A stretch of 64,000 nt of DNA. Source: Dendrobates tinctorius. Taxonomy: Eukaryota. Location of the stretch: contig NW_027361700.1 in NCBI RefSeq assembly GCF_039654945.1, positions 27,280,001 through 27,344,000 on the forward strand, given 5' to 3'. The translations under genes were made by a program, and so were the position numbers. Below are positions 1 through 64,000 of the stretch, in pieces. Within the stretch, counting starts at the first letter, position 1, and every line of letters begins with the position of its first letter. The notes under the pieces were generated by a model. The model worked only from the letters and a program-made list of their open reading frames with translations, ran no database searches and had not been told where the DNA came from.

Positions 1-833
1 TAGAGGGAAGGAATCCCAGAGGCAACGGCAGAGCGTAGGCCACCCGTGGGGCTCGTTCCATGCTGATGGATGCCAGATGGAGGGATCAGGTCGCAGATGG
101 GTCTCGGCCCCTAGCCAAGTGGAGTGGACAACAGGACTCAGCTACATGCTGACAGCTGTGGCACCTTTAGGTACCTCAGCCACTAACCACAGTTATCTTC
201 TCCGGAAAGGAAGCCATAAAGGAGCAAGGAAATGCAGAGAGTACGTTATCTGACAGGTTCCGCGGCTGCTGGCCTGGGACACTGACTGTGAAGTGTTGTG
301 TAGGAAGAGGCAGGAAAGCAACACTGAAAGACGGCTAGGAACGGCACATACTGAAGGGAGTGCAGGAAGGGTGCTATCCGTCTGCCTGGAATTTTGCTGG
401 GCCCCTCGCCTGGAGGACGCAGCACGAAGCGGGCATCTGTGTACACCAAAACTGTGAGTAAAGCTTTGGAACTGCTCCTATCTGTGTCCTCTGCATTCTT
501 CCTGTGCCACCTACTCTGCACTGCTACATCTAACATCATCATCACCTATTACTTCCATCTTACAACTTCTGCCCTGGGACAACAGCTCTGCCTGTGGATA
601 GCTATTCCAACTCTGCTGAATCACACCATCAGTCCCAGAAGATCTGCACTGCAGCGCTAGTCACTACTGACCAGAAACCACAGGTGGCGTCACGAACACT
701 AATTTAAAAACTCTTTAAATATCCCCTTTTATTGGATGCCCAGGGCCACGGACCGGGTCACCACCGCTGTGATACTGCCCCTTTAAGAAGCGGCCTGGTA
801 CCGAGTAACCCCACGGCCCTGGCGGACACTCCA
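1..833 (+). mobile_element. Probable 3' part of an LTR (runs off the window start)
   Basis: GC-rich non-coding segment with AGTAAA, ending ...GGACACTCCA; resembles frog LTR repeats from recall only. Confidence 0.35.
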
Positions 834-944
834 TGAACACAAGGGGTAGTGACAAGCACGAGACAGGCAATGAGAGAAACAACAAAAACTGAGCTCGAGC
901 TGTGGCTGTAAGCTCTACACAGCAGAGTGTACGGAACCAGGAAC

Positions 945-3572
945 CAAACTTCTCAATTTTCAACCTTTTATTTTTTATGTCCTTAAATCAGAGAGTCATA
1001 TCACACAAAATAGTTAATAAATAACATTTCCCACATGTCTACTTTGCATCAGCACGCTTTTGGAAGCATCATTTTTTTGTTAGGAAGTTGTAAGGGTTAA
1101 AAGTTGACCAGCAATTTCTCATTTTTACAACCATTGCAAAGCCATCTTTTTAAGGGACCACCTCACATTTCAAGTGACTTTGAGGGGCCTATATGACAGA
1201 AAATACCCCAAAATGACACCATTCTAAAAACTGCAACCCTCAAGATACTCAAAACCACATTGAAGAAGTTTATTAACCCTTCTGGTGCTTCACAGGAATT
1301 TTTGGAATGTGGTAGAAAAAATAAACATTTACTTTTCTTTCACAATAATTTGCCTTTAGACCTAATTTTCTTTACTTTCGCAAGGGTAACAGGAGAAAAA
1401 GGACAATACATTTCGTTGTGCAATTTCTCCTAAGCATGACGATACCCCATATGTGGGGCAAATCTACTGTTTGGGCACACGGGAGGGCTTGGAAGGGAAG
1501 GAGCGCCATTTCACTTTTTGAATGTAAAATTTGCTGGCATAATTAGCAGTGCCCATGTCGCGTTTGGAGAGACCCTGATGTGCCTAAACAGTGGAAACCC
1601 CCAACAAGTGACACCATTTTGGAAACTAGATCCCTTAGAGACCCCTTAGGGAACTTATCTAGATGTGTGTTGAGCACCTTGAACGCCCAGGTGCTTCACA
1701 GAAGTTTATAACGTAAAAAAAATCACATTTTTCCCACAAAAATCTATTTAGCTACAAATTTTGTATTTTCACAAGGGAAAAAGGAGAAAATGGAACCCAA
1801 AGTTTGTTGTGAAATTTCTCCTGAGTTCACAGATACCCCATATGTGGTCGAAAACTACTTTTGAGACACAATGTAAAACTCAGAAAAGAAGAAGCGCCAT
1901 ATTACAGTGCAGATTTTGGTGCACTTGTTTGAGGGTGCCATGTTACACTGACAGAGCCCCTGAGGTGCCAGAACAGCAGAATCTCTCATAAGTGACCACA
2001 TTTTACCAATTAAACCTCTCAATGAATTCATCTAGGGGTGCAGTGAGTATATTGACACCTCCGGTGGGTCACAGACTTTTATACCATTGGGCAATGAAGA
2101 AAATTCTACCATCAAGATTGTGTGTTAGCCCCAAGTTTTACATTTTCACACTGGTAAATGGGTAAAAATGGCACCAGAATTTGTCCCACAATTTTTGCTG
2201 AATGTAGCAATACCTCATATGTGGCTGTACAGTACTACTTTGCCATATGGAGTGACTCGGGAGGGACGCAGCGCTATTTGCCTCCTGGAACGCAGATTTT
2301 CCTAGACTAGTTTGCGGATTCCATATAAAGAGCCCCTAAGTGCTAGAAAAGCAGAATCCCCCCTCAAGTAACCACATTTTGGAAATTATAACCCTTTGGG
2401 AATTTATCTACAGATGTAGTAACAATTTTGACTCCATGGGTATTTTCCAGAAACAGGCAGCATAGGATGTTGCTGAGTGAATATTGCAAACTGCCATTGT
2501 AGTGACCAGTACGTTACAGTCACCAGTACGTTATGCCCAGCTCATGCTTCTGGAGACACACACCTGTAAATTAGGCGGGCTCTCATCACTACAGAAATGC
2601 CAAACATGTGGGTGCTAAATGTGGTTTAGGCACACTGGGGCTCAGAAGGGTGGGGGCATTTGGACATGGGAGCAGAGAATTTGCTAAATTTCTTTTGGGG
2701 AGCGTGAAGCCATTTAGCTTTTCTAGAGCTTTTGTGCTACCAGTAACGTGGAAGCCCTCAATATTTCCGTTAAGAGATGACGGACCTTTATTGGTACCAT
2801 TTTGGGACACATGACACGCTTTGATCGCTTTCTATTCCAATTTCTGGCGATATGATGATAAAGCATTGCTGTTTGCCTTGTTTTTATTTATTTTTTTACA
2901 GTGTTCACTGATGGCGATACCAAATGTGTACTTTTATTGTTTTTTTTATTTACATAAATAAATGTATTTATTGTAAAAATATTTATTTTTTTATTATTTA
3001 TTTAGGAATTTTTAAAAAAATATTTTTACGCATTCTAATATTTTTTTTAAACTTTTTACATTGTCCCAGGATGGGACATCACTATATAATGTTAGATCGC
3101 TGATCTGACACCCTGCACTGCAGAGTATCAGATCAGTGATCCGACAGGCAGGGAAGGAGGCATGTCGGCGCCTGCTCCCAGAAGGCGCTCACAAGCCACC
3201 TCCCTACATGACTCGGAATTACACCGCGGCCATCTTGGTGCCGGGGGTCTCCATGGAAGCCATCAGGTCAATGCTTTCGCATCGTGTTGTCCTGATGGGA
3301 GCACACAGGGAGCCCCCTCCGTTCGCAATACTTCTCTATGTTGCTGTCACTACTGACAGCGGCATCAGAGGGGTTAAATGCCCCCGATTGGTGCTAGCAC
3401 CGATCGTGGGCATTGCTGTGGGGTGTCAGCTGTAACATACAGATGACACCCACACCCAATCGCCTCGGCACTCAGCGTAAGGCCGCGCGATCAGTGCGCC
3501 GCACTAATGCTGCTGTTTGCGAAAACGCAATTCCGGCAGAGCAGTACTAGTACGGCACATGTCAGGAAGGGG
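945..3572. mobile_element. Partial large non-autonomous TTAA-targeting DNA transposon (piggyBac-like CCCCTT terminus)
   Basis: Ends ...GTCAGGAAGGGG|TTAA (3573-3576); internal repeated blocks; inverted homologue at 28554-31990. Confidence 0.65.
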
Positions 3573-4319
3573 TTAATACCTCACTCCTTGGGCTGGTGTG
3601 GTGCATCAAGAGAAAGTTCACTAGGACATGAGGTTTGACTCTGGCCTGGGCATATTAGCCTTTAAGTAGTTAGGAAAATATGTATTGTTTTGGGGTCGCT
3701 AATATTGTGGGTACTCCAGAATTTTTGTTATATTAAAATTTAATAAAAGGCTGCAATGGCAATTTTACCCAAGTCACAAGCAGTCATATGTGTTCTTTAC
3801 ATATGGGAAGAGGAGTTATTGGCTAAGGAGCCTCTTAGCTTGTCAAGGTGCGGTGCAGTCTAGCGGCTGAAGAAGTGACTTGCACAAATGTTCGATATGT
3901 AATGTGATGCCGATCTTATTGACTTTGAGTGAGCAGCGCTCATGTAGATGGCTTCTACATCTGTACAATTTCATATCATTAAAGCATCATACATGTGTAT
4001 GTAATGTTCATACATAAGTTTTAATTCTGCTCCATTTTCACAATTTCATGATTCTGCGTGCAGTCAGTGAATAGAGACATACTTTACTTTACATTCAGAT
4101 GCTAAAAACTTTTTCAGATCATACCCAACTAACTCACACTCATGTACAAAAAGATACTGAGGGTATTTTGTTTTGTTTATTTTTTTGCTTTGTGAACCTC
4201 CCTCCAGTATTATAAATTGCTTGAATCAATTGCGGTTGCTTGTTACATGATGGACGCTTGCAAAGCTGTCATCTCAAAATACTTTTGGCATGTCTTTGAG
4301 ACTATCATCTATCAGTTAA

Positions 4320-4712
4320 GGTACTGTCACACTTAGCGATGCACCAGCGATCCCGACCAGCGATATGACGCGGTCAGGATCGCTGGTACATCGCTAGGTG
4401 GTCGCTAGTGAGCTGCCACACAGGCAGATCTCACCAGCGACATCGCAGGGGTCGGGGGTCTCTACTTACCTGTCAGACGAGGCGATCCTGACGTCCTCCC
4501 GCCCGCGTCCACGTGTCGCTCGTAGTCACAGCAGGAAGCTGACGACGAGAAACGGTCCAGGCCGTTCTTGTGCTATCAGCAATAATCAGCGGGGGAGCCG
4601 GTCGTAGGTAAGTATCAGACACAGCGATATCGCTAGCAATATCGCTGCTACGTCACAAAAACCAGTGACGTTATAGCGATACTGCTAGCGATATTGCTTA
4701 GTGTGACAGGCC
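4320..4712. mobile_element. PIF/Harbinger (Tourist-like) MITE
   Basis: TAA|GGTACTGTCACAC ... GTGTGACAGGCC termini; AGCGAT/ATCGCT internal repeats; same family as 20084-20490. Confidence 0.7.
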
Positions 4713-5044
4713 GAGAGTACAGGTCTATCAAAGGTTACTTTGACTCAGATAACACATCAATCGAACATCACTGCACAAAAAGGTGTCATTCAACATCTAA
4801 TTTGACATCGATTAATGTCTTGTGCAATGTTACAGGGGTTAACTCAAGTTCATAAATGGGTAAAATTGCAAAGTGCTTGTAAAAACGAGAGAATTTACAA
4901 TTTACCTTTTTTAACAATCATCTCCATTCTCAAGAATGAAGGGATTTTTAGTTTTATAGTGTACAGTTTGTTGCTTAGGATACCGACCACCCTGGAGTTA
5001 CAGCCTGGCCTGTTGCCTTGAAAAGGAGCACACAGCGTGAGCAC

Positions 5045-6026
5045 TAGGGTGACCGCAAAAAATCGATGTCGGAATTTTGTCCGTCTGGACCCCACAAAAC
5101 GATTCCCCTTTCCAGATATTGAGATAGCCAAAATTTGAGCTCGATCAAACGACGTTAACCCATGCCGCTCGTCGCTCAAAGTTTGAAAAAATCCAAATTG
5201 AGGTATTTTAAGATTTAGGTATTTTGCATAGTCTGTTAGACTATAAAGAATGTGACAACAACATTGCAGAAATAGCCCTGACCAAATTTTCGAACCATTT
5301 GTGGTATTTGAATGCAGAGTTGGTGGGATTATCGTTTTTTGATCCCACCATTACAGACAATGAAAAGTTGTTAATGGCTAATAAATTGCTTAGTAGCACA
5401 GATGAACCATCAGAGCACGCTAGGGTTGTAAATCTAAAAGTTAGGAAAGAAAAATTAAAAGAGGTAGGAAGTAACCGACTTTAGCGACCTTCTGACAAAA
5501 GATGAAGAACAAAACCAATATGTCCTGCAAGTTGTAAGCAAATGCCGAGCATTATATTCTGACGTTTCAAAAACTACTTTAAGAAAAGCTCTAGAATAGA
5601 TTAGATAACTATGTAAAATTATCAACTCATGTAGGTTAGCGTGCTCTGATGGTTCATCTGTGCTACTGAGCAATTTATTAGCCATTAACAACTTTTCATT
5701 GTCTGTAATGGTGGGATCAAAAAACGATAATCCCACCAACTCTGCATTCAAATGCCACAAATGGTTCGAAAATTTGGTCAGGGCTATTTCTGCAATGTTG
5801 TTGTCACATTCTTTATAGTCTAACAGACTATGCAAAATACCTAAATCTTAAAATACCTCAATTTGGATTTTTTCAAACTTTGAGTGACGAGCGGCACGGG
5901 TTAACGTCGTTTGATCGAGCTCAAATTTTGGCTATCTCAATATCTGGAAAGGGGAATCGTTTTGTGGGGTCCAGACGAACAAGATTCTGACATTTTTTCC
6001 CCCCCATATGAGATCCGGTCACCCTA
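5045..6026. mobile_element. hATm-family foldback non-autonomous element with transposase remnants
   Basis: TIR TAGGGTGACCG; perfect 8-bp TSD GTGAGCAC (5037-5044, 6027-6034); arms of about 360 bp inverted; peptides HLWYLNAELVGLSFFD and LTKDEEQNQYVLQVV typical of the hATm C-terminus. Confidence 0.85.
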
Positions 6027-6685
6027 GTGAGCACGCTCTATATTTTACTGCCTGCTCACGCTGATCTAAAGCTGTCCAGATCGCTGGATCCAATCAGTCT
6101 TAATGGAGGCTTTTCTGAAAATTGATTAGCACACTTGGGACACAAATCTATCAGACATTTATGGTATATCCTGCGGATATGCTATAAATATCCAACATGG
6201 GCATACCATTCACCTTTCTGCACAGAGAAATGTCAGCACACAGTCTCCTGAGGTTCACGTGACTTTGTTATGTCATTTGAGCTCTGTCTGCAGCCAATCA
6301 GCAGCTGCTATTAGGTTGCTGAGCACTTACTTTCTTTGGACGAGCCTCAAACAATTGAAGAAGTCAGGATACAGCAGCCCAACGGCAGCTGCTGATTGGA
6401 TGCAGTGCTCACTTGGCACAATATTGTCATGCAAGCCCTAGGAGAGATACCGCTGGAATGGCACCAGTGCAAAACGTTAGTATATGTTATTTTTATTTTA
6501 TAAGGGGAGCTACTTTATTTAAAACTAGCTGAAGAGCCTGGCGCTGCCTGGGCATTGTAACTAACTACAGTTAGTTATAACAAATTATAATGATTATATC
6601 TATCTATCTATCTATCTATCTATATATATATATAAAGCTGAGTGTATAGCCCCGCCCACTCTGCATAGCCACATTCACTATAATA

Positions 6686-6865
6686 GAGCCACCAGACTAC
6701 TACCCCTAATATCCCACATCATCCCGTCACAGCCACTGGACTACTACCCTTAATATCCCACTTCATCCCGTCAGAGCCACCGGACTACTACCCCTAATAT
6801 CAAACACATCCCGTCAGCCAGAGCCACTGGACAACTACCACTAATATCCCACATCATCCCGTCAG
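6686..6865. repeat. Minisatellite, about 44-48 bp x4
   Basis: GAGCCACTGGACTACTACCCCTAATATCCCACATCATCCCGTCA units. Confidence 0.85.
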
Positions 6866-7560
6866 CCTGGGGTCAGAACCAGTGCGCTGAGTGGAACGGT
6901 CCTAACTTCCATACCGGGGATCCCTTTAAGAGAGGCCTGGCTTCAGAATCAGAGCGCTGAGTGGATTTGCCCTGACTTCCATATCAATGATCCCTTTAAT
7001 AGAAGCCTGGGGTCAGAACCAAAGCGCAGAATGGATTTGCCCTCACTTCCGTACCGGGGATCCCTTTAAGAGGGGCCTGGGGTCAGAACCAGAGCACTTA
7101 GTGGAATTGCCCTAACTTCCATACCGGGGATCCCTTTAAGAGAGGCCTGAGGTCAGAACCAGAGAGCTGAGTGGAATGGTCCTAACTTCCATACCGAGGA
7201 TCCCTTTAAGAGAGGCCTGGGGTCAGAACCAGAGAGCTGAGTGGAATGGTCCTAACTTCCAGACCGGGGATCCCTTTAAGAGAGGCCTGGGGTCAGAACC
7301 ATAGCGCTTAGTGGAATTGCCCTAACTCCACACCAATGATCCCTTTAAGAGACCCTGGGGTCAGAACCACAGCGCTTAGTGGAATAGTCCTAACTTCCAT
7401 ACCGGGGATCCCTCTAAGAGAGGCCTGGGGTCAAAACCAAAGCGCTGGATGGATTTGCCCTGACTTCCATACCAATGATCCCTTTAATAGAAGCTTGGGG
7501 TCAGAATCAGAGCGCTGACGGATTTGCCCTAACTTCCATACCGGAGATCCCTTTAAGAGG
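6865..7560. repeat. 70-bp minisatellite, about 10 copies
   Basis: AGAGGCCTGGGGTCAGAACC recurs (with variants) at 6931, 7001, 7071, 7141, 7211, 7281 and onward. Confidence 0.95.
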
Positions 7561-8507
7561 GAAGATGTGCCTATGGGATGAAGGATGTGTTATGGGGATA
7601 TGAGCAATGAGGGGGTGATTCATTTCTGTCATGTGCTCTCTGCTGCTTTCTGGGGGGCAGACAATGGCTGGGAGATTATGTTCCCAGGGATGCTAGATTT
7701 CTCCCATCCGGTCATTGTCTGCTGAGGTATTGTCGTGGAGTGGAAAAACTGTTGCTTATAACAACCAATCACAGCTCAACTTCTTTTAAACAGCTCTGGT
7801 GAAATTAAAGATGCTTCGTGATTGGTTGGTGATACACGCATACATACACACATACATTTAATTTTATATATATAGATGTATTTTTTAGGTAGTGGACAGA
7901 CCCTTTAAGCTTTAACTTTTAGCTTGTGCAGTGGCTGGCAGTTGAGTAGTATGTGCAATGCAGGTGACATATGCCAATACTGCTCAATTGATCCGCATAG
8001 GTTTCCATTTGGGTGACTACAGTGAGGGATCATTAGAACATTAAAGGAGTAGTATTATTACCCATACTCTTTAAACATACCAGTTCATGCAGTGTTGGAG
8101 GCTAGGTCCAATATCAGATAGCCATAATATATTTTAATATCTGCATTCCAATAATTTCCAACTGTTGAAATCTCATTTGTGTGACTTTTTGTGTGCCCCA
8201 CCCTACTTATCCTGGAAAGTCAATAATACCTGCAAGAGACTCCCACTTTGGTTATGTTTGCATAAGTTCTACCCCCTTTAAAGTTGCATATTTTTGGTGT
8301 AATGCCCCGGCCACCAATCATTCTAGTGAATCCATCGTAAATCACTACAGATCCTTGTCTAAATCCAACCTAAAACTGAATATTGCCAGCACTGCACAAC
8401 TCATGAATTGACAGTTGTCATGTTCTTTTATTTTCAGGAAAAACTCAGAAAAGTTTCTAATGTCAAGACTAACTCTGCAAAATTATGTATCAACTTGTTT
8501 GCAAAAG

Positions 8508-8513
8508 TTTATT
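8508..8513 (-). terminator. Polyadenylation signal AATAAA, keratin A
   Basis: tttatt about 100 nt past the stop codon. Confidence 0.7.
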
Positions 8514-8615
8514 GGACAGAAAAATGCAAAGAAAACAAAAAGCATAGAAGTGACACTAGACGGTCTGTGAAGGAGAATGTTCTTTGAAGTTTCCTGACTT
8601 CTGCTAAGGCCTGGG

Positions 8616-8713
8616 TTAATACTTCTCTTCAATTTCTCTCACTTGTGTATTAACAACTTTTCCATTCACCACGTCTTCAATCAAGGTCTTGACTTTTCTT
8701 GTTCTACTTGGAT
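8616..8713 (-). CDS. Keratin A exon 8 (coding part)
   Basis: [32 protein letters not shown]-stop (TAA 8618-8616). Confidence 0.93.
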
Positions 8714-11700
8714 CTTTGGAAGAAAACAAAAAAATGTTCACTTACAGTAATTGTAAAAATAACTTCATATATGTGAGAGTACATTTTAGATGTGTGAGAA
8801 ACAAATTAATGTACTTTCCTAATAGTCATGGCTAATATTATATTCTGTGAAAATTTCATAAATGTCTAATGTAGTTATACCCTTACTGGTTTTATCACAT
8901 TGCATTGCATTTATGGTATTTGTGATGTCGACTTATAATGGCCATATTTTCATGACACAACCCCATCAAGGTCAACAGTAGACTCAACATATTTGGAGAT
9001 TTGCTGTGTGGTCCTCAAGATGACTGAATCTATGCTAATATCTTAAGGCCACCATACACATTGGACTAACAATGGCTATATCTGCCAATATCGACTGTTT
9101 CGGTCAACAGTCTGCTATATACTTTATATCGACCTTTCCCTGATAGATGATCGAGGGAGATCATAATTAGTTTTGTCCGACTTCAAAAAGCTGATCCTTT
9201 TGATCTCTAAGAAATAAGCCGCCGCTAGAGATATCTGCCAGAAGTTCTCTCAATGAGAACACATATGTATGGGAGAGTCAGGTAGATAGGTGCCTGTTGA
9301 ACGATCAGCCGAATGATAGCTATCAAAGCTATACTTTAGTATATTGCCTGGCTTATTTACTTGTTTTCATGGTTGATAATGATTAGAGATGAGCGACTTT
9401 GCCTTTTTTCGGGTCGAGTCTGGTTTCATGAAACCCGACTTTCTCAAAAGTCGGGTCGAAAGCAATCGGCTGATTATCGTGAAAAGTCGAAGGCCGACTG
9501 AAACACGAAACCCAATGCAAGTCAATAGGGAACCAAGGTCGGCAGTGAGTGGAGGACAGGAAACACACCTACAGTGTCCATTTTAATGCCAAAAACATCA
9601 ATTCTCATTACTTAAGCTTGTCAACCTTAATTTACTTTATAATAATAGTTAGGCATTGAAAACTGGGGGTTATTTGGCTAAAGTTGTGGGGGGGGGGGTA
9701 GGGCTGGCTCCAGATTTTCGTAGGCCCTGGGCCAAAGCCAAAGAGTGTCACTGGGCTCCTTTAACACATGCCACAAGTCATGATCCTCTGATACGGCAGA
9801 GAAATAGCAGTATAGTAATATGAAATTGAGTGCATGGACAATGCGGTCTTTCACAATGAGGATTCTTTAGGACCGCTTACCTTTAGAAGAATCCACTGAC
9901 TTTTGACTCGTAGAAGAAGTTGATGAAACTCCCAAAGATGACCTTGAATAAAGAAGGAGTTTGTTAGTCAAAGCATCAGCACGAGAACCACCATGATCTT
10001 CGAGAATTTTCCTTCCTTACCCTCCTTCTCCTTCGAGCAGCTGACGATATTTCTCAATTTCTTGCTCCAGACGAGTTTTTATATCGAGCAGCCGTTTATA
10101 CTCATCACTTTGGTTCTCCATGTCACACCTCAACTGGCTCAATTGTTCTTCCACAGTACTGATAATATTTTGTATTTGTGTGATCTGAGCACAATATCGA
10201 CCTTCTGTTTCTGCCAATGTGGTTTCTAGGGATTGTTTCTGTGAACATGAATAAAACTCATATTTTTAAGGATATCAGATTCTGTTGGCAAATGTATTTA
10301 GCGAAAATGCTGAAGAAGATCTGTGAAGATCTCATGTATCATCTATTCATAAGACTTATGTAGGCTCTAATAGATTTCTTACACACTATTATTTTCATAC
10401 CATTGCCAACTGGGACTGCAGCTCTATTTCCAGGGCTTGAAGGCTTCTTCTCAAGTCAGAGATCTCGGAACTGCTGGACTGCACCTGAGCCACCCCAGCT
10501 GAAATCTCTTTCTTCAACTCCTTACTCTATAAAAGCAAAGTGATACATTACAAATCAATCCCACAGTAATATAAAAAATAACATATTTTTGTTGAGTGTA
10601 TGTGATAAATGAAAAAGATTGCCTGTTTTGAACTGTCCCCTTTTTTGAAGAATGAGAATGGCCCCATAACAATATGCTGAGGTTTTTTTACTTTTTTGTA
10701 AGGTGTATAGACTATTCCTTACAGAATCCCTACAAGGAAACTAAAGAATTACGGAACATGGTTGCTATTGCAATGAAAAGTCTCTATGTGTGATACATAG
10801 ACATAGTAGGCCTTCTAAAGGTGAAATGTTCTTTGTGGCCTCTCTCTGCTTTGGCTAATAGATGGGGGATTGGAGATAGGGACTTACTGTAAAGTAAAAA
10901 GACTTTCCTAAAAGAGTAACCGATGTTTTATTTTTTTTTTATACATTAATAGTACACATGCAAATAAGCAACTTTGTAATATGTCTTATCAGAGAAATCC
11001 ACTTCTTTCTCCATCAGAACTAATTGTTCATACTCAGAATTCTCAATTCACTGTTAAAATCTGTTTTGTGTGAAGAGGAAGAGGGAGGAGCTAAAGGCAG
11101 AGCTCCTCCCACCTCATATCCCCTCTGGTTTACATTGGAGGTGAGCATTGCTACTAATTCTGAGATTCTATCTTTATTGAATACAGAGTTTAGCTGCAAA
11201 TTGACAAGCTTGAAAAGAAAAGATTCCATCCAGGAGGGGAAAGAAGCAGATTGCTCTGGTAACATTACAATACTACAAAGTTTCGTTTTTTCAACTTTAC
11301 TATTAATTTATGAAGAAAAACTTACAACAACGGTTACTTTTTAATGTTAAAGGCGTATTCTCATCTCCAAGATCCTATCCCAGAATGTAATAGGTGTAGT
11401 AATAATAATAATAGTAATAATAGCAAATATCTCCAATTAGAAATGTAGTATAGTTCTTCTGATAAGCTATGTCACTTACCCCATGTGCAGGGCATTTCAG
11501 TAGCATAGGTATCCATGGTTATGATGACCAATCATATAGTGACAGTTAGTTAGTTGTTAGTGGTCATAACCATGGATACCAAAGTTGCTGCAATGCCTAC
11601 TCAGGGGGTAAGTGACATAGTGAATCAGAAGAACTATCTTACATTTCTAATTGGAAGTATTTGCTAATATTATTATTATTACACCTACTACCTATTGGGA

Positions 11701-14700
11701 TAGGATCTTGGAGATTGGAATAACCCTTTAAGATGAATTTTAGATGCTGCATACGGTGCACTAAACATGCAGTGTCTTACATTTTCTAAAGTGGATGGGA
11801 TTTATTGAAATCTCATGCCTATTGTGCTTTTTTTATTCTGAGCAAACTGATCTGCGGTGCGTGTTTGAAATTTGTAACATATACATTTTTCTTTGCAGGT
11901 ACGCAGATTGTTATGTGCAGATTTTCCCCCATAGATTTGTATTAGATGTGGAAAATCCAAAAATAAAAAATGCTGCGGAAATGCACCTAAAACTGCATGT
12001 AATTCACAAAAGGCTACCAATAAAGTTTGGGTTAAAAGCAAAGCAGCATTATTTAAAATACGACCTACCAAAATGAGACAAAAACACAGCAACAAAACAT
12101 GCTAAAAATGCAAGAAACCTAATTTACCTAATAGGTGCAGAAACTCTGAAAAATATTTGCAACTTATCAAATAAGTTGCCTACAAATAGGTTTCCTAACC
12201 AGGTGTACTATTTAATGCCTGGGTCTGCATCTCCCCAGAGTCATACAAAATATCTTCTACAGCAAAGACTTCCTGATCCTGAATCTAAATATGGTGGCCA
12301 TGGCAGAGGGGCTTGCTTTGCAATGAGCACTAGGGCTGAGTAGGATAATGCAGCCCGCGACCGCTTGCCTACTCTTATATGCATGAGAACATTAGATCTC
12401 CCATTACCTGTTCGAGGAACCGAGCCTCAGCCTCGTTCCTGTTCTTCTCCGCAATGGCTTCATACTGCTCCCTCATGTCATTGAGAAGTTTCATCAGATC
12501 AACGCCGGGCGCGGCATTCATCTCAACAGTGACTTGTCCGGCTTGTGAACCATGAAGAGATCCCATCTCCTGGAAACACCAAAAGGAAAAGCAAAATGTA
12601 ATACCCTCAACATTATGATTTGATGGACAATATGATGATTTCTGCTCATTAGCTTAGCGGTAGAGAAAGTGTGGGAGAACATCATGTAATAGGATAAACC
12701 GCTTGAGATCTATGACTGTAGAGAACATTCCCACTTTCCTGATCTCTTTAGTGAAATATTTTATTCTGGAGCATCTTTTCTTACAATAGTGCATTATACT
12801 GGTCTTCTTTTATTGTTCTGAAAACGTATGCATAAATTGACAACTCGGGATTAACATTACCATTGTCGATGAGGCATGTCCCGCTAAAATTTAACACTGT
12901 TAGCAAAAATTGGACTGTATATATAGGCCACCTACTCATTAGAATAAAGTTGGACAAACCTGCCGATATCGGCAGCACCGGGCAACAGTCTATTGTGTAT
13001 CGGAGCCATCAAACTTTCCACCAAGTTTCCTCGGGCAGTCTGAATTTTCATGGCCAACACTTTTGTTCTTTAGGAGATAAGCCCCTGCCAGAGCCATTTG
13101 GCAGCTGCTTTCTCCACTCTCCCTTTTGAAAACACATGAAAAATCAGCCAAGCTGATTGATAACAAGTATGGATGTCAGAAGAGATTGCTGACGGGAAAA
13201 TGAGCACTCGGCCATCAGCTACCGTATGTGCACGACCGGCTTTGGACTGCATACGAACACACCCAATTGACAATGGTAATAGTTGCTAATGTGTTCTTTC
13301 ATTTCCAGAAGGGATAACAGAGGATCAGCACAATGCTGAATTCTAGAAGAAAATATGCTCTCACATTACATAATAACATTAATTCATACAGTGCATACAC
13401 AGTCATTACATGGGAAATACAAGTATTTATTACACAGTGATGTCATACAGGCTGAAGCTGATGGATCTTCCTTAGATGAATGCCCAAATTTTGTTGGACA
13501 GTAGTGAGAGATATTTTCAATGGACATTAATGACTGTTGCTTGATTTTAAAAGGGAATCTGTCGGCACGTTTTTACTATGTAATCTTAGAACAGAATGAG
13601 ATAGAGGTTAAAATACTGAATTCAACGATGTGTCACTTATCAGGCTGTGTGCTGTTGTTTACTTATAAGGAAGTTTTTTCACTAGGACATTATCATTGCC
13701 CAGACTGGCTGCCTCGTGCCAAGTCATCTGACCACACCCCCTCCTCTGATAAGCAGCTTACTGTCTATAGATGATGTATACAGAGAGCCTGGTGTGGGTG
13801 GGGTTAGCTTTCTCAGTTCTGCTACATGCTACATCTAAGAACTCTGATTGTGTCACAACTGCTGCACCCAGTAAACTAAGTGATATATCACTGGAATCAG
13901 GGTCTATGCCCCTACATTATGCTGCTCTCAGATGAGGTAGGAAAAACCTGCTGACAGATTTCTTTAAACAAAAGCTGGCTTGCCTATCTCTGTTGCTTCT
14001 ATATACATTGAATCGAGTGATAGGGTGAAGAAGAAGCAGTGTTCTTTTCTCCAAATATTGCAACGCTGCACCATTCACATGCCTTTTGTAATACAGCTGC
14101 GATTCTGTTTCTATGCAATACATAGACGTTTTTGTTCCAATCTCATACAATTCCATTAAAGACCACATGAATAGTGTCCTAAATATATCTAATACGTAGA
14201 TGAGAACGCTGCTGCTAAGATTTGGAGTTTCTTATGCCCACTGTAGAATTGGTGCTTGTCTGACACCATCGAGTGGAGAATGTAAATTACAGAGCAATGA
14301 TGAAGCTTTGCAGAATTCCTGCAGAAGTCATGAACAGGCAGGTTTTGGCCATAGATGAAGTTGCCAGAGGGCAGATGTATTTATCTTTCAGATACTTGAA
14401 AACATTTCATTTATTTATTTAAAGGATAATTGCAGATTATGGGATACCATACCAATCATCTTCTATCTTTTATGTCATATTGGAAACACCAACCATACAA
14501 AAGTTCATCACCTATGTAACTTGCTAAATGTACATTGGTGTCTGGAGTATACACAATATCGTAATAAAGGGTGAAACGATCGGTGGCTTGCATAATAGTG
14601 ATCAAAGTTCTGCTGGACATTTCTATCAGTGCAATACTGGCGCCTAATGGGGTTGGTACTGGCATAAAATTGATAGATGTCACTTTACAGAAACATGCTA

Positions 14701-16396
14701 TTCCATATGGGGAAACCTCCTTGAAATTACTATTAAAAATTGCACTTATCTATGGTCTTTTAGAGGGATAGTCTTTTCAGACTGAAAAACCAGGTCAGAA
14801 TCAGGAGAGGTCAACTGAAAGAGGTCATATTTTAGAGAGCTTCCATCTGACAGTAACTGAGGCATTTCCCAGGATATTTTTATCATTTCAAGTTATAGGG
14901 TCAAAATTTTTGCCTCGCTCCAGTGACATAAACAATATGACATGCTGTATAGAGTTCAACTTCTTACCTCTTGGTGGTTCTTTTTCAGATACATCATTTC
15001 TTCAGTAAGGCTTTCAAGTTGTATTTCCAGGTCAGATCTTGTTAAGACCAGTTCATCCAAGACTCTCCGTAGGCCATTAATATCAGCCTCCACACTCTGT
15101 CGAAGAGCTAGTTCATTCTCATATCTGTTGAAGATAACATTTTCATCATTGTGTTGTCAGCTTTGTGAGTTCAAGTGCACCACTTGTCCATTTATACATA
15201 TGTAACCCATATTATACGTATATTACTCACTTAAGTCTGAAGTCATCAGCTGCCAGCCGAGCATTGTCAATTTGCAAAAGAATCTTAGCGTTATCAATAG
15301 TGGCAGCCAGGATCTAAAATACAAGGTGTAAACAATGACTTACTCACCCAAAACCAGAACATGAATGGTTGATGATTCTTTTGCTTCTTTTCGAAAAGAG
15401 GTATGGTATGACAAAACTCTTGCCATCCTTCAAATTGAAAAATAATTAACTGCTACTCCTAAGTGGTCATGACTGAAAGTATCCAGAGAGACAAACTCTC
15501 TGGTACATTTATCAGTGGTTACGATGTTCAAAGTATACTATTTAGTCAAAGACCTTTGTCAACATTATCTCTACAATTCTCATATTTAGTTAAAGTAGCT
15601 GAAACTCCTTTTAGGTTATTCATTGCTTCATACAGTTAAAGGAGGCCTGTTAGATAATTCATGCTGCCCAAACCAGAGCAGACTGTAAACCAGGATACAC
15701 TTAATTTGATTATCTCTAATCCATATTGTGTACAAGTATATGTCTTACCTTATTTCTGAGATCCTCAATAATTGGATCATATTTGCTGTAGTCTGCTGCT
15801 CCATCACCAGTAGTGGAGCCTGGACGTTGTTTTTCATACCATTCTCGGATTTTTTGCTCAAGATCAGCATTAGCCCCCTCTAAAGCTTTGACCTTATCCA
15901 AGTAGGAAGCTAAGCGATCGTTTAGGTTTTGCATGGTTTGTTTTTCATTGCTTGCAAAAATCCCTGAACTGCCTCCACCACCAAATCCTCCACCAGCACC
16001 TCCACCAAATCCTGCACCAGCGCCACCACCAAATCTTCCACCAGCACCTCCACCAAATGCAGCTGCACCTCCAGCTCCTCCACCAAATCCTCCTCCAAAG
16101 CTACCACCAGCACCTCCAGCTAATCCTCCTCCATAACCACCACCAGCACCTCCACCAAATCCTCCCCCGTAACCACCTCCAGCACCACCGCCAAATCCAT
16201 CACCAAATTCATTACCACCAAATTCATTATAGCCAAAATCTCCAAAACCTGCTCCATTCATTATAATTCCTCCTTGCCCACCACCACCAAATCCTCCACC
16301 TCCAATGCCTCCTCCAACTTGCTGAAAGCTTTGTGTTGACCTCCGAAATGAAGCAGAGTTTGAACCACCCAGAGACCTTGCATATTGGGTTGACAT
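8616..16396 (-). CDS. Type I (acidic) keratin gene A, 8 exons, 517 aa; resembles the amphibian KRT12-like / Xenopus 51-kDa adult epidermal keratin group
   Basis: join(complement) 15749-16396, 15231-15313, 14968-15124, 12408-12569, 10401-10526, 10021-10238, 9881-9942, 8616-8713 = 1554 nt, in frame, all introns GT-AG. Gly-rich head; [29 protein letters not shown] and [22 protein letters not shown] motifs; tail [17 protein letters not shown]. Subfamily assignment is from recalled similarity only. Confidence 0.96.
9384..9730. mobile_element. Truncated hAT-type MITE (TAGAGATGAGCG terminus) in keratin A intron 7
   Basis: Terminus similar to the hAT MITEs at 36902 and 48746; other end not found. 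Confidence 0.5.
9881..9942 (-). CDS. Keratin A exon 7
   Basis: 62 nt, [20 protein letters not shown], phase-compatible, AG/GTAAG. Confidence 0.88.
10021..10238 (-). CDS. Keratin A exon 6
   Basis: 218 nt, coil 2B end with helix termination motif, AG/GTAAG. Confidence 0.96.
10401..10526 (-). CDS. Keratin A exon 5
   Basis: 126 nt, SKELKKEIS...[18 protein letters not shown]. Confidence 0.96.
11351..11727. mobile_element. T2/Kolobok-type palindromic MITE
   Basis: TTAA TSD at both ends, AGG...CCT termini, near-complete self-complementarity. Confidence 0.85.
12408..12569 (-). CDS. Keratin A exon 4
   Basis: 162 nt, [30 protein letters not shown]. Confidence 0.96.
13551..13963. mobile_element. T2/Kolobok-type MITE
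   Basis: TTAA|AAGGGAATCTGTC ... GACAGATTTCT|TTAA; related to 41982-42428. Confidence 0.75.
14968..15124 (-). CDS. Keratin A exon 3
   Basis: 157 nt, [32 protein letters not shown]. Confidence 0.96.
15231..15313 (-). CDS. Keratin A exon 2
   Basis: 83 nt, [34 protein letters not shown]. Confidence 0.96.
15749..16396 (-). CDS. Keratin A exon 1 (head, coil 1A, L1)
   Basis: ATG at 16396; 648 nt; donor GTAAG at 15748. Confidence 0.95.
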
Positions 16397-16479
16397 GATG
16401 ATGGAAAAGAGATGGATTGCTCAGTGTAATATGCTGCCCTAATATCGACCAAATGGTAGTGCTGGCAGTGTTTCTATCC

Positions 16480-16504
16480 TTTTATACATAATAATGGTGG
16501 GTGT
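16480..16504 (-). promoter_or_regulatory. Keratin A core promoter: TATAAAA plus upstream ACACCC box
   Basis: ttttata at 16480-16486, about 85 nt upstream of the ATG; gggtgt at 16499-16504. Confidence 0.75.
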
Positions 16505-17529
16505 ATCCTCTTACAGACTTGTGTTAGAATAAATCACTGTTGCGACAGATCAGGAATTTAGTGCCCAGATAAATAATTTATTCCATTTTCTTATGTTCTT
16601 ATCTGCACAAATATTTTAGCCCATGGCTATGTTTATTAAATCAAAAGGATAAAATGGGTGGAGTGTCATTAGACCATCATTATAGTGCTGAAGCCTTTCT
16701 AGGCCTGTCTAAACAGATTATTTATGCCTTATAGTCCTGGATTTTTGCTGAATGTCATTGGAGCTTTGCCAGGTGACCAGGTACCTACTTTCTGCATCCT
16801 AGGTTGCCATTGATCTTTGTCTTTGTTAAGTGTTCTTCTGCCTGGGGATATATAGGTTTTATAACTGAAGAAAGACATAATTCAGCAGACTTCTAGTAGT
16901 ACACACTAGGTGAAAAAAGTTGTGGGTATCTAAAAATGTCTTGAAGTGTAGACAAAGCATGAAAGGAAAATAAGAACCTTCTAAGCCAAAATGATTCTGT
17001 TGGCTAAGTCAACCACGGTACAGTGCGTTGTCTATTACCGACACTATTGTGGCTGCCCCTTCCATTTTTTTTTAGAAAAGAAAAGTAGAACAGTTTGTTT
17101 ATGCTCAAAAAAGTTGTAGTCAATAAAGTTACCAATCCTCTGGCTTGACCTAATTGTTAAGCATGAGACTAATGCTGGCCATGCAAATGCCATACCTGTC
17201 AAGTGAATGCTTGTTGGGCAGACAGCTATCTCTTCTGACTCCCACATAAACATAACTAGTTGGTTTAGCAGAATATTCATGTAGTGGCTCAGCTCCTGAA
17301 CAAAAAGCGGCTGAAGTGCTTAAAGATGTTACCCACCACCAGACAACCAGTTATTAATAGCTTCAGAGTGTTACACTGTGAAAGCTGATTGGCTGCAGCC
17401 TTCACATTTCAGTCCAACCTCAAGAAACACGGTTTTTGGGAAGGTAAGTATAGATTTTTTTTAAATTTATATAGCACCATGGTGTCATAATTAGTGGGCT
17501 GTCCAGTTGTGAAGAAAACCTTTAGGTCC

Positions 17530-18052
17530 TGTGGTACAGTAAAAGGGTGTTTTACTGGATGGGAGATACATTTCTCCCAGCAGATTAATGTTTGGCCGGG
17601 TTTTTCCCTAAAGACAGGACCTGCGATGATGTCATGGTCACGTGATCAGCCCATGTGATGTCTACCTCACCGGTGGGAGGGGTTATGGGCTATGTAATGG
17701 AGGTTGGCATTTGGCACATGGTGAGTGTGTGTCTGGAAGTTACAGGAACTTGGCTGGACTTAGCCTGAACTTGTATACAGGATCCCCGTGCTGCAGGACT
17801 ATAGCAGCAAGACTCTCAACAACCCTGGGAATGGCACCTGGCGGATACCGCAGGACCTGGCAACCGCTTAGTTAAGACCGTCCCATGCAAGGGGTGAGTC
17901 TGGGACCAGTGGTTCTCCAAGCTGGAGTATATTTATGTTTTTCCTTATTTTCTGTTAACCTGCTGTTTGCAAAGTGACATTAAACCACTGAAATTAGACT
18001 TTAAGCCTATTTGTTGCCTCATTACTGCAGCCCTGCCATTACCTACCCTACA
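17530..18052 (+). mobile_element. Solo LTR
   Basis: TGTGGTA...CCTACA termini flanked by GTCC/GTCC 4-bp direct repeat; ATTAAA near the 3' end. Confidence 0.5.
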
Positions 18053-18686
18053 GTCCTTACATTGGCTGCCCATTCATTATAGGATCCAATTCAAAGTACT
18101 TGTTCTCACCCACAAAGCTCTCCACAGTGCAGCACCCCCCCACATCTCCTCCCTCATTTCTGTCTATCGGCCTAACCGACCGCTGCGCTCTCCAAAAGAC
18201 TTTCAACTAACCTCTGCACTAATCCGTACCTCCCACTCCCGACTCCAAGACTTGTCCCTCGCTGCGCCAATCCTCTGGAATGCTCTACCCCAAGAAATTA
18301 GGACTATCCACAATTTGCATAGTTTCAGACGCTCCCTCAAAACACATTTGTTCAGAGCGGCCTATCACGTTCCCTAATCAAAGTCATTCTATGTGTAAGT
18401 GTGCATGTATAGCCCATTTACTATCTCCATCCATCCCTCACTCCCTCAAGATGGCTGGACCATCATTGTAAATACACCATTGTAAATACACACCTGTACT
18501 TTGTATCTCCCCCACCTCATTGCAGATTGTAAGCTCTCACGAGCAGGGTCGTCTCATTTCGTCTTATTTTGCTTTATTTATTGTATTGTTAATGTTGTTA
18601 CTTATGACTTGTGTTTTGAAACTGTTAAACTGTAAAGCGCTGCAGAATATGTTGGTGCTGTATAAATAAAGATTATTATTATTATT
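18053..18686 (+). mobile_element. L2 LINE 3' fragment
   Basis: LHWLPIHYRIQFKVLVLTHKALH...LWNALP...SFRRSLKTHLF, 3' UTR and (ATT)n tail. Confidence 0.9.
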
Positions 18687-19554
18687 AACTACCTGGTCAG
18701 CATATGATCGCTGCAGCCTATCAGCCGTCAAGTGGCCTCCACCACAAGTAAGTACTTTCATTCAATTTCCTATATCTTTTTTAACCACACTGGGACTTTA
18801 TATGAAGTTAAGCCCCCAATATACAGTAGACTAATGTCAGCCAGACCTGCCAACAAAAGGTATTGTCTGACTGACAAATGTGTATCAGAGCCTGGGCAAT
18901 TGATTTTTGAGGGAATTGAAGATCCAACATAATCACTTTCAGACTGACAACCAGACATATCACAGAGAACACAGGAGTGCTCAAGCACTCATTCCTGTCT
19001 ATAGGAGAGACAGCTGGGACAGTTGCTGACTGAAGAGTCGTTCAGACAACAGTCATTTAATGTGTATGGGGGGCTTTAGAGAAAAGTGTGAGAAACCCCT
19101 TTATATTCAATGTGTATGGAGTTCTTCAGCTTGCACTGTGAGAGCTGCTGTTCTCTCACTTCCTCTAGATGTGTGTGATTTCTCTCAATGTAGACAGTAA
19201 AGCCAGGGCTGCAGGGATCGCATGACATAATAATGTCACATGATTCCTGGGAGAGCCAATGCTGACATCACTGGAAAGGCACCATCACCGAAGGTTAGTA
19301 TAGCTGTTATTAATTTACAAGGCAGAAACATAAGGATTGATACGGGGTTGTCCAAGTAGTGGACAACCCCTTTAATGTTTCAGAATATTTTTAGACAATT
19401 GTCTTATCCAACTTTGTGATTCTTTCCTGTTCCAGCTTGATGTGGTTTGATGAGACTGGTGTAGAGGAACTCCATCAATAACCTTTCAGATTAATGAAAT
19501 ATTGTGAACCAGACGAACAATAGTGTCTGACCTCATAAAGGCTTTTTTGACCAA

Positions 19555-20083
19555 ATGTGCAAAAATGTTCCCAGCTGTTCTAGTGTCTGCCATTACTACC
19601 TCTTGTGGTAGGGCATTCCACAGTCTGACTGCTATAACTGTAAAGAACTCTTTCCTATTTAGCTGTCGGAATCGCCTTTCTTCCACAGGTAATGAGTGCC
19701 ATCTGGTCCTAAGTATGGTCTTTGGAAGGAATAAGTCATGTGCCAGTCCTTTGTGCTGACCACACATATATTTATACATGTAATGGAGATCTCCTCTGAG
19801 ATGTCTTTCTAAACTGAACAAGCCCAACTTTTACAACCTCTTATCATATGAGAGGCCTTTCTTCCCTTGTAATAATCTTGTCGCCCGCCTTTGAACTGAC
19901 TCTGATTTCTGAATAATCCTTTTTAAAATGTTGTGCCCAAAACTGGATCCCACATTCCAGATGTGCCAGTGATTTATAAAGGGGAGATAATATGTTGGGA
20001 TCGTGGGATTTTATCTTTCTTTTTGTACACCCTAAAATCTTGTTTGCTTTTGTGGCTGCTATTGACATTGAGTGCTGCTGCTA
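19555..20083 (-). mobile_element. CR1 LINE ORF2 C-terminal fragment
   Basis: AATKANKILGC...PLYKSL...HLE; GLFSLE...RGD...RLWNALPQEVV. Confidence 0.9.
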
Positions 20084-20490
20084 AGGGTACCGTTACACCT
20101 AGCGACTCACCAGCGATCCCGACCAGCGATATGACGCGGTCAGGATCGCTGGTGAATCGCTAGGTGGTCGCTAGTGAGCTGCCACACAGGCAGATCTCAC
20201 CAGCGACATCGCAGGGGACGGGGATTGCTACTTACCTGTCACACTAGGCGATCCTGCGTCCTCCCGCCCGGCTCCACGCCTCGCTCATCGTCACAGCAGG
20301 AAGCGCCGCAGGAAGTGACCGACGAGGAATGGTCCAGGAGCTTCTCGCGTGACCAGCGATAACCAGCGGGGGAGCCGGTCGGAGGTAAGTATCACATGCA
20401 GCGATATCGCTAGAAATATCGCTGCAACGTCACAAAATCGGTGACTTTACAGCGATATTGCTAGCGATATCGCAGTGTGTAACGGGGGCT
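20084..20490. mobile_element. PIF/Harbinger MITE inserted in CR1
   Basis: TAA/TTA flanks, GGGTACCGTTACAC / GTGTAACGGGGGC termini; homologous to 4320-4712. Confidence 0.75.
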
Positions 20491-20513
20491 TTACTTGTAA
20501 CCAGTAACCAGCA

Positions 20514-21396
20514 CATAAATTTGACCTGCAACTATTAAGCATATGATTAGCTATGCAGATTCTAGTCGTGTCACTGCATTGTTACTGTTTTTCTACTAAA
20601 ATCTAAATTTTAATTTTTATTATTTTGTCAGTATTTTATACATCCACCTTTGGTTTTCAGCCTTTCAACACTGAATATGTGTGTCCAGTGGCTGCCAGAG
20701 AACCGGGTGCTGTACACTACGTGACAGTGAGTACCGCACACGCGCTGCCCAAGAGAGACAGCATACGAGACTGACACTTGCACCCTAACCGTTTCTAATG
20801 TTCGACTGTCCACTTTTCAACCTTTTTTGCAAACTCAAGCCAACGCTTCTTGACCTTTTTTCGAGGCACCATTCCAGACATGTGTAACTTGCATCGCACG
20901 TTTCTTGCATGGACATATGGGATCTCACTATTACAAAGCATACAAGCTACCTCAACTGTCGCATTTGCCGCACCAGACTTTGTGATAAGCCAACTTGTTA
21001 ACTCAGATGTTTTTCTTGGACGTCCATCTCTTTGCTTATGAAAGGGTGGATGGACTAGAGTTTGTATTCTTCCAACTGTCATGACACTCACATAATGCAG
21101 TTTGCAATTTTCTTGACCGAGAGACTCCTATCGATGAGCTGGGTGACGCTGTTTCTCTTTTCTTGGGAATTCTTCTTCATGGCTGCTCCTCAATTCAAAC
21201 CTGTGACCTTTCACTTGGGAAAAAAGCCTAATAACACACTGAGCTATTAGGGAATGTGAGAACAGGTTGTATTTTGTAGTATACAGGAAGAAATTTTTTT
21301 TTTCAACCACCAGGAGCAATACAGTAACAATACAGTGACATGACCAGAATCTGCATAACTAATCATATGTTAAACAGTTGCAAGTCAAAATTTATG
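20514..21396 (-). mobile_element. Internally deleted Tc1/mariner-like element
   Basis: TIRs of about 75 bp (CATAAATTTGACCTGCAACT...); remnant peptide SVMTVGRI..GRPRKTS..RKK..KKRWLEFAKK..WTVE resembles a Tc1 N-terminal DNA-binding region. Confidence 0.7.
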
Positions 21397-21469
21397 TACG
21401 AATAACTAAGATAATTGTCTATAAAATGGATGGTTAGATTTGGAGCCTGAAAGTCAAAAGTTCAAAATA

Positions 21470-22400
21470 TTGTTCCCCTTTTGTTCGTCAGTGTGTATCT
21501 CTGCAGGTCATTTCTTATAATGCCCTCAAAAAATTTGCACACTTCTGATGTCAGACTTACTGGATGGTAGTTGCCTGAATCCACTTTCATACCTTTCTTA
21601 AATAGCGCCATGTGAGCCATTCTCCAATCCTGTAGCACCAAAACTGTTACAAGAGAGTCTAAGAATATGAGATACAGCGGTCTGTCAATTACTGAGCTCA
21701 ATTCCATCAATATCCGTGGATGAATGTCATCTTGACCGGGGGATTTGTCAATATTTAATTTGCTCAGACACTGGCATACTTATTCTTGTGTTAAACTTAT
21801 TATATCAGGTGGTGAACTTTGATTTTTGCTTTGTTGAAAGATTCCTGGAACAGACAGTTCATTGGTGAAGGTGAACATGGGTGAAAAGTGCCTGTTTAAT
21901 ATCTCGGCCTTTTCTTTGTCCTCTGTAATTATCTTATTATTTTTGTCTTTTAAGGGGCTAATACCATCAGTTTTTTTTTCATTTTGGCATTGATGTATTT
22001 ATAAATTTTGGGGGGATTTATTTTAAAGTCACTGGCAATTTGTTTTTCTGTAGATAACTTTGCTAGTTTGATTTTTCTTTTTTACATTTCTTATTTAGCT
22101 CTTTATATTCCTGAAATGCTGTATTCTGTATTCTATGCCTTCATGGTTTTGAATGCCATGTCCTTTGTTTTTGCCTTATTAAACTTGTACTATCTTATTT
22201 ATCCGTTAAGGTTTGTTTTTATTCCTGGACATTTCATTGCCTCTCTATTTTCCTTGCATAGCCCAGATTCCCACTAAATCTTCATTAACCCATACTGTCT
22301 CTGGCTACTCTATCTATCCTCTTATTTGCACAACTACGATCCCTCTCCCCAGATCTTATTTTAAAAGCTCATCTATTTGACAATTTTTTCCGCAACCATA
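21470..22400 (-). mobile_element. CR1 LINE ORF2 middle fragment and ORF1/ORF2 junction
   Basis: DWRMAHMALFKKG..DSGNYHPVSLTS.VCK.FEGII motif. Confidence 0.8.
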
Positions 22401-23529
22401 TGTAAGGGAGGGACAGGACTATAGTCGTGACCTGTATTACAGTGGCAGCTGTGTCCAGCCCTTCCCCTACTTGAAAAAATACTATTCTCGTCATACCTGC
22501 AGCTCCAAATTCAGCTTCACCTGGGCACTTCCCAGGCCATAACGGTCCCTCTTCTAGGCAACCCCATCAATGAAGACACAGTCCGAGACAACTATAATAC
22601 TTTCTTTACTTAGGATTTTGCACGTTACATCCACTGTTGGTACATTATAACATTTGCTTGCTTCCTGAACTTTCCCTTGCTTGTTGTCACTTCTGTGCAG
22701 TACATGCCCGGACCGGACCGTACTAGACTGTTTCCAAGTTCCTTCTTGGCCTGACCTCACTATAAAGACATTTCCTTCACCCTGTTTCACCCCAGACATG
22801 AATTCATCAATCGCTATGTTTGGTGACCCCTGGTGAAGCATCCAGCCCGTCTGTACCGATCTCGTTGAAGCTTCAACTCCTTTCATCTCCTTAGTCCAGC
22901 CAACTTCTGCCCTAAAAGCATTAGCCCAGGCAGTAAGACGCCACATCTTCCTTTTCCTGTTCTGACTCACTGCTAAGGCAGGCAGTGGCCGTGGGTGACG
23001 TGGGCAATAACGACTTAACGTTATGTGACTGCTGATCTGTCCGGGCCTATAGTCCATGTGAACACTTGGGCGCCCTGGCCCCGTCTGACTAAACCACTCT
23101 TCATCACTAACCTTAACTCTCAGCAGCCCCTCCTACAATTAACCCTCTATGAACCTCCTATCAGGCCCCACTAGTATACCCCCATCTAGTGGTCCGCAAC
23201 ATAATTACAACTACCCGGGCTATAGGGGAAACGATATACTAAGAGTGCCCTCCTCTAATGTCTCAAGGAGGATACACTAACTTTTCCTGACTGTACATTT
23301 ACCAAGAACACATAATATATATGCAATACTATAATACAGGAATTCAAGGCAATATATTACAGTTCTCTATATAATGGTAACACATTCAAGTGGCATTACC
23401 ATAAGCAATGAGCAGTAATACATAGTTATACATGTAGCAGTACCGCAGGCAATTATCATAAAACACATCTATAAACATAAGACAATCAGATGGAAGGGAA
23501 GCATAAAAGACATATCTTACCCCCTTACA
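22401..23529. mobile_element. Solo LTR (Gypsy-type) inserted in CR1
   Basis: TGTAAGGG...CCCTTACA inverted termini; CATA/CACA 4-bp flanks; CR1-like sequence resumes on both sides. Confidence 0.75.
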
Positions 23530-23660
23530 CACAGCTGCACCCTCCCCATTGAGATGCAGCTCGTCCCTACCATAGAGCATTTAGATGATAGGAAAGTCTG
23601 CCTAGTTCTCCATGAGCGCAAACCCTTCCTCCCTGCACCAATTTCTAAGCCACTTATTTA
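23530..23660 (-). mobile_element. CR1 ORF1 (SGNH esterase-like) fragment; continues at 25299-25417
   Basis: LYGRDELHLNGEGAAV (DxxH esterase motif); split at TA by Tc1. Confidence 0.75.
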
Positions 23661-25296
<1,636 letters not shown>

Positions 25297-25419
25297 TATC
25301 TGCCTAATCTCCCGCTGTCTTTCTAATGATGCTTATGACACCAGGAGTATTTCTGAAAACACCACCTTGGAGGTCCTGGCCTTCAGCTTCTCTCCTAGTT
25401 CCCTGTAATCATTTGTAAA

Positions 25420-26290
25420 GTCATAAAATCATAGAATGGTAGAGTTGGAAGGGACCTCCTGGGCCATCTGGTCCAACCCCTTGCTCAAAGCAGGATTCAC
25501 TAAATCATCCCAGACAGATGTCTGTCCAGCCTCTGTTTGAAGACTTCTATTGAAGGAGAACTCACCACCTCTCGTGGCAGCCTATTCCACTCATTGATCA
25601 CCCTGTCAAAAAGTTTTTTCTAATATCTAATCTGTGTCTCCTCCCATTCAGTTTCATCCCATTGCTTCTAGTCTAGTGCAAATGAGAATAAAGATGATCC
25701 TTCTACAATGTGACAGCTCTTCAGATATTTGTAGACAGCTATTAAGCCTCCTCTCAATCTTATCTTTTGCACTCTAAACATTCCCAAATCCTGCAACCGT
25801 TCCTCATAGGACATGGTTTGCAGACGGGTCACCATTCTGGTCGCTCTTCTCTGAACTTGCTCCAGTTTGTTGATGTTTTTTTTAAAATGTAGTGCCCAAA
25901 ACTGGACACAGTATTCCAGATGAGGTCTGACCAAAGAGGAGTAGAGGGCAATAATGACTTCACGTGATCTAGACTGTATGCTTCTGTTAATACATCCTAG
26001 AATTGTATTAGCCTTTTTTGCTGCTGCATCACATTGTTGACTCATGTTCAGTCTGTGATCTATTAGTATACCCAAGTCTTTTACACATGTGCTGTTGCTT
26101 AGCCCTATTCCTCCCATTCTGTATATGCTTTTTTAATTTTTATTGCCCAGATGTAGCACTTTGCATTTTTCCCTGTTAAAAACCATTCTGTTAGTTGCTG
26201 CCCACTGCTCCAGTTTATTTATATCTTTTTGAATCCTCGCTCTCTTCTCAAGTATTAGCTATCCCTCCTAGCTTTGTATCGTCAGCAATT
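25420..26290 (-). mobile_element. CR1 LINE 3' end (second, younger subfamily)
   Basis: KDLGILID..LNMSQQCDAAAKKAN.ILGCI...LVRPHLEYCVQFW; ATTCTATG-type tail at about 25421-25437. Confidence 0.92.
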
Positions 26291-26438
26291 TTATTCAGTC
26301 CTTCCACCTCACCTCCCTCTAACTTTGCAACTGGTACCAGTTTATACCATGACCGCTGGGTTTTCTCCAGCCCCTCCCAGCAATCTGTCTATCTGATCTG
26401 TAGTATGTTGAACTCAAGCATCCGGCAGACAACACACT

Positions 26439-26952
26439 TATCATGGCTCAGGATGGGATTTCCTTCCCCATCCTGGGTTTGTTGTGGTTAACTCTGTAAG
26501 GCCTCTCTTTGGTTTGGGGAGGGCTATTTTAACCCACTCTTGAACCAGGCTCTTTGCCAGTGATACTTCCGTTCTCGGCTGAGCAGCTGACCCAAGTGAT
26601 ACTTGTGTATACCGTTTGTTCCTCTGTGTGCTTGTACTGTGTATGATTTGGCATGTCCCTCATTTTGTGTCTGCCTTGTAATTCTGTACCTCTTAAATTT
26701 CTCCGGTTCTGACCCTTGGCTAGTTTTCTGACTTCCCCCTTGTCTGTGCCCCTGGTTACTGTGTTCCTGTCTGGCTTCTGACCTCGGCTTGTACTGCACT
26801 ATTCTCCTGTCTCATCACTAAGATCCTGCGTTACCCTCCGGTTACTGATCTCAGCTAGTCTGACGTTTCTCCCGGCGCTGCCAGCTCTCGATCTCACTCT
26901 CTTTCCTGTACGGGGGTTAGCTACACCTCAAGCCACTGCCCCGGTGATCACA
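26439..26952 (+). mobile_element. Probable solo LTR
   Basis: T(A)TCATG...GATCACA ends; TATTTTAA box and repeated CTGACCC(T)TGGCT motifs typical of frog Gypsy LTRs (recall). Confidence 0.4.
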
Positions 26953-28553
26953 TGCCCCGCCAGGTCCTGCTCTGGTGCAGCTTATACACAGCGGAGGCTG
27001 CACACTCCAACTCGAGACTGCTGCCCCTTCCACAACACTCCCTCGTGTGTAGGTGTAAGAAGATGAGCCGAGACAGAGTCAACGGTGTCTGGTGCCCTTT
27101 AAGGCCGGAACTATCGGGACTGTCACCACTGTTGGCGTGGAAGGTTTCTTCTAGGAGGAAGAGACCTTTCTGTTGGACAGCAGGGGGCATGGGGTATATA
27201 AGGAGACCTGAGCTCAGGAAAGAGACAGACTTGTCGGGAAGACGACAGGAGACGGTTGACTCCTTCTCCGCTGCTCACACTGACAACGCCACATCACCCA
27301 ACCCTCGGAGTGCTAACCTAAAGACTTCCTTTGACACTATTAATTTACCGTCTGGACCCGTACTTTTGGATATCCCTGTTGTGACTGTGATAGAGGATAA
27401 ACTGCCTATAGCCTATTCTGAAAGACCGCCCGTTGCCGCTGACTGTAAGCGTGCCCATGTCTCTTGTCCGGCGCCATTGCTGAAGAATCCGCCTAAAAGA
27501 CTGTTTCCACATTCCGACGCACTCAAGTCAAGCAGGACCGAATTAATCAGCACCGTCGGGAGACAGTGCTTCTCGAAACTCTGTAGCAGAGCCAGAGACT
27601 TTGTCTACGATTTGCGACGTCAATGGGAGATTTTGCAGCCTTTCCCCTGCAAGAACTGCAAGCGATAAGTTACCGATAACCCCTACTCTGTCTCCGGCTA
27701 TTCACTGCATCCAAGGGACCTCTCCTCTTTACATACACTTAGGACACACAGTCAGTGTGTCTTGACAACACTGTTTGGTATTCACGTTCTCGGCAGCAAA
27801 TCACTGTGTCTATCTACCTAATTATTGAGTCCCCTGCCACCAACATCTATCTGGCCTTTGCTGCACTCCTATTTCCCTCCTTTCTACAGCAGTCTATTTC
27901 CTGGTTGCTAAGAGCTACATCCTGCTGTAGTAGTGATCCAAGTGAAATAATGTTTTTCACGATGGTTATTGACACAATGTTATTTGTTAGTAACATTTAT
28001 CCTATATGCTTAGCCCTGTGGGTAGCCAGTCCAAGCATTCATTGACATATTTTCCATTTATGAAATATAAACATTAATGACTGCAAAATACCTTGTTCCA
28101 GGCACTGTGTTTCCCCTTCTTGAATGTAAATGAATTATTTGCTTCCTGAGGTAAGGGAGTTTACTTAATTGACTCTGAACATGATCAGACAGAACAAGCA
28201 GCTCTGCCAAATATCTTAGAAATTATAACATGCTTGCCAACACACAGCAGAGCTCACAGATCGGGGGCTTAAGTCTTGAGGGTTTTGTAAAATGTTCCTA
28301 CATATTTTTTTAACTTGCTTCTGGGCAGATTTTAAAGAATGTTTTATCCAAATTACATAATATTGACCTGTCTTGTGAGCTTTATAGAGGGCTGAATTCA
28401 TAGGAGAATCTGTTATGAGCCTAAACCAGGTGAAGGACATATAGTATGTTTGTAAGTTTCCTCTCTGGTAAGTGTTTGCTTTATATTCCCTCTCTCTGCC
28501 TTCTGTGACATTTGTCTTATTGGGTATGCTATGCTGCCCCAAGGCTCCATTAA

Positions 28554-31500
28554 CCCCTTGCCGACATACACCGTATATATATGGCGCTGCGGCAGCTGCG
28601 TTCCCGCAAACAGCAGTACATGTACGGTGCTGCGATTGCGCGGGCTCATGCTTAGTGCCACTGCAATCGGGAGCGGGTGTCAGCTCTGTGTGAGAGCTGA
28701 CAACCTGCAGCAACACGCACAATCAGTGCTAGAACTGATCGCAGGTGTTTAACTCCTCTGATGTCAATAGTGATAGCGACATCGAGGAGCAATGCTAGAA
28801 AGGATGGTTCCTGTCTGCTCCCATCGGCACAACGCAATGCGATCGCGTTGTATCGATGGTCTACATGGTGCCGAGATGGCCGCACGGTCCTTCAGGGTCC
28901 TGTGGGGAAGGTGGCTTGTGAGCGATTGATAAGAGAAAGAGCTGACATGACTCCTCCCCTACCTGTCAGACACTGCTCTGATGCCCTGCAGGGCAGAAAC
29001 ATTCAGCGATCTGTCATAATATAGTTGATGTCCCATCCTGGGACAATTGCAAAAAAAAGTTTAAAAAAAGTTATTAAAAAGTGTAAAAGTATTTTTTTAA
29101 AAATCCCCAACCAAAAAAAGAAAAAATATGAATCAAATAAATACATTTATTTCTGTAAAAAAAAGTACACATACTGTATTTGGTACAGCCGTGTCGTAAC
29201 GACCCAACCTATAACACTGACCCACTGATTAACCCCTTCAGTATACACAGTAGAAAAACGAGGCAAAAAACGATGCTTTATCTTCATACTGCCAAACAAA
29301 AAAAGTGCAATAAAACACGCTAAAAAGGAAGAATGTAATTAAAAGTGGTACTGCTGAAAACAACATCTTGTCCTGCAAAAAAACAAGCCGCCATAAAACT
29401 CCGTCAGCGGAAAAATAAAAAAGTTATAGCTCTCAGAATAATGCGTTGCAAAAATAATAATTTTATAAATAGTTTTTATTGTGTAAAAGCACCAAAAGAT
29501 AAAAAAATAATTTAAATAGGGTATCGCTGTAATCGTACTGTCCCAACGAATGAAGCTGTCTTATCAATTTTACCACAAGCGGTATGGTATAAAAAACGCC
29601 CCCAAAAATCAAAATAGAAATCGATCAAAAAATGTCATGTACCTGAAAATAGTACCAATAAAAAAGTCAACTCGTCCTGCAAAAAAGAAGCTGTCACATG
29701 ACTCTGACAGCTGAAATTATAAAAAAAATTGGAACTATACTGGAAAAATTATAGCTGTCTAAATATGGTGATGCAAAAACTAGTTTTTGCAAAAAAAAGC
29801 GTGTTTAGTGTGTGACAGCAGCCAAACATAAAAACCCGATATAAATTTGGTATCGCTATAATCACACTGACCTGAAGAATAAAGTCATCTAATCACTTAT
29901 ACCGCAAAAGGAGTCGCATCTATAAATATAATTGCCTTAAATTGTCTGTCATCCACTTCCGTCTGGATGTCCCCGAATCCCACAATTCACCGTGCCGCAC
30001 TGGAAGTATACCGACCGCCATTTTTAAACACCCAAGTGAAGCCTCTCGATCCAGGCCACTGCTGTGATCCCGAACGCTGCTGCGATCCCGACCACCGCTG
30101 GAATCCCGGCCACTGCTTGGATCCCAGCCGCCACTGAGATCCCAGTTGCCGCTCGGATCCAGGCCGCCGCTGTGATCACAAGGCTGTTAAAAGGGTGTAA
30201 AGAGGGGGTATAATGAGAGGGGTGTAATGAAGGGGGTATAATGAGAGAGTGTAATGAAAGGGATGCCGCCGCTGGACCCCCGCCAGGACCCACTGCCTGA
30301 CTACACGTGCCGGATCCTGCCGCTGCCTTCCCACCCACCTCCATGCAGTCACAGCCAGCAGGAAAGACCGCGGCTTGAGGCCTGTCCTGGAGATTGGGTG
30401 CGGCCACCCTCTGGTGGCGCCGCACACCATCTCCAGCACAGGCCGCAAAACCATCTTTCCTGATGTAGGTGACTGCAAGGAAGTGGCTGGGCTGCCACCC
30501 CCAGTGCCACAAAGCTGCCCCCATTGCGATGTTACTGCCCTCCCGATGCGATAACACCGGGAACACATCTAGTAAAAAATAAATAAAACCGATTCTTCAC
30601 CTGCTGTTGATTTGTTCATTCTGCCTGCCAAAGATCGCAGTAAGGCTCTACTCACATTTCTCCTGCGCTCTGCACTGAGCTCTTACATCGGGGTCTTCAT
30701 GTAAATCTCTGAAATGCATGCTTCAGATGGAATCCCCGGTGGAAGATTGCCTATAATGAGGCAGATGGAAGCACTGTGGGCACCAAAGGACCTGTGATCC
30801 GATGGTGTTTGTCTATTTAGGCGACCATAAAAGCACAGTTGACAATTTTTTGCACTTCTTAAAAGAAGGACGCTGTTGAACAGAGGCCAGACAAAGTACA
30901 GAGCAACTCTGCTGCCTCGTTATAGTGAATGGATCCATTGGGGGGGTTTCATCTGTCATGTCACTCAGTGATTTAGATGGAAACCCCAAAATAAGTGCTC
31001 AGCATAGAGTGCCGGATAAATGTGAACCTAAATGTTATGTAAAATGTTTCCAATAAATCTTCAACTCGATCCACAAAAAAAGTCCCCACTGCACTCCAGG
31101 AGGCAAATAGCGCTACATCCCTCCCAAATCTTGCCTTGTGGCTAAGTAGGACTGTACAGTCCTATATAGGGTATTTCTACATTCAGCAGAAATTGTGGGA
31201 CAAATCTTAATGCCATTTTTACCCATTTCCCAGCATTAAAATGTAAAATTTGGGGCTAACACACTATCTTAATAATAAAAATGTAAACTATTTTTTTTCA
31301 GTGCCCAATGGTATAAAATTTGATCACTGCACCCCTAGATTAATTTATTGAGAGGGTCACTTATGGGGGATTCTGCTGTTCTGGCACCTCCGGTGCTCTA
31401 CCATTGTGACATGGCACCCTTAAACCAGTGCAGCAAAATCTGCACTGTAATATGGCGCTACTTCCCTTCTGAGCTTTGCACTGTCCATCAAAAGTTGTTT

Positions 31501-31990
31501 TAGACCACATATGGGGTATCAGTGTACTCAGGAGAAATTGCACAACAAATTTTATGGTCCATTTTCTCCTGTTACCCTAGGGAAAATGAAAAATTTGGGG
31601 CTAAAAATATTTTTGTTAGAAAAATTTGATTCTTTTTATTTTCATGGCTCAACAATATAAACTTATGTGAAGCACCTGGGGGTTCAAGGTGCTTAATACA
31701 CATCTAGATAAGATCCCTGAGGGGTGTAGTTTGCAAAATGGTGTCACCTGTGGGGGATTTTCACTGTTCTGGCACATCAGGGACTTCCCAAACGCAACAT
31801 GGCGTCTGCCAATTATTCCAGCAAACTTTGCACTGAAAAAATCAAATGGAGCTCCTTCCCTTCCAAGCCATGCTGTGTGCACAAACATTTGTTTTCCTCC
31901 ACATATTGGGTATCGGCATACTCAGGAGAAATTGCACAACAAATTTTATGGTGCAATTTTTCCTGTTACCATTATGAAAATGCAAAATAT
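28554..31990. mobile_element. Partial large TTAA-targeting non-autonomous DNA transposon, inverted relative of 945-3572
   Basis: TTAA|CCCCTTGCCGACAT terminus; 28554-28790 is the reverse-complement homologue of about 3340-3572, and 31090-31990 of about 1390-2295. Confidence 0.7.
29919..30572 (+). mobile_element. Non-autonomous Helitron nested in the DNA transposon
   Basis: A|TCTATAAATATA start; hairpin TCCCGATG..CACCGGGA (30541-30562) then CTAG|T; no TSD; internal 18-bp GATCCC repeat. Confidence 0.85.
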
Positions 31991-33799
31991 TGTTTGGGAT
32001 ACACTGTAAAGTTGATGAATGAGTGCCAATTCCTGGTGGTGAAGTTCAGCTATTGTAGAACCAACAAAGAAAAAAGGAACTTCAGGGAACTTCCAACCAT
32101 AAAATTAATCTTTTAGTTAGAAATTCATATAAAAACAGGAGGATTCCTATAAAAAAAACAAGAAAACAGTTTTTGTAATTTTTATTGTGTATTCATTCAT
32201 ATACAGTATATGTGTATATACATATATATATTATATATATATATATTATTTTTCTGAAGGATTGCCTTATATCAAGCTTGCTATGTAGTTTTTCTTAATG
32301 CAGTTTTTGCTTGCAATGTGAATAGACCAGTAAACCTAGTTCAGACTCAATTTTTTTTCCTCAGGTGTTTGCTTTTATGCGCAGTTGTAATCAAACCTTT
32401 TTGCTTTCATTTTGCGTGATTTATGTTTAACAAACTAGTTTTTGCACCTCTTATTGTTAATGCATGCGACGTTATATATGAAGATTCTCTCTTTTTATAT
32501 TTCAAACTTGTTATTTAAGTAGTTTTGCTTAATGAGATTTTTGCTTGTAATGTAATTTGACATGATGCTTTCTGTCCGGTCTAGGAGTTAATACTTAAAG
32601 GGAACCTGTCACCAAAAAAATGCTATTAACTTGCAGATATGGGGTTAATCTTCAGGTTAATAGCGTTAATAACCTGCCCATTGCCTGCACTTAGCCAAAC
32701 GCTGTGGGGAGAAAATTAACTTTATTCCTCCTGGCAGTGTTCGGATTTCAGGCACAGGGGCGGCATTGGCGCGGGTTCAGTCACCACTCTGAGCATACAA
32801 AGCACAGAGCGGCCACTGTAATCGAGCCCCTGCCCCTGACTGACACTGACTCTGCATTAGGACCGGCTGTCAGTCAGTGCCAGGGGCGCCGTTACAGCCA
32901 CTGCGCTCTGTATACCTCTACACTTTAGGTCTTCTTGCAAGGGTCTTTTTCACAGTACTCATTTTTGTCGTCTCTCACAGACCCAACCAAACATTGCCAT
33001 ATGTTCCCTTGGGCCAAATCAAGCTTTTCTGTCTGGCAATGTTGTGGACAACACTAGATTTGGAGTATGCCAGAACAATAATACCTGCTGGTAACCTAGC
33101 TTTGCATTCTGAAGATGTCTCTTGAGCAGCTCAGAGCTATGCAATCTTTTTCACTTCTTTTTTTTTCAGGTGAGGCAGGTTCTCCTCCTGGAGTGACAGT
33201 TCTGGTGATTCGAGGAACTGAAGTACTAGTAGAACTATCAAGCTCAGAACAAGTTTTTCTGTAACACATTCAACTATCATTGTTTTGTTCTGGATTGCAC
33301 ACTACAATTGTAAGGAAATGTACAAGGGAGACGAATACAGTTGAAGTTGATGCGCAGCTGAGTAATTGCAAGCGATCTGCCGATCTTCCGCCATCTGCTC
33401 GTCAAAAGCGAAAGTGAAAGTAAATAAAGAATTACAGTAGTAGGAATATAATAGTGGGAACCCATGTTCCCACAGGAAGAGTTTAAAGATAACACTAGGT
33501 CAGGTGACACCTGTGTTGCAGTAACTAACTATAAAAGGCATTTTTGGGCCAAAAAGAGGCAGTTGGCACCAGAATCTGTACTAGGACATGTGTGGTTGTT
33601 AGGTGGGCTTAAAGCCACCATCGCCACAAAAGGTTCTGGGAGTGGTCAGATGCCAAAGAAGGCCTGAGCTTTGAAGAAGGTCCATGACCCATGCCAGTAG
33701 AAGCCTGCATAGAAGTCGGATATGATACAATCCGAACTTGAGCTTCCTTGAAGTCACGGCAGAAGCTAGGGAGTGAGAACAAGAGGCTCTTACTGTAGG

Positions 33800-35330
33800 G
33801 GTTCTGCTCCGGATCCATGAAATGGCCACCTCGGGGGTGCACAATGACAAACCAGACCAGGCCTGTGAGTTACAACAAGAGATGTCAGAAATTAGAAGGC
33901 AGCTATGGAACATAAGAAAGACCCCTATAGCTACCTCAGATCCGTATTTTTCACCCCAGTATGAATATCGACCAGAGTGGGGGGTGTCCTTTACCCACAG
34001 AGCAGTGCCAAAGACGTAGCACCAACTAGCTGAGCATCGACTTGAACGTTGGACCTGTGGAAGTATAGGACAGATGTTGAGAGACTTCCCCACTTGAGGC
34101 AGTCAAAAGCAGAAATGTCTGTTAAACCAATGTGCCCCATGGTCAGGGAGCACACTGTGGGGCTAGGCCCAACCAGACTGAGAAATGAAGGCTCTGACGA
34201 CGTTTCTGAGAGTCTCACTATGTGGGCTGAGTTAAATGGTCAGAGGATTTGCTGCTTAATAGACTCCGGGTCCCAGGTGACCACAATACCAGAAGCATAT
34301 TTCTGTCAACATTTCCCTAACGTCGCATGATTCAGAGGAGACCCAATTATCAGACTGAAGTCTGCACACTAGTTCCCTGTGGCAGAGATGGTAAGGATGG
34401 AGATGTGTGTCTGTGGGAAGAATTTGTGTAAGAAGGGGATCATACCGGTGAAAGGCTCCATCAGAAATGGATCCATCATGACCTTGGGAATGAATGTTCT
34501 GAAGGAAGTAGGACCGTTCCTAACGAACAGTGACATAACACAAAGGGAAAGCCCTGCTCATCATTGGAGTTTGAAAAGAGAAAGAGCACGAAGATTCGCC
34601 CAGTCCTCTGAAGGTTATGTCTACTGGAGGGAGTGCCGTGCCTGGAGGAGTCGGTCCATGGTAAGGAAAGCCTGCCCCCATGGTCTGGACTGGAGAAATA
34701 AGAGTGGCTTGTCGCAGAGTGATCGCAGAGGATGACCAAAGGCCTGGAGGAAATGGGATGGTGAGCCGAGAAGAAGCTTACCCAATTAAAGATGGAGCAT
34801 TGGGATGAGGAAGACGGTGTCAGTTGCCTGCAGTAAGACATCTGCATTAACCTGGTATTTGAAAGCGACTCAGGTGGAGTTGTTATATGCCATGGAAGTT
34901 GAAGATGACGACAATCCCAGAGAAGGAGCAGAGAAGCGGAGGTAGGACTCACACCTAATGCACAGTCAGATGTTGGAGACAGGACGCTGATGCAGCTGAA
35001 GGAGGTACCGTGTATGAGGATGTCACCCCTTGTGAGACTCTAGAGGACAGCATCCAAGGCACTAAGGATCCTACTGGAGGAATACAGATTTGATCCACTG
35101 CCCATCACTGAACCCATGGAGAAGTTAGGAAAATCCAGGTTGAGACAATTAGGTCACCTGGGCAAGTAGCTCAATAAACTCTGTCAGCTTCCTAAGCTGG
35201 CCCCTGCCTCCTCTCTGTGTGTGCTCACCAAAAGCGGGGTGCTACTAGTTGGGGTAGTTGGCCCTGCAATACCTGAAGTCACAGATGTTCTAATTCCCTG
35301 CGAACCAGTGGAAAGGTGAAACTCAGTGCA
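33800..35330 (+). mobile_element. Degraded Gypsy LTR retrotransposon internal region (protease remnant)
   Basis: LNGQRICCLIDSGSQVTTIPEAYF retropepsin motif and downstream LGMNVL; boundaries approximate. Confidence 0.75.
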
Positions 35331-35751
35331 AATGAAAATTTTATGTACCTAGGCTAGGTTCACAGTGCGTTAGGGGCATCCGTTTAAAGGATGCGCTAAC
35401 GCTGATGTCATTTTTAACATCTTTTGTGCCCTAGGATGCGTTACTATAATTGCAGCCAATGGGTGCGCTAACTCACCCGTTACATAGCATTAGTGCTGCT
35501 ATGTAACGGATGTACTCAACGCATGGCCCCTAACGCAATATGAATCACCCCTTACTGTGTCTGTACTTGATGTTATTGACTGTTGTTTATCCAATTAATA
35601 ATTACCGTAGTGTGTTACCCTCACTCTGTGTTGTCTGAGTAGTATTCTGCCTACGGAAAAGGAGTGCAGGCGTTCAGTGGGATGAGCCCTGGTCCATGGG
35701 GTTTTTCTAAAGACAGCCAGGCCAGCAGATGGGAGAGCCCACTGACCCTCG

Positions 35752-35993
35752 TGTCCCCACAATCATCATTGTCCCCACAATCATCATTGTCCCCACAATC
35801 ATCATTGTCCCCACAATCTACAATCCCTATCAGTATGTCTTTGGAGTGTGAAAAGAAATCCGAGCATCCAGAGGAAAACCACACAAACATGGAGAGAACA
35901 TACAAACTCCTTGAAGATATCCTTGATGGGATTTGAACCCAGGACCCCAGCACTGCATGACAAAAGTGCTAACCACTGAGTTACCACGCTGCC
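35752..35993 (-). mobile_element. V-SINE (tRNA-derived head, V core) with 18-bp tandem tail
   Basis: A box TGGTAACTCAGTGG, B box GGTTCAAATCC, core GGAGTTTGTATGTTCTC...CTCCAAAGACATAC; tail TGTCCCCACAATCATCAT x3-4. Confidence 0.85.
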
Positions 35994-36039
35994 TGCTTCA
36001 AAATGTGTGATAATCATCTGGGAAAGGTCATTTTCTGAT

Positions 36040-36370
36040 CCAGCAAGACTGTGCTGAAAAAAGCAAGGTTCATAAAGACATGGTTGGTTGAGTTTTGGTA
36101 TAAAGTAAGATGAGTCAAACTCCTATGGAATGAACTAGAACACACATTGTAAGCCAGGCTCTCTCCTCCAAAGTCAGTGTTTGACTTCACAAATGCTCTT
36201 TTGGATGAATAGCCCAAAATTCCCGCAGACATACTATAAAATCATGTAGAAAGCCTTCCCAGAAGAGTGGAAACTGCTATAGCTGAAAAAGGGAAACTGA
36301 CTCCATATTAATACCTATGGATTGAGAATGAGACGTCATAAAAGTTGCTATAGGTGATGTGGAGGTGATT
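36040..36370 (+). mobile_element. Old Tc1 transposase C-terminal fragment
   Basis: Degenerate VESLPRRVETAIAEKG..TPY ending. Confidence 0.6.
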
Positions 36371-36901
36371 ATAGAAACTGAAAGTTTACTGGTCTCATTT
36401 GTTTACATGGTTCTGACAATAGAATAATTAATTTAATCGTTAATAAATATTGAAGGTAATTTTTCTATGAGAAATTGGAATTTTAACATATTATTTTGAA
36501 GAAACACCTGCAACTTTTCCAGAGGCATAAAACTGTTAATAAGTCCTTTAATCTTACTGTACAAGTCTCCACAAGCTGCAGGTTGACTGTAATCTGATGC
36601 TTCCATACTCCAAGACTGTGAGAAGTGATAACAGCGTCACGCTTGACCATGTCTGGCTATGCATGTTGTTGCAGATCAGAAGGATTCACGTAAAGTAATA
36701 TCTACAACATAATATTGGTAATAGTTCAAATGCTTAAGGGTAATAATATGTGAAGAACATGTCCGCTCACCTGCATGAGGACAAGTTGCTGTTGCCACAC
36801 AGCTCTTGAATAAGCTTGGCACTATATGTAAGGAAGCAGACTCGCTGCAATCTTGTATAAACCTTTAGAAACTTGGAAAATGGGTTGCAATGGGTAGCAG
36901 G

Positions 36902-37188
36902 TAGTGATGCGCTAACGTGCTCGGATAAGGTGTTATGGGAGCATGCTCGGGTGCTATACGAGAATCTTAGGCGTGCTCGAAAAAAATGTTCGAGACCCCA
37001 AGGCTGCATGTCTCGGAGCTGTTCAACAGCCACAACACATGCAGGGATTACCTAACAGGTAATTCCTGCATGTGTTGTGGCTGGCGAACAGCTGTTTGAC
37101 ATGCAGCTGTGGGGCCTCGAACATATTTTTCGAGCACACCCAAGAATGCTTGGATAACATCTTATCTGAGCACGTTCACTCATCACTA
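36902..37188. mobile_element. hAT MITE (palindromic)
   Basis: TAGTGATG...CATCACTA termini; perfect 8-bp TSD GTAGCAGG. Confidence 0.9.
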
Positions 37189-37827
37189 GTAGCAGGGAGT
37201 TTTATTAGTATTAAAAGACAACCCATGCTTCACATTAGATACCAGAGATGGTTGAGACAATTTAGAGATCTACATCTGTCTGAAACATAGGTTTAATTAA
37301 CCCAAAAGTGTGTTGCATTTAAAAATGCTATTGTGTCGCTGCAAGACATCCACCAGGACAAGTGTACAAAACATGGTGCAGCAACCAGTATCGCTAACAT
37401 TGTCCCAGGGTTAGAAGCCTAGGTGAGACATCAGGGGTTCTGTCTCAAAAAGAGGAAACCTACTCTGGAACAATGTCCATCCCTAAGACTTCACCAGACT
37501 AATAATATTGGTTCCAGCAGCTTAATATTATGGTAAGCCATAATGGTTGGACCATAAATGCTCTTCTGGTTGCTGTAGAAGTAGGGACATTTCTTTTTTT
37601 TTTTTTTGGAAGATCTGTCAAATTTATGACGCTTTGTTACTATTTAGTTCTGGTTGTAGAATAAGTGACTCCTTTGTTCCACTATGTTCTTGACATGATT
37701 TGTTTTATACTCAAGGCTATTTTTTCTCATATTACTGTTTGGTTAAGTTAGTTAGCTTAAATTACTATCCAACCTTAAGGAAAAAAAATCTCATAATGGG
37801 TCACACACAAGTCAGTTGCTTCAGGAA

Positions 37828-37833
37828 TTTATT
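37828..37833 (-). terminator. Polyadenylation signal AATAAA, keratin B
   Basis: tttatt about 130 nt past the stop codon. Confidence 0.7.
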
Positions 37834-37964
37834 GAATTGAAGTTAGATATGAAGAAGCATGTAGATGTGGAAAAACAATAGAATAAGCGGAGGACCCTTA
37901 ATAGCAATAGAGAAAGATAGCTGTACTACTGCGGTTTCTTTTGTTCTACTTGTTGCTTCTTATT

Positions 37965-38059
37965 TTATTTGACTGGTTCTTCAATCTCTTCAATTTTTGA
38001 GTCCACTATGTTGCCATCAACGTAGGTTTCGGTTTTCACCACTGTCTTCCTAGTTTTTA
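37965..38059 (-). CDS. Keratin B exon 8 (coding part)
   Basis: [31 protein letters not shown]-stop. Confidence 0.9.
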
Positions 38060-41000
38060 CTATAAGTGTAAAGAACAAAGAAAAGGTGTTAGAAATCCTA
38101 CTAGTACTACTAATAATAATATCACTATCACTAATAATACAATCAATGCACAACTAATGGTACCATCACTACACCTACTACCACCACTATTACTACCACC
38201 CCTACATCTAGTGTATGACAACTACAACTACTGTGACTAAATCTACATCTAAATGGATACCGCTAAAAGAACCATCCCTACAAGTGCTACTAATGCAACA
38301 ATTACCAGTGTTACCACTACATCTACTACCATGCTAGCACTAAAACTACTATCAATAGTATTAGTACCACCATTACAACTACTACGGCTGCTACAATCAT
38401 CACTATATCTTGTGTACTACCATGAGTCCTACTACCAATGGCAGGACTAGTAACATAGCATGTACGTAACAAGATCTATGACTTTACAATTAAGATTTGA
38501 GACTTCAGTGATCACAACCAGTAAAACAGGATGCAGAATTTTTCAACTCCACTGTCATATCGATAGTACATATCTCAAATACATTGGGCATTGTATAGTT
38601 ACTGAAACTGTTGTTATGATGTTCAGTTTGAAAATACTATAACATTATGAAAGGTACCCAGTAGTACTATGCTATCACGTGTTACATGGTAAGACATCAA
38701 TACAAGCTAATGAGACTATCCATTACTAGACAACCGCAGCCTAATCAATTCAGGACTCTAGCTAAAATAAAAACAATCTATGCTCACCTCCCACAGTGGC
38801 AAGTGAAATAACAGTGTTGTGTGACATGAAAACTGCAGCCAAAGAGTAATATAGAAGAAAACAAAAAAAAAGCTATTCAGCTCCCCATTAGATGAATTCC
38901 TGTGGCTTTGAGTGTGGACTCCAGTAAGGTGCTCGGAAAAAGTGGCTGTGGTAATCAAACAAAAAAGTTCCAGCAACAAACATCCAAATCAGATTGTTGA
39001 ATAGACGTTAAAACTTTATCTTTATTGCAATGCCTTTAAAAACATACTGTTAAAATTGTAAATCCAGGGGATTACGCGTTTCGAACAAAAATGTTGGCTA
39101 TGACTAAGAACATTTTTGTTCGAAACGCATAATCCCCTGGATTTACAAATTTAACAGTATGTTTTTAAAGGCATTGCAATAAAGATTAAGTTTTAATGTC
39201 TATTCAACAATCTGATTTGGATGTTTGTTGCTGGAACTTTTTTGTTTGCAGCCAAAGAGTGTATGCTCATGAAATGAGGCCTTGACTATTTCGTCAAAAT
39301 GGATGTCCGCCCTTGTGGAACATTAATGAACTGCAGCCAAACAGGGTCCACTCATTAGCTGCAGCTTGCATGTAGCACAACAATACGGTGTCACTCTTCT
39401 GAAATGGCATCACTGTGGAAGGTGAGTTAAGGGTTGTCCAGTAATAGACATCACCTTTAAGAGCATTATAATTGCCATAATTACCATCTGAGCTTTGACT
39501 TCCAGATCCAGCAGTGGCTGATGAACTTTGACCACCAGATCTTGCACCTGCAGTGCTAGAAGAGGCTGATGCACTAGAGCTTTGGCCAGCAGAACCTGCA
39601 CTTCCAGAGCCTGAGGAGCTAACTTGACCTCTAGATGCAGAAGATGATGTTGTGCTAGAGGTCTGACTAGAAGTACGTGAGCCACCAGAACCTCTACTTG
39701 AAGTATCTGAAGCACTAGAGCCTCCACTTCCAGAAACTGCACTTCCTGGTCTTGTAGTTTGGGAAGTTGAAGTTGCAGACCTGGAGCTTTGAGTTGCAGA
39801 AGCTCTGGAAGACTGAGCTGATGTGCCTCCAGCTCCGGAACCTTGAGTAGTAGTTGTAGTTCCGCTTCCTTGTGTTGTACCTTGTCCAGTCTCCGCATCT
39901 CTGTTTGAAAAACAAAATATAAAGAAAATGGACAACTACCAATGCATTATGTTAGAAAAGTGGTGCAGTCATTTTCTTATTTACCCTTCTTCCAAAAGCT
40001 TTTGATAGGTTGCAATTTCCTGTTCAAGATGAACTTTAATATCCAAGAGTTCTTCATATTCAGACTTTTGGCATTGTGTTTCATTCTTTATTTGTTCGAG
40101 CTGCTCCTCCACACTGCTGATTGCCATCTGGATTTGGGCTATTTGTGAGCAGTAGCTTCCTTCTTTTTCTGCCAGTGAACTCTCCAAAGATTGTTTCTAG
40201 TTTAAAATATGAGAAAGTTTATTAACTTCTTCACACATTCCAATTTCACAATTTATCTAGTTAGGCTCATTTATGTGTTCATAGGGGCAGGGTTGTGTGG
40301 AGGAAGTCAGTATGTTGGCACATGTGCAGAGGGGTAACGCAATTCTGAGAGCCAATGCAAATTTTGCAAGAGGGTCTCCCACCCACCATAGGGCATTTGT
40401 AATGCTGTTTTTTTATTTGACAAGAGGACCTTGTATGTATGCCCTCATAAACTTCTATCAGAGATATTACAGTTATGTTCAACTCAGCAATTACAGTGTA
40501 TAAAGCCATAATAATGATTAAATATAACCTCCTCCTCCGTATATCTCTGAAATAATCTCATGATATCTTCCGACACGCAACCTCCAGTCCTTCCAAGACC
40601 TCCTTCTCTCCTCCACACTCATGCATTCAACCAGTCGCCTCCAAGACATCTCCCAAGTATCCCCCATCCTCTGGAATTTCGTGCCATAACACATCTGATT
40701 ATCTGCCACACTAGAACCTTTCAGATGGAAACTGAATATCCATCTCTTCAAGAAAGCTTGCAGCTTTCAATGACCCCCCTGCCATTTCACCACCACGGAA
40801 GCTGCTGCAGCCTCCAACCTACTAGCTCCTTCCCCATATTCCTGTAGAATGTAAGCCCGAAAGGGCAGGGTCCTCTCCCCTCTAGATCAGTCTGTGATTG
40901 TTAGTTTGTTCACTGTAATCTATATCTGTATTTTGTATGTAAACCCTCCTCATGTACAGCACCATGGGATCAATGGTGCTCTAAAAATAAATAATAATAA

Positions 41001-44000
41001 TATAAACATTTATTGGGACTTCCCTACTTACAAGAATTTGGTTCCTTAGCCTGGGACCATCATCGATCAACAGATTAACTTGCAGAAATGCAAGAAAACT
41101 GGCAAATCATTGGATAGGGGTCCTGAACAGTACAGAGTCTCTCACCCATTGACTTGAGTTGTACAACAGTTCATGGTCACTACTTAATGTATGGCGCTGT
41201 GTGACTTGTGGTGTACAGCAGCCACCTTCAATCCCTCGATTGGCGTGCGTGGGAAGAGATAGACAATAGGTTACTATTATTAAAGTCCTGGAAAGATCCT
41301 ATATCCCTCAGTTTTAAATAATTGTGAATCTGATGTTTGGTTACCACAATAAGTCTAAACTTTCTAAATGCAAAGGAGACGCTTACAAGAACCTGAGAGT
41401 TAGTTTATCCAGTAATACATTACGAATGTTGGGAATTTACCATGGCAGATTGACTTTGCAGCTCCATTTGCAGAGTTTGAAGAGTCTGCCTCAGTTGAGT
41501 AATCTCAGTCTTGTTTGTCTGCTCTTGTTGGACTCCTACAGTGATCTCCTTCTGTATTTGACCACTCTGGAAAGATAATGAGAACAGAACTTAAAATACC
41601 AAGTTATGACAAGTTTCATATCAGTAGGGACACAGTCTAGACATTTACCTTTTGGTTAAACCAGGCCTCAGCATCCTTTCGGTTCTTCTCTGCCAGCGCT
41701 TCGTATTCGGTCCTCATGTCGTTGAGGATCTTTGTCAGATCTTTTCCTGGTGCTGCATCCATCTCAACATTGACTTGTCCAACAGTGGTTCCCTGGTTTG
41801 ACTGTGCATCCTAACCGTAGAAGGAGAAACTTAGCTTCTTCTGACCAATAAAATAGGCAGAAAATCAATTTAGTGTTTCTACAAAAATATATTATGCAAT
41901 AGTAGACCTTGTTCAGCTGGGTTTTTTTAACTCACTTTTTTTTCTATAAATCTCGTTCTACTTTTGCATGATTTTTATTAAAGGGAATCTCTCAGCAGTT
42001 TTTTTTCTATCCCATTTGAAAGCAGCATGATGTAGGCGCACAGATCTTGATTCCAGTAATGTGTCACTTAGTGGGCTGTTTGCTGTCATTTCGATAAAAT
42101 TATTGATTTATCTACGACAGAGCTAGCAGTTCTCTGAATACTAAGCTCTATAATAACCCCACCCATACCACTGCTCATGTAGTAGAGTGCACACAGAAAG
42201 CTGCCAGTCAATAGAGGGGTCAGGGTTATACAGAGCTCATGAATATGCTTGACTACTTGGTAGCTGATTTACTAGTCCTCTAATGATAATCTCATGTTGA
42301 TAAAACAGTGATTTTAACAAAACTACAGCAAGCAGCCCAGTAAGTGACACATTGCTGGAATCAGGATCTGTGCCACTACATTATGCTGCTCTTGGATAAC
42401 ATAGCAAAAACCTGCTGACAGATTCCCTCTTATTATATTTTTGAACCGTCATTCAACTTTGATCAAGCTAGACAACATGAAAACTACCAAGATCTAATAG
42501 TGAATATTAGATCACACATAATAACATGAAGTTACTGGACCCCAATACAATCTGTACTATGGCGACCTAACTGTCAATAACAAGTACATGCCCACAGATA
42601 TGTCATTATGGTGTGACGGTAATAAGTTAGCACTCACAGGCATTAGTTTTAATATATTGGCATTCATTTACAAACTTGATGAGATCCTGTAAATTTACTT
42701 CTAAAAACATTTTGTATACCTCCTCATGGTTCTTCTTAAGATAGGTCAGCTCCTCTGTCAAGCTTTCAATTTGCATCTCTAAGTCAGATTTACTCATGGT
42801 CAGATCATCCAAAACTTTTCGGAGGCCATTAGTATCTGCCTCAACACTCTGGCGTAGGTGAAGTTCACTTTCATACCTGGTGGTGAAGAATATCTTAATA
42901 CAGGGAAGCATGGTGGCTCAGTGGTTAGCGCTGCAGCCTTGCAGTGCTGGAGTCCTGAGTTCAAATCCCACCAAGGACAACATCTGCAAGGAGTTTAAAT
43001 GTTCTCCCTGTGTTTGTGTGGTTTCCTCCTTGAACTCATGTTTCATCCCACACTCCAAAGACATACTGATAGGGAATCTAGATTTTTATCCCCGATGGTG
43101 ACCATGTAAACAGCGGCGAACAAGGAGCAAAAGATGATATAGAGATAAAATCAGTCAATTTTATTAATCAATATACAAAATACATCACACAGTAACCAAA
43201 AAGTGCCAATCAAATGCAGAGACCATTCACCCAAAAAGGCCATCCCCTCCCACAGAATGGAAAAAATCCAGGAAAAATCCCTTGTATAGCAATGTGTCTC
43301 GAGTCTTAAGTCCCATAAATGATAATTATGTCAAGTGACTTAATAGGGAATATCTAAGACACAATATGGAGAACTAAGAGAATATCAGTATGTCACCATG
43401 CACATTGCACCAAGGGCCCAAAGGCTAGTAGAAAAAATACTCCATAATAAATTAATAACCATGGGAGCTTACCAATGGATAAGGGGGGAGGAGAACGGCC
43501 AGGCAGTCTACCCCTGATGCGCGTTTCGCAGCAGCACGGGGCCGCTTTATCAAGAGGATGTAGCGCAGGGTTCCACCAGGACCTTCAAATAGCCCGGCGC
43601 CCCGGTCACGTGCTGATAGTGCCAATTCCTGGATTTTTTCCATTCTGTGGGAGGGGATGGCCTTTTTGGGTGAATGGTCTCCGCATTTGATTGGCACTTT
43701 ATCTTTACTGTGTGATATATTTTGTATATCTAATATATAAAGCTCAAGTGTGTGTATGTATGTATGTATGTATGTATGTATGTATGTGTGTGTGTGTGTG
43801 TGTGTGTGTATGTCCGGGATTGGCATCCACACCGTCGCAGCTACAGCCACAAAATTTGGCACAGTCACACGTCTGGACCCCGAGAGTGTCCTAGGCTATG
43901 TTGTGAGGCGAAATTTTAACCCCACGCGTTCCAATTCACCAAACAATTTTGCCCCTATCTACATAATGGGGGAAAAGTGTGTGTATCAAGCCCCGCCCCT

Positions 44001-47000
44001 CATTATGATGTCATAATGCCCCTATCTACATAATGGGGAAAAAGTGTGTGTGTGTGTCAAGCCCCACCCATCATTATGATGTCATAATGGTTGCCATGGC
44101 GACGCTGATGTCATCATAGGTTGCAAGCCCCACCGCTCATTATGATGTCATAATGGTTGACTATGGGATGGAGGATGTGTGATGGGTATATGGGCATGTG
44201 ACTATGGGATGGAGGTTATGTATGACGGGTATATGGGCACGGGACTATGGGATGGAGGATGTGTGATGGGTATATGGGCACTGGACTATGGGATGGAGGA
44301 TATGTATGACGGGTATATGGGCACCGGACTATGGGATGGCAGATATGTATGATGGGTATATGGGCACGGGACTATGTGATGGAGGATATGTATGATGGGT
44401 ATATGGGCGTGGGACTATGAGATGAAGGATGTGTGATGGGTATGTGGGCACTCGACTATGGGATGGCGAATATGTATGATGGGTATATGGGCATGAGACT
44501 ATGGGATGGAGGATGTGTGATGGGTATATGGGCATGGGACTATGGGATGGAGGATGTGTGATGAGTATATGGGCACTGGACTATGGGATGGAGGATATGT
44601 ATGATGGGTATATGGGCACGGGACAATGGGATGGCGGATATGTATGATGGGTATATGGGCGTGGGACTATGAGATGAAGGATGTGTGATGGGTATATGGG
44701 CACTCGACTATGGGATGGCGAATATGTATGATGGGTATATGGGCATGAGACTATGGGATGGAGGATGTGTGATGGGTATATGGGCACTCGACTATGGGAT
44801 GGAGGATATGTATGATGGGTATATGGGCACGGGCCTATGGGATCGTGGATATGTATGATGGGTATATGGGCACGGGACTATGGGATGGAGGATAATTATA
44901 ATTTGCTATAACTAACCACAGTTAGTTACTATGCCGGGCAGCGCCGGGCTCTTCAGCTAGTTGATTAATAAAATTGATTTTATCTTTAGATCATCTTTTG
45001 CTCCTTGTTCTTCGCTGTTTACTTTGTCTTTGGAGTAGATGCAGTTAGTCTGGGGGGTGTTTAGTATTATCTACCACCTCTTTGACAATTCAATATGTTT
45101 TTGGGATTTCTGTTGCTACCAATGGGGACAATGATAACTTTTGTTCTGTAGTGGGAATGGACAAAGATAATTAATAACCCCTAGGTTTTAAGTTTCAGGG
45201 TGTACTGGATCAATAATTATACCACAATAAATATTCTGGATAAATAAATTTCAGTCCTTGAAAACTTATTGCTCAAATTAATCAAAGAGTTGTTGGCCCT
45301 TCACACCATGGACCATCAGGGATCGCTTTGCCCAATCTGTTCCTGGCTGAATAGACAGAGTTTAAAAAAAAGATCTAAATGTCTAATCATAAATATATAA
45401 AACTAGATGGAGGCCCAATGCGATGCAGTAATGTCACGATGGGGGCAGGCTTTGCAGCCTTGAGACTCTCTCCCCCCATGTGCTCACCCGCCTATCCACT
45501 CTCTCTTTCCCCATGTGCTGATTTAAGTTCATTTTAAAAATTGTCTGTGTCTGACAGTGTACAGAACATACCACAGTATTGTCTTTTGCTTCCTCCCCTG
45601 CCCAGGAGATGTGGTATGCTCCGTACGGTCAGACACAGACAATTTTTAAAATGAACTTTCGTTCGTGGGAAAACCCCTTTAATGTGACCGGCTTCCTCTG
45701 CCTGTAGACACGTCGCGCATCTGCTGCCGGGATCAGCCGAATGATTCACTGCGCCTGCGCGTAATTCGCACAATCGCAGTAAATCAGACCACCGCCATCT
45801 TTGTGCAGACAGATAGCGGTGGCCACAGTAAAACTGCTCATGAGCTCCACCTGTACAAAGATGGCGGCGGTCAGTGAATCATTCGGCTAATCCCGGCGGC
45901 AGCGTGTTCACAATGGTGTTCTGTTGGTACCGCGCAAGAGGCTGCGTACGGCGTATACAGTGTGTGTGTCTGTGTGTTGTGTGCATACAGCATATACAGA
46001 GTGTGTGTGATGCATACGGCATATACAGTGTGTGTGTGTGTGTGGTACGTACGGCATATACAGTGTGTGTGGTGCATACGGCGTATACAGTGTGTGTGTG
46101 GTGTGTACGGCGTATACAGTGTGTGTGTTGCGATGGTGTTCCGCTGGTGGTACCACGCAAGAGGCGAGTACCACCAGCAGTTTTCATATTGAGACACCCA
46201 TCACTTGGGTGTCCCAATATGGCGGTCGGTGAACTTCTGCCGCTTGGAATTTTGGGATCTGGAGACATTACAATAAATATAATGTATATCATAGCATAAT
46301 ATTATTATTCATAACTCAGGTCTAGAGGGAAATATTAAAATGGGAATAGTAAGCTAATAGACATACAAGCTTAGAAATATTGGGTAGCTTTATGGAACCT
46401 TTCAAGAATTAGGTAAGAGTTAGAAAGACCTTTAATCGAAAACATATTTCTTTACTTACTTCATCCTGAAGTCATCTGCTGCAAGTCGGGCGTTGTCAAT
46501 TGACAACATGATGCTGGCATTTTCCGTAGCTGCATTTTGTATCTGCATGTCAACAAAAAAATAATTTTGTTTTAAGCTGTGTGCACACATTGCAGACCTG
46601 TGCCTTTTTGCCATGCAGATTTTATAGATAAACCTGAAGCAATCTGGATGCCAGCAAAGTGAATGAGAAACCTGAAGTGTCATGCCCACATTGCTTATTT
46701 TTTGACTTGCAGATTTGGTGCAGAAAATAATCTGTGGCATGTCAATTCTCTCTTTTTGCCCGCCATTTTTCATAATTGACTTCACTCAAATCAGTCAAAA
46801 ATGCAGGGTAAAAAGCACAGATTACTAGTGGTCCCTGGAAATAGGGGCTCATTCTAGGTAGGTAGGATGGTGAGAACCAGAACAAGTATGTGGTCTCCAC
46901 AGGTGGAGCAATATTAGCAAACAAGGAAGGTGACAATTTACTCAAGGTATGAAATAGAATTGGCACCACAAAGGTCAGATATTTAACTATGCCATGGAGG

Positions 47001-47769
47001 CCTCATGTTTTATATATGCCACAGATCAAGATGTAATGTGAAAAAACAAATAACCTTCACATTTTTTAAAAAGCTTAAATGAAAAAAAATCTGAAATACT
47101 AGCACTGATTTGACTTCATGCCGAGTTATTTTATAGTACAGATTATTTTTTTCTCACCTGAGTTTTCAGATCTTCAATTGTTTGAAAATATTGGCTGTAG
47201 TCTTTGGATCCTGTACTAGTGGATCCTTGCTGATTCTTATCATACCAGTCCTTGATTTTTGCCTCAAGGTCTGTATTTGCCTCTTCCAAAGCATGAACTT
47301 TGTCCAAATAAGAGGCCAGGCGGTCGTTTAGGTTTTGCATTGTTTGCTTTTCATTTCCAGAGAGTAAGCCATCATTTCCACCAAACCCACCACCGGTGAC
47401 ACCTCCCCCAAAGCTTCCACCAGCAGAGCCTCCTCCAAAGCCACCAGATCCAAAACCTGCCCCAGAGCCACCAGAGCCAAAACCTCCACCAAAACCACCA
47501 GATCCAAAGCCTCCTCCAGAGCCAACACCGAAACCACTTCCTGAGCCGCCACCAAAACTACCTCCTGAGACGGCACCACCAAATTGTCCTCCTGGTCCTC
47601 CATTATATCCATCGGTAAAACATGCAGCTCCCTGGCCACTACCAAAGCCTAAACCACCACCGCGTTGCTGTCTATAAGATGAACTGCTGACACTGACATT
47701 ATAACTAGAAGCAGAAGTAGAACCGTAACCCCTGCTAACCCCTCCACTACTTCTATATTGATTTGCCAT
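37965..47769 (-). CDS. Type I keratin gene B, 8 exons, 620 aa, with an extended Ser/Gly/Thr/Ala tail
   Basis: join(complement) 47158-47769, 46460-46542, 42720-42876, 41649-41810, 41441-41566, 39985-40196, 39485-39900, 37965-38059 = 1863 nt, in frame, GT-AG introns; LNDRLASYL and [22 protein letters not shown] motifs. Confidence 0.95.
38095..38450. repeat. Degenerate (ACT/ACC)n low-complexity tract in keratin B intron 7
   Basis: Trinucleotide-periodic composition. Confidence 0.7.
38848..39246 (+). mobile_element. Penelope-like non-autonomous insertion with inverted arms and hammerhead-like core
   Basis: 14-bp TSD TGCAGCCAAAGAGT (38834-38847, 39247-39260); palindrome 38956-39248; TGACTAA-stem-GAAACGC motif at about 39096-39135. 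Confidence 0.75.
39485..39900 (-). CDS. Keratin B exon 7 (expanded low-complexity tail)
   Basis: 416 nt, open, phase 2 in and phase 1 out like exon 7 of the paralogues; AG at 39901-39902, GTAAT donor. Confidence 0.87.
39985..40196 (-). CDS. Keratin B exon 6
   Basis: 212 nt, ends TYQKLLEEG, donor GTAAA. Confidence 0.94.
40530..41003 (+). mobile_element. Old L2 LINE 3' fragment
   Basis: Similar to 18053-18686 (RLQDIS..PILWN); ends AAATAAATAATAATAAT. Confidence 0.75.
41441..41566 (-). CDS. Keratin B exon 5
   Basis: 126 nt, [11 protein letters not shown]...LQSQSAM. Confidence 0.94.
41649..41810 (-). CDS. Keratin B exon 4
   Basis: 162 nt, [21 protein letters not shown]. Confidence 0.95.
41982..42428. 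mobile_element. T2/Kolobok-type MITE
   Basis: TTAA|AGGGAATCTCTCAGCAG ... CTGCTGACAGATTCCCT. Confidence 0.75.
42720..42876 (-). CDS. Keratin B exon 3
   Basis: 157 nt, [14 protein letters not shown]...YLKKNHEE. Confidence 0.95.
42903..43106 (+). mobile_element. V-SINE (tail continues at about 45119)
   Basis: A box TGGCTCAGTGG, B box GAGTTCAAATCC, V core; homologous to 35752-35993. Confidence 0.85.
43729..44960 (+). mobile_element. Non-autonomous Helitron with minisatellite
   Basis: A|TCTAATATATAAAGCT start; hairpin GCCGGGCAGCGCCGGGC then CTAG|T; removing it restores the host inverted arm exactly with no TSD. Confidence 0.92.
44158..44893. repeat. 41/43-bp G-rich minisatellite, about 17 copies
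   Basis: GACTATGGGATGGAGGATRTGT(AT)GATGGGTATATGGGCA units. Confidence 0.95.
45403..46285 (-). mobile_element. Possible further Helitron-derived composite with GT-rich minisatellite (45945-46130)
   Basis: A|CTAGATGG at 45403 resembles a Helitron 3' end on the minus strand; 5' TC end not clear. Confidence 0.35.
46460..46542 (-). CDS. Keratin B exon 2
   Basis: 83 nt, [27 protein letters not shown]. Confidence 0.95.
47158..47769 (-). CDS. Keratin B exon 1
   Basis: 612 nt from ATG (MANQYRSS) to donor GTGAG. Confidence 0.95.
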
Positions 47770-47851
47770 AGTACATAAAGCACAATGATACCTTCCACAG
47801 CCTACGAAAGTGATGGTACGAGAAGGAACATAATATTAGTGAGTGTTGTTA

Positions 47852-47876
47852 TTTTATACAGAAGCATTGTAGGTGT
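47852..47876 (-). promoter_or_regulatory. Keratin B core promoter: TATAAAA plus ACACCT
   Basis: ttttata 47852-47858; aggtgt 47871-47876. Confidence 0.72.
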
Positions 47877-48745
47877 GCCATATTGATATATTGCGTTGTG
47901 ACAGCAAACTATTAGTCCAAGCCCAATTTTAGCCTGTATTCGATAAAAGTACTATTTATCGTTAGGAAGGAGGACAGCAACAATGACAAAACCCTTTAAT
48001 TAAATTGTTTAGTAAGGTAAATACACTATGAAGCAACTTCTACATTTTCCCAGTGTGTTCTCTTTGGTGATGCTAGGTAATTTATAGGTTTAATAGTATC
48101 AGTCTATTGCAATCTGAGATAGTCTGGTATTGTGCAGAAAAAACAAGTATGACTCAAGTTACAACAACCACTCATATTTACCACAATAGTGGTCATCATT
48201 CTACACAAAAAATGGTATTCTATGGAAGAAACGTCCTTCTGAAAATTGTATAAAAATAATTTTGTATGCATAAAGTTTTTTTGATGAGTTTAGAATGATC
48301 CTAAATTTTGTCTTTGATTATAATGTCAGGACTAGTATGGTGACCTCAATAAAAGTGAGGCACTGGCCACAGAAAAAAAAAGTAAGAGAAGAAAAGGTCA
48401 CACAGCTGTGCAGCTCTCTCAGCTCTTAGCATAGACTAAGGGAATAACAGTAACAAAAAAGGATATCAAAGGGAATTCCAACAGATATTTTTTACCACAA
48501 ATCATGCCATATACCGTATATCTGACAGGTAGGACTCTCCTCTCTGGGACATCCACATTTTACGAGAACGGGTCTTATGACCTCAATTTAATCCAGGCTG
48601 TGACCATAAATAAGGGAGAGGGGAAATATGAATCAGGAAAACACTTAAAATATTGTGATGCTCCCAAAATTTCATTTGAGGATGAGATTTTTAGGATAAC
48701 CCATAAATGTTCAAAAGGCAAGGCTGTCATAGCTGGGATCGCCAT

Positions 48746-49054
48746 TAGTGGTGAGCGAGTATGCTCATTACTGGAGATTTGTGAGCATGTTCGGGTGTTC
48801 TCCGAGTATTTGGGCGTGCTCGGAGATATAGTTTGTGTCGCCCCAGCTGCATGATTTGTGGCTGCTAGACAGTCTGAATACATGTGGGGATTGCCTGTTT
48901 GTTAGGAAATCCCCACATGTATTCAAGCTGTCTCGCAGCCGCATATTATGCAGCTGCGGGAACTGAAACATAATCTCCGAGCATGCCCAAATACTCGGAG
49001 GACACCCGAGCATGCTCACAAATCTCAAGTAACGAGCATACTCGCTCATCACTA
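48746..49054. mobile_element. hAT MITE (palindromic)
   Basis: TAGTGGTGAGCGAG / CTCGCTCATCACTA termini; TSD ATCGCCAT/ATCTCCAT. Confidence 0.88.
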
Positions 49055-49778
49055 ATCTCCATCTTTCTGGAGAACAGGGGTCACATAATCTACCACAGAA
49101 GATGGTCAATAGTCACCACTGAGTGAAGCTGAAGCAGAGACGAGCCGGCCTTAATTGTCTAGAGCTCTTTCTGGTATAGTCTGTTGGAGTGACAAAAGCA
49201 ATAAATGTAACTTCCCAAGAATTACCCAAAAAGGGGTATGCCAACTGCAAAGATGTGGCACATACAAAGCAAGGTATATGCCTAATTGAATGCGCTAGAA
49301 AAAGCTGGAGGAACCGTCACAAAATGAAGGAGTATATTTCACAAAGTTCTTGTAAAGTGGATAAGCATATTTCCAGCAATGAGCCGATTTGTATTTTTGG
49401 CAACATGATGACTTATGGTTCAGATTTCAAGCTTACAATGTAGGTGGAGCAGTGCTTATAATTACTTTGCATTACATGTGGATAGTTACATGATTCCATT
49501 AGGTCTAAATTACATTAAATTATATGTCAGAATAGAATAATTAAAAGGTTTAGTAATATTTGTCATTACTTTGGCCTATTAGTAGAACTGTATGCTGCCA
49601 AATATGATTTTACTGCAGTGTAGATTACTACTCCTTCTGCAATTATTATTATCTGTATACATTTAATTTCACTACTTGATGAGAACATCTTCATCTGCGG
49701 CATCTCTTCAAGGGGGAACATTTGCCACTTATAGGACATCAATAAGACTAGAGAGTATTTCTGCTAAGCATAGACTAA

Positions 49779-50292
49779 GGCTAGGTTCACATTACTGTTT
49801 GAGTCCGCAGCGTACCATTCGCATCCGCAAACGAATGCAAACGCCAAAAAAAGCTGCGTGCGCATGCATTTGTATGCATTTTTGCATGCATTTGCGTTGT
49901 TTATGCCCATGCGTTCGATATGACATCAGACAAAAATGGTTGTCTCATGGGATTTTATTTACATTTTGAAGAACGCATGTGTATTGAACGCATGCGTGCG
50001 CATGTCCTTGTGTATGCATGCGTTCCCATAGACAGTAATGCATTTTTTACGCACTCATCCGCATGCGCATGACTGCGCATATTTGATGGATTTTTACCGC
50101 TTCCAAAAATGCAACATGTTGCGTTTGCTGGACCCTGCCGCACACCGAAAACGACGCAAGAGTACACAGACGCATGCGAACTGATGCAAACGCATGCCGC
50201 TGCGTACACCATGTTAAAAATACGTACACAAGACGCATGCGGATCTATGCGGATGAAACGCTGCGCACACAGATGCAAGTGTGAAACCAGCC
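49779..50292. mobile_element. PIF/Harbinger MITE
   Basis: TAA|GGCTAGGTTCACA ... TGTGAAACCAGCC|TAA; ACGCAT/ATGCG-rich interior. Confidence 0.85.
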
Positions 50293-50427
50293 TAAGGGAG
50301 CATTTACACTGGACAATTACGGCTGTTCAATGGCCACTCATTGGCTACACATAAGCTGCTAAGCGGTCGTTTGATACCCTGTTTATACAGGCCAACCTCA
50401 CTTCCATGCACAAAGTATAATCATTAA

Positions 50428-50687
50428 AGAGGTTGTGCACTACTCAGAAAACCCCTTCTCAATCCCGATGATTCCCCGTTGTAAAATAATAACACCTATA
50501 CACACCTTCGGTTTCAGCAGTGTTGGAAGTGACTCTCCTGGGGATCCATGCAGCCAATCAGCGCTGACAACCCTCTCCCTGCCTTCGGACGAATCACATA
50601 CATCTGCAGGTGAATATTGGTTTTATAATATTACAAGGTTGAAATATAGGGATTCAGAAGGGATTGTCCCAGAAGTGGATAATCCCT
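50428..50687. mobile_element. T2/Kolobok-type MITE
   Basis: TTAA flanks, AGAGGTTGTGCAC / GTGGATAATCCCT termini. Confidence 0.65.
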
Positions 50688-50748
50688 TTAATACTATTGT
50701 TTTCTGTACATAGAATATCATTGTTCTCGGCAGCACATATCCTGCTTA

Positions 50749-51185
50749 GGCTAGCTTCACACTAGCGTATGACCGAGCTGTGGAGGGCTGAGAACGTCCT
50801 CCGTGAAGCTCAGCCCACGGCCACACCTCCTCCGGTCAGCTCCACCTACGTCGGCATGCGGCCTGCGTACGCTATCTTTAACATTAGGTACGCAGGCCAT
50901 GCCGATGTATGCGGATGCCTCTGCATGCATCATTTTGAAGGTGCAGCGACCGCAACAAAATGCAACTCGTTGCGTTCGAGCGGTTTTCCGCACAGTCAAA
51001 ATGATGCATGCAGAGGCATCCGCATACATCGGCATGGCCTGCGTACCTAATGTTAAAGATAGGGTACGCAGGCCGCATGCCAATGTAGGTGGAGCTGACC
51101 GCAGGAGGTGAGGCTGTGGGCGGAGCTTCACGGAGGAAGTCCACATCTCTCAGCAGCTCGGCCATACACTAGTTTGAAACTAGCC
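50749..51185. mobile_element. PIF/Harbinger MITE, near-perfect 437-bp palindrome
   Basis: TTA TSD; GGCTAGCTTCACACTAG / CTAGTTTGAAACTAGCC termini. Confidence 0.9.
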
Positions 51186-51311
51186 TTACACGAGCATATT
51201 GGTGCATTTGTTGGATAATTGGCGGCCTAAAAAAAGAGAGAAGAGCCAGCACTGCCAGTGGTCAGAACGCATAACATGAGGTGCATATGCACATATCTTA
51301 CTGCATTCAAA

Positions 51312-51384
51312 ATGAGACATTTAGCAAAATATTGATCAATATATTGAGCCACCCCGCCACGTCAAGGCAATCTCATATGGGGGG
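51312..51384 (-). ncRNA. Putative HDV/CPEB3-like ribozyme (inverted copy)
   Basis: Reverse complement of the same motif. Confidence 0.6.
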
Positions 51385-52056
51385 TCCTACTCTACATTTT
51401 TATTTATTCAATGTGCCATTGTGGCCTCCTAAATGTTTTAAAAGCAAGACCATATCAAATGCAATCCATACCTGAAGCATATCTGCATCACTCCCGTGCA
51501 GCCAGATGGAGCAGGTGCAGATAAAAGCCAACCAGGTCTGAACACAGACATCTCAGGTTTGACCTCCACACACTGCCCAACCAGCAAACACAGATGAAGG
51601 GCAATGCAGGCTCAGACATGGATGCAAAAATAAATAAAGCCTGGGGCAGGGCGGGCTCTTCTCTCTTTCTATTGCAAATTGGTTTTGTGGCTGACCACCA
51701 CTGTTGCCGTGCACGCTGGGTCATGTTCGCCATCTTTTCTGTGTTTATTGTGATTGATCTAGGCTGCTGTGCACACTCACGGCAGCCCCACCCTGCCCCA
51801 GGCTTTATTTATTTTTGCATCCATGAATGAGCCTGCATTGCCCTTCATCTGTGTTTGCTGGTCAGGCAGTGTGTGGAGGTCAAACCTGAGATGTCTGTGT
51901 TCAGACCTGGTTGGCCTTCATCTGCACCTGCTCCATCTGGCTGCACGGGAGTGATGCAGATATGCTTCAGGTATGGATTGCATTTGATATGGTCTTGCTT
52001 TTAAAACATTTAGGAGGCCGCAATGGCACAGTGAATAATAAAAATGTAGAGTAGGA

Positions 52057-52129
52057 CCCCCCATATGAGATTGCCTTGGCGTGGCGGGGTGGCTCAATAT
52101 ATTGATCAATATTTTGCTAAATGTCTCAT
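52057..52129 (+). ncRNA. Putative HDV/CPEB3-like ribozyme (monomer 1; L3 UUGGCGU)
   Basis: Same fold, 540 bp upstream. Confidence 0.6.
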
Positions 52130-52596
52130 TTTGAATGCAGTAAGATATGTGCATATGCACCTCATGTTATGCGTTCTGACCACTGGCAGAGCTGGCTCTT
52201 CTCTCTTTCTATTGCAAATTGGTTTTGTGGCTGACCACCACTGTTGCCATGCACGCTGGGTCATGTTCGCCATCTTTTCTGTGTTTATTGTGATTGATCT
52301 AGGCTGCTGTGCACACTCACGGCAGCCCCGCCCTGCCCCAGGCTTCATTTATTTTTGCATCCATGTCTGAGCCTGCATTGCCCTTCATCTGTGTTTGCTG
52401 GTCAGGCAGTGTGTGGAGGTCAAACCTGAGATGTCTGTGTTCAGACCTGGTTGGCCTTCATCTGCACCTGCTCCATCTGGCTGCACGGGAGTGATGCAGA
52501 TATGCTTCAGGTATGGATTGCATTTGATATGGTCTTGCTTTTAAAACATTTAGGAGGCCGCAATGGCACAGTGAATAATAAAAATGTAGAGTAGGA

Positions 52597-52669
52597 CCCC
52601 CCATATGAGATTGCCTTGACGTGGCGGGGTGGCTCAATATATCGATCAATATTTTGCTAAATGTCTCAT
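52597..52669 (+). ncRNA. Putative HDV/CPEB3-like self-cleaving ribozyme (monomer 2)
   Basis: P1 CCCCCC/GGGGUGG, P2 AUGAGAUU/AUGUCUCAU, P3 GCC/GGC, L3 UUGACGU, J1/4 CU, P4 hairpin, J4/2 CUAA; folded by eye. Confidence 0.65.
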
Positions 52670-52890
52670 TTTGAATGCAGTAAGATATGTGCATATGCAC
52701 CTCATGTTATGCGTTCTGACCACTGGCAGTGCTGGCTCTTCTCTCTTTCTATTGCAAATTGGCGGCCTACTGCACATCCTACTGTCTCTGGAAATTCAAA
52801 GATTTACCAGACATTTTAAAAGCTAGGGAGATCAGTCTTTTTGTTATCTTTTCACAGAATCAATATGTACATATTTAAACAGACCCTTAA

Positions 52891-53701
52891 AGGGGTTTTC
52901 TCATGAACAAAGTTAATTTTAGTCAACGTTTTAATCAATAAATCTTTAAATAATAATAATTTCCACAATTGGATGTATTTAAAAATAATGTTCCTGTGCT
53001 GAGAAAATCTTATACATGTGCCCCTGCTATGTGCTGTTTAATGTCTGTGTCTCAGCAAAAAGCAAACAGATGAACGGCAGACTAGGGCACACAAATCACC
53101 ACATTAACAGACGGAGATATTTATCTGAAGTATTGCGGCATATATTTTAGTCAAAAAACGGAGGTGCTTGCATGAAAAAACATGAATACAGGACCCGTAG
53201 AAGCGAGTAATCGCGAAACGGCCGTTGTCCAGCACCTCCCCTAGCATTCCTCTAACGTCCTGCATGTCCACATATCTATTGATGGAATTCATGTGAAATA
53301 AAGACGCACAGTTTTTCAGCTTTATTGGTGAGTGCTGCATATGCCTTCTTTTTTCATTTCACATTGATAATGTCTGTGTCTGACCATGCAGGAACATGGT
53401 CTGATCATACCATTGCTCCTGGGCAGGGTGAGGGGGGCAAAAGAGTATACAGACATAGCAGCATGGGATCGCAACTTGTTTGTTTGAGGTAGAACATTGC
53501 TTAAAAACAGGACAGTGAAATCAGCTGCGATCCCATGCTGTCCTGTCTATACACTCTCTTTTACCTCCTCCCCCGCCCAGGAGCTGTGGTATGATCAGAC
53601 CATGTTCCTGCATGGTCAGACACAGCCATTACACAGTACACTGCAGGGGCACATTTATTATGTTATCTCAGCTCAGGAACATTATTTTAAACACATTCAG
53701 T
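52891..53701. mobile_element. T2/Kolobok-type MITE, interrupted by a Penelope-like insert and truncated by an LTR
   Basis: TTAA|AGGGGTTTTC start; internal inverted symmetry (52965-53050 versus 53620-53703). Confidence 0.65.
53053..53367 (+). mobile_element. Penelope-like pLTR fragment with minimal hammerhead motif
   Basis: 14-bp TSD TAATGTCTGTGTCT (53039-53052, 53368-53381); GGAC-CCGTAGA-AGCGAGTAATCGC-GAAAC-GGCC-GTT-GTCC at 53191-53230; downstream AATAAA and GGTGAGTG. Confidence 0.78.
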
Positions 53702-54456
53702 TGTAAGGAAGAAGACCGGGCTGTGGGTGCTAACAGAGCACCGGGTCCGGAACTGCTGGGAAGGAAATTGAGGACGGAACGGACCCATTACCTGCAGAGA
53801 GGGGGTGTGGTAAGCCAGAGAGGAATAAGGGGTGTTTGCACAGGAAGCAAGAGAGAGTTCACGCCAGAGAGAAGCGAGATTGCAGACCTGCGTTGCGCTG
53901 TGAGTAGCGTTAGGCCACATGGCAGCGGAAGGGTACGAGTGCAGGAAGGACCGGGGAGCATCGGCGGGAGTGCCAGGCAGAGCACGCCAAGCGGGAGATT
54001 GTGATTGCGTGACTCCTGACTGCAGAGCAAGCTGAGCAGGAGATTGTTGGGAAAGGCTCCCGGCAGCAGAGAGCAGCGTGATGGACTAGGGGCTCAGCGG
54101 GCAAAACCGGTGACCGCCTGCTGCTGCCAGAAGTAGGACCGTTTGTTAGGCAGGGAAGCCTGAAGACTCAGCACCGGCCTCAGCCGGCAGCCAAACAGCC
54201 ATCGGACTCTGAGAAAGAAGCGGACGACCGAGTCACGATAAGTGAAACTGATCAACTCATCTGTCAATGTCGGAGTGTTCCTCATATAGAAAATAATGTA
54301 ATATGACAGGACCTTCACAATCCTCAGGCTGAAGGGGCAGCTATTGCCTCTTCTTTGTGGGTAGCCTGAACCAGGTCTTGGACTGGCAAACAGGAGAACT
54401 GGAGAATCCTCTGGTGGTCCCTTTGTACAAGAGTGGGTCACGACCCTCTTCTACGA
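53702..54456 (+). mobile_element. Probable solo LTR
   Basis: Starts TGTAAGGAAG, GC/CpG-rich, breaks the MITE; 3' end uncertain. Confidence 0.4.
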
Positions 54457-54834
54457 TCAGTACTTGGCACTATATAGTTGAATCTCTATGTATAGACAAA
54501 GACAGTATCTCATTCATGTAACAATCTAGCCATTTCATCGATATATACAGTGTTTGTGATTGAGGATAATATCACATTTGCATGTAGCTGAAAAGTTGGG
54601 CCCTGGAGTTGGTTACTGGTGGGCTCTTGGCACCCCAGTGTGACTCTGTCCGGAGGAAATATCAAAATAATATTGCATCCTTATTTCTCAGGGTCAGAGG
54701 GGCTCAAACACTTGCCTTCAGTAATAGAGTATATTATGTCATATTCCAATGACATTACAAAATGAGAATACCTTTTTATTGCTGATGTACAACTGTTGAC
54801 AATGTTAAAATCCAGGTAAGACTTACATAGAGTA

Positions 54835-56707
<1,873 letters not shown>

Positions 56708-58827
56708 TATATACAGTAGGTTTCTACCATATTAGACTGCTGTATAGAAGTTATCACTCCCTGTCTGAATTCTCTGTATTTTTATGGAGTATGGGTAAAG
56801 CCAGAAGAGACCCATAGAAGCACATGAAGAACATAAAAGCTCCATGCAGATGTTGACCTCAGCTGGACTTAAACCCAGTACCCCAGTATCAGAGCCTGCA
56901 TATGATATTTTCAGAATAAACACATTAACCAGTTTGGCATTAATATAAGATTTGCGCTTGTATATCTCAATCCTGTATTCCTGGGGCTCTCTTGCTCCAG
57001 GACTAGATAAAGAATTAATGAAGGATTGTATTAGATTCTTTGTATGAGCATACATAATCCATGACCCAACCATAATGTTCTTATATCTCGTGACTAATCC
57101 CATGTTCTCCTGGATCCTCATACGTACGTGTGTGGTCGCCAGCAGGCATTGTGGGGGTGGAACGTTAAACACGTTTGGGCACCAGATGACACTGCTAATG
57201 GCATTATTTTCCAGTTGACTAAAAAAGAGAAACCCAATATGAATCAAGTCAAATGCCTAAATTATATTGTACATTTATTCTAACTGTGAAAAGTTGGGTA
57301 TTAAATAGTTCAGATGCCACTAATTTATTCCAAAATAATCATACTTTAATCAGTTATTCCCAAAGTGTGATGTTATCCTCTATCCATAGGAAAGGGGATA
57401 TATAACTGATCACAGAGAATCAGACCTCTGAGTTCTGCCTAGATCCCGAGATCAGGTCTTTGAAACCCAGGAACCGCTCTCTGCAGAACCATATGATGAA
57501 TGAACTGGATGTGTGCATGCTCGACCTCTGCTCTATGCATTGCAGGAGAAATCTGAGCCCAACTAGGTAAATTAAACCTAAAATATGAAGATTTGGGCTC
57601 ATTTCTTCCAAGGGCCATCTTTTAATCCAAAGCTAATGATAGGCACCATCAAATAGGAGGCCATACAGAGTCCAAAATTTCATATTTTGTTGTACGTTTA
57701 CAGTTAGTGTCTCTTTGGGGGACATGTATGAATCCTGTTTTTCAAGGATTCAGAACTAAAGATGCAATGAAGTCATGAATAGGTCTCAACATAGTTGGCA
57801 CAGGAAGTTTTCTTGTGTGGTACACATAAAGGCACTAATGGCGTAGGTCCAGTTGCCGGACCCTATTGTTACTATTATGATGAATTATGATAAAACTGTG
57901 GATAGCTTAGGTGCTGATCCTGATGTGTATGATGTTAAGATACTAAGTGCATAACTTTCTTAGCAGAGCAGAACACGTACACCACTAGCAGATAGAAGAA
58001 GACCACTGTACAAGGACAGTATTTGGGCCCTTTGCAGTCCAATATTTCATCATGATTCATGATTTCACCTGCTTTGGAGCTGGATGTGGCCCCATTACCT
58101 CCTTGGCTTCGGAGTGGCTACACCGATGGTATGTCAACCCCTGACTGCTGGCACTATGATCTACTTTGTGATTGTTGGAAAACTGGCAATGACAAACGGA
58201 TAGTCTTGAAACAATTATGCTGTATTCACCACTAGATGGTGCATATTTAAACTGGTTAAGATCTGGGATGGTTTTCCAAAATAATCAGCTAAAAACGATC
58301 ACTATTGCATTTTGACTCACAATGGCTGAGGTGAAACCTTCAATGCTGAGAAACCATTGGATGCCACAAAAATACAATTTATATAAAAATCACTGAAATA
58401 TAACCCCTAAACTTTTATAAACCATGTGAAATATTTAAAAAAACAAGAGCAGCTCAAGGGTTATTGTACAATAACTTCTAGACTACTGGGGTCCTTAGTT
58501 TACAGATACAAAGATCACCAGGATACAAAGTGCGTGTTAAAAAAATCGGTGGACAAAAGTGAATTAAGCTCAAAACCACCTCTGCCAATGGCCTAGAAGC
58601 TGTAGACCTACAGGTGGGAGACCTGTGGGATATATGATACTAATCTTGAAGGTGTATTGGTTTCCTATGTATTTCTTTCATTCTTTGTGTATCATATTAC
58701 TACACTGACTACTGCTTTGGGATTGATTTTTCTTTTAAATACACAGTGTATCTGTACATTCACATTTACACATAATTTGTTCCTCTCAAAAATATCCATT
58801 ACAAGTCTATTAAGATGCAGAAAAGGT

Positions 58828-58833
58828 TTTATT
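58828..58833 (-). terminator. Polyadenylation signal AATAAA, keratin C
   Basis: tttatt about 120 nt past the stop codon. Confidence 0.7.
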
Positions 58834-58951
58834 GAATCACCAAGGAGAACAACTTAATGTAACATTAATTTCAAAGAGCAGAATTACTGAAGTATCCCAA
58901 AATCTGACACCACTCTCTTCTTTCCACAACTTGTTTTCTCTTTTTAGATCC

Positions 58952-59052
58952 TTAGTTCACTTTTTCTTCAACCTCTTCAACCCTGGATGAAACAACCTTC
59001 CCATCCACGACTTCTTCAACGATGGTCTTCACCTTTCTGGTTTTTGTTGGAT
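58952..59052 (-). CDS. Keratin C exon 8 (coding part)
   Basis: [33 protein letters not shown]-stop. Confidence 0.94.
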
Positions 59053-61908
59053 CTAGAAGAAATCTTTCATTTTAAGTTGTGTAAGGATTCGCTGGTATAA
59101 ACAGTCATGGCAACCATATAATCCATTTGACCTTGGCTAACACAATGCCTTTAGGAGATTGTATCTAATTCTTATCTAGTAGTTGTAGGAAGACCTCTGC
59201 GCTTCAGCCACACAGGTGTTCTAGGCCTTATGCTGGATAAGGGCATTTGGATGCTGCCCTCATGCCCAGCGCTTAGTTGATTTATAATGATTTCATTTTT
59301 TTAGGGGATTATAAAGCTCTAACTAGATACAAATCTTGGATACTAGTACTGCAATGCAGCCAATCTAGCCCCCCGAGCTACAGTGAGGACATTTATACAT
59401 ACATAAAACTTTCATGAATCATGACATTTTTTTTCTTTTATTTTTCTATTTTTTGGTTAAGATTTTATTTTAGTGTTGATTAGCAACTTGGTCATTTTAT
59501 TTTGACCAGCAACCTACCTTTTTTGGAGTCTACAGAAGATGTCTGTGACTTTGAAGCCTGTGAGCTCGAAACCCTTGATGCTGATGATGCTGATGCGGAT
59601 GCAGATGATGAGGATGAAGAAGTCCTGCCTCCTGAAGACTTGCTCCCTGAAGACTGGGAGAGTTGACTGTGGGATGAAACATTTATAATTAAGACTTTTT
59701 GTATTCTTGAAGAAACATGAAATTATGCAATCAAATATTCAATGGCAGGTCTTTGAAGATGAGTTAGTGCTGTAGCTGACTAATAAATACTATGTTAGAC
59801 CATTTTTAACCTAGTGTTACTTCTAAATAAACACATATGGCCCGCCATTATGCCTCTTCACAGTTTTTGCATCACTTGTGCGTACCCCAGTTCGCCATCC
59901 AGCAGGCGTCTATATGTTTCAATTTCCATTTCCAATCTGGTCTTGATATCAAGAAGTTCTCTATACTCTTGGCTCTGTCTCTCCATGTCTGCTCTGATCT
60001 GGAGCAACTGGTCCTCAATTCCGCTAATAACAAGCTGGATCTGTTGCAGTTGTACTCCATAGCGGCCTTCAGTCTCAGCCAGGGTGTCTTCAAGGGATTT
60101 TTTCTACAATTGGGACATTGCACCATTACACATTTTACATGAAATAGCGATAAGCCAAAAATTAACAGATTCTTAACCATATTAACTGGTTTTGTTAATG
60201 TCATGTTCAAAATTATATTTTAGATATTATGAAACATCTTGGAGATAAACTTCAAAATTGCGTTGGAAAATGGTCTTCTACTGGAAGATGGCCAACATAT
60301 ATAGAATATTATAGAATTCGTTCCATAAGGGATTGGTTTTCTCAAAAAAGTAGTCTTTTGGAGAAGTTTAATGTTAATAGATGTCATTATATTGTTATTA
60401 GTGTATGTTGTATTTTATACTAAGTATATTGACTTACCATTGCCAACTGTGACTGGAGTTCAATCTCCAGTCCTTGGAGAGTACGTCTGAGATCGGAAAT
60501 TTCTGACTTGCTTGTCTGCACCTGTTCCACACCAGCTGAAATTTCCTTCTTTAGTTCATTGCTCTGGAATAGGTCAACATGTTTTATATTAGTTTGCTAG
60601 AAAGGGCAACTTAACCTTAATGATAAATGTATGAATCATTCTCACCTTTGAGTTGAACCATGCCTCTGCATCTCTGCGGTTCTTATCTGCCAATGCTTCA
60701 TAGTCTGCTCTCATGTCATTCAGAAGCTTAGTGAGATCCACACCTGGTGCAGCATCCATTTCCACGTTCACTGTTCCAGCAGCGCTGCTCTTTGCAATCT
60801 GCATTTCCTGTTCATTAAAATATTAGAAGTTAGATCTGGGTCCTGTTCTGCCCCTATCTATTTTGAGGTCTGCTGACACATAGCGATGGTAACTGCAAGA
60901 GTTAGGATCCATCCTGATTGGGTACATCTTGTCGTGGTGGGATGTCTTTCACGCTTTTTTGATCTTACTATAGGGTATTTAATCATTTTTTATCCTATTA
61001 TATGGTATTTGATCATTTTGTTTATATGCTAGATTTTTTTTAATGTGCTAAATACATGCAATGTATTTCTAGCCTGGTCTTTTAGACAGATATGTAACTA
61101 TGAGGTGTGCCGAGATATCACTCAGACCAAGACCTTGGTACCAGAGGAGCACCAGAAGCCCTTCTGCTATGTTAGAAGACACTAATAAAACAAATGGAAC
61201 CAGGTAAGTAAGAAGTCAGGTTATAGGTTTAAGATTGTGGTTAGTAAGGAAGCTGAAAAAAAATGCTTATGTCTATAGGTTGGAGAGGATCATTTTTCCA
61301 AGATGTCTTCTGTTGAATTTTGGAGATAAATAGGATGAGGACTATAGTTCAACTGGGAGAAGATACATTTGTACAATATTTTTCCATAATATCACAATTG
61401 ATCAAATTATCAGTATGATGCTTGTATTCCAATTTGTCCATTTGCTCATTCCCTATGAAAGGATATATGATCTGAAGTAAGGCCTACCTCTTCATGGTTC
61501 TTCTTCAGGTAGGCCAACTCTTCAGACAGGCTCTCAATCTGGATCTCCAAGTCTCCTCTGGCCAGGGTCAATTCATCCAAGACTCTGCGGAGTCCATTGA
61601 TGTCAGCCTCCACACTCTGGCGGAGAGCCAGCTCGTTCTCATACCTTGCATAAAGTAACAAGACATTCAATATATGCAATAAAAAAGCATGTAGCAAACA
61701 ATGCAATGCCATCCACAAACCTTCCAACCAATATAGATTTCAGTAACCAGACATTTTGATATTAAAAAAGGCGCTCGCTGGAAAAAAATAAAAAAAGCAA
61801 GTTTTCCACAATGGGTTCGCCCCAAAACAGAACCTTTCCAATAATTAAAGTGTATTATTAAATTACTATATGACCACATGATTGTAGATGTGCCAAATAG
61901 GAAGGTTA

Positions 61909-61957
<49 letters not shown>

Positions 61958-63288
61958 GCTAATCTTGAATCCTGTGCTTTGTCCTGACTGCCATTTTACT
62001 AGGGGGCCATGTGTTATAAAGGTAATATGGAGCCACCAGTCTTTTTATGTAGCTACAACTCCACATCTCCATGAAATGAGATCCAACATTGTGTTACCCA
62101 CTGCCTATGCCGTTATGTATTAAGCAATGGCTTGAAGATATTAAAGCCACTGCACTGCTTGACAAGGAGCATTGTTCATCATAAATTATTTATTTGGAGA
62201 AGCCTAAAGACTCTTTAACAACATATATTATCGATACAGGTGTCAGAAATTAGATTAAGTTGATGCTTGATCTTACTTCAGTCTGAAGTCATCAGCAGCC
62301 AGTCTTGCATTGTCGATTTGGAGGACAACACGGGAGTTATCAATGGTGGCAGCCAAGATCTAGGGAAAAAAGACAAAACAAAAGAGCATACATTACAATT
62401 GATCTAGGGTTACTGGTTAACAATGTAAGGAGTATTTATGCAGGTCTGAAATTTTCTGAAATACTGAAAGGTGCACCTAATTGATGAGTCGATGAAACAG
62501 ACTGTTTTTGTATAGACAACATTTACAAAAGAAATATGCCAGCATGGCTGTGATCTCAGTACACGGAAATGTGATGTGAAGTTAATCTTGTGGTTAGTTA
62601 TAGTACAGCAATAACTTAATCTGCTAATGCTTTAGGGCTTATTGTTTCTAACATTAATTAATGGCAGATTGATAGTATAGGCTTATTATTTAAGCACAAA
62701 ATAGGTAATCAGTAATGTTCTGAAATATTTACAATGTTTTGATAGCTAATATCTCAGAAAAACAATTAACAGTACCTTGCTCCTCAAGTCATTGATGGTT
62801 TCATAGTACTTGCTGTAGTCTTTGCCGGGTACACCTACTCCAGAACTAAGTTGTTTCTCATACCAGTCTCGGATCTTCACTTCCAGCTCACCATTGGCAG
62901 CCTCAAGAGCTCTAACTTTATCCAAGTAGGAAGCCAGGCGGTCATTGAGGTTTTGCATGGTCTGCTTCTCACCTGCACCAAAGGATCCAAAGCCACCACC
63001 TGCTCCTCCACCAAAGCCGCCAGCTCCTCCACCAAAGCCACCAGCTCCTCCACCAAAGCCACCACCAAAGCCACCAGCTCCTCCACCAAAGCCACCAGCA
63101 GAGAATCCACCAGCAGAGAACCCACCACCGGATCCTACAGCAGAGCCCAAGGAGAATGCTCCACTGGATCCACCACCATAGCCTCCACCAAAGCCTCCTC
63201 CATAGCTGCTACCACTGAAGCCACCTCCATAGCCCCCAGAACTTGAAACTTGATAGGATGATGCGGAGCTTCCACGATAAGAGGACAT
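58952..63288 (-). CDS. Type I keratin gene C, 8 exons, 502 aa; resembles Xenopus XK81 / 47-kDa (krt12-like) embryonic-larval keratins
   Basis: join(complement) 62776-63288, 62277-62359, 61488-61644, 60646-60807, 60438-60563, 59886-60103, 59518-59666, 58952-59052 = 1509 nt, in frame. Kozak GCCACCATG; N-terminus [10 protein letters not shown]; tail [24 protein letters not shown]. Subfamily assignment is from recalled similarity. Confidence 0.96.
59518..59666 (-). CDS. Keratin C exon 7
   Basis: 149 nt, Ser-rich, ends SVDSKK, AG/GTAGG. Confidence 0.9.
59886..60103 (-). CDS. Keratin C exon 6
   Basis: 218 nt, [23 protein letters not shown]. Confidence 0.96.
60438..60563 (-). CDS. Keratin C exon 5
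   Basis: 126 nt, [11 protein letters not shown]...LQSQLAM. Confidence 0.96.
60646..60807 (-). CDS. Keratin C exon 4
   Basis: 162 nt, [21 protein letters not shown]. Confidence 0.96.
61488..61644 (-). CDS. Keratin C exon 3
   Basis: 157 nt, [14 protein letters not shown]...YLKKNHEE. Confidence 0.96.
61912..61951. repeat. (TA)n microsatellite in keratin C intron 2
   Basis: About 20 TA units. Confidence 0.95.
62277..62359 (-). CDS. Keratin C exon 2
   Basis: 83 nt, [27 protein letters not shown]. Confidence 0.96.
62776..63288 (-). CDS. Keratin C exon 1
   Basis: 513 nt, ATG 63288 in GCCACC context, donor GTACT. Confidence 0.95.
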
Positions 63289-63370
63289 GGTGGCTGAATT
63301 CCTGTTAGAGCAAACCTGGGCAACGTGTATAAAATAAGAAGTGTGGATAAAGACTGTGGTCTTCACACTC

Positions 63371-63395
63371 TATTTATACTGCTTGTCAGGGGTGT
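63371..63395 (-). promoter_or_regulatory. Keratin C core promoter: TATAAATA plus ACACCC box
   Basis: tatttata 63371-63378; gggtgt 63390-63395. Confidence 0.75.
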
Positions 63396-64000
63396 TTCAG
63401 CTTTAAAAGGATGATCCTCTTAGAGAAAAAAAAGTCTACATTTTGCATGGTCAACACCTGTTTAACAGCTTTCCTGGTAGATTCAGACCATTCTTTTAGA
63501 ATGTATGAAGCCCTTGGGCTGTTTGTTATACGTTGGGCTAGAAACTGGGAGAGGCAAATTCCTCATTGATTCAAAAAGTAATACAGTCACTTTCTTTCAC
63601 CTTGCCCTCGGCTTCATCAGATCAAATTTACAATCTATCACCTATGGGCAATTTCTTAAGTTCGGAGGCCATCCAAGTAAATCTTTAGGATGTCTCCCTA
63701 GCAAATGCAAGCACGTGTTCTTTTCTCATAAATTTAACTAAAAACATTTTGTAGCACATAGTTTAGTGTAGAAACATAAAGTTACTTAGTGCACTGTACT
63801 ATTTGTAGAGCACTTTTAGTAAGGTTATTCATGAGAGAAATTAATGGGATGTGCATTATTTATTACTCATTATATCTGTAGTGTACCACCATATTACCAC
63901 GTGGCAATAGTGGTTGCTCTTAGGCATACTGAAATTCACCATCTAAATTATTTTATTTAATTTCCCATATTTCAGGCCAAATATTATATACAGCCAAGCA

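What the first reader, a model, noticed from the sequence alone, without database searches (positions are those of the whole stretch)
51230..52756. 540-bp tandem monomers plus a 5' inversion inside one TSD: a retrozyme-like element with an HDV-like instead of hammerhead ribozyme
Seen: a single 13-bp TSD brackets an inverted partial copy of about 425 bp, two near-identical 540-bp monomers and the first 21 bp of a third. There is no credible ORF and no hammerhead core. The 3' end is GCTGG plus a pyrimidine tract, like the hammerhead-bearing Penelope-like inserts in this window, and the putative ribozyme lies on the matching strand. Established: retrozymes are non-coding tandem elements whose ribozymes release monomers that circularise, and Penelope-like elements make tandem or inverted pLTRs with variable TSDs. 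Inference: one cleavage per monomer would release a 540-nt RNA with 5'-OH and 2',3'-cyclic phosphate ends, and rolling reverse transcription of its circle by a Penelope-type RT would give this more-than-unit-length insertion.
Basis: partly seen in the sequence, partly recalled or inferred. Interest (0 to 1): 0.85.

Follow-up and report, generated by a model that had tools for sequence, protein, structure and literature searches.

The report
Ribozyme-free tandem Penelope-type retroelement insertion
The 1.5-kb non-coding insert (two 540-bp repeats plus a flipped partial copy between 13-bp target duplications) is really in the sequence and looks like an ordinary Penelope-type retroelement insertion primed from both DNA strands, but the proposed HDV-like ribozyme does not hold up.

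Summary
Observation confirmed. A perfect 13-bp TSD (51217-29 / 52757-69) brackets an inverted 423-bp segment, two 540-bp units that are 98.5% identical, and a 21-27-bp start of a third. There is no ORF over 101 aa and no hammerhead.

The ribozyme reading is not supported. Rfam finds no self-cleaving ribozyme, even at E<=10. The proposed fold (52597-69) lacks G1, has only 5 of 7 P1 pairs, lacks the two C-G P1.1 pairs and has CUAA in place of CRRA. A descriptor loosened until it passes hits 904 places in the window, and 10% of random monomers even after adding its best feature. The 86-nt stretch folds no better than shuffles, and the "second member" near 60.9 kb is not homologous.

What is there: two unrelated inserts in the window (56177-56399 and 38848-39246, TSDs of 13 and 14 bp) share the architecture. 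Both ends face outward with GCTG(G/A) plus a T/C tract. In E1 the inverted piece is the upstream continuation of the same multimeric RNA, with a 13-15-nt overlap at the tail. This is twin priming at a preferred RT start site, as published for Penelope-like elements. No circle or ribozyme is needed.

Unverified first-stage notes list similar tandem-plus-inverted, 13-bp-TSD elements elsewhere in this genome. The autonomous partner and independent read support were not obtained.

The parts
51217..51229 (.). Left copy of the 13-bp target-site duplication, AATTGGCGGCCTA
   Evidence: Exact direct repeat D12. It flanks the repeat block exactly.
51230..51655 (-). Inverted segment. It is the reverse complement of unit positions 132-540 plus the first 13 nt of the tail, with 3 extra A (T in element sense) next to the TSD. 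I read it as cDNA primed from the top-strand nick at an upstream tail motif of the same multimeric RNA.
   Evidence: Inverted repeats I1, I2, I4, I5; blastn 97.7%; coordinate mapping and private substitutions.
51246..51250 (-). GCTGG motif of the outward-facing left-end tail (GCTGG CTCTTCTCTCTTT TTT | TSD)
   Evidence: Motif scan; alignment of the six insert ends.
51654..51655 (.). Inversion junction: a GG microhomology shared by the inverted segment's inner end and the GCTGG that precedes the direct part
   Evidence: Read (I1 ends at 51655; D1 starts at 51645 with two mismatches).
51656..52195 (+). Unit 1 (540 bp), from CTCTTC... to ...GCTGG
52196..52735 (+). Unit 2 (540 bp), with 8 differences from unit 1
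   Evidence: The + strand RNA folds at -184.2 kcal/mol, z = -2.40; the - strand gives z = +0.35.
52736..52762 (+). Terminal extension ('tail'), CTCTTCTCTCTTTCTATTGCA(AATTGG). It is 21 nt, plus 6 nt that are also the first 6 nt of the TSD (microhomology between template and target).
   Evidence: (D2).
52731..52735 (+). GCTGG motif 21-27 nt upstream of the insertion end. The same motif lies at the unit junction, 52191-52195.
52757..52769 (.). Right copy of the TSD
   Evidence: D12.
52597..52669 (+). Rejected as a ribozyme.
   Evidence: The features were compared with the descriptor in PMC6326823.
56164..56412 (.). E2: an unrelated 223-bp insert (56177-56399) between 13-bp TSDs (TGATTTAGTTATT). 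Both ends face outward with GCTGG + T/C tract, and the internal tail is present in both orientations.
   Evidence: No ribozyme.
38834..39260 (.). E3: an unrelated 399-bp insert (38848-39246) between 14-bp TSDs (TGCAGCCAAAGAGT). It has 140-nt head-to-head arms. One end is GCTGGAACTTTTTTGTT; the other extends 108 nt further to GAGCTGAATAGC(T)9GTTTTCTTCTATATT.
   Evidence: No ribozyme.

Best explanation
E1 is a single retrotransposition insertion of a non-coding, non-autonomous element whose RNA is a head-to-tail multimer of a 540-nt unit. An enzyme supplied in trans, most likely the RT/GIY-YIG protein of a Penelope-like element, made nicks staggered by 13 bp. It then started reverse transcription from both 3'-OH ends at its preferred internal start site, the pyrimidine tract just downstream of a GCTGG motif that recurs once per unit. 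The bottom-strand cDNA started at one tail (52756-52762). It ran back 1101 nt and stopped at the GCTGG two units upstream. That is the position where the top-strand cDNA had started (51230-51233) and run a further 409 nt upstream. Joining the two cDNA ends on a GG microhomology gives an inverted upstream piece, an integer number of direct units and a short tail, all inside one TSD. No self-cleaving ribozyme and no circular RNA are required, and none was detected.

Shown: the anatomy, the shared end motif, the absence of recognisable ribozymes, and the strand asymmetry of RNA folding. Inferred: the order of priming, the multimeric linear template, and the identity of the enzyme.
For: Anatomy and single TSD.

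Geometry: the inverted segment is unit positions 132-540 plus tail 1-13. The direct part starts at tail position 1 (or -2). The two are therefore adjacent on an unrolled template with a 13-15-nt overlap, and together represent one contiguous ~1510-nt (2.8-unit) segment. This also explains why the direct part is 2 units + 21-27 nt; the chance of a random 5' end falling in that 27-nt segment is about 5%.

Two unrelated inserts, E2 and E3, have the same plan: TSDs of 13 and 14 bp, both ends outward-facing GCTG(G/A) + T/C tract ending 12-31 nt after the motif, and bodies that are not homologous. In E2 the cDNA from the distal tail again ends exactly at the proximal GCTGG.

Literature: PLE insertions are partial tandems, often with an adjacent inverted 5'-truncated copy and a 30-40-bp tail at one end. 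Non-autonomous PLEs give multicopy head-to-tail insertions (PMC8557442; PMC8969392). Purified Anolis PLE protein nicks and extends both strands, starts RT at two internal RNA sites that define the tail, and is proposed to use multi-copy transcripts (PMC11167929).

Family relatives at 88-99% identity in four public runs of the same organism include contigs that run through the unit junction, for example 52047-52460. Tandem organisation is therefore a family property.

The + strand RNA is more stable than shuffles (z = -2.40) with the tail unpaired. The - strand is not.
Against: No autonomous element with RT + GIY-YIG and this tail was found. The window has none and the rest of the genome could not be searched.

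Canonical vertebrate PLE clades carry a hammerhead in the pLTR, and this unit has none.

The tail is 21-27 nt, not 30-40.

The 3' junction has 6 nt of template/target microhomology, whereas the Anolis enzyme starts without homology in vitro.

A linear multimer and a circle give the same product and cannot be told apart from one copy.

No independent reads were shown to cover the flank junctions or the unit-1-specific variants.
Confidence: 0.6

Rival explanations
1. Each unit carries an HDV-like ribozyme (52057-52129 and 52597-52669). It releases a 540-nt RNA that circularises and is copied by rolling reverse transcription, making this a retrozyme with an HDV-like ribozyme instead of a hammerhead.
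For: The stretch can be drawn in the nested double-pseudoknot topology, with a perfect 6-bp P2 (ATGAGA/TCTCAT), a 3-bp P3 (GCC/GGC), an L3 reading UUGACG that keeps U..CG, a P4 hairpin and a C in J4/2 (read). It lies on the strand that the tail and the RNA folding asymmetry point to. The insert is longer than one unit.
Against: No Rfam HDV, CPEB3 or other ribozyme match at E<=10 in 1.8 kb, nor in the whole window.

Against the descriptor in PMC6326823: position 1 is C, not G. P1 has 5 of 7 pairs, with an internal C.U and a terminal A.G. P1.1 is U.U plus one swapped G-C, instead of two C-G pairs. J4/2 is CUAA, not CRRA.

A canonical descriptor gives 0 hits and the candidate fails it. With the L3 U..NCG added it gives 19 loci, 3 of them the element's own copies, and hits 50 of 500 Markov-shuffled monomers.

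The 86-nt stretch folds at z = +0.13, and the minimum-energy fold uses a competing ACCCCCCAU/GUGGCGGGGU hairpin.

The claimed second member at about 60927-60946 scores 12, against a background of 10.0 +/- 1.7 with a maximum of 17.

Contigs run through the predicted cleavage site.

The insert's ends are 160 nt away from the predicted cleavage site. E2 and E3 use the same insertion route without being tandem.
Confidence: 0.03
2. The enzyme and priming are the same, but the tandem was made at insertion from unit-length RNA. Either the RT jumped from the 5' end of one monomer RNA to the start site of another, or it ran round a circle made by a host ligase or back-splicing, without any ribozyme.
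For: All three copies differ only by private substitutions, as expected if a single sequence was copied repeatedly. Template jumping and rolling-circle models are discussed for PLEs and animal retrozymes (PMC8557442; bioRxiv 10.64898/2026.07.22.740005).
Against: E2 and E3 show the same insertion route without any tandem, so the machinery does not make tandems by itself. Family contigs in other runs also cross the unit junction, so tandem source copies that would give multimeric transcripts exist. No defined monomer end could be identified.
Confidence: 0.17
3. The element is a non-autonomous partner of a LINE (non-LTR retrotransposon). The inversion is classical twin priming, as in L1, and the GCTGG/Y-tract is the LINE's 3' recognition tail.
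For: The breakpoint geometry (inverted upstream part, direct downstream part, small overlap) is that of L1 twin priming (my own knowledge: Ostertag and Kazazian 2001). The 13-14-bp TSDs lie in the LINE range. There are 2-6 nt of microhomology at the 3' junctions.
Against: In all three inserts the second priming also occurred at the specific tail motif rather than at a site fixed by target microhomology. All three inserts are inverted or head-to-head, whereas only a minority of L1 insertions are. There is no poly(A) or microsatellite tail. Both-strand extension from defined internal start sites is reported as PLE-specific.
Confidence: 0.12
4. The structure is not one insertion event. It is either an assembly artefact (a long-read foldback or duplicated collapse) or a later DNA-level duplication/inversion of a single inserted unit.
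For: No laid contig bridges the flanks. No listed run, including three ~2.1-Gb DNA contig sets, holds the unit-1-specific words.
Against: The three copies carry different private substitutions, which an artefactual duplication would not. The TSD is perfect and sits exactly at the outer ends. Two other inserts show the same plan. The negative rests on 6 sampled words, and Logan contigs show presence, not absence.
Confidence: 0.05

Closest known systems
Penelope-like element insertions (Penelope/Poseidon, Neptune; in vitro model PAc from Anolis) and their non-autonomous derivatives (e.g. non-autonomous Chlamys elements such as MRC1)
   Same: Partial or multicopy head-to-tail arrangement. An adjacent inverted 5'-truncated copy gives outward-facing identical ends. 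A short terminal extension at one end. TSDs. RT start at an internal, sequence-defined RNA site used from both nicked strands (PMC8557442, PMC8969392, PMC11167929).
   Different: No ORF and no hammerhead. The tail is 21-27 nt rather than 30-40. The start region is GCTGG + T/C tract rather than the AC-rich stem-loop of PAc. There are 6 nt of target microhomology at one junction. The autonomous partner is not identified.
Animal non-LTR retrozymes (type I hammerhead tandem repeats, newt/axolotl satellite 2 type)
   Same: A non-coding tandem unit of a few hundred nt, dispersed in the genome and probably mobilised by PLEs (PMC7229834; bioRxiv 10.64898/2026.07.22.740005). Unverified first-stage notes report hammerhead arrays with tandem + inverted copies and a 13-bp TSD in this same genome.
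   Different: The defining self-cleaving ribozyme is absent, and no evidence for circular RNA was obtained. The unit (540 nt) is larger than the amphibian average of 316 bp, but within the reported range of 51-972 bp.
HDV-like ribozymes of retrotransposons (R2, RTE, L1Tc and others) and CPEB3
   Same: Only a drawable topology, plus P2, P3 and the L3 U..CG.
   Different: G1, a full P1, the two C-G P1.1 pairs and CRRA are missing. Known examples sit at the 5' end of the element RNA, whereas this one would sit 160 nt from the insert's end. No covariance-model match.
L1 5' inversions by twin priming
   Same: The inverted upstream segment and the direct downstream segment of one RNA meet with a short overlap inside one TSD.
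   Different: The second priming here is at a specific recurring motif, not at an arbitrary microhomology. There is no poly(A).

Membership tests
HDV-like self-cleaving ribozyme | 7-bp P1 starting with G1 paired to Y at the cleavage site | tested here: not met
   52597-52603 CCCCCCA against 52626-52632 GGGGTGG gives 5 of 7 pairs. Position 1 is C (descriptor from PMC6326823).
HDV-like self-cleaving ribozyme | P1.1: two C-G pairs between L3 and the two G after P1 | tested here: not met
   L3 positions 2-3 are UG and the partners are CU. That gives one swapped G-C pair and one U.U.
HDV-like self-cleaving ribozyme | L3 U...CG, 3-bp P3, P2 closing the outer pseudoknot | tested here: met
   UUGACG, GCC/GGC and ATGAGA/TCTCAT. 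With these included, the pattern still occurs in 10% of random monomers and at 16 unrelated window loci.
HDV-like self-cleaving ribozyme | J4/2 catalytic C in CRRA context | tested here: inconclusive
   The sequence is CUAAAUG. A C is present, but the next base is U, not a purine.
HDV-like self-cleaving ribozyme | Match to curated covariance models / canonical descriptor | tested here: not met
   No HDV, CPEB3, drz or any other ribozyme family at E<=10. The canonical descriptor gives 0 hits in the window.
HDV-like self-cleaving ribozyme | Self-cleavage | not testable with these tools
   This needs in vitro transcription. Contigs of RNA-type runs cross the proposed site, but they carry no end information.
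Retrozyme (animal non-LTR type) | Non-coding unit in tandem copies, dispersed, with TSDs | tested here: met
Retrozyme (animal non-LTR type) | A self-cleaving ribozyme (hammerhead) in every unit | tested here: not met
Retrozyme (animal non-LTR type) | Unit-length linear and circular RNA | not testable with these tools
   Only assembled contigs were available. They cross the unit junction, which fits both multimers and circles.
Penelope-like element insertion (non-autonomous) | Head-to-tail (pLTR-type) arrangement with an adjacent inverted 5'-truncated copy | tested here: met
   against PMC8557442.
Penelope-like element insertion (non-autonomous) | Short terminal extension (tail) at one end, reflecting alternative internal RT start sites | tested here: met
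   E1: a 21-27-nt tail at the 3' end and 13-16 nt at the inverted end. E2 and E3: a second start site 70-108 nt downstream, used at one end only. The lengths differ from the published 30-40 bp.
Penelope-like element insertion (non-autonomous) | Sequence shared with the 3' end or pLTR of an autonomous RT + GIY-YIG element | not testable with these tools
   The window has no RT or GIY-YIG ORF. The rest of the genome is not searchable. Two metagenome scans were blank.
Penelope-like element insertion (non-autonomous) | Hammerhead motif in the repeat (canonical EN+ clades) | tested here: not met
   Naiad/Chlamys PLEs also lack canonical hammerheads, so this feature is not universal.

The most novel reading that the evidence does not exclude
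The 540-nt unit RNA is nevertheless released and circularised, either by a self-cleaving motif of a class not in Rfam (or a very aberrant HDV-like fold) or by a host ligase. A Penelope-type RT then copies it by rolling-circle reverse transcription. That would be the first retrozyme-like element without a hammerhead in an animal.
Probability: 0.07. Interest if true: 0.8.

Novelty: new member of a known kind. Interest (0 to 1): 0.3.

Why it matters
As a ribozyme discovery it does not stand. What remains is useful on a smaller scale. Three unrelated non-coding inserts in one 64-kb window give a natural, in vivo record of the behaviour recently shown in vitro for a Penelope-like enzyme: both strands are nicked about 13 bp apart, and both are extended from a sequence-defined internal start site. 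The inserts point to a very short candidate recognition/start signal, GCTGG followed by a T/C tract, that seems enough for trans-mobilisation. If a genome-wide survey confirms it, this would define a class of ribozyme-free Penelope-dependent elements. It would explain how their tandem-plus-inverted structures arise by twin priming on multimeric RNA. It would also warn annotators that such structures are not evidence for circles or ribozymes.

Tried and rejected
1. Rfam on the whole window at gathering score and at E<=1, on the element at E<=10, and on E2 and E3 at E<=10. No ribozyme of any class appeared, only chance or hairpin matches.

2. Hammerhead core regex on both strands. Nothing lies in E1, E2 or E3.

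3. My own HDV-like descriptor at four stringencies with Markov-shuffle controls. The candidate passes only descriptors that are common by chance.

4. Folding of the 86-nt candidate: no excess stability.

5. Homology of the 'second HDV-like member' near 60.9 kb: within background.

6. Tandem Repeats Finder returned nothing because its longest period is 500. This is not evidence against the 540-bp repeat.

7. Search for an RT/GIY-YIG partner in the window. It found only a Tc1/mariner-type transposase remnant and keratin first exons.

8. Two exact-pattern scans of metagenome contigs for other copies: blank.

9. Public runs and contigs laid on the locus. These gave many family relatives but no flank-bridging piece and no end information. 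A search for unit-1-specific words listed no holder, from only 6 sampled words.

10. Organism identification through a keratin exon gave only 'Chordata'.

11. A common cleavage motif at the six nick sites: only 2 of 6 end in ATT, so no claim is made.

12. Pol III A/B boxes and tRNA-like origin: one A-box-like 10/11 match at about 52563, no properly spaced B box and no Rfam tRNA hit. Dropped.

13. DNA transposon reading. The inverted ends are offset by 8-11 nt at the tips, and 13-14-bp TSDs exceed those I know for any DNA transposon superfamily (from memory, not checked here). Rejected.
Full report
1. OBSERVATION

The region was read directly and analysed for repeats. An exact 13-bp direct repeat, AATTGGCGGCCTA, lies at 51217-51229 and 52757-52769, exactly at the outer edges of a repeat block.

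The block consists of:
- an inverted segment, 51230/33-51655 (423 bp aligned);
- two direct units of exactly 540 bp, 51656-52195 and 52196-52735, with 8 differences;
- the first 21 bp of a third unit, 52736-52756, or 27 bp if the AATTGG shared between element and TSD is assigned to the element.

The inverted and direct parts meet on a GG microhomology at 51654-55. Tandem Repeats Finder was silent only because its period limit is 500. The longest ORF is 101 aa and does not look like a protein.

Differences among the three copies are all private: 5 in unit 1, 2 in unit 2 and 6-7 in the inverted piece. This is the pattern expected if one sequence was copied three times in one event and then decayed by about 1%.

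2. THE RIBOZYME CLAIM

A first-stage note (s1-366783) places the proposed HDV-like fold at 52597-52669.

Rfam 15 finds no ribozyme of any class:
- in the whole window at gathering score or at E<=1;
- in 51100-52900 at E<=10.

Covariance models are weak for HDV-like ribozymes, so I also compared the fold with the published descriptor (PMC6326823). That descriptor has a 7-bp P1 with G1-Y, two C-G pairs in P1.1, L3 U..CG, J4/2 CRRA, and P2, P3 and P4.
- The candidate keeps P2 (6 bp), P3 (3 bp), L3 U..CG and a C in J4/2.
- Position 1 is C.
- P1 has only 5 of 7 pairs.
- P1.1 is one swapped G-C pair plus U.U.
- J4/2 reads CUAA.

I coded the topology and searched both strands:
- At the stringency needed to admit the candidate there are 904 loci in 128 kb, about one per 140 nt.
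- Adding the candidate's best feature (L3 U..NCG) leaves 19 loci, three of which are the element's own copies.
- A canonical descriptor gives none, and the candidate fails it.

Of 500 Markov-shuffled monomers, 50 have at least one hit to the tailored descriptor. All 100 tested have a hit to the looser one.

The 86-nt stretch folds no better than its shuffles (z = +0.13) and prefers a competing hairpin. The 'diverged second member' in a keratin intron (s1-366878) shares 15 of 20 nt. Its local score of 12 sits inside the window's background (10.0 +/- 1.7, maximum 17), so there is no homologous second sequence on which covariation could be claimed.

I conclude that the HDV-like ribozyme is a drawing that chance allows, not a supported feature. 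There is also no hammerhead core in the element.

3. WHAT IS THERE

The 3' end is GCTGG followed by a pyrimidine tract. The same motif lies at the unit junction and, reverse-complemented, at the left end of the insert. Both ends of the insert therefore face outward with the same tail.

Scanning the window for this signature next to TSDs, and reading the hits, gave two more inserts:
- E2, 56177-56399, with a 13-bp TSD (TGATTTAGTTATT);
- E3, 38848-39246, with a 14-bp TSD (TGCAGCCAAAGAGT).

Their bodies are unrelated to each other and to E1. All six ends nevertheless terminate 12-31 nt after GCTG(G/A), in a T/C-rich tract.
- In E2 and E3, one end uses a second such motif 70-108 nt further down the template.
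- In E2, the cDNA begun at the distal motif stops exactly at the proximal GCTGG.
- In E3, the two cDNAs meet head to head after 140 nt.

4. MECHANISM

Mapping the E1 pieces onto an unrolled tandem template shows the following.
- The inverted segment (unit 132-540 plus tail 1-13) is the immediate upstream continuation of the direct segment, which starts at tail position 1, or -2 counting the GG.
- The two overlap by 13-15 nt.
- The whole insert thus represents one contiguous ~1510-nt stretch (2.8 units) of a multimeric RNA.
- That stretch was copied from two primers: one at the 3'-most tail from the bottom-strand nick, and one at the tail two units upstream from the top-strand nick. The two cDNA ends were then joined.

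This is twin-priming geometry with the second priming at a specific motif. It explains, without further assumption, why the direct part is an integer number of units plus a short tail.

It matches what is published for Penelope-like elements:
- partial or multicopy tandems, an adjacent inverted 5'-truncated copy and a short tail at one end (PMC8557442; PMC8969392);
- for the purified Anolis enzyme, nicking and extension of both strands, internal RT start at two defined sites that delimit the tail, and a proposed multi-copy transcript as template (PMC11167929);
- animal retrozymes argued to be non-autonomous PLE derivatives (bioRxiv 10.64898/2026.07.22.740005).

The + strand RNA of a unit is more stable than its shuffles (z = -2.40, with the tail unpaired). 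The - strand is not (z = +0.35). This agrees with the strand given by the tail.

5. OTHER COPIES AND EXPRESSION

Ten public runs of the same coded organism hold 18-59% of the element's sampled words. Contigs of four runs laid on 50900-53100 at >=88% identity gave 48-182 pieces per run, mostly 90-95% identical.

The family is therefore multi-copy. Some contigs run through the unit junction (for example 52047-52460, with 5 differences and 1 gap), so other copies or transcripts are tandem too.

No contig bridges a flank junction, there is no end or strand information, and the kind of these runs is only guessed. No claim about expression or RNA ends can be made.

A search with a 104-nt stretch rich in unit-1-specific variants listed no holder, from 6 sampled words. 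Independent read support for this exact structure is missing, and an assembly artefact cannot be formally excluded. The private substitutions, the perfect TSD and the two analogous inserts argue against one.

6. LIMITS

No RT or GIY-YIG coding sequence is in the window. It holds three keratin first exons and a Tc1/mariner-type transposase remnant. The rest of the genome could not be searched, and two metagenome scans were blank.

The assignment to a Penelope-type enzyme therefore rests on architecture and literature, not on an identified partner.

Unverified first-stage notes report a Penelope RT (s1-364489) and hammerhead or other units in tandem-plus-inverted layouts elsewhere in this genome (s1-376864, which also reports a 13-bp TSD, and s1-377045). 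These are leads, not evidence.

Points that fit less well:
- the tail is shorter than the published 30-40 bp;
- the TSD length is nearly constant;
- one junction has 6 nt of microhomology;
- there is no hammerhead.

A linear multimer and a circular template cannot be distinguished from the DNA product.

7. VERDICT

The Penelope-type, non-autonomous retroelement reading is supported by anatomy. The HDV-like ribozyme reading is rejected, and the circular-RNA reading is unnecessary though not excluded.

It is a new member of a known kind (a ribozyme-free, Penelope-type non-autonomous element) and of moderate-to-low interest. Its main value is as a natural record of dual-strand priming at a short GCTGG/Y-tract signal.

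Noticed in passing
window 56164-56412: E2: a 223-bp non-coding insert with a 13-bp TSD (TGATTTAGTTATT). Both ends are outward-facing GCTGG + T/C tract, and the proximal tail is present in both orientations (22-nt perfect inverted repeat 56248-56269 / 56380-56401). It lies immediately beside the Tc1/mariner-type remnant.
   Followed up: partly
window 38834-39260: E3: a 399-bp insert with a 14-bp TSD (TGCAGCCAAAGAGT), 140-nt head-to-head arms (97%) separated by 13 nt, and a 108-nt extension at one end only that finishes in a second GCTGA + T-rich tail. A 13-nt partial third copy of the target sequence (AACTGCAGCCAAA) recurs at about 39329-39341.
   Followed up: partly
window 50748-51186: Large palindromic element (197-nt arms, 90% complementary, 45-nt loop) immediately left of E1, with inner short palindromes GGCCTGCGTAC...GTACGCAGGCC. 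It looks like a MITE or foldback. Contigs related to 50974-51195 are abundant in all four runs laid.
   Followed up: no
window 52898-53045: The stretch just right of E1 matches very abundant contigs in all four runs (summed word depth 118-928), with many loose ends. It is probably another high-copy repeat.
   Followed up: no
window 55056-55790 (-): A 244-aa ORF with HTH_Tnp_Tc3_2 and DDE_3 domains (E 6e-13 and 5e-11): a Tc1/mariner-type transposase remnant.
   Followed up: no
window 15716-16396, 47143-47769, 62746-63366 (all -): Three ORFs with a glycine-rich head and the start of an intermediate-filament rod (Pfam Filament, E 1e-18 to 1e-20). These are first exons of three tandem keratin genes, and E1 lies between the second and third.
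   Followed up: no
window 60927-60946: The 'second HDV-like member' noted by the first stage shares only CTTGnCGTGGnGGGnTGnCT (15/20) with E1. Its score is within the window's background, and it sits in AT-rich, internally repetitive intron sequence.
   Followed up: yes
window 37012-37100 and 20399-20475: Long near-perfect hairpins give sub-threshold matches to several unrelated miRNA precursor models on both strands. They are likely small palindromic repeats (MITE-like), not miRNA genes.
   Followed up: no

What the first reader, a model, noticed from the sequence alone, without database searches (positions are those of the whole stretch)
52597..52669. HDV/CPEB3-type ribozyme fold with a swapped P1.1 pair in each monomer of a tandem retroelement
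Seen in sequence (+ strand): P1 CCCCCC (52597-602), J1/2 AU, P2 AUGAGAUU, P3 GCC, L3 UUGACGU, P3' GGC, P1' GGGGUGG, J1/4 CU, P4 hairpin CAAUAUAU..AUAUUUUG (52635-656), J4/2 CUAA, P2' AUGUCUCAU. Established: the mammalian CPEB3 ribozyme has the same order and near-identical spacing, with L3 UUCACGU, J1/4 GU and J4/2 CGAA, and antigenomic HDV has GCUAA. Here L3 differs from CPEB3 only by C22->G, and its J1/4 partner changes G->C, a compensatory swap of the single P1.1 pair. The U20/G25 positions and the catalytic C (52657) are retained. Atypical features: no G1-U wobble, and a bulge or mismatch in both P1 and P2. Inference: a variant HDV-like ribozyme used by a frog non-autonomous retroelement. 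I am not aware of this combination having been described.
Basis: partly seen in the sequence, partly recalled or inferred. Interest (0 to 1): 0.92.

Follow-up and report, generated by a model that had tools for sequence, protein, structure and literature searches.

The report
HDV-like ribozyme motif in frog retroelement
Each 540-base unit of a very abundant non-coding jumping repeat of this frog-like genome carries an RNA fold of the hepatitis-delta self-cutting type, in the little-known form already shown to cut in trypanosome elements. Comparison with sister repeats shows that the fold is real and conserved, but cutting by this family's slightly damaged version is unproven.

Summary
The letters are exactly as described. 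The window holds three copies: 52597-52669 (+), 52057-52129 (+) and 51384-51312 (-).

The fold is not chance. I found the same core in at least eight repeat lineages of this genome. P1, P2 and P3 change by compensatory substitutions across them. L3 (UUGNCGY), G37, C38-U39 and the J4/2 C..AA stay invariant.

The closest known relative is not CPEB3. It is the in-vitro-active L1Tc ribozyme of Trypanosoma cruzi, which has the same spacing, C1-G37, one-pair P1.1, CUAA and bulged P2. The "missing G-U wobble" therefore has an active precedent.

In sister families G and C, insertions begin exactly at the predicted cut site far more often than at control sites. In the finding's own family (4141 copies) they do not. 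That family's P1 has also lost one base, leaving 6 pairs plus a bulged U.

The element inserts in the Penelope manner, as tandem plus inverted 5'-truncated arrays. It looks like a retrozyme carrying an HDV-like ribozyme instead of a hammerhead. I found no paper describing this.

Cleavage is untested. The scan had already noted this motif many times on other DNA of the same genome.

The parts
52597..52669 (+). HDV-like (L1Tc-type) ribozyme motif, the flagged copy. P1 52597-602 with 52626-632 (U52630 bulged). P2 52605-612 with 52661-669 (U52662 bulged). P3 52613-615 with 52623-625. L3 52616-622. P1.1 G52618-C52633. P4 52635-656. J4/2 CUAA 52657-660 with the candidate catalytic C52657. The predicted cut is between A52596 and C52597.
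   Evidence: Helix assignment by homology with sister families.
52057..52129 (+). Second copy of the motif, one unit (540 bp) upstream. It carries the family-majority L3 UUGGCGU.
51312..51384 (-). Third copy of the motif, in the inverted 5'-truncated unit.
51229..51655 (-). Inverted, 5'-truncated unit of the same element (unit positions about 143-540 plus the 3' end). Its outer end is the element's 3' end (…GGCTCTTCTCTCTTTTTTT).
   Evidence: (L001).
51645..52756 (+). Two full 540-bp units in tandem plus the first ~32 nt of a third. They end at the family's constant 3' end (…CTCTTTCTATTGCA).
51217..51228 (.). Left target-site duplication AATTGGCGGCCT.
   Evidence: Read directly. The same 12 bases occur at 52757-52768.
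52757..52768 (.). Right target-site duplication AATTGGCGGCCT. Its first 6 bases also match the element's own continuation (AATTGG), which gives microhomology at the priming site.

Best explanation
The segment is one copy of an HDV-like self-cleaving ribozyme motif of the L1Tc subtype. That subtype has a C1-G37 pair instead of a G-U wobble, a single P1.1 pair (here G22-C38), J4/2 CUAA and a P2 with one bulge.

The motif sits about 85-160 nt upstream of the 3' end of a non-coding 540-bp retroelement. This is the place where Penelope-like elements and animal retrozymes carry a hammerhead.

Shown:
- The fold is conserved with covariation in at least eight repeat lineages of the genome.
- The candidate catalytic-core letters are invariant.
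- In sister families C and G, many insertions start exactly at the predicted cut.
- The element spreads as 5'-truncated tandem and head-to-head arrays with TSDs, in the Penelope manner.

Inferred:
- The RNA cuts itself 5' of C52597, releasing unit-length RNA with 5'-OH and 2',3'-cyclic phosphate ends.
- A Penelope-type reverse transcriptase starts at the U-rich site about 165 nt downstream of the cut. It copies either a cleaved RNA, giving short copies that begin at +1, or a multimeric or circularised RNA, giving multi-unit arrays.
- In this family (A/B), P1 has lost one base. Cleavage is probably slower, or is followed by circularisation. Either would fit the long arrays and the lack of +1 starts.
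For: Covariation:
- In alignment A1 (30 natural copies, eight lineages), P1 is 99% paired and 4 of its 7 pairs show two-sided changes (for example UA:13, CG:11, UG:6).
- The first P3 pair is AU:18 or GC:11.
- The P2 pair next to J4/2 is UA:18 or CG:11.
- Five different P2 helices occur: AUGAGAU, AAGGGU, CAGAGU, GGGGU and GGGUAC, each with its complement.
- Overall, 89.6% of cells are paired, against 42-56% when partners are slid by 1-3 columns.
- Invariant letters: U20, U21, G22, C24, G25, G37, C38, U39 and the J4/2 C..AA.

Chance matches: hits to the 3' half of the pattern that lie outside these families (L086, L104, L105) show no complementary 5' strands.

Precedent: L1TcRz has P1 7, then 10 nt, ACC, a 7-nt L3 UCAACGU, GGU, P1' 7, a 2-nt joiner, P4, CUAA and a bulged P2 (sequence from PMC1874656). 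It cleaves co-transcriptionally at +1 (PMC3185411). PMC4035085 notes the reversed G-C orientation in P1 and the different P1.1.

Genomic footprint of 5' ends at +1:
- Family G: 13 insertions abut unrelated or inverted DNA at C1, against 2 at a control site 9 nt upstream. Most of these are short copies covering unit positions 3 to about 173.
- Family C: about 39 against about 10.

Constraint within A/B: excluding P4, the core differs at 2 of 51 positions between A and B, against about 17% over the unit. One of the two changes turns a U-G pair into U-A.

Support from a curated model: Rfam RF02682 aligns a family F copy in the same helix register, but the score is not significant (13.9 bits, E = 9.4).

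Insertion style: matching the description of Penelope-like elements in PMC8557442.
Against: - No cleavage assay exists, and the RNA data were unusable. All runs are contigs of uncertain kind.
- No Rfam HDV-type model reaches even E = 10 on the window copy.
- In the finding's own family, only about 3 copies start at +1, beside 4141 exact copies preceded by the family's own upstream sequence. A control site shows 0-1.
- The A/B P1 has a bulge two pairs from the scissile bond. No described active HDV-like ribozyme known to me has this (from my own knowledge).
- A 5' end at +1 could also be a transcription start. In L1Tc the two coincide.
- Most copies are young, so within-family conservation says little.
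- The families share ancestry, so the covariation counts are not independent events.
Confidence: 0.6

Rival explanations
1. Inherited but catalytically dead in this family. The superfamily motif is a true ribozyme, but the A/B lineage lost activity when P1 lost a base. The fold persists for another reason, such as binding of the reverse transcriptase or RNA stability. Arrays would then arise from uncleaved multimeric transcripts or from template jumping.
For: - The P1 5' strand is 6 nt in A/B, against 7 nt in sister family E.
- The share of copies starting at +1 is about 0.07% in A/B. In family G it is roughly 1% (G copy number estimated).
- A/B arrays are long, up to 7 or more units.
Against: - The core stayed nearly unchanged between A and B while the rest diverged by 17%. 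That argues for continued selection on precisely the catalytic-core letters.
- Arrays copied from linear multimers should shrink at each round through 5' truncation, yet the family thrives with multi-unit arrays. That is easier to explain by rolling-circle copying of cleaved and ligated monomers (inference).
Confidence: 0.3
2. A non-catalytic structured RNA element throughout the superfamily. It could be a pseudoknot recognised by the telomerase-related Penelope reverse transcriptase, or an internal promoter like Pr77. The +1 ends would then be transcription starts.
For: - Covariation proves structure, not catalysis.
- In L1Tc the same 77 nt also act as a promoter whose start coincides with the cut site.
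- No Rfam HDV model matches significantly.
Against: - The invariant letters are the ones that correspond to the HDV active site: U20, G25, the C of J4/2 followed by two A, and the P1.1 pair.
- The architecture equals that of an experimentally active ribozyme base for base in spacing.
- The helices vary freely in sequence, which a DNA promoter would not allow.
Confidence: 0.08
3. A chance resemblance inside a repeat.
For: With an unconstrained L3, my relaxed descriptor finds about 1.2 chance loci per 64-kb window. The descriptor was written after seeing the candidate.
Against: - The descriptor finds 0 to 0.025 chance loci per window once the L3 letters are required.
- The core pattern occurs 2472 times in the genome, against 58 for the reversed control.
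- Compensatory changes occur in three helices across eight lineages.
Confidence: 0.02

Closest known systems
L1TcRz, the HDV-like ribozyme in the first 77 nt (Pr77) of the L1Tc/NARTc/ingi/SIDER retroposons of trypanosomatids (PMC3185411, PMC4035085; sequence in PMC1874656)
   Same: - The order and spacing are identical: P1 7, then 10 nt (J1/2 plus P2), P3 3 bp (ACC/GGU, as in frog families M2, F, G and D), L3 7 nt ending in ACGU, P1' 7, a 2-nt joiner, P4, J4/2 CUAA, and P2 with one bulged base after its first pair.
- C1-G37 replaces the G-U wobble.
- P1.1 is a single pair.
- It sits in retroposons, including non-autonomous ones.
   Different: - P1.1 is A-U in L1Tc (L3 UCAACGU, joiner UC) and G-C in the frog (UUGNCGY, joiner CU).
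- L1TcRz sits at the extreme 5' end of a poly(A)-type LINE/SINE. The frog motif sits inside every unit of tandem, Penelope-style arrays.
- The host is a kinetoplastid, against a vertebrate here.
- In family A/B, P1 has only 6 pairs plus a bulge.
Mammalian CPEB3 ribozyme and HDV genomic and antigenomic ribozymes
   Same: - The same nested double-pseudoknot order.
- A 3-bp P3 and a 7-nt L3 with U20, C24 and G25.
- A weak one-pair P1.1 in CPEB3.
   Different: - G1-U37 wobble and C22-G38 orientation there; C1-G37 and G22-C38 here.
- No significant Rfam match.
- CPEB3 is a single-copy intronic element, not a repeat.
Animal non-LTR retrozymes and the pLTR ribozymes of Penelope-like elements (PMC7229834, PMC7761336, PMC4209133, bioRxiv 10.64898/2026.07.22.740005)
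   Same: - Non-coding tandem units, each carrying a self-cleaving motif near the element's 3' end.
- Dispersed arrays.
- Penelope-type insertion: 5' truncation, partial tandems and an adjacent inverted copy (PMC8557442).
- Amphibian hosts.
   Different: - All described cases use type I hammerheads. Here no hammerhead is found and the motif is HDV-like.
- Circular RNA is shown for hammerhead retrozymes and not tested here.
- Units are 400-540 bp, against about 150-300 bp.
HDV-like ribozymes at the 5' ends of R2, RTE and other LINEs, and drz-Fpra (Rfam RF02682)
   Same: - They process a retroelement RNA out of a longer transcript.
- Families C and G give copies that start at +1.
- RF02682 aligns family F in the same register.
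   Different: - Those ribozymes have G1-U37 and C-G P1.1 pairs and occur once per element.
- The Rfam score here is far below threshold (13.9 bits against 44).

Membership tests
HDV-like ribozymes (general) | Strand order P1-P2-P3-L3-P3'-P1'-(P1.1)-P4-J4/2-P2', forming a nested double pseudoknot | tested here: met
   Read. The same order is kept in eight lineages, with 89.6% of cells paired against 42-56% for slid controls.
HDV-like ribozymes (general) | P1 of 7 (6-7) continuous pairs directly followed by the P1.1 strand | tested here: inconclusive
   Sister families have 7 pairs. This family has 6 C-G pairs with U52630 bulged, or 5 of 7 pairs if aligned without a gap.
HDV-like ribozymes (general) | G1-U37 wobble at the cleavage site | tested here: not met
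   C1-G37 in 27 of 30 aligned copies. The wobble is also absent from the active L1TcRz, so it does not define the wider class.
HDV-like ribozymes (general) | 3-bp P3 closing a 7-nt L3 with U20 and G25; P1.1 between L3 and the joiner after P1 | tested here: met
   P3 is 98.9% paired with one covarying pair. U20, C24 and G25 are invariant. G22-C38 in 30 of 30 copies.
HDV-like ribozymes (general) | Cytosine at the start of J4/2 followed by purines (C-N-A-A) | tested here: met
   CUAA at 52657-660. The C and the two A are invariant in A1; the second letter is U or C.
HDV-like ribozymes (general) | Match to a curated covariance model (RF00094, RF00622, RF02682 and others) | tested here: not met
   No hit at gathering score or at E <= 10 on the window. 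There is one sub-threshold RF02682 hit on a family F copy. These models do not represent the L1Tc subtype, as far as I can tell.
HDV-like ribozymes (general) | Site-specific self-cleavage giving 5'-OH and 2',3'-cyclic phosphate ends | not testable with these tools
   There is only an indirect footprint: an excess of insertions starting at C1 in families G and C, and none in A/B.
L1Tc-type subtype | C-rich 5' strand of P1 with C1-G37, a one-pair non-C-G P1.1, CUAA, and P2 bulged next to J4/2 | tested here: met
   Compared by eye with the 77-nt sequence printed in PMC1874656 and the description in PMC4035085.
Retrozymes (ribozyme-bearing tandem non-autonomous retroelements) | Non-coding tandem units, each with a self-cleaving motif, dispersed with TSDs | tested here: met
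   There are 4141 exact copies of the motif start, at 540-548-bp spacing.
Retrozymes (ribozyme-bearing tandem non-autonomous retroelements) | A hammerhead ribozyme as the motif | tested here: not met
   No hammerhead by Rfam at E <= 10 over the unit, on either strand.
Retrozymes (ribozyme-bearing tandem non-autonomous retroelements) | Monomeric circular RNA in vivo | not testable with these tools
   Only contigs of runs of uncertain kind were available.
Penelope-type (PLE-mobilised) insertions | Frequent 5' truncation, partial tandems, an adjacent inverted 5'-truncated copy, a constant 3' end | tested here: met
   against the description in PMC8557442.
Penelope-type (PLE-mobilised) insertions | 3'-end homology with an autonomous PLE of the same genome | tested here: inconclusive
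   GIY-YIG domains are abundant (5686 candidates). The four PLE 3' regions I could fetch carry GAAAC…CUGAUG hammerhead-like motifs and no HDV-like core. The sample is far too small.

The most novel reading that the evidence does not exclude
Frogs harbour a whole superfamily of "HDV-type retrozymes". These would be Penelope-mobilised, non-coding tandem retroelements in which an L1Tc-type HDV-like ribozyme (C1-G37, G22-C38) has taken the place of the hammerhead. It would cut unit RNAs that are then copied as linear monomers, or as circles by rolling-circle reverse transcription. That would link a ribozyme subtype known only from kinetoplastid LINEs to vertebrate Penelope biology. It would also show that the standard HDV-like search descriptors miss a widespread subtype.
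Probability: 0.5. Interest if true: 0.75.

Novelty: new variant of a known kind. Interest (0 to 1): 0.62.

Why it matters
HDV-like ribozymes are known at the 5' ends of LINEs. Hammerheads are known in Penelope-like elements and in retrozymes. I found no paper that places an HDV-like ribozyme in each unit of a Penelope-style tandem retroelement of a vertebrate.

If cleavage is confirmed, three things follow:
- The L1Tc subtype extends from trypanosomes to vertebrates.
- The two ribozyme classes are shown to be interchangeable modules in the same kind of element.
- A natural series becomes available for studying how P1 geometry and the cleavage-site pair affect HDV-type catalysis. The series runs from a 7-bp P1 in families E, C, G and F to 6 bp plus a bulge in A/B.

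The result also gives annotators a motif that marks several thousand repeat copies in this genome.

Tried and rejected
- Rfam at gathering score and at E <= 10 on the window gave no ribozyme family. A hammerhead in the unit is therefore rejected.
- Nested MFE folding was uninformative (z = 0.13).
- Sequencing runs: all 11 holders are Logan contigs and none is on record as RNA. Laying four of them showed only that related copies exist in organism A and in a second organism B. No starts or ends could be read, so this is no evidence on expression either way.
- I sought the autonomous partner through GIY-YIG hits.
- I first took CPEB3 as the nearest relative. I dropped this after seeing the family-majority L3 and the L1Tc sequence.
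- I first read P1 as 7 positions with C-U and A-G mismatches. Comparison with family E favours a one-base deletion and a bulge instead.
- The cluster of 5' ends and junctions at unit positions 430-440 and 463-467 in family A was too small a sample to interpret.

Full report
**Observation.** The 22-nt core GCCTTGACGTGGCGGGGTGGCT occurs three times in the window, at 52613 (+), 52073 (+, one mismatch) and 51368 (-), with none expected by chance. Rfam finds nothing here, either at gathering score or at E <= 10. Nested-only folding is unremarkable, as expected for a pseudoknot.

I wrote a descriptor just loose enough to accept the candidate: P1 at least 5 of 7 pairs, P3 3 bp, a 7-nt L3, a Watson-Crick P1.1, P4, C-N-R-A and P2 at least 6 bp. 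In the window it finds only these three loci. In 40 dinucleotide shuffles it finds 1.2 loci per window with a free L3, 0.025 with U.[GC]..G. and 0 with UUGNCGN. The descriptor is post hoc, so this alone is only suggestive.

**The element.** The motif lies in a 540-bp unit. The unit has 158 scored matches among 982 candidates in the 6.36-Gb assembly, at 97-99% identity. The start of the motif together with its upstream GGA occurs 4141 times exactly.

Copies form dispersed arrays of 1 to 7 or more units with these features:
- Their 5' ends vary.
- Their 3' end is constant (…GGCTCTTCTCTCTTTTTATTG, reaching a variable distance into CAAATTGG).
- TSDs are 12-17 bp.
- A second, inverted, 5'-truncated array is very often joined head to head, so that both outer ends are element 3' ends.

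In the window, the insertion runs from 51229 to 52756 between AATTGGCGGCCT duplications (51217-28 and 52757-68). It holds no ORF over 101 aa. This is the insertion style described for Penelope-like elements and their non-autonomous derivatives (PMC8557442). The constant end and variable start show that the RNA sense is the strand bearing the motif.

**Variation within the family.** The majority L3 is UUGGCGU (47 of 89 sampled copies). Within this family, the window's UUGACGU is seen only in the window's own copies (2 of the sampled variants). A subfamily B, about 83% identical overall with a 544-bp unit, keeps the core. Outside P4, only 2 of 51 positions differ, and one of these changes U-G to U-A in P2. 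At 17% divergence about 9 differences would be expected.

**Sister families.** It belongs to an older family, M2 (at least 548 candidates). The M2 majority reads CCAUCCU GAUU GGGUAC ACC UUGUCGY GGU GGGAUGG CU [P4] CUAA GUACCC, which is a clean HDV-like fold.

Pattern searches of the genome gave more lineages:
- C: 414-bp unit, CUGUCCC … AAGGGU U GCC UUGACGU GGC GGGAUGG CU … CUAA AU ACCCUU.
- D: CUAUCCC … CAGAGUU ACC.
- E: CUGCCCC AUAUGAGAAU GCC … GGGGUGG.
- F: 396-bp unit, CUGUCUC … GGGUAC ACC … GGGACAG.
- G: 417-bp unit, CUGCUUC … GGGGU U ACC UUGACGU GGU GGAGCAG.

The pattern TTGNCGYGGNGGNNVNGCT occurs 2472 times, against 58 for its reversed control. The few hits outside these families (L086, L104, L105) have no complementary 5' strands.

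**Covariation.** I aligned 30 natural copies that had not been ascertained through a mutated position (A1).
- P1 is 99% paired. Four of its seven pairs change on both sides: pair 2 is UA:13, CG:11, UG:6; pair 3 is GC:12, AU:6, GU:5; pair 4 is UA:18, CG:11; pair 5 is CG:21, UA:7.
- The first P3 pair is AU:18 or GC:11.
- P1.1 is G-C in 30 of 30 copies.
- The whole structure is 89.6% paired, against 42-56% when the partners are slid. The covariation score is 0.436, against at most 0.19.
- P2 has two registers. In both, the pair next to J4/2 is kept (UA:18, CG:11). Families A, B, C, D and G then bulge one U.
- Invariant letters are U20, U21, G22, C24, G25, G37, C38, U39 and the C and two A of J4/2.

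The lineages share ancestry, so these counts are not independent events. Even so, the pattern is that of a functional ribozyme: free helices and a fixed core.

**Closest known relative.** PMC4035085 states that trypanosomatid L1Tc/ingi ribozymes differ from HDV and R2 in the orientation of the G-C pairs of P1 and in the make-up of P1.1. The 77-nt L1Tc sequence is printed in PMC1874656. It parses as CCCUGGC / 10 nt / ACC / UCAACGU / GGU / GCCAGGG / UC / P4 / CUAA / bulged P2.

That is the same spacing as the frog motif, with C1-G37 and a single P1.1 pair. The pair is A-U where the frog has G-C and HDV has C-G, which is itself a compensatory series. L1TcRz cleaves co-transcriptionally at +1 (PMC3185411). 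The missing G-U wobble and the "swapped" P1.1 therefore do not argue against activity. A sub-threshold RF02682 hit on a family F copy aligns the helices in the same register.

**Genomic footprint of cleavage.** I searched for copies in which the base before C1 is not the consensus A, and read the 14 upstream bases.
- Family G: 18 hits, of which 13 abut unrelated or inverted DNA exactly at C1. At a control boundary 9 nt upstream, 2 of 8 hits do so. Most of these copies are short, covering unit positions 3 to about 173, that is the ribozyme plus the 3' domain.
- Family C: about 39 of 68 hits at C1, against about 10 of 49 at a control boundary.
- Family A/B: about 3 in all, against 0-1 at a control boundary, beside 4141 internal copies.

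So RNA ends at the predicted site are recorded in the genome for sister families, but not clearly for the family of this finding. A transcription start at +1 would leave the same trace.

**The A/B version.** Compared with sister family E (CUGCCCC paired with GGGGUGG, seven pairs), A/B has CCCCCC. That is one base fewer, which leaves U52630 bulged two pairs from the scissile bond. The C run varies from 5 to 7 among copies. This derived P1, the long arrays and the lack of +1 starts could mean weak or lost cleavage. On the other side, the core has been conserved between A and B since that deletion. Multi-unit arrays that do not shrink are also easier to explain by rolling-circle copying of cleaved, ligated monomers. 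I cannot decide between these readings with the tools at hand.

**Partner and expression.** GIY-YIG (Penelope endonuclease) matches are abundant. Public runs were contigs only and of uncertain kind. They show related copies in a second organism but nothing on RNA ends.

**Literature.** Searches for HDV-like ribozymes together with retrozymes, Penelope pLTRs, amphibians or Xenopus SINEs returned only hammerhead-based descriptions.

**Verdict.** It should be re-anchored on L1TcRz rather than CPEB3. Activity in this particular family is open. The same motif had already been noted many times elsewhere in this genome by the scan. I tested those leads independently here.

Noticed in passing
window 60909-60964 (+), with its decayed continuation to about 61056: An old, decayed copy of sister family M2 of the same ribozyme motif: CCAUCCU … AUC UUGUCGU GGU GGGAUGU CU. 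G37 is mutated to U, and the 3' half is replaced or disrupted by a 30-bp tandem duplication (60956-61019).
   Followed up: yes
L096, L117 and the hits (families G and C): In head-to-head junctions, the direct copy often starts at C1. The inverted copy then ends inside the ribozyme, at P2, P3, L3 or the J1/4 joiner. This looks as if cDNA synthesis often stops within the folded core.
   Followed up: partly
window 52646-52651, and P4 of all families: The tip of P4 is a perfect palindrome in every lineage (UUGAUCAA, UGCGCA or UUGCAA), flanked by U and A runs. It may be just a perfect hairpin, or it may be a loop able to pair with a second copy.
   Followed up: no
window 52586-52596, and the equivalent in families C, G and M2: The 8-11 nt upstream of the predicted cut are also conserved between lineages (AGAGU(U)AGG(G)A). 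This suggests a function for the 3' end of the upstream cleavage product, or an extension of the structure.
   Followed up: no
L018, L024, L027, L022: In several insertions the inverted arm is of subfamily B (83% identical) while the direct arm is of subfamily A. The two arms were therefore copied from different RNA molecules.
   Followed up: partly
window 50748-51186: A 197-nt inverted repeat (90% complementary, 45-nt spacer) lies immediately left of the insertion. It is an unrelated fold-back element.
   Followed up: no
window 47401-47578 and 62987-63233: Short tandem repeats are present whose reverse strand would encode Gly-rich peptide repeats.
   Followed up: no
L132, L134 (C78:9831080…, C29:25701856…) and L133, L135: The 3' regions of apparently intact Penelope-like elements (open frames of 754-855 aa through the GIY-YIG domain) carry …CCGAAACGCGU…CCUGAUG… hammerhead-like motifs.
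   Followed up: partly
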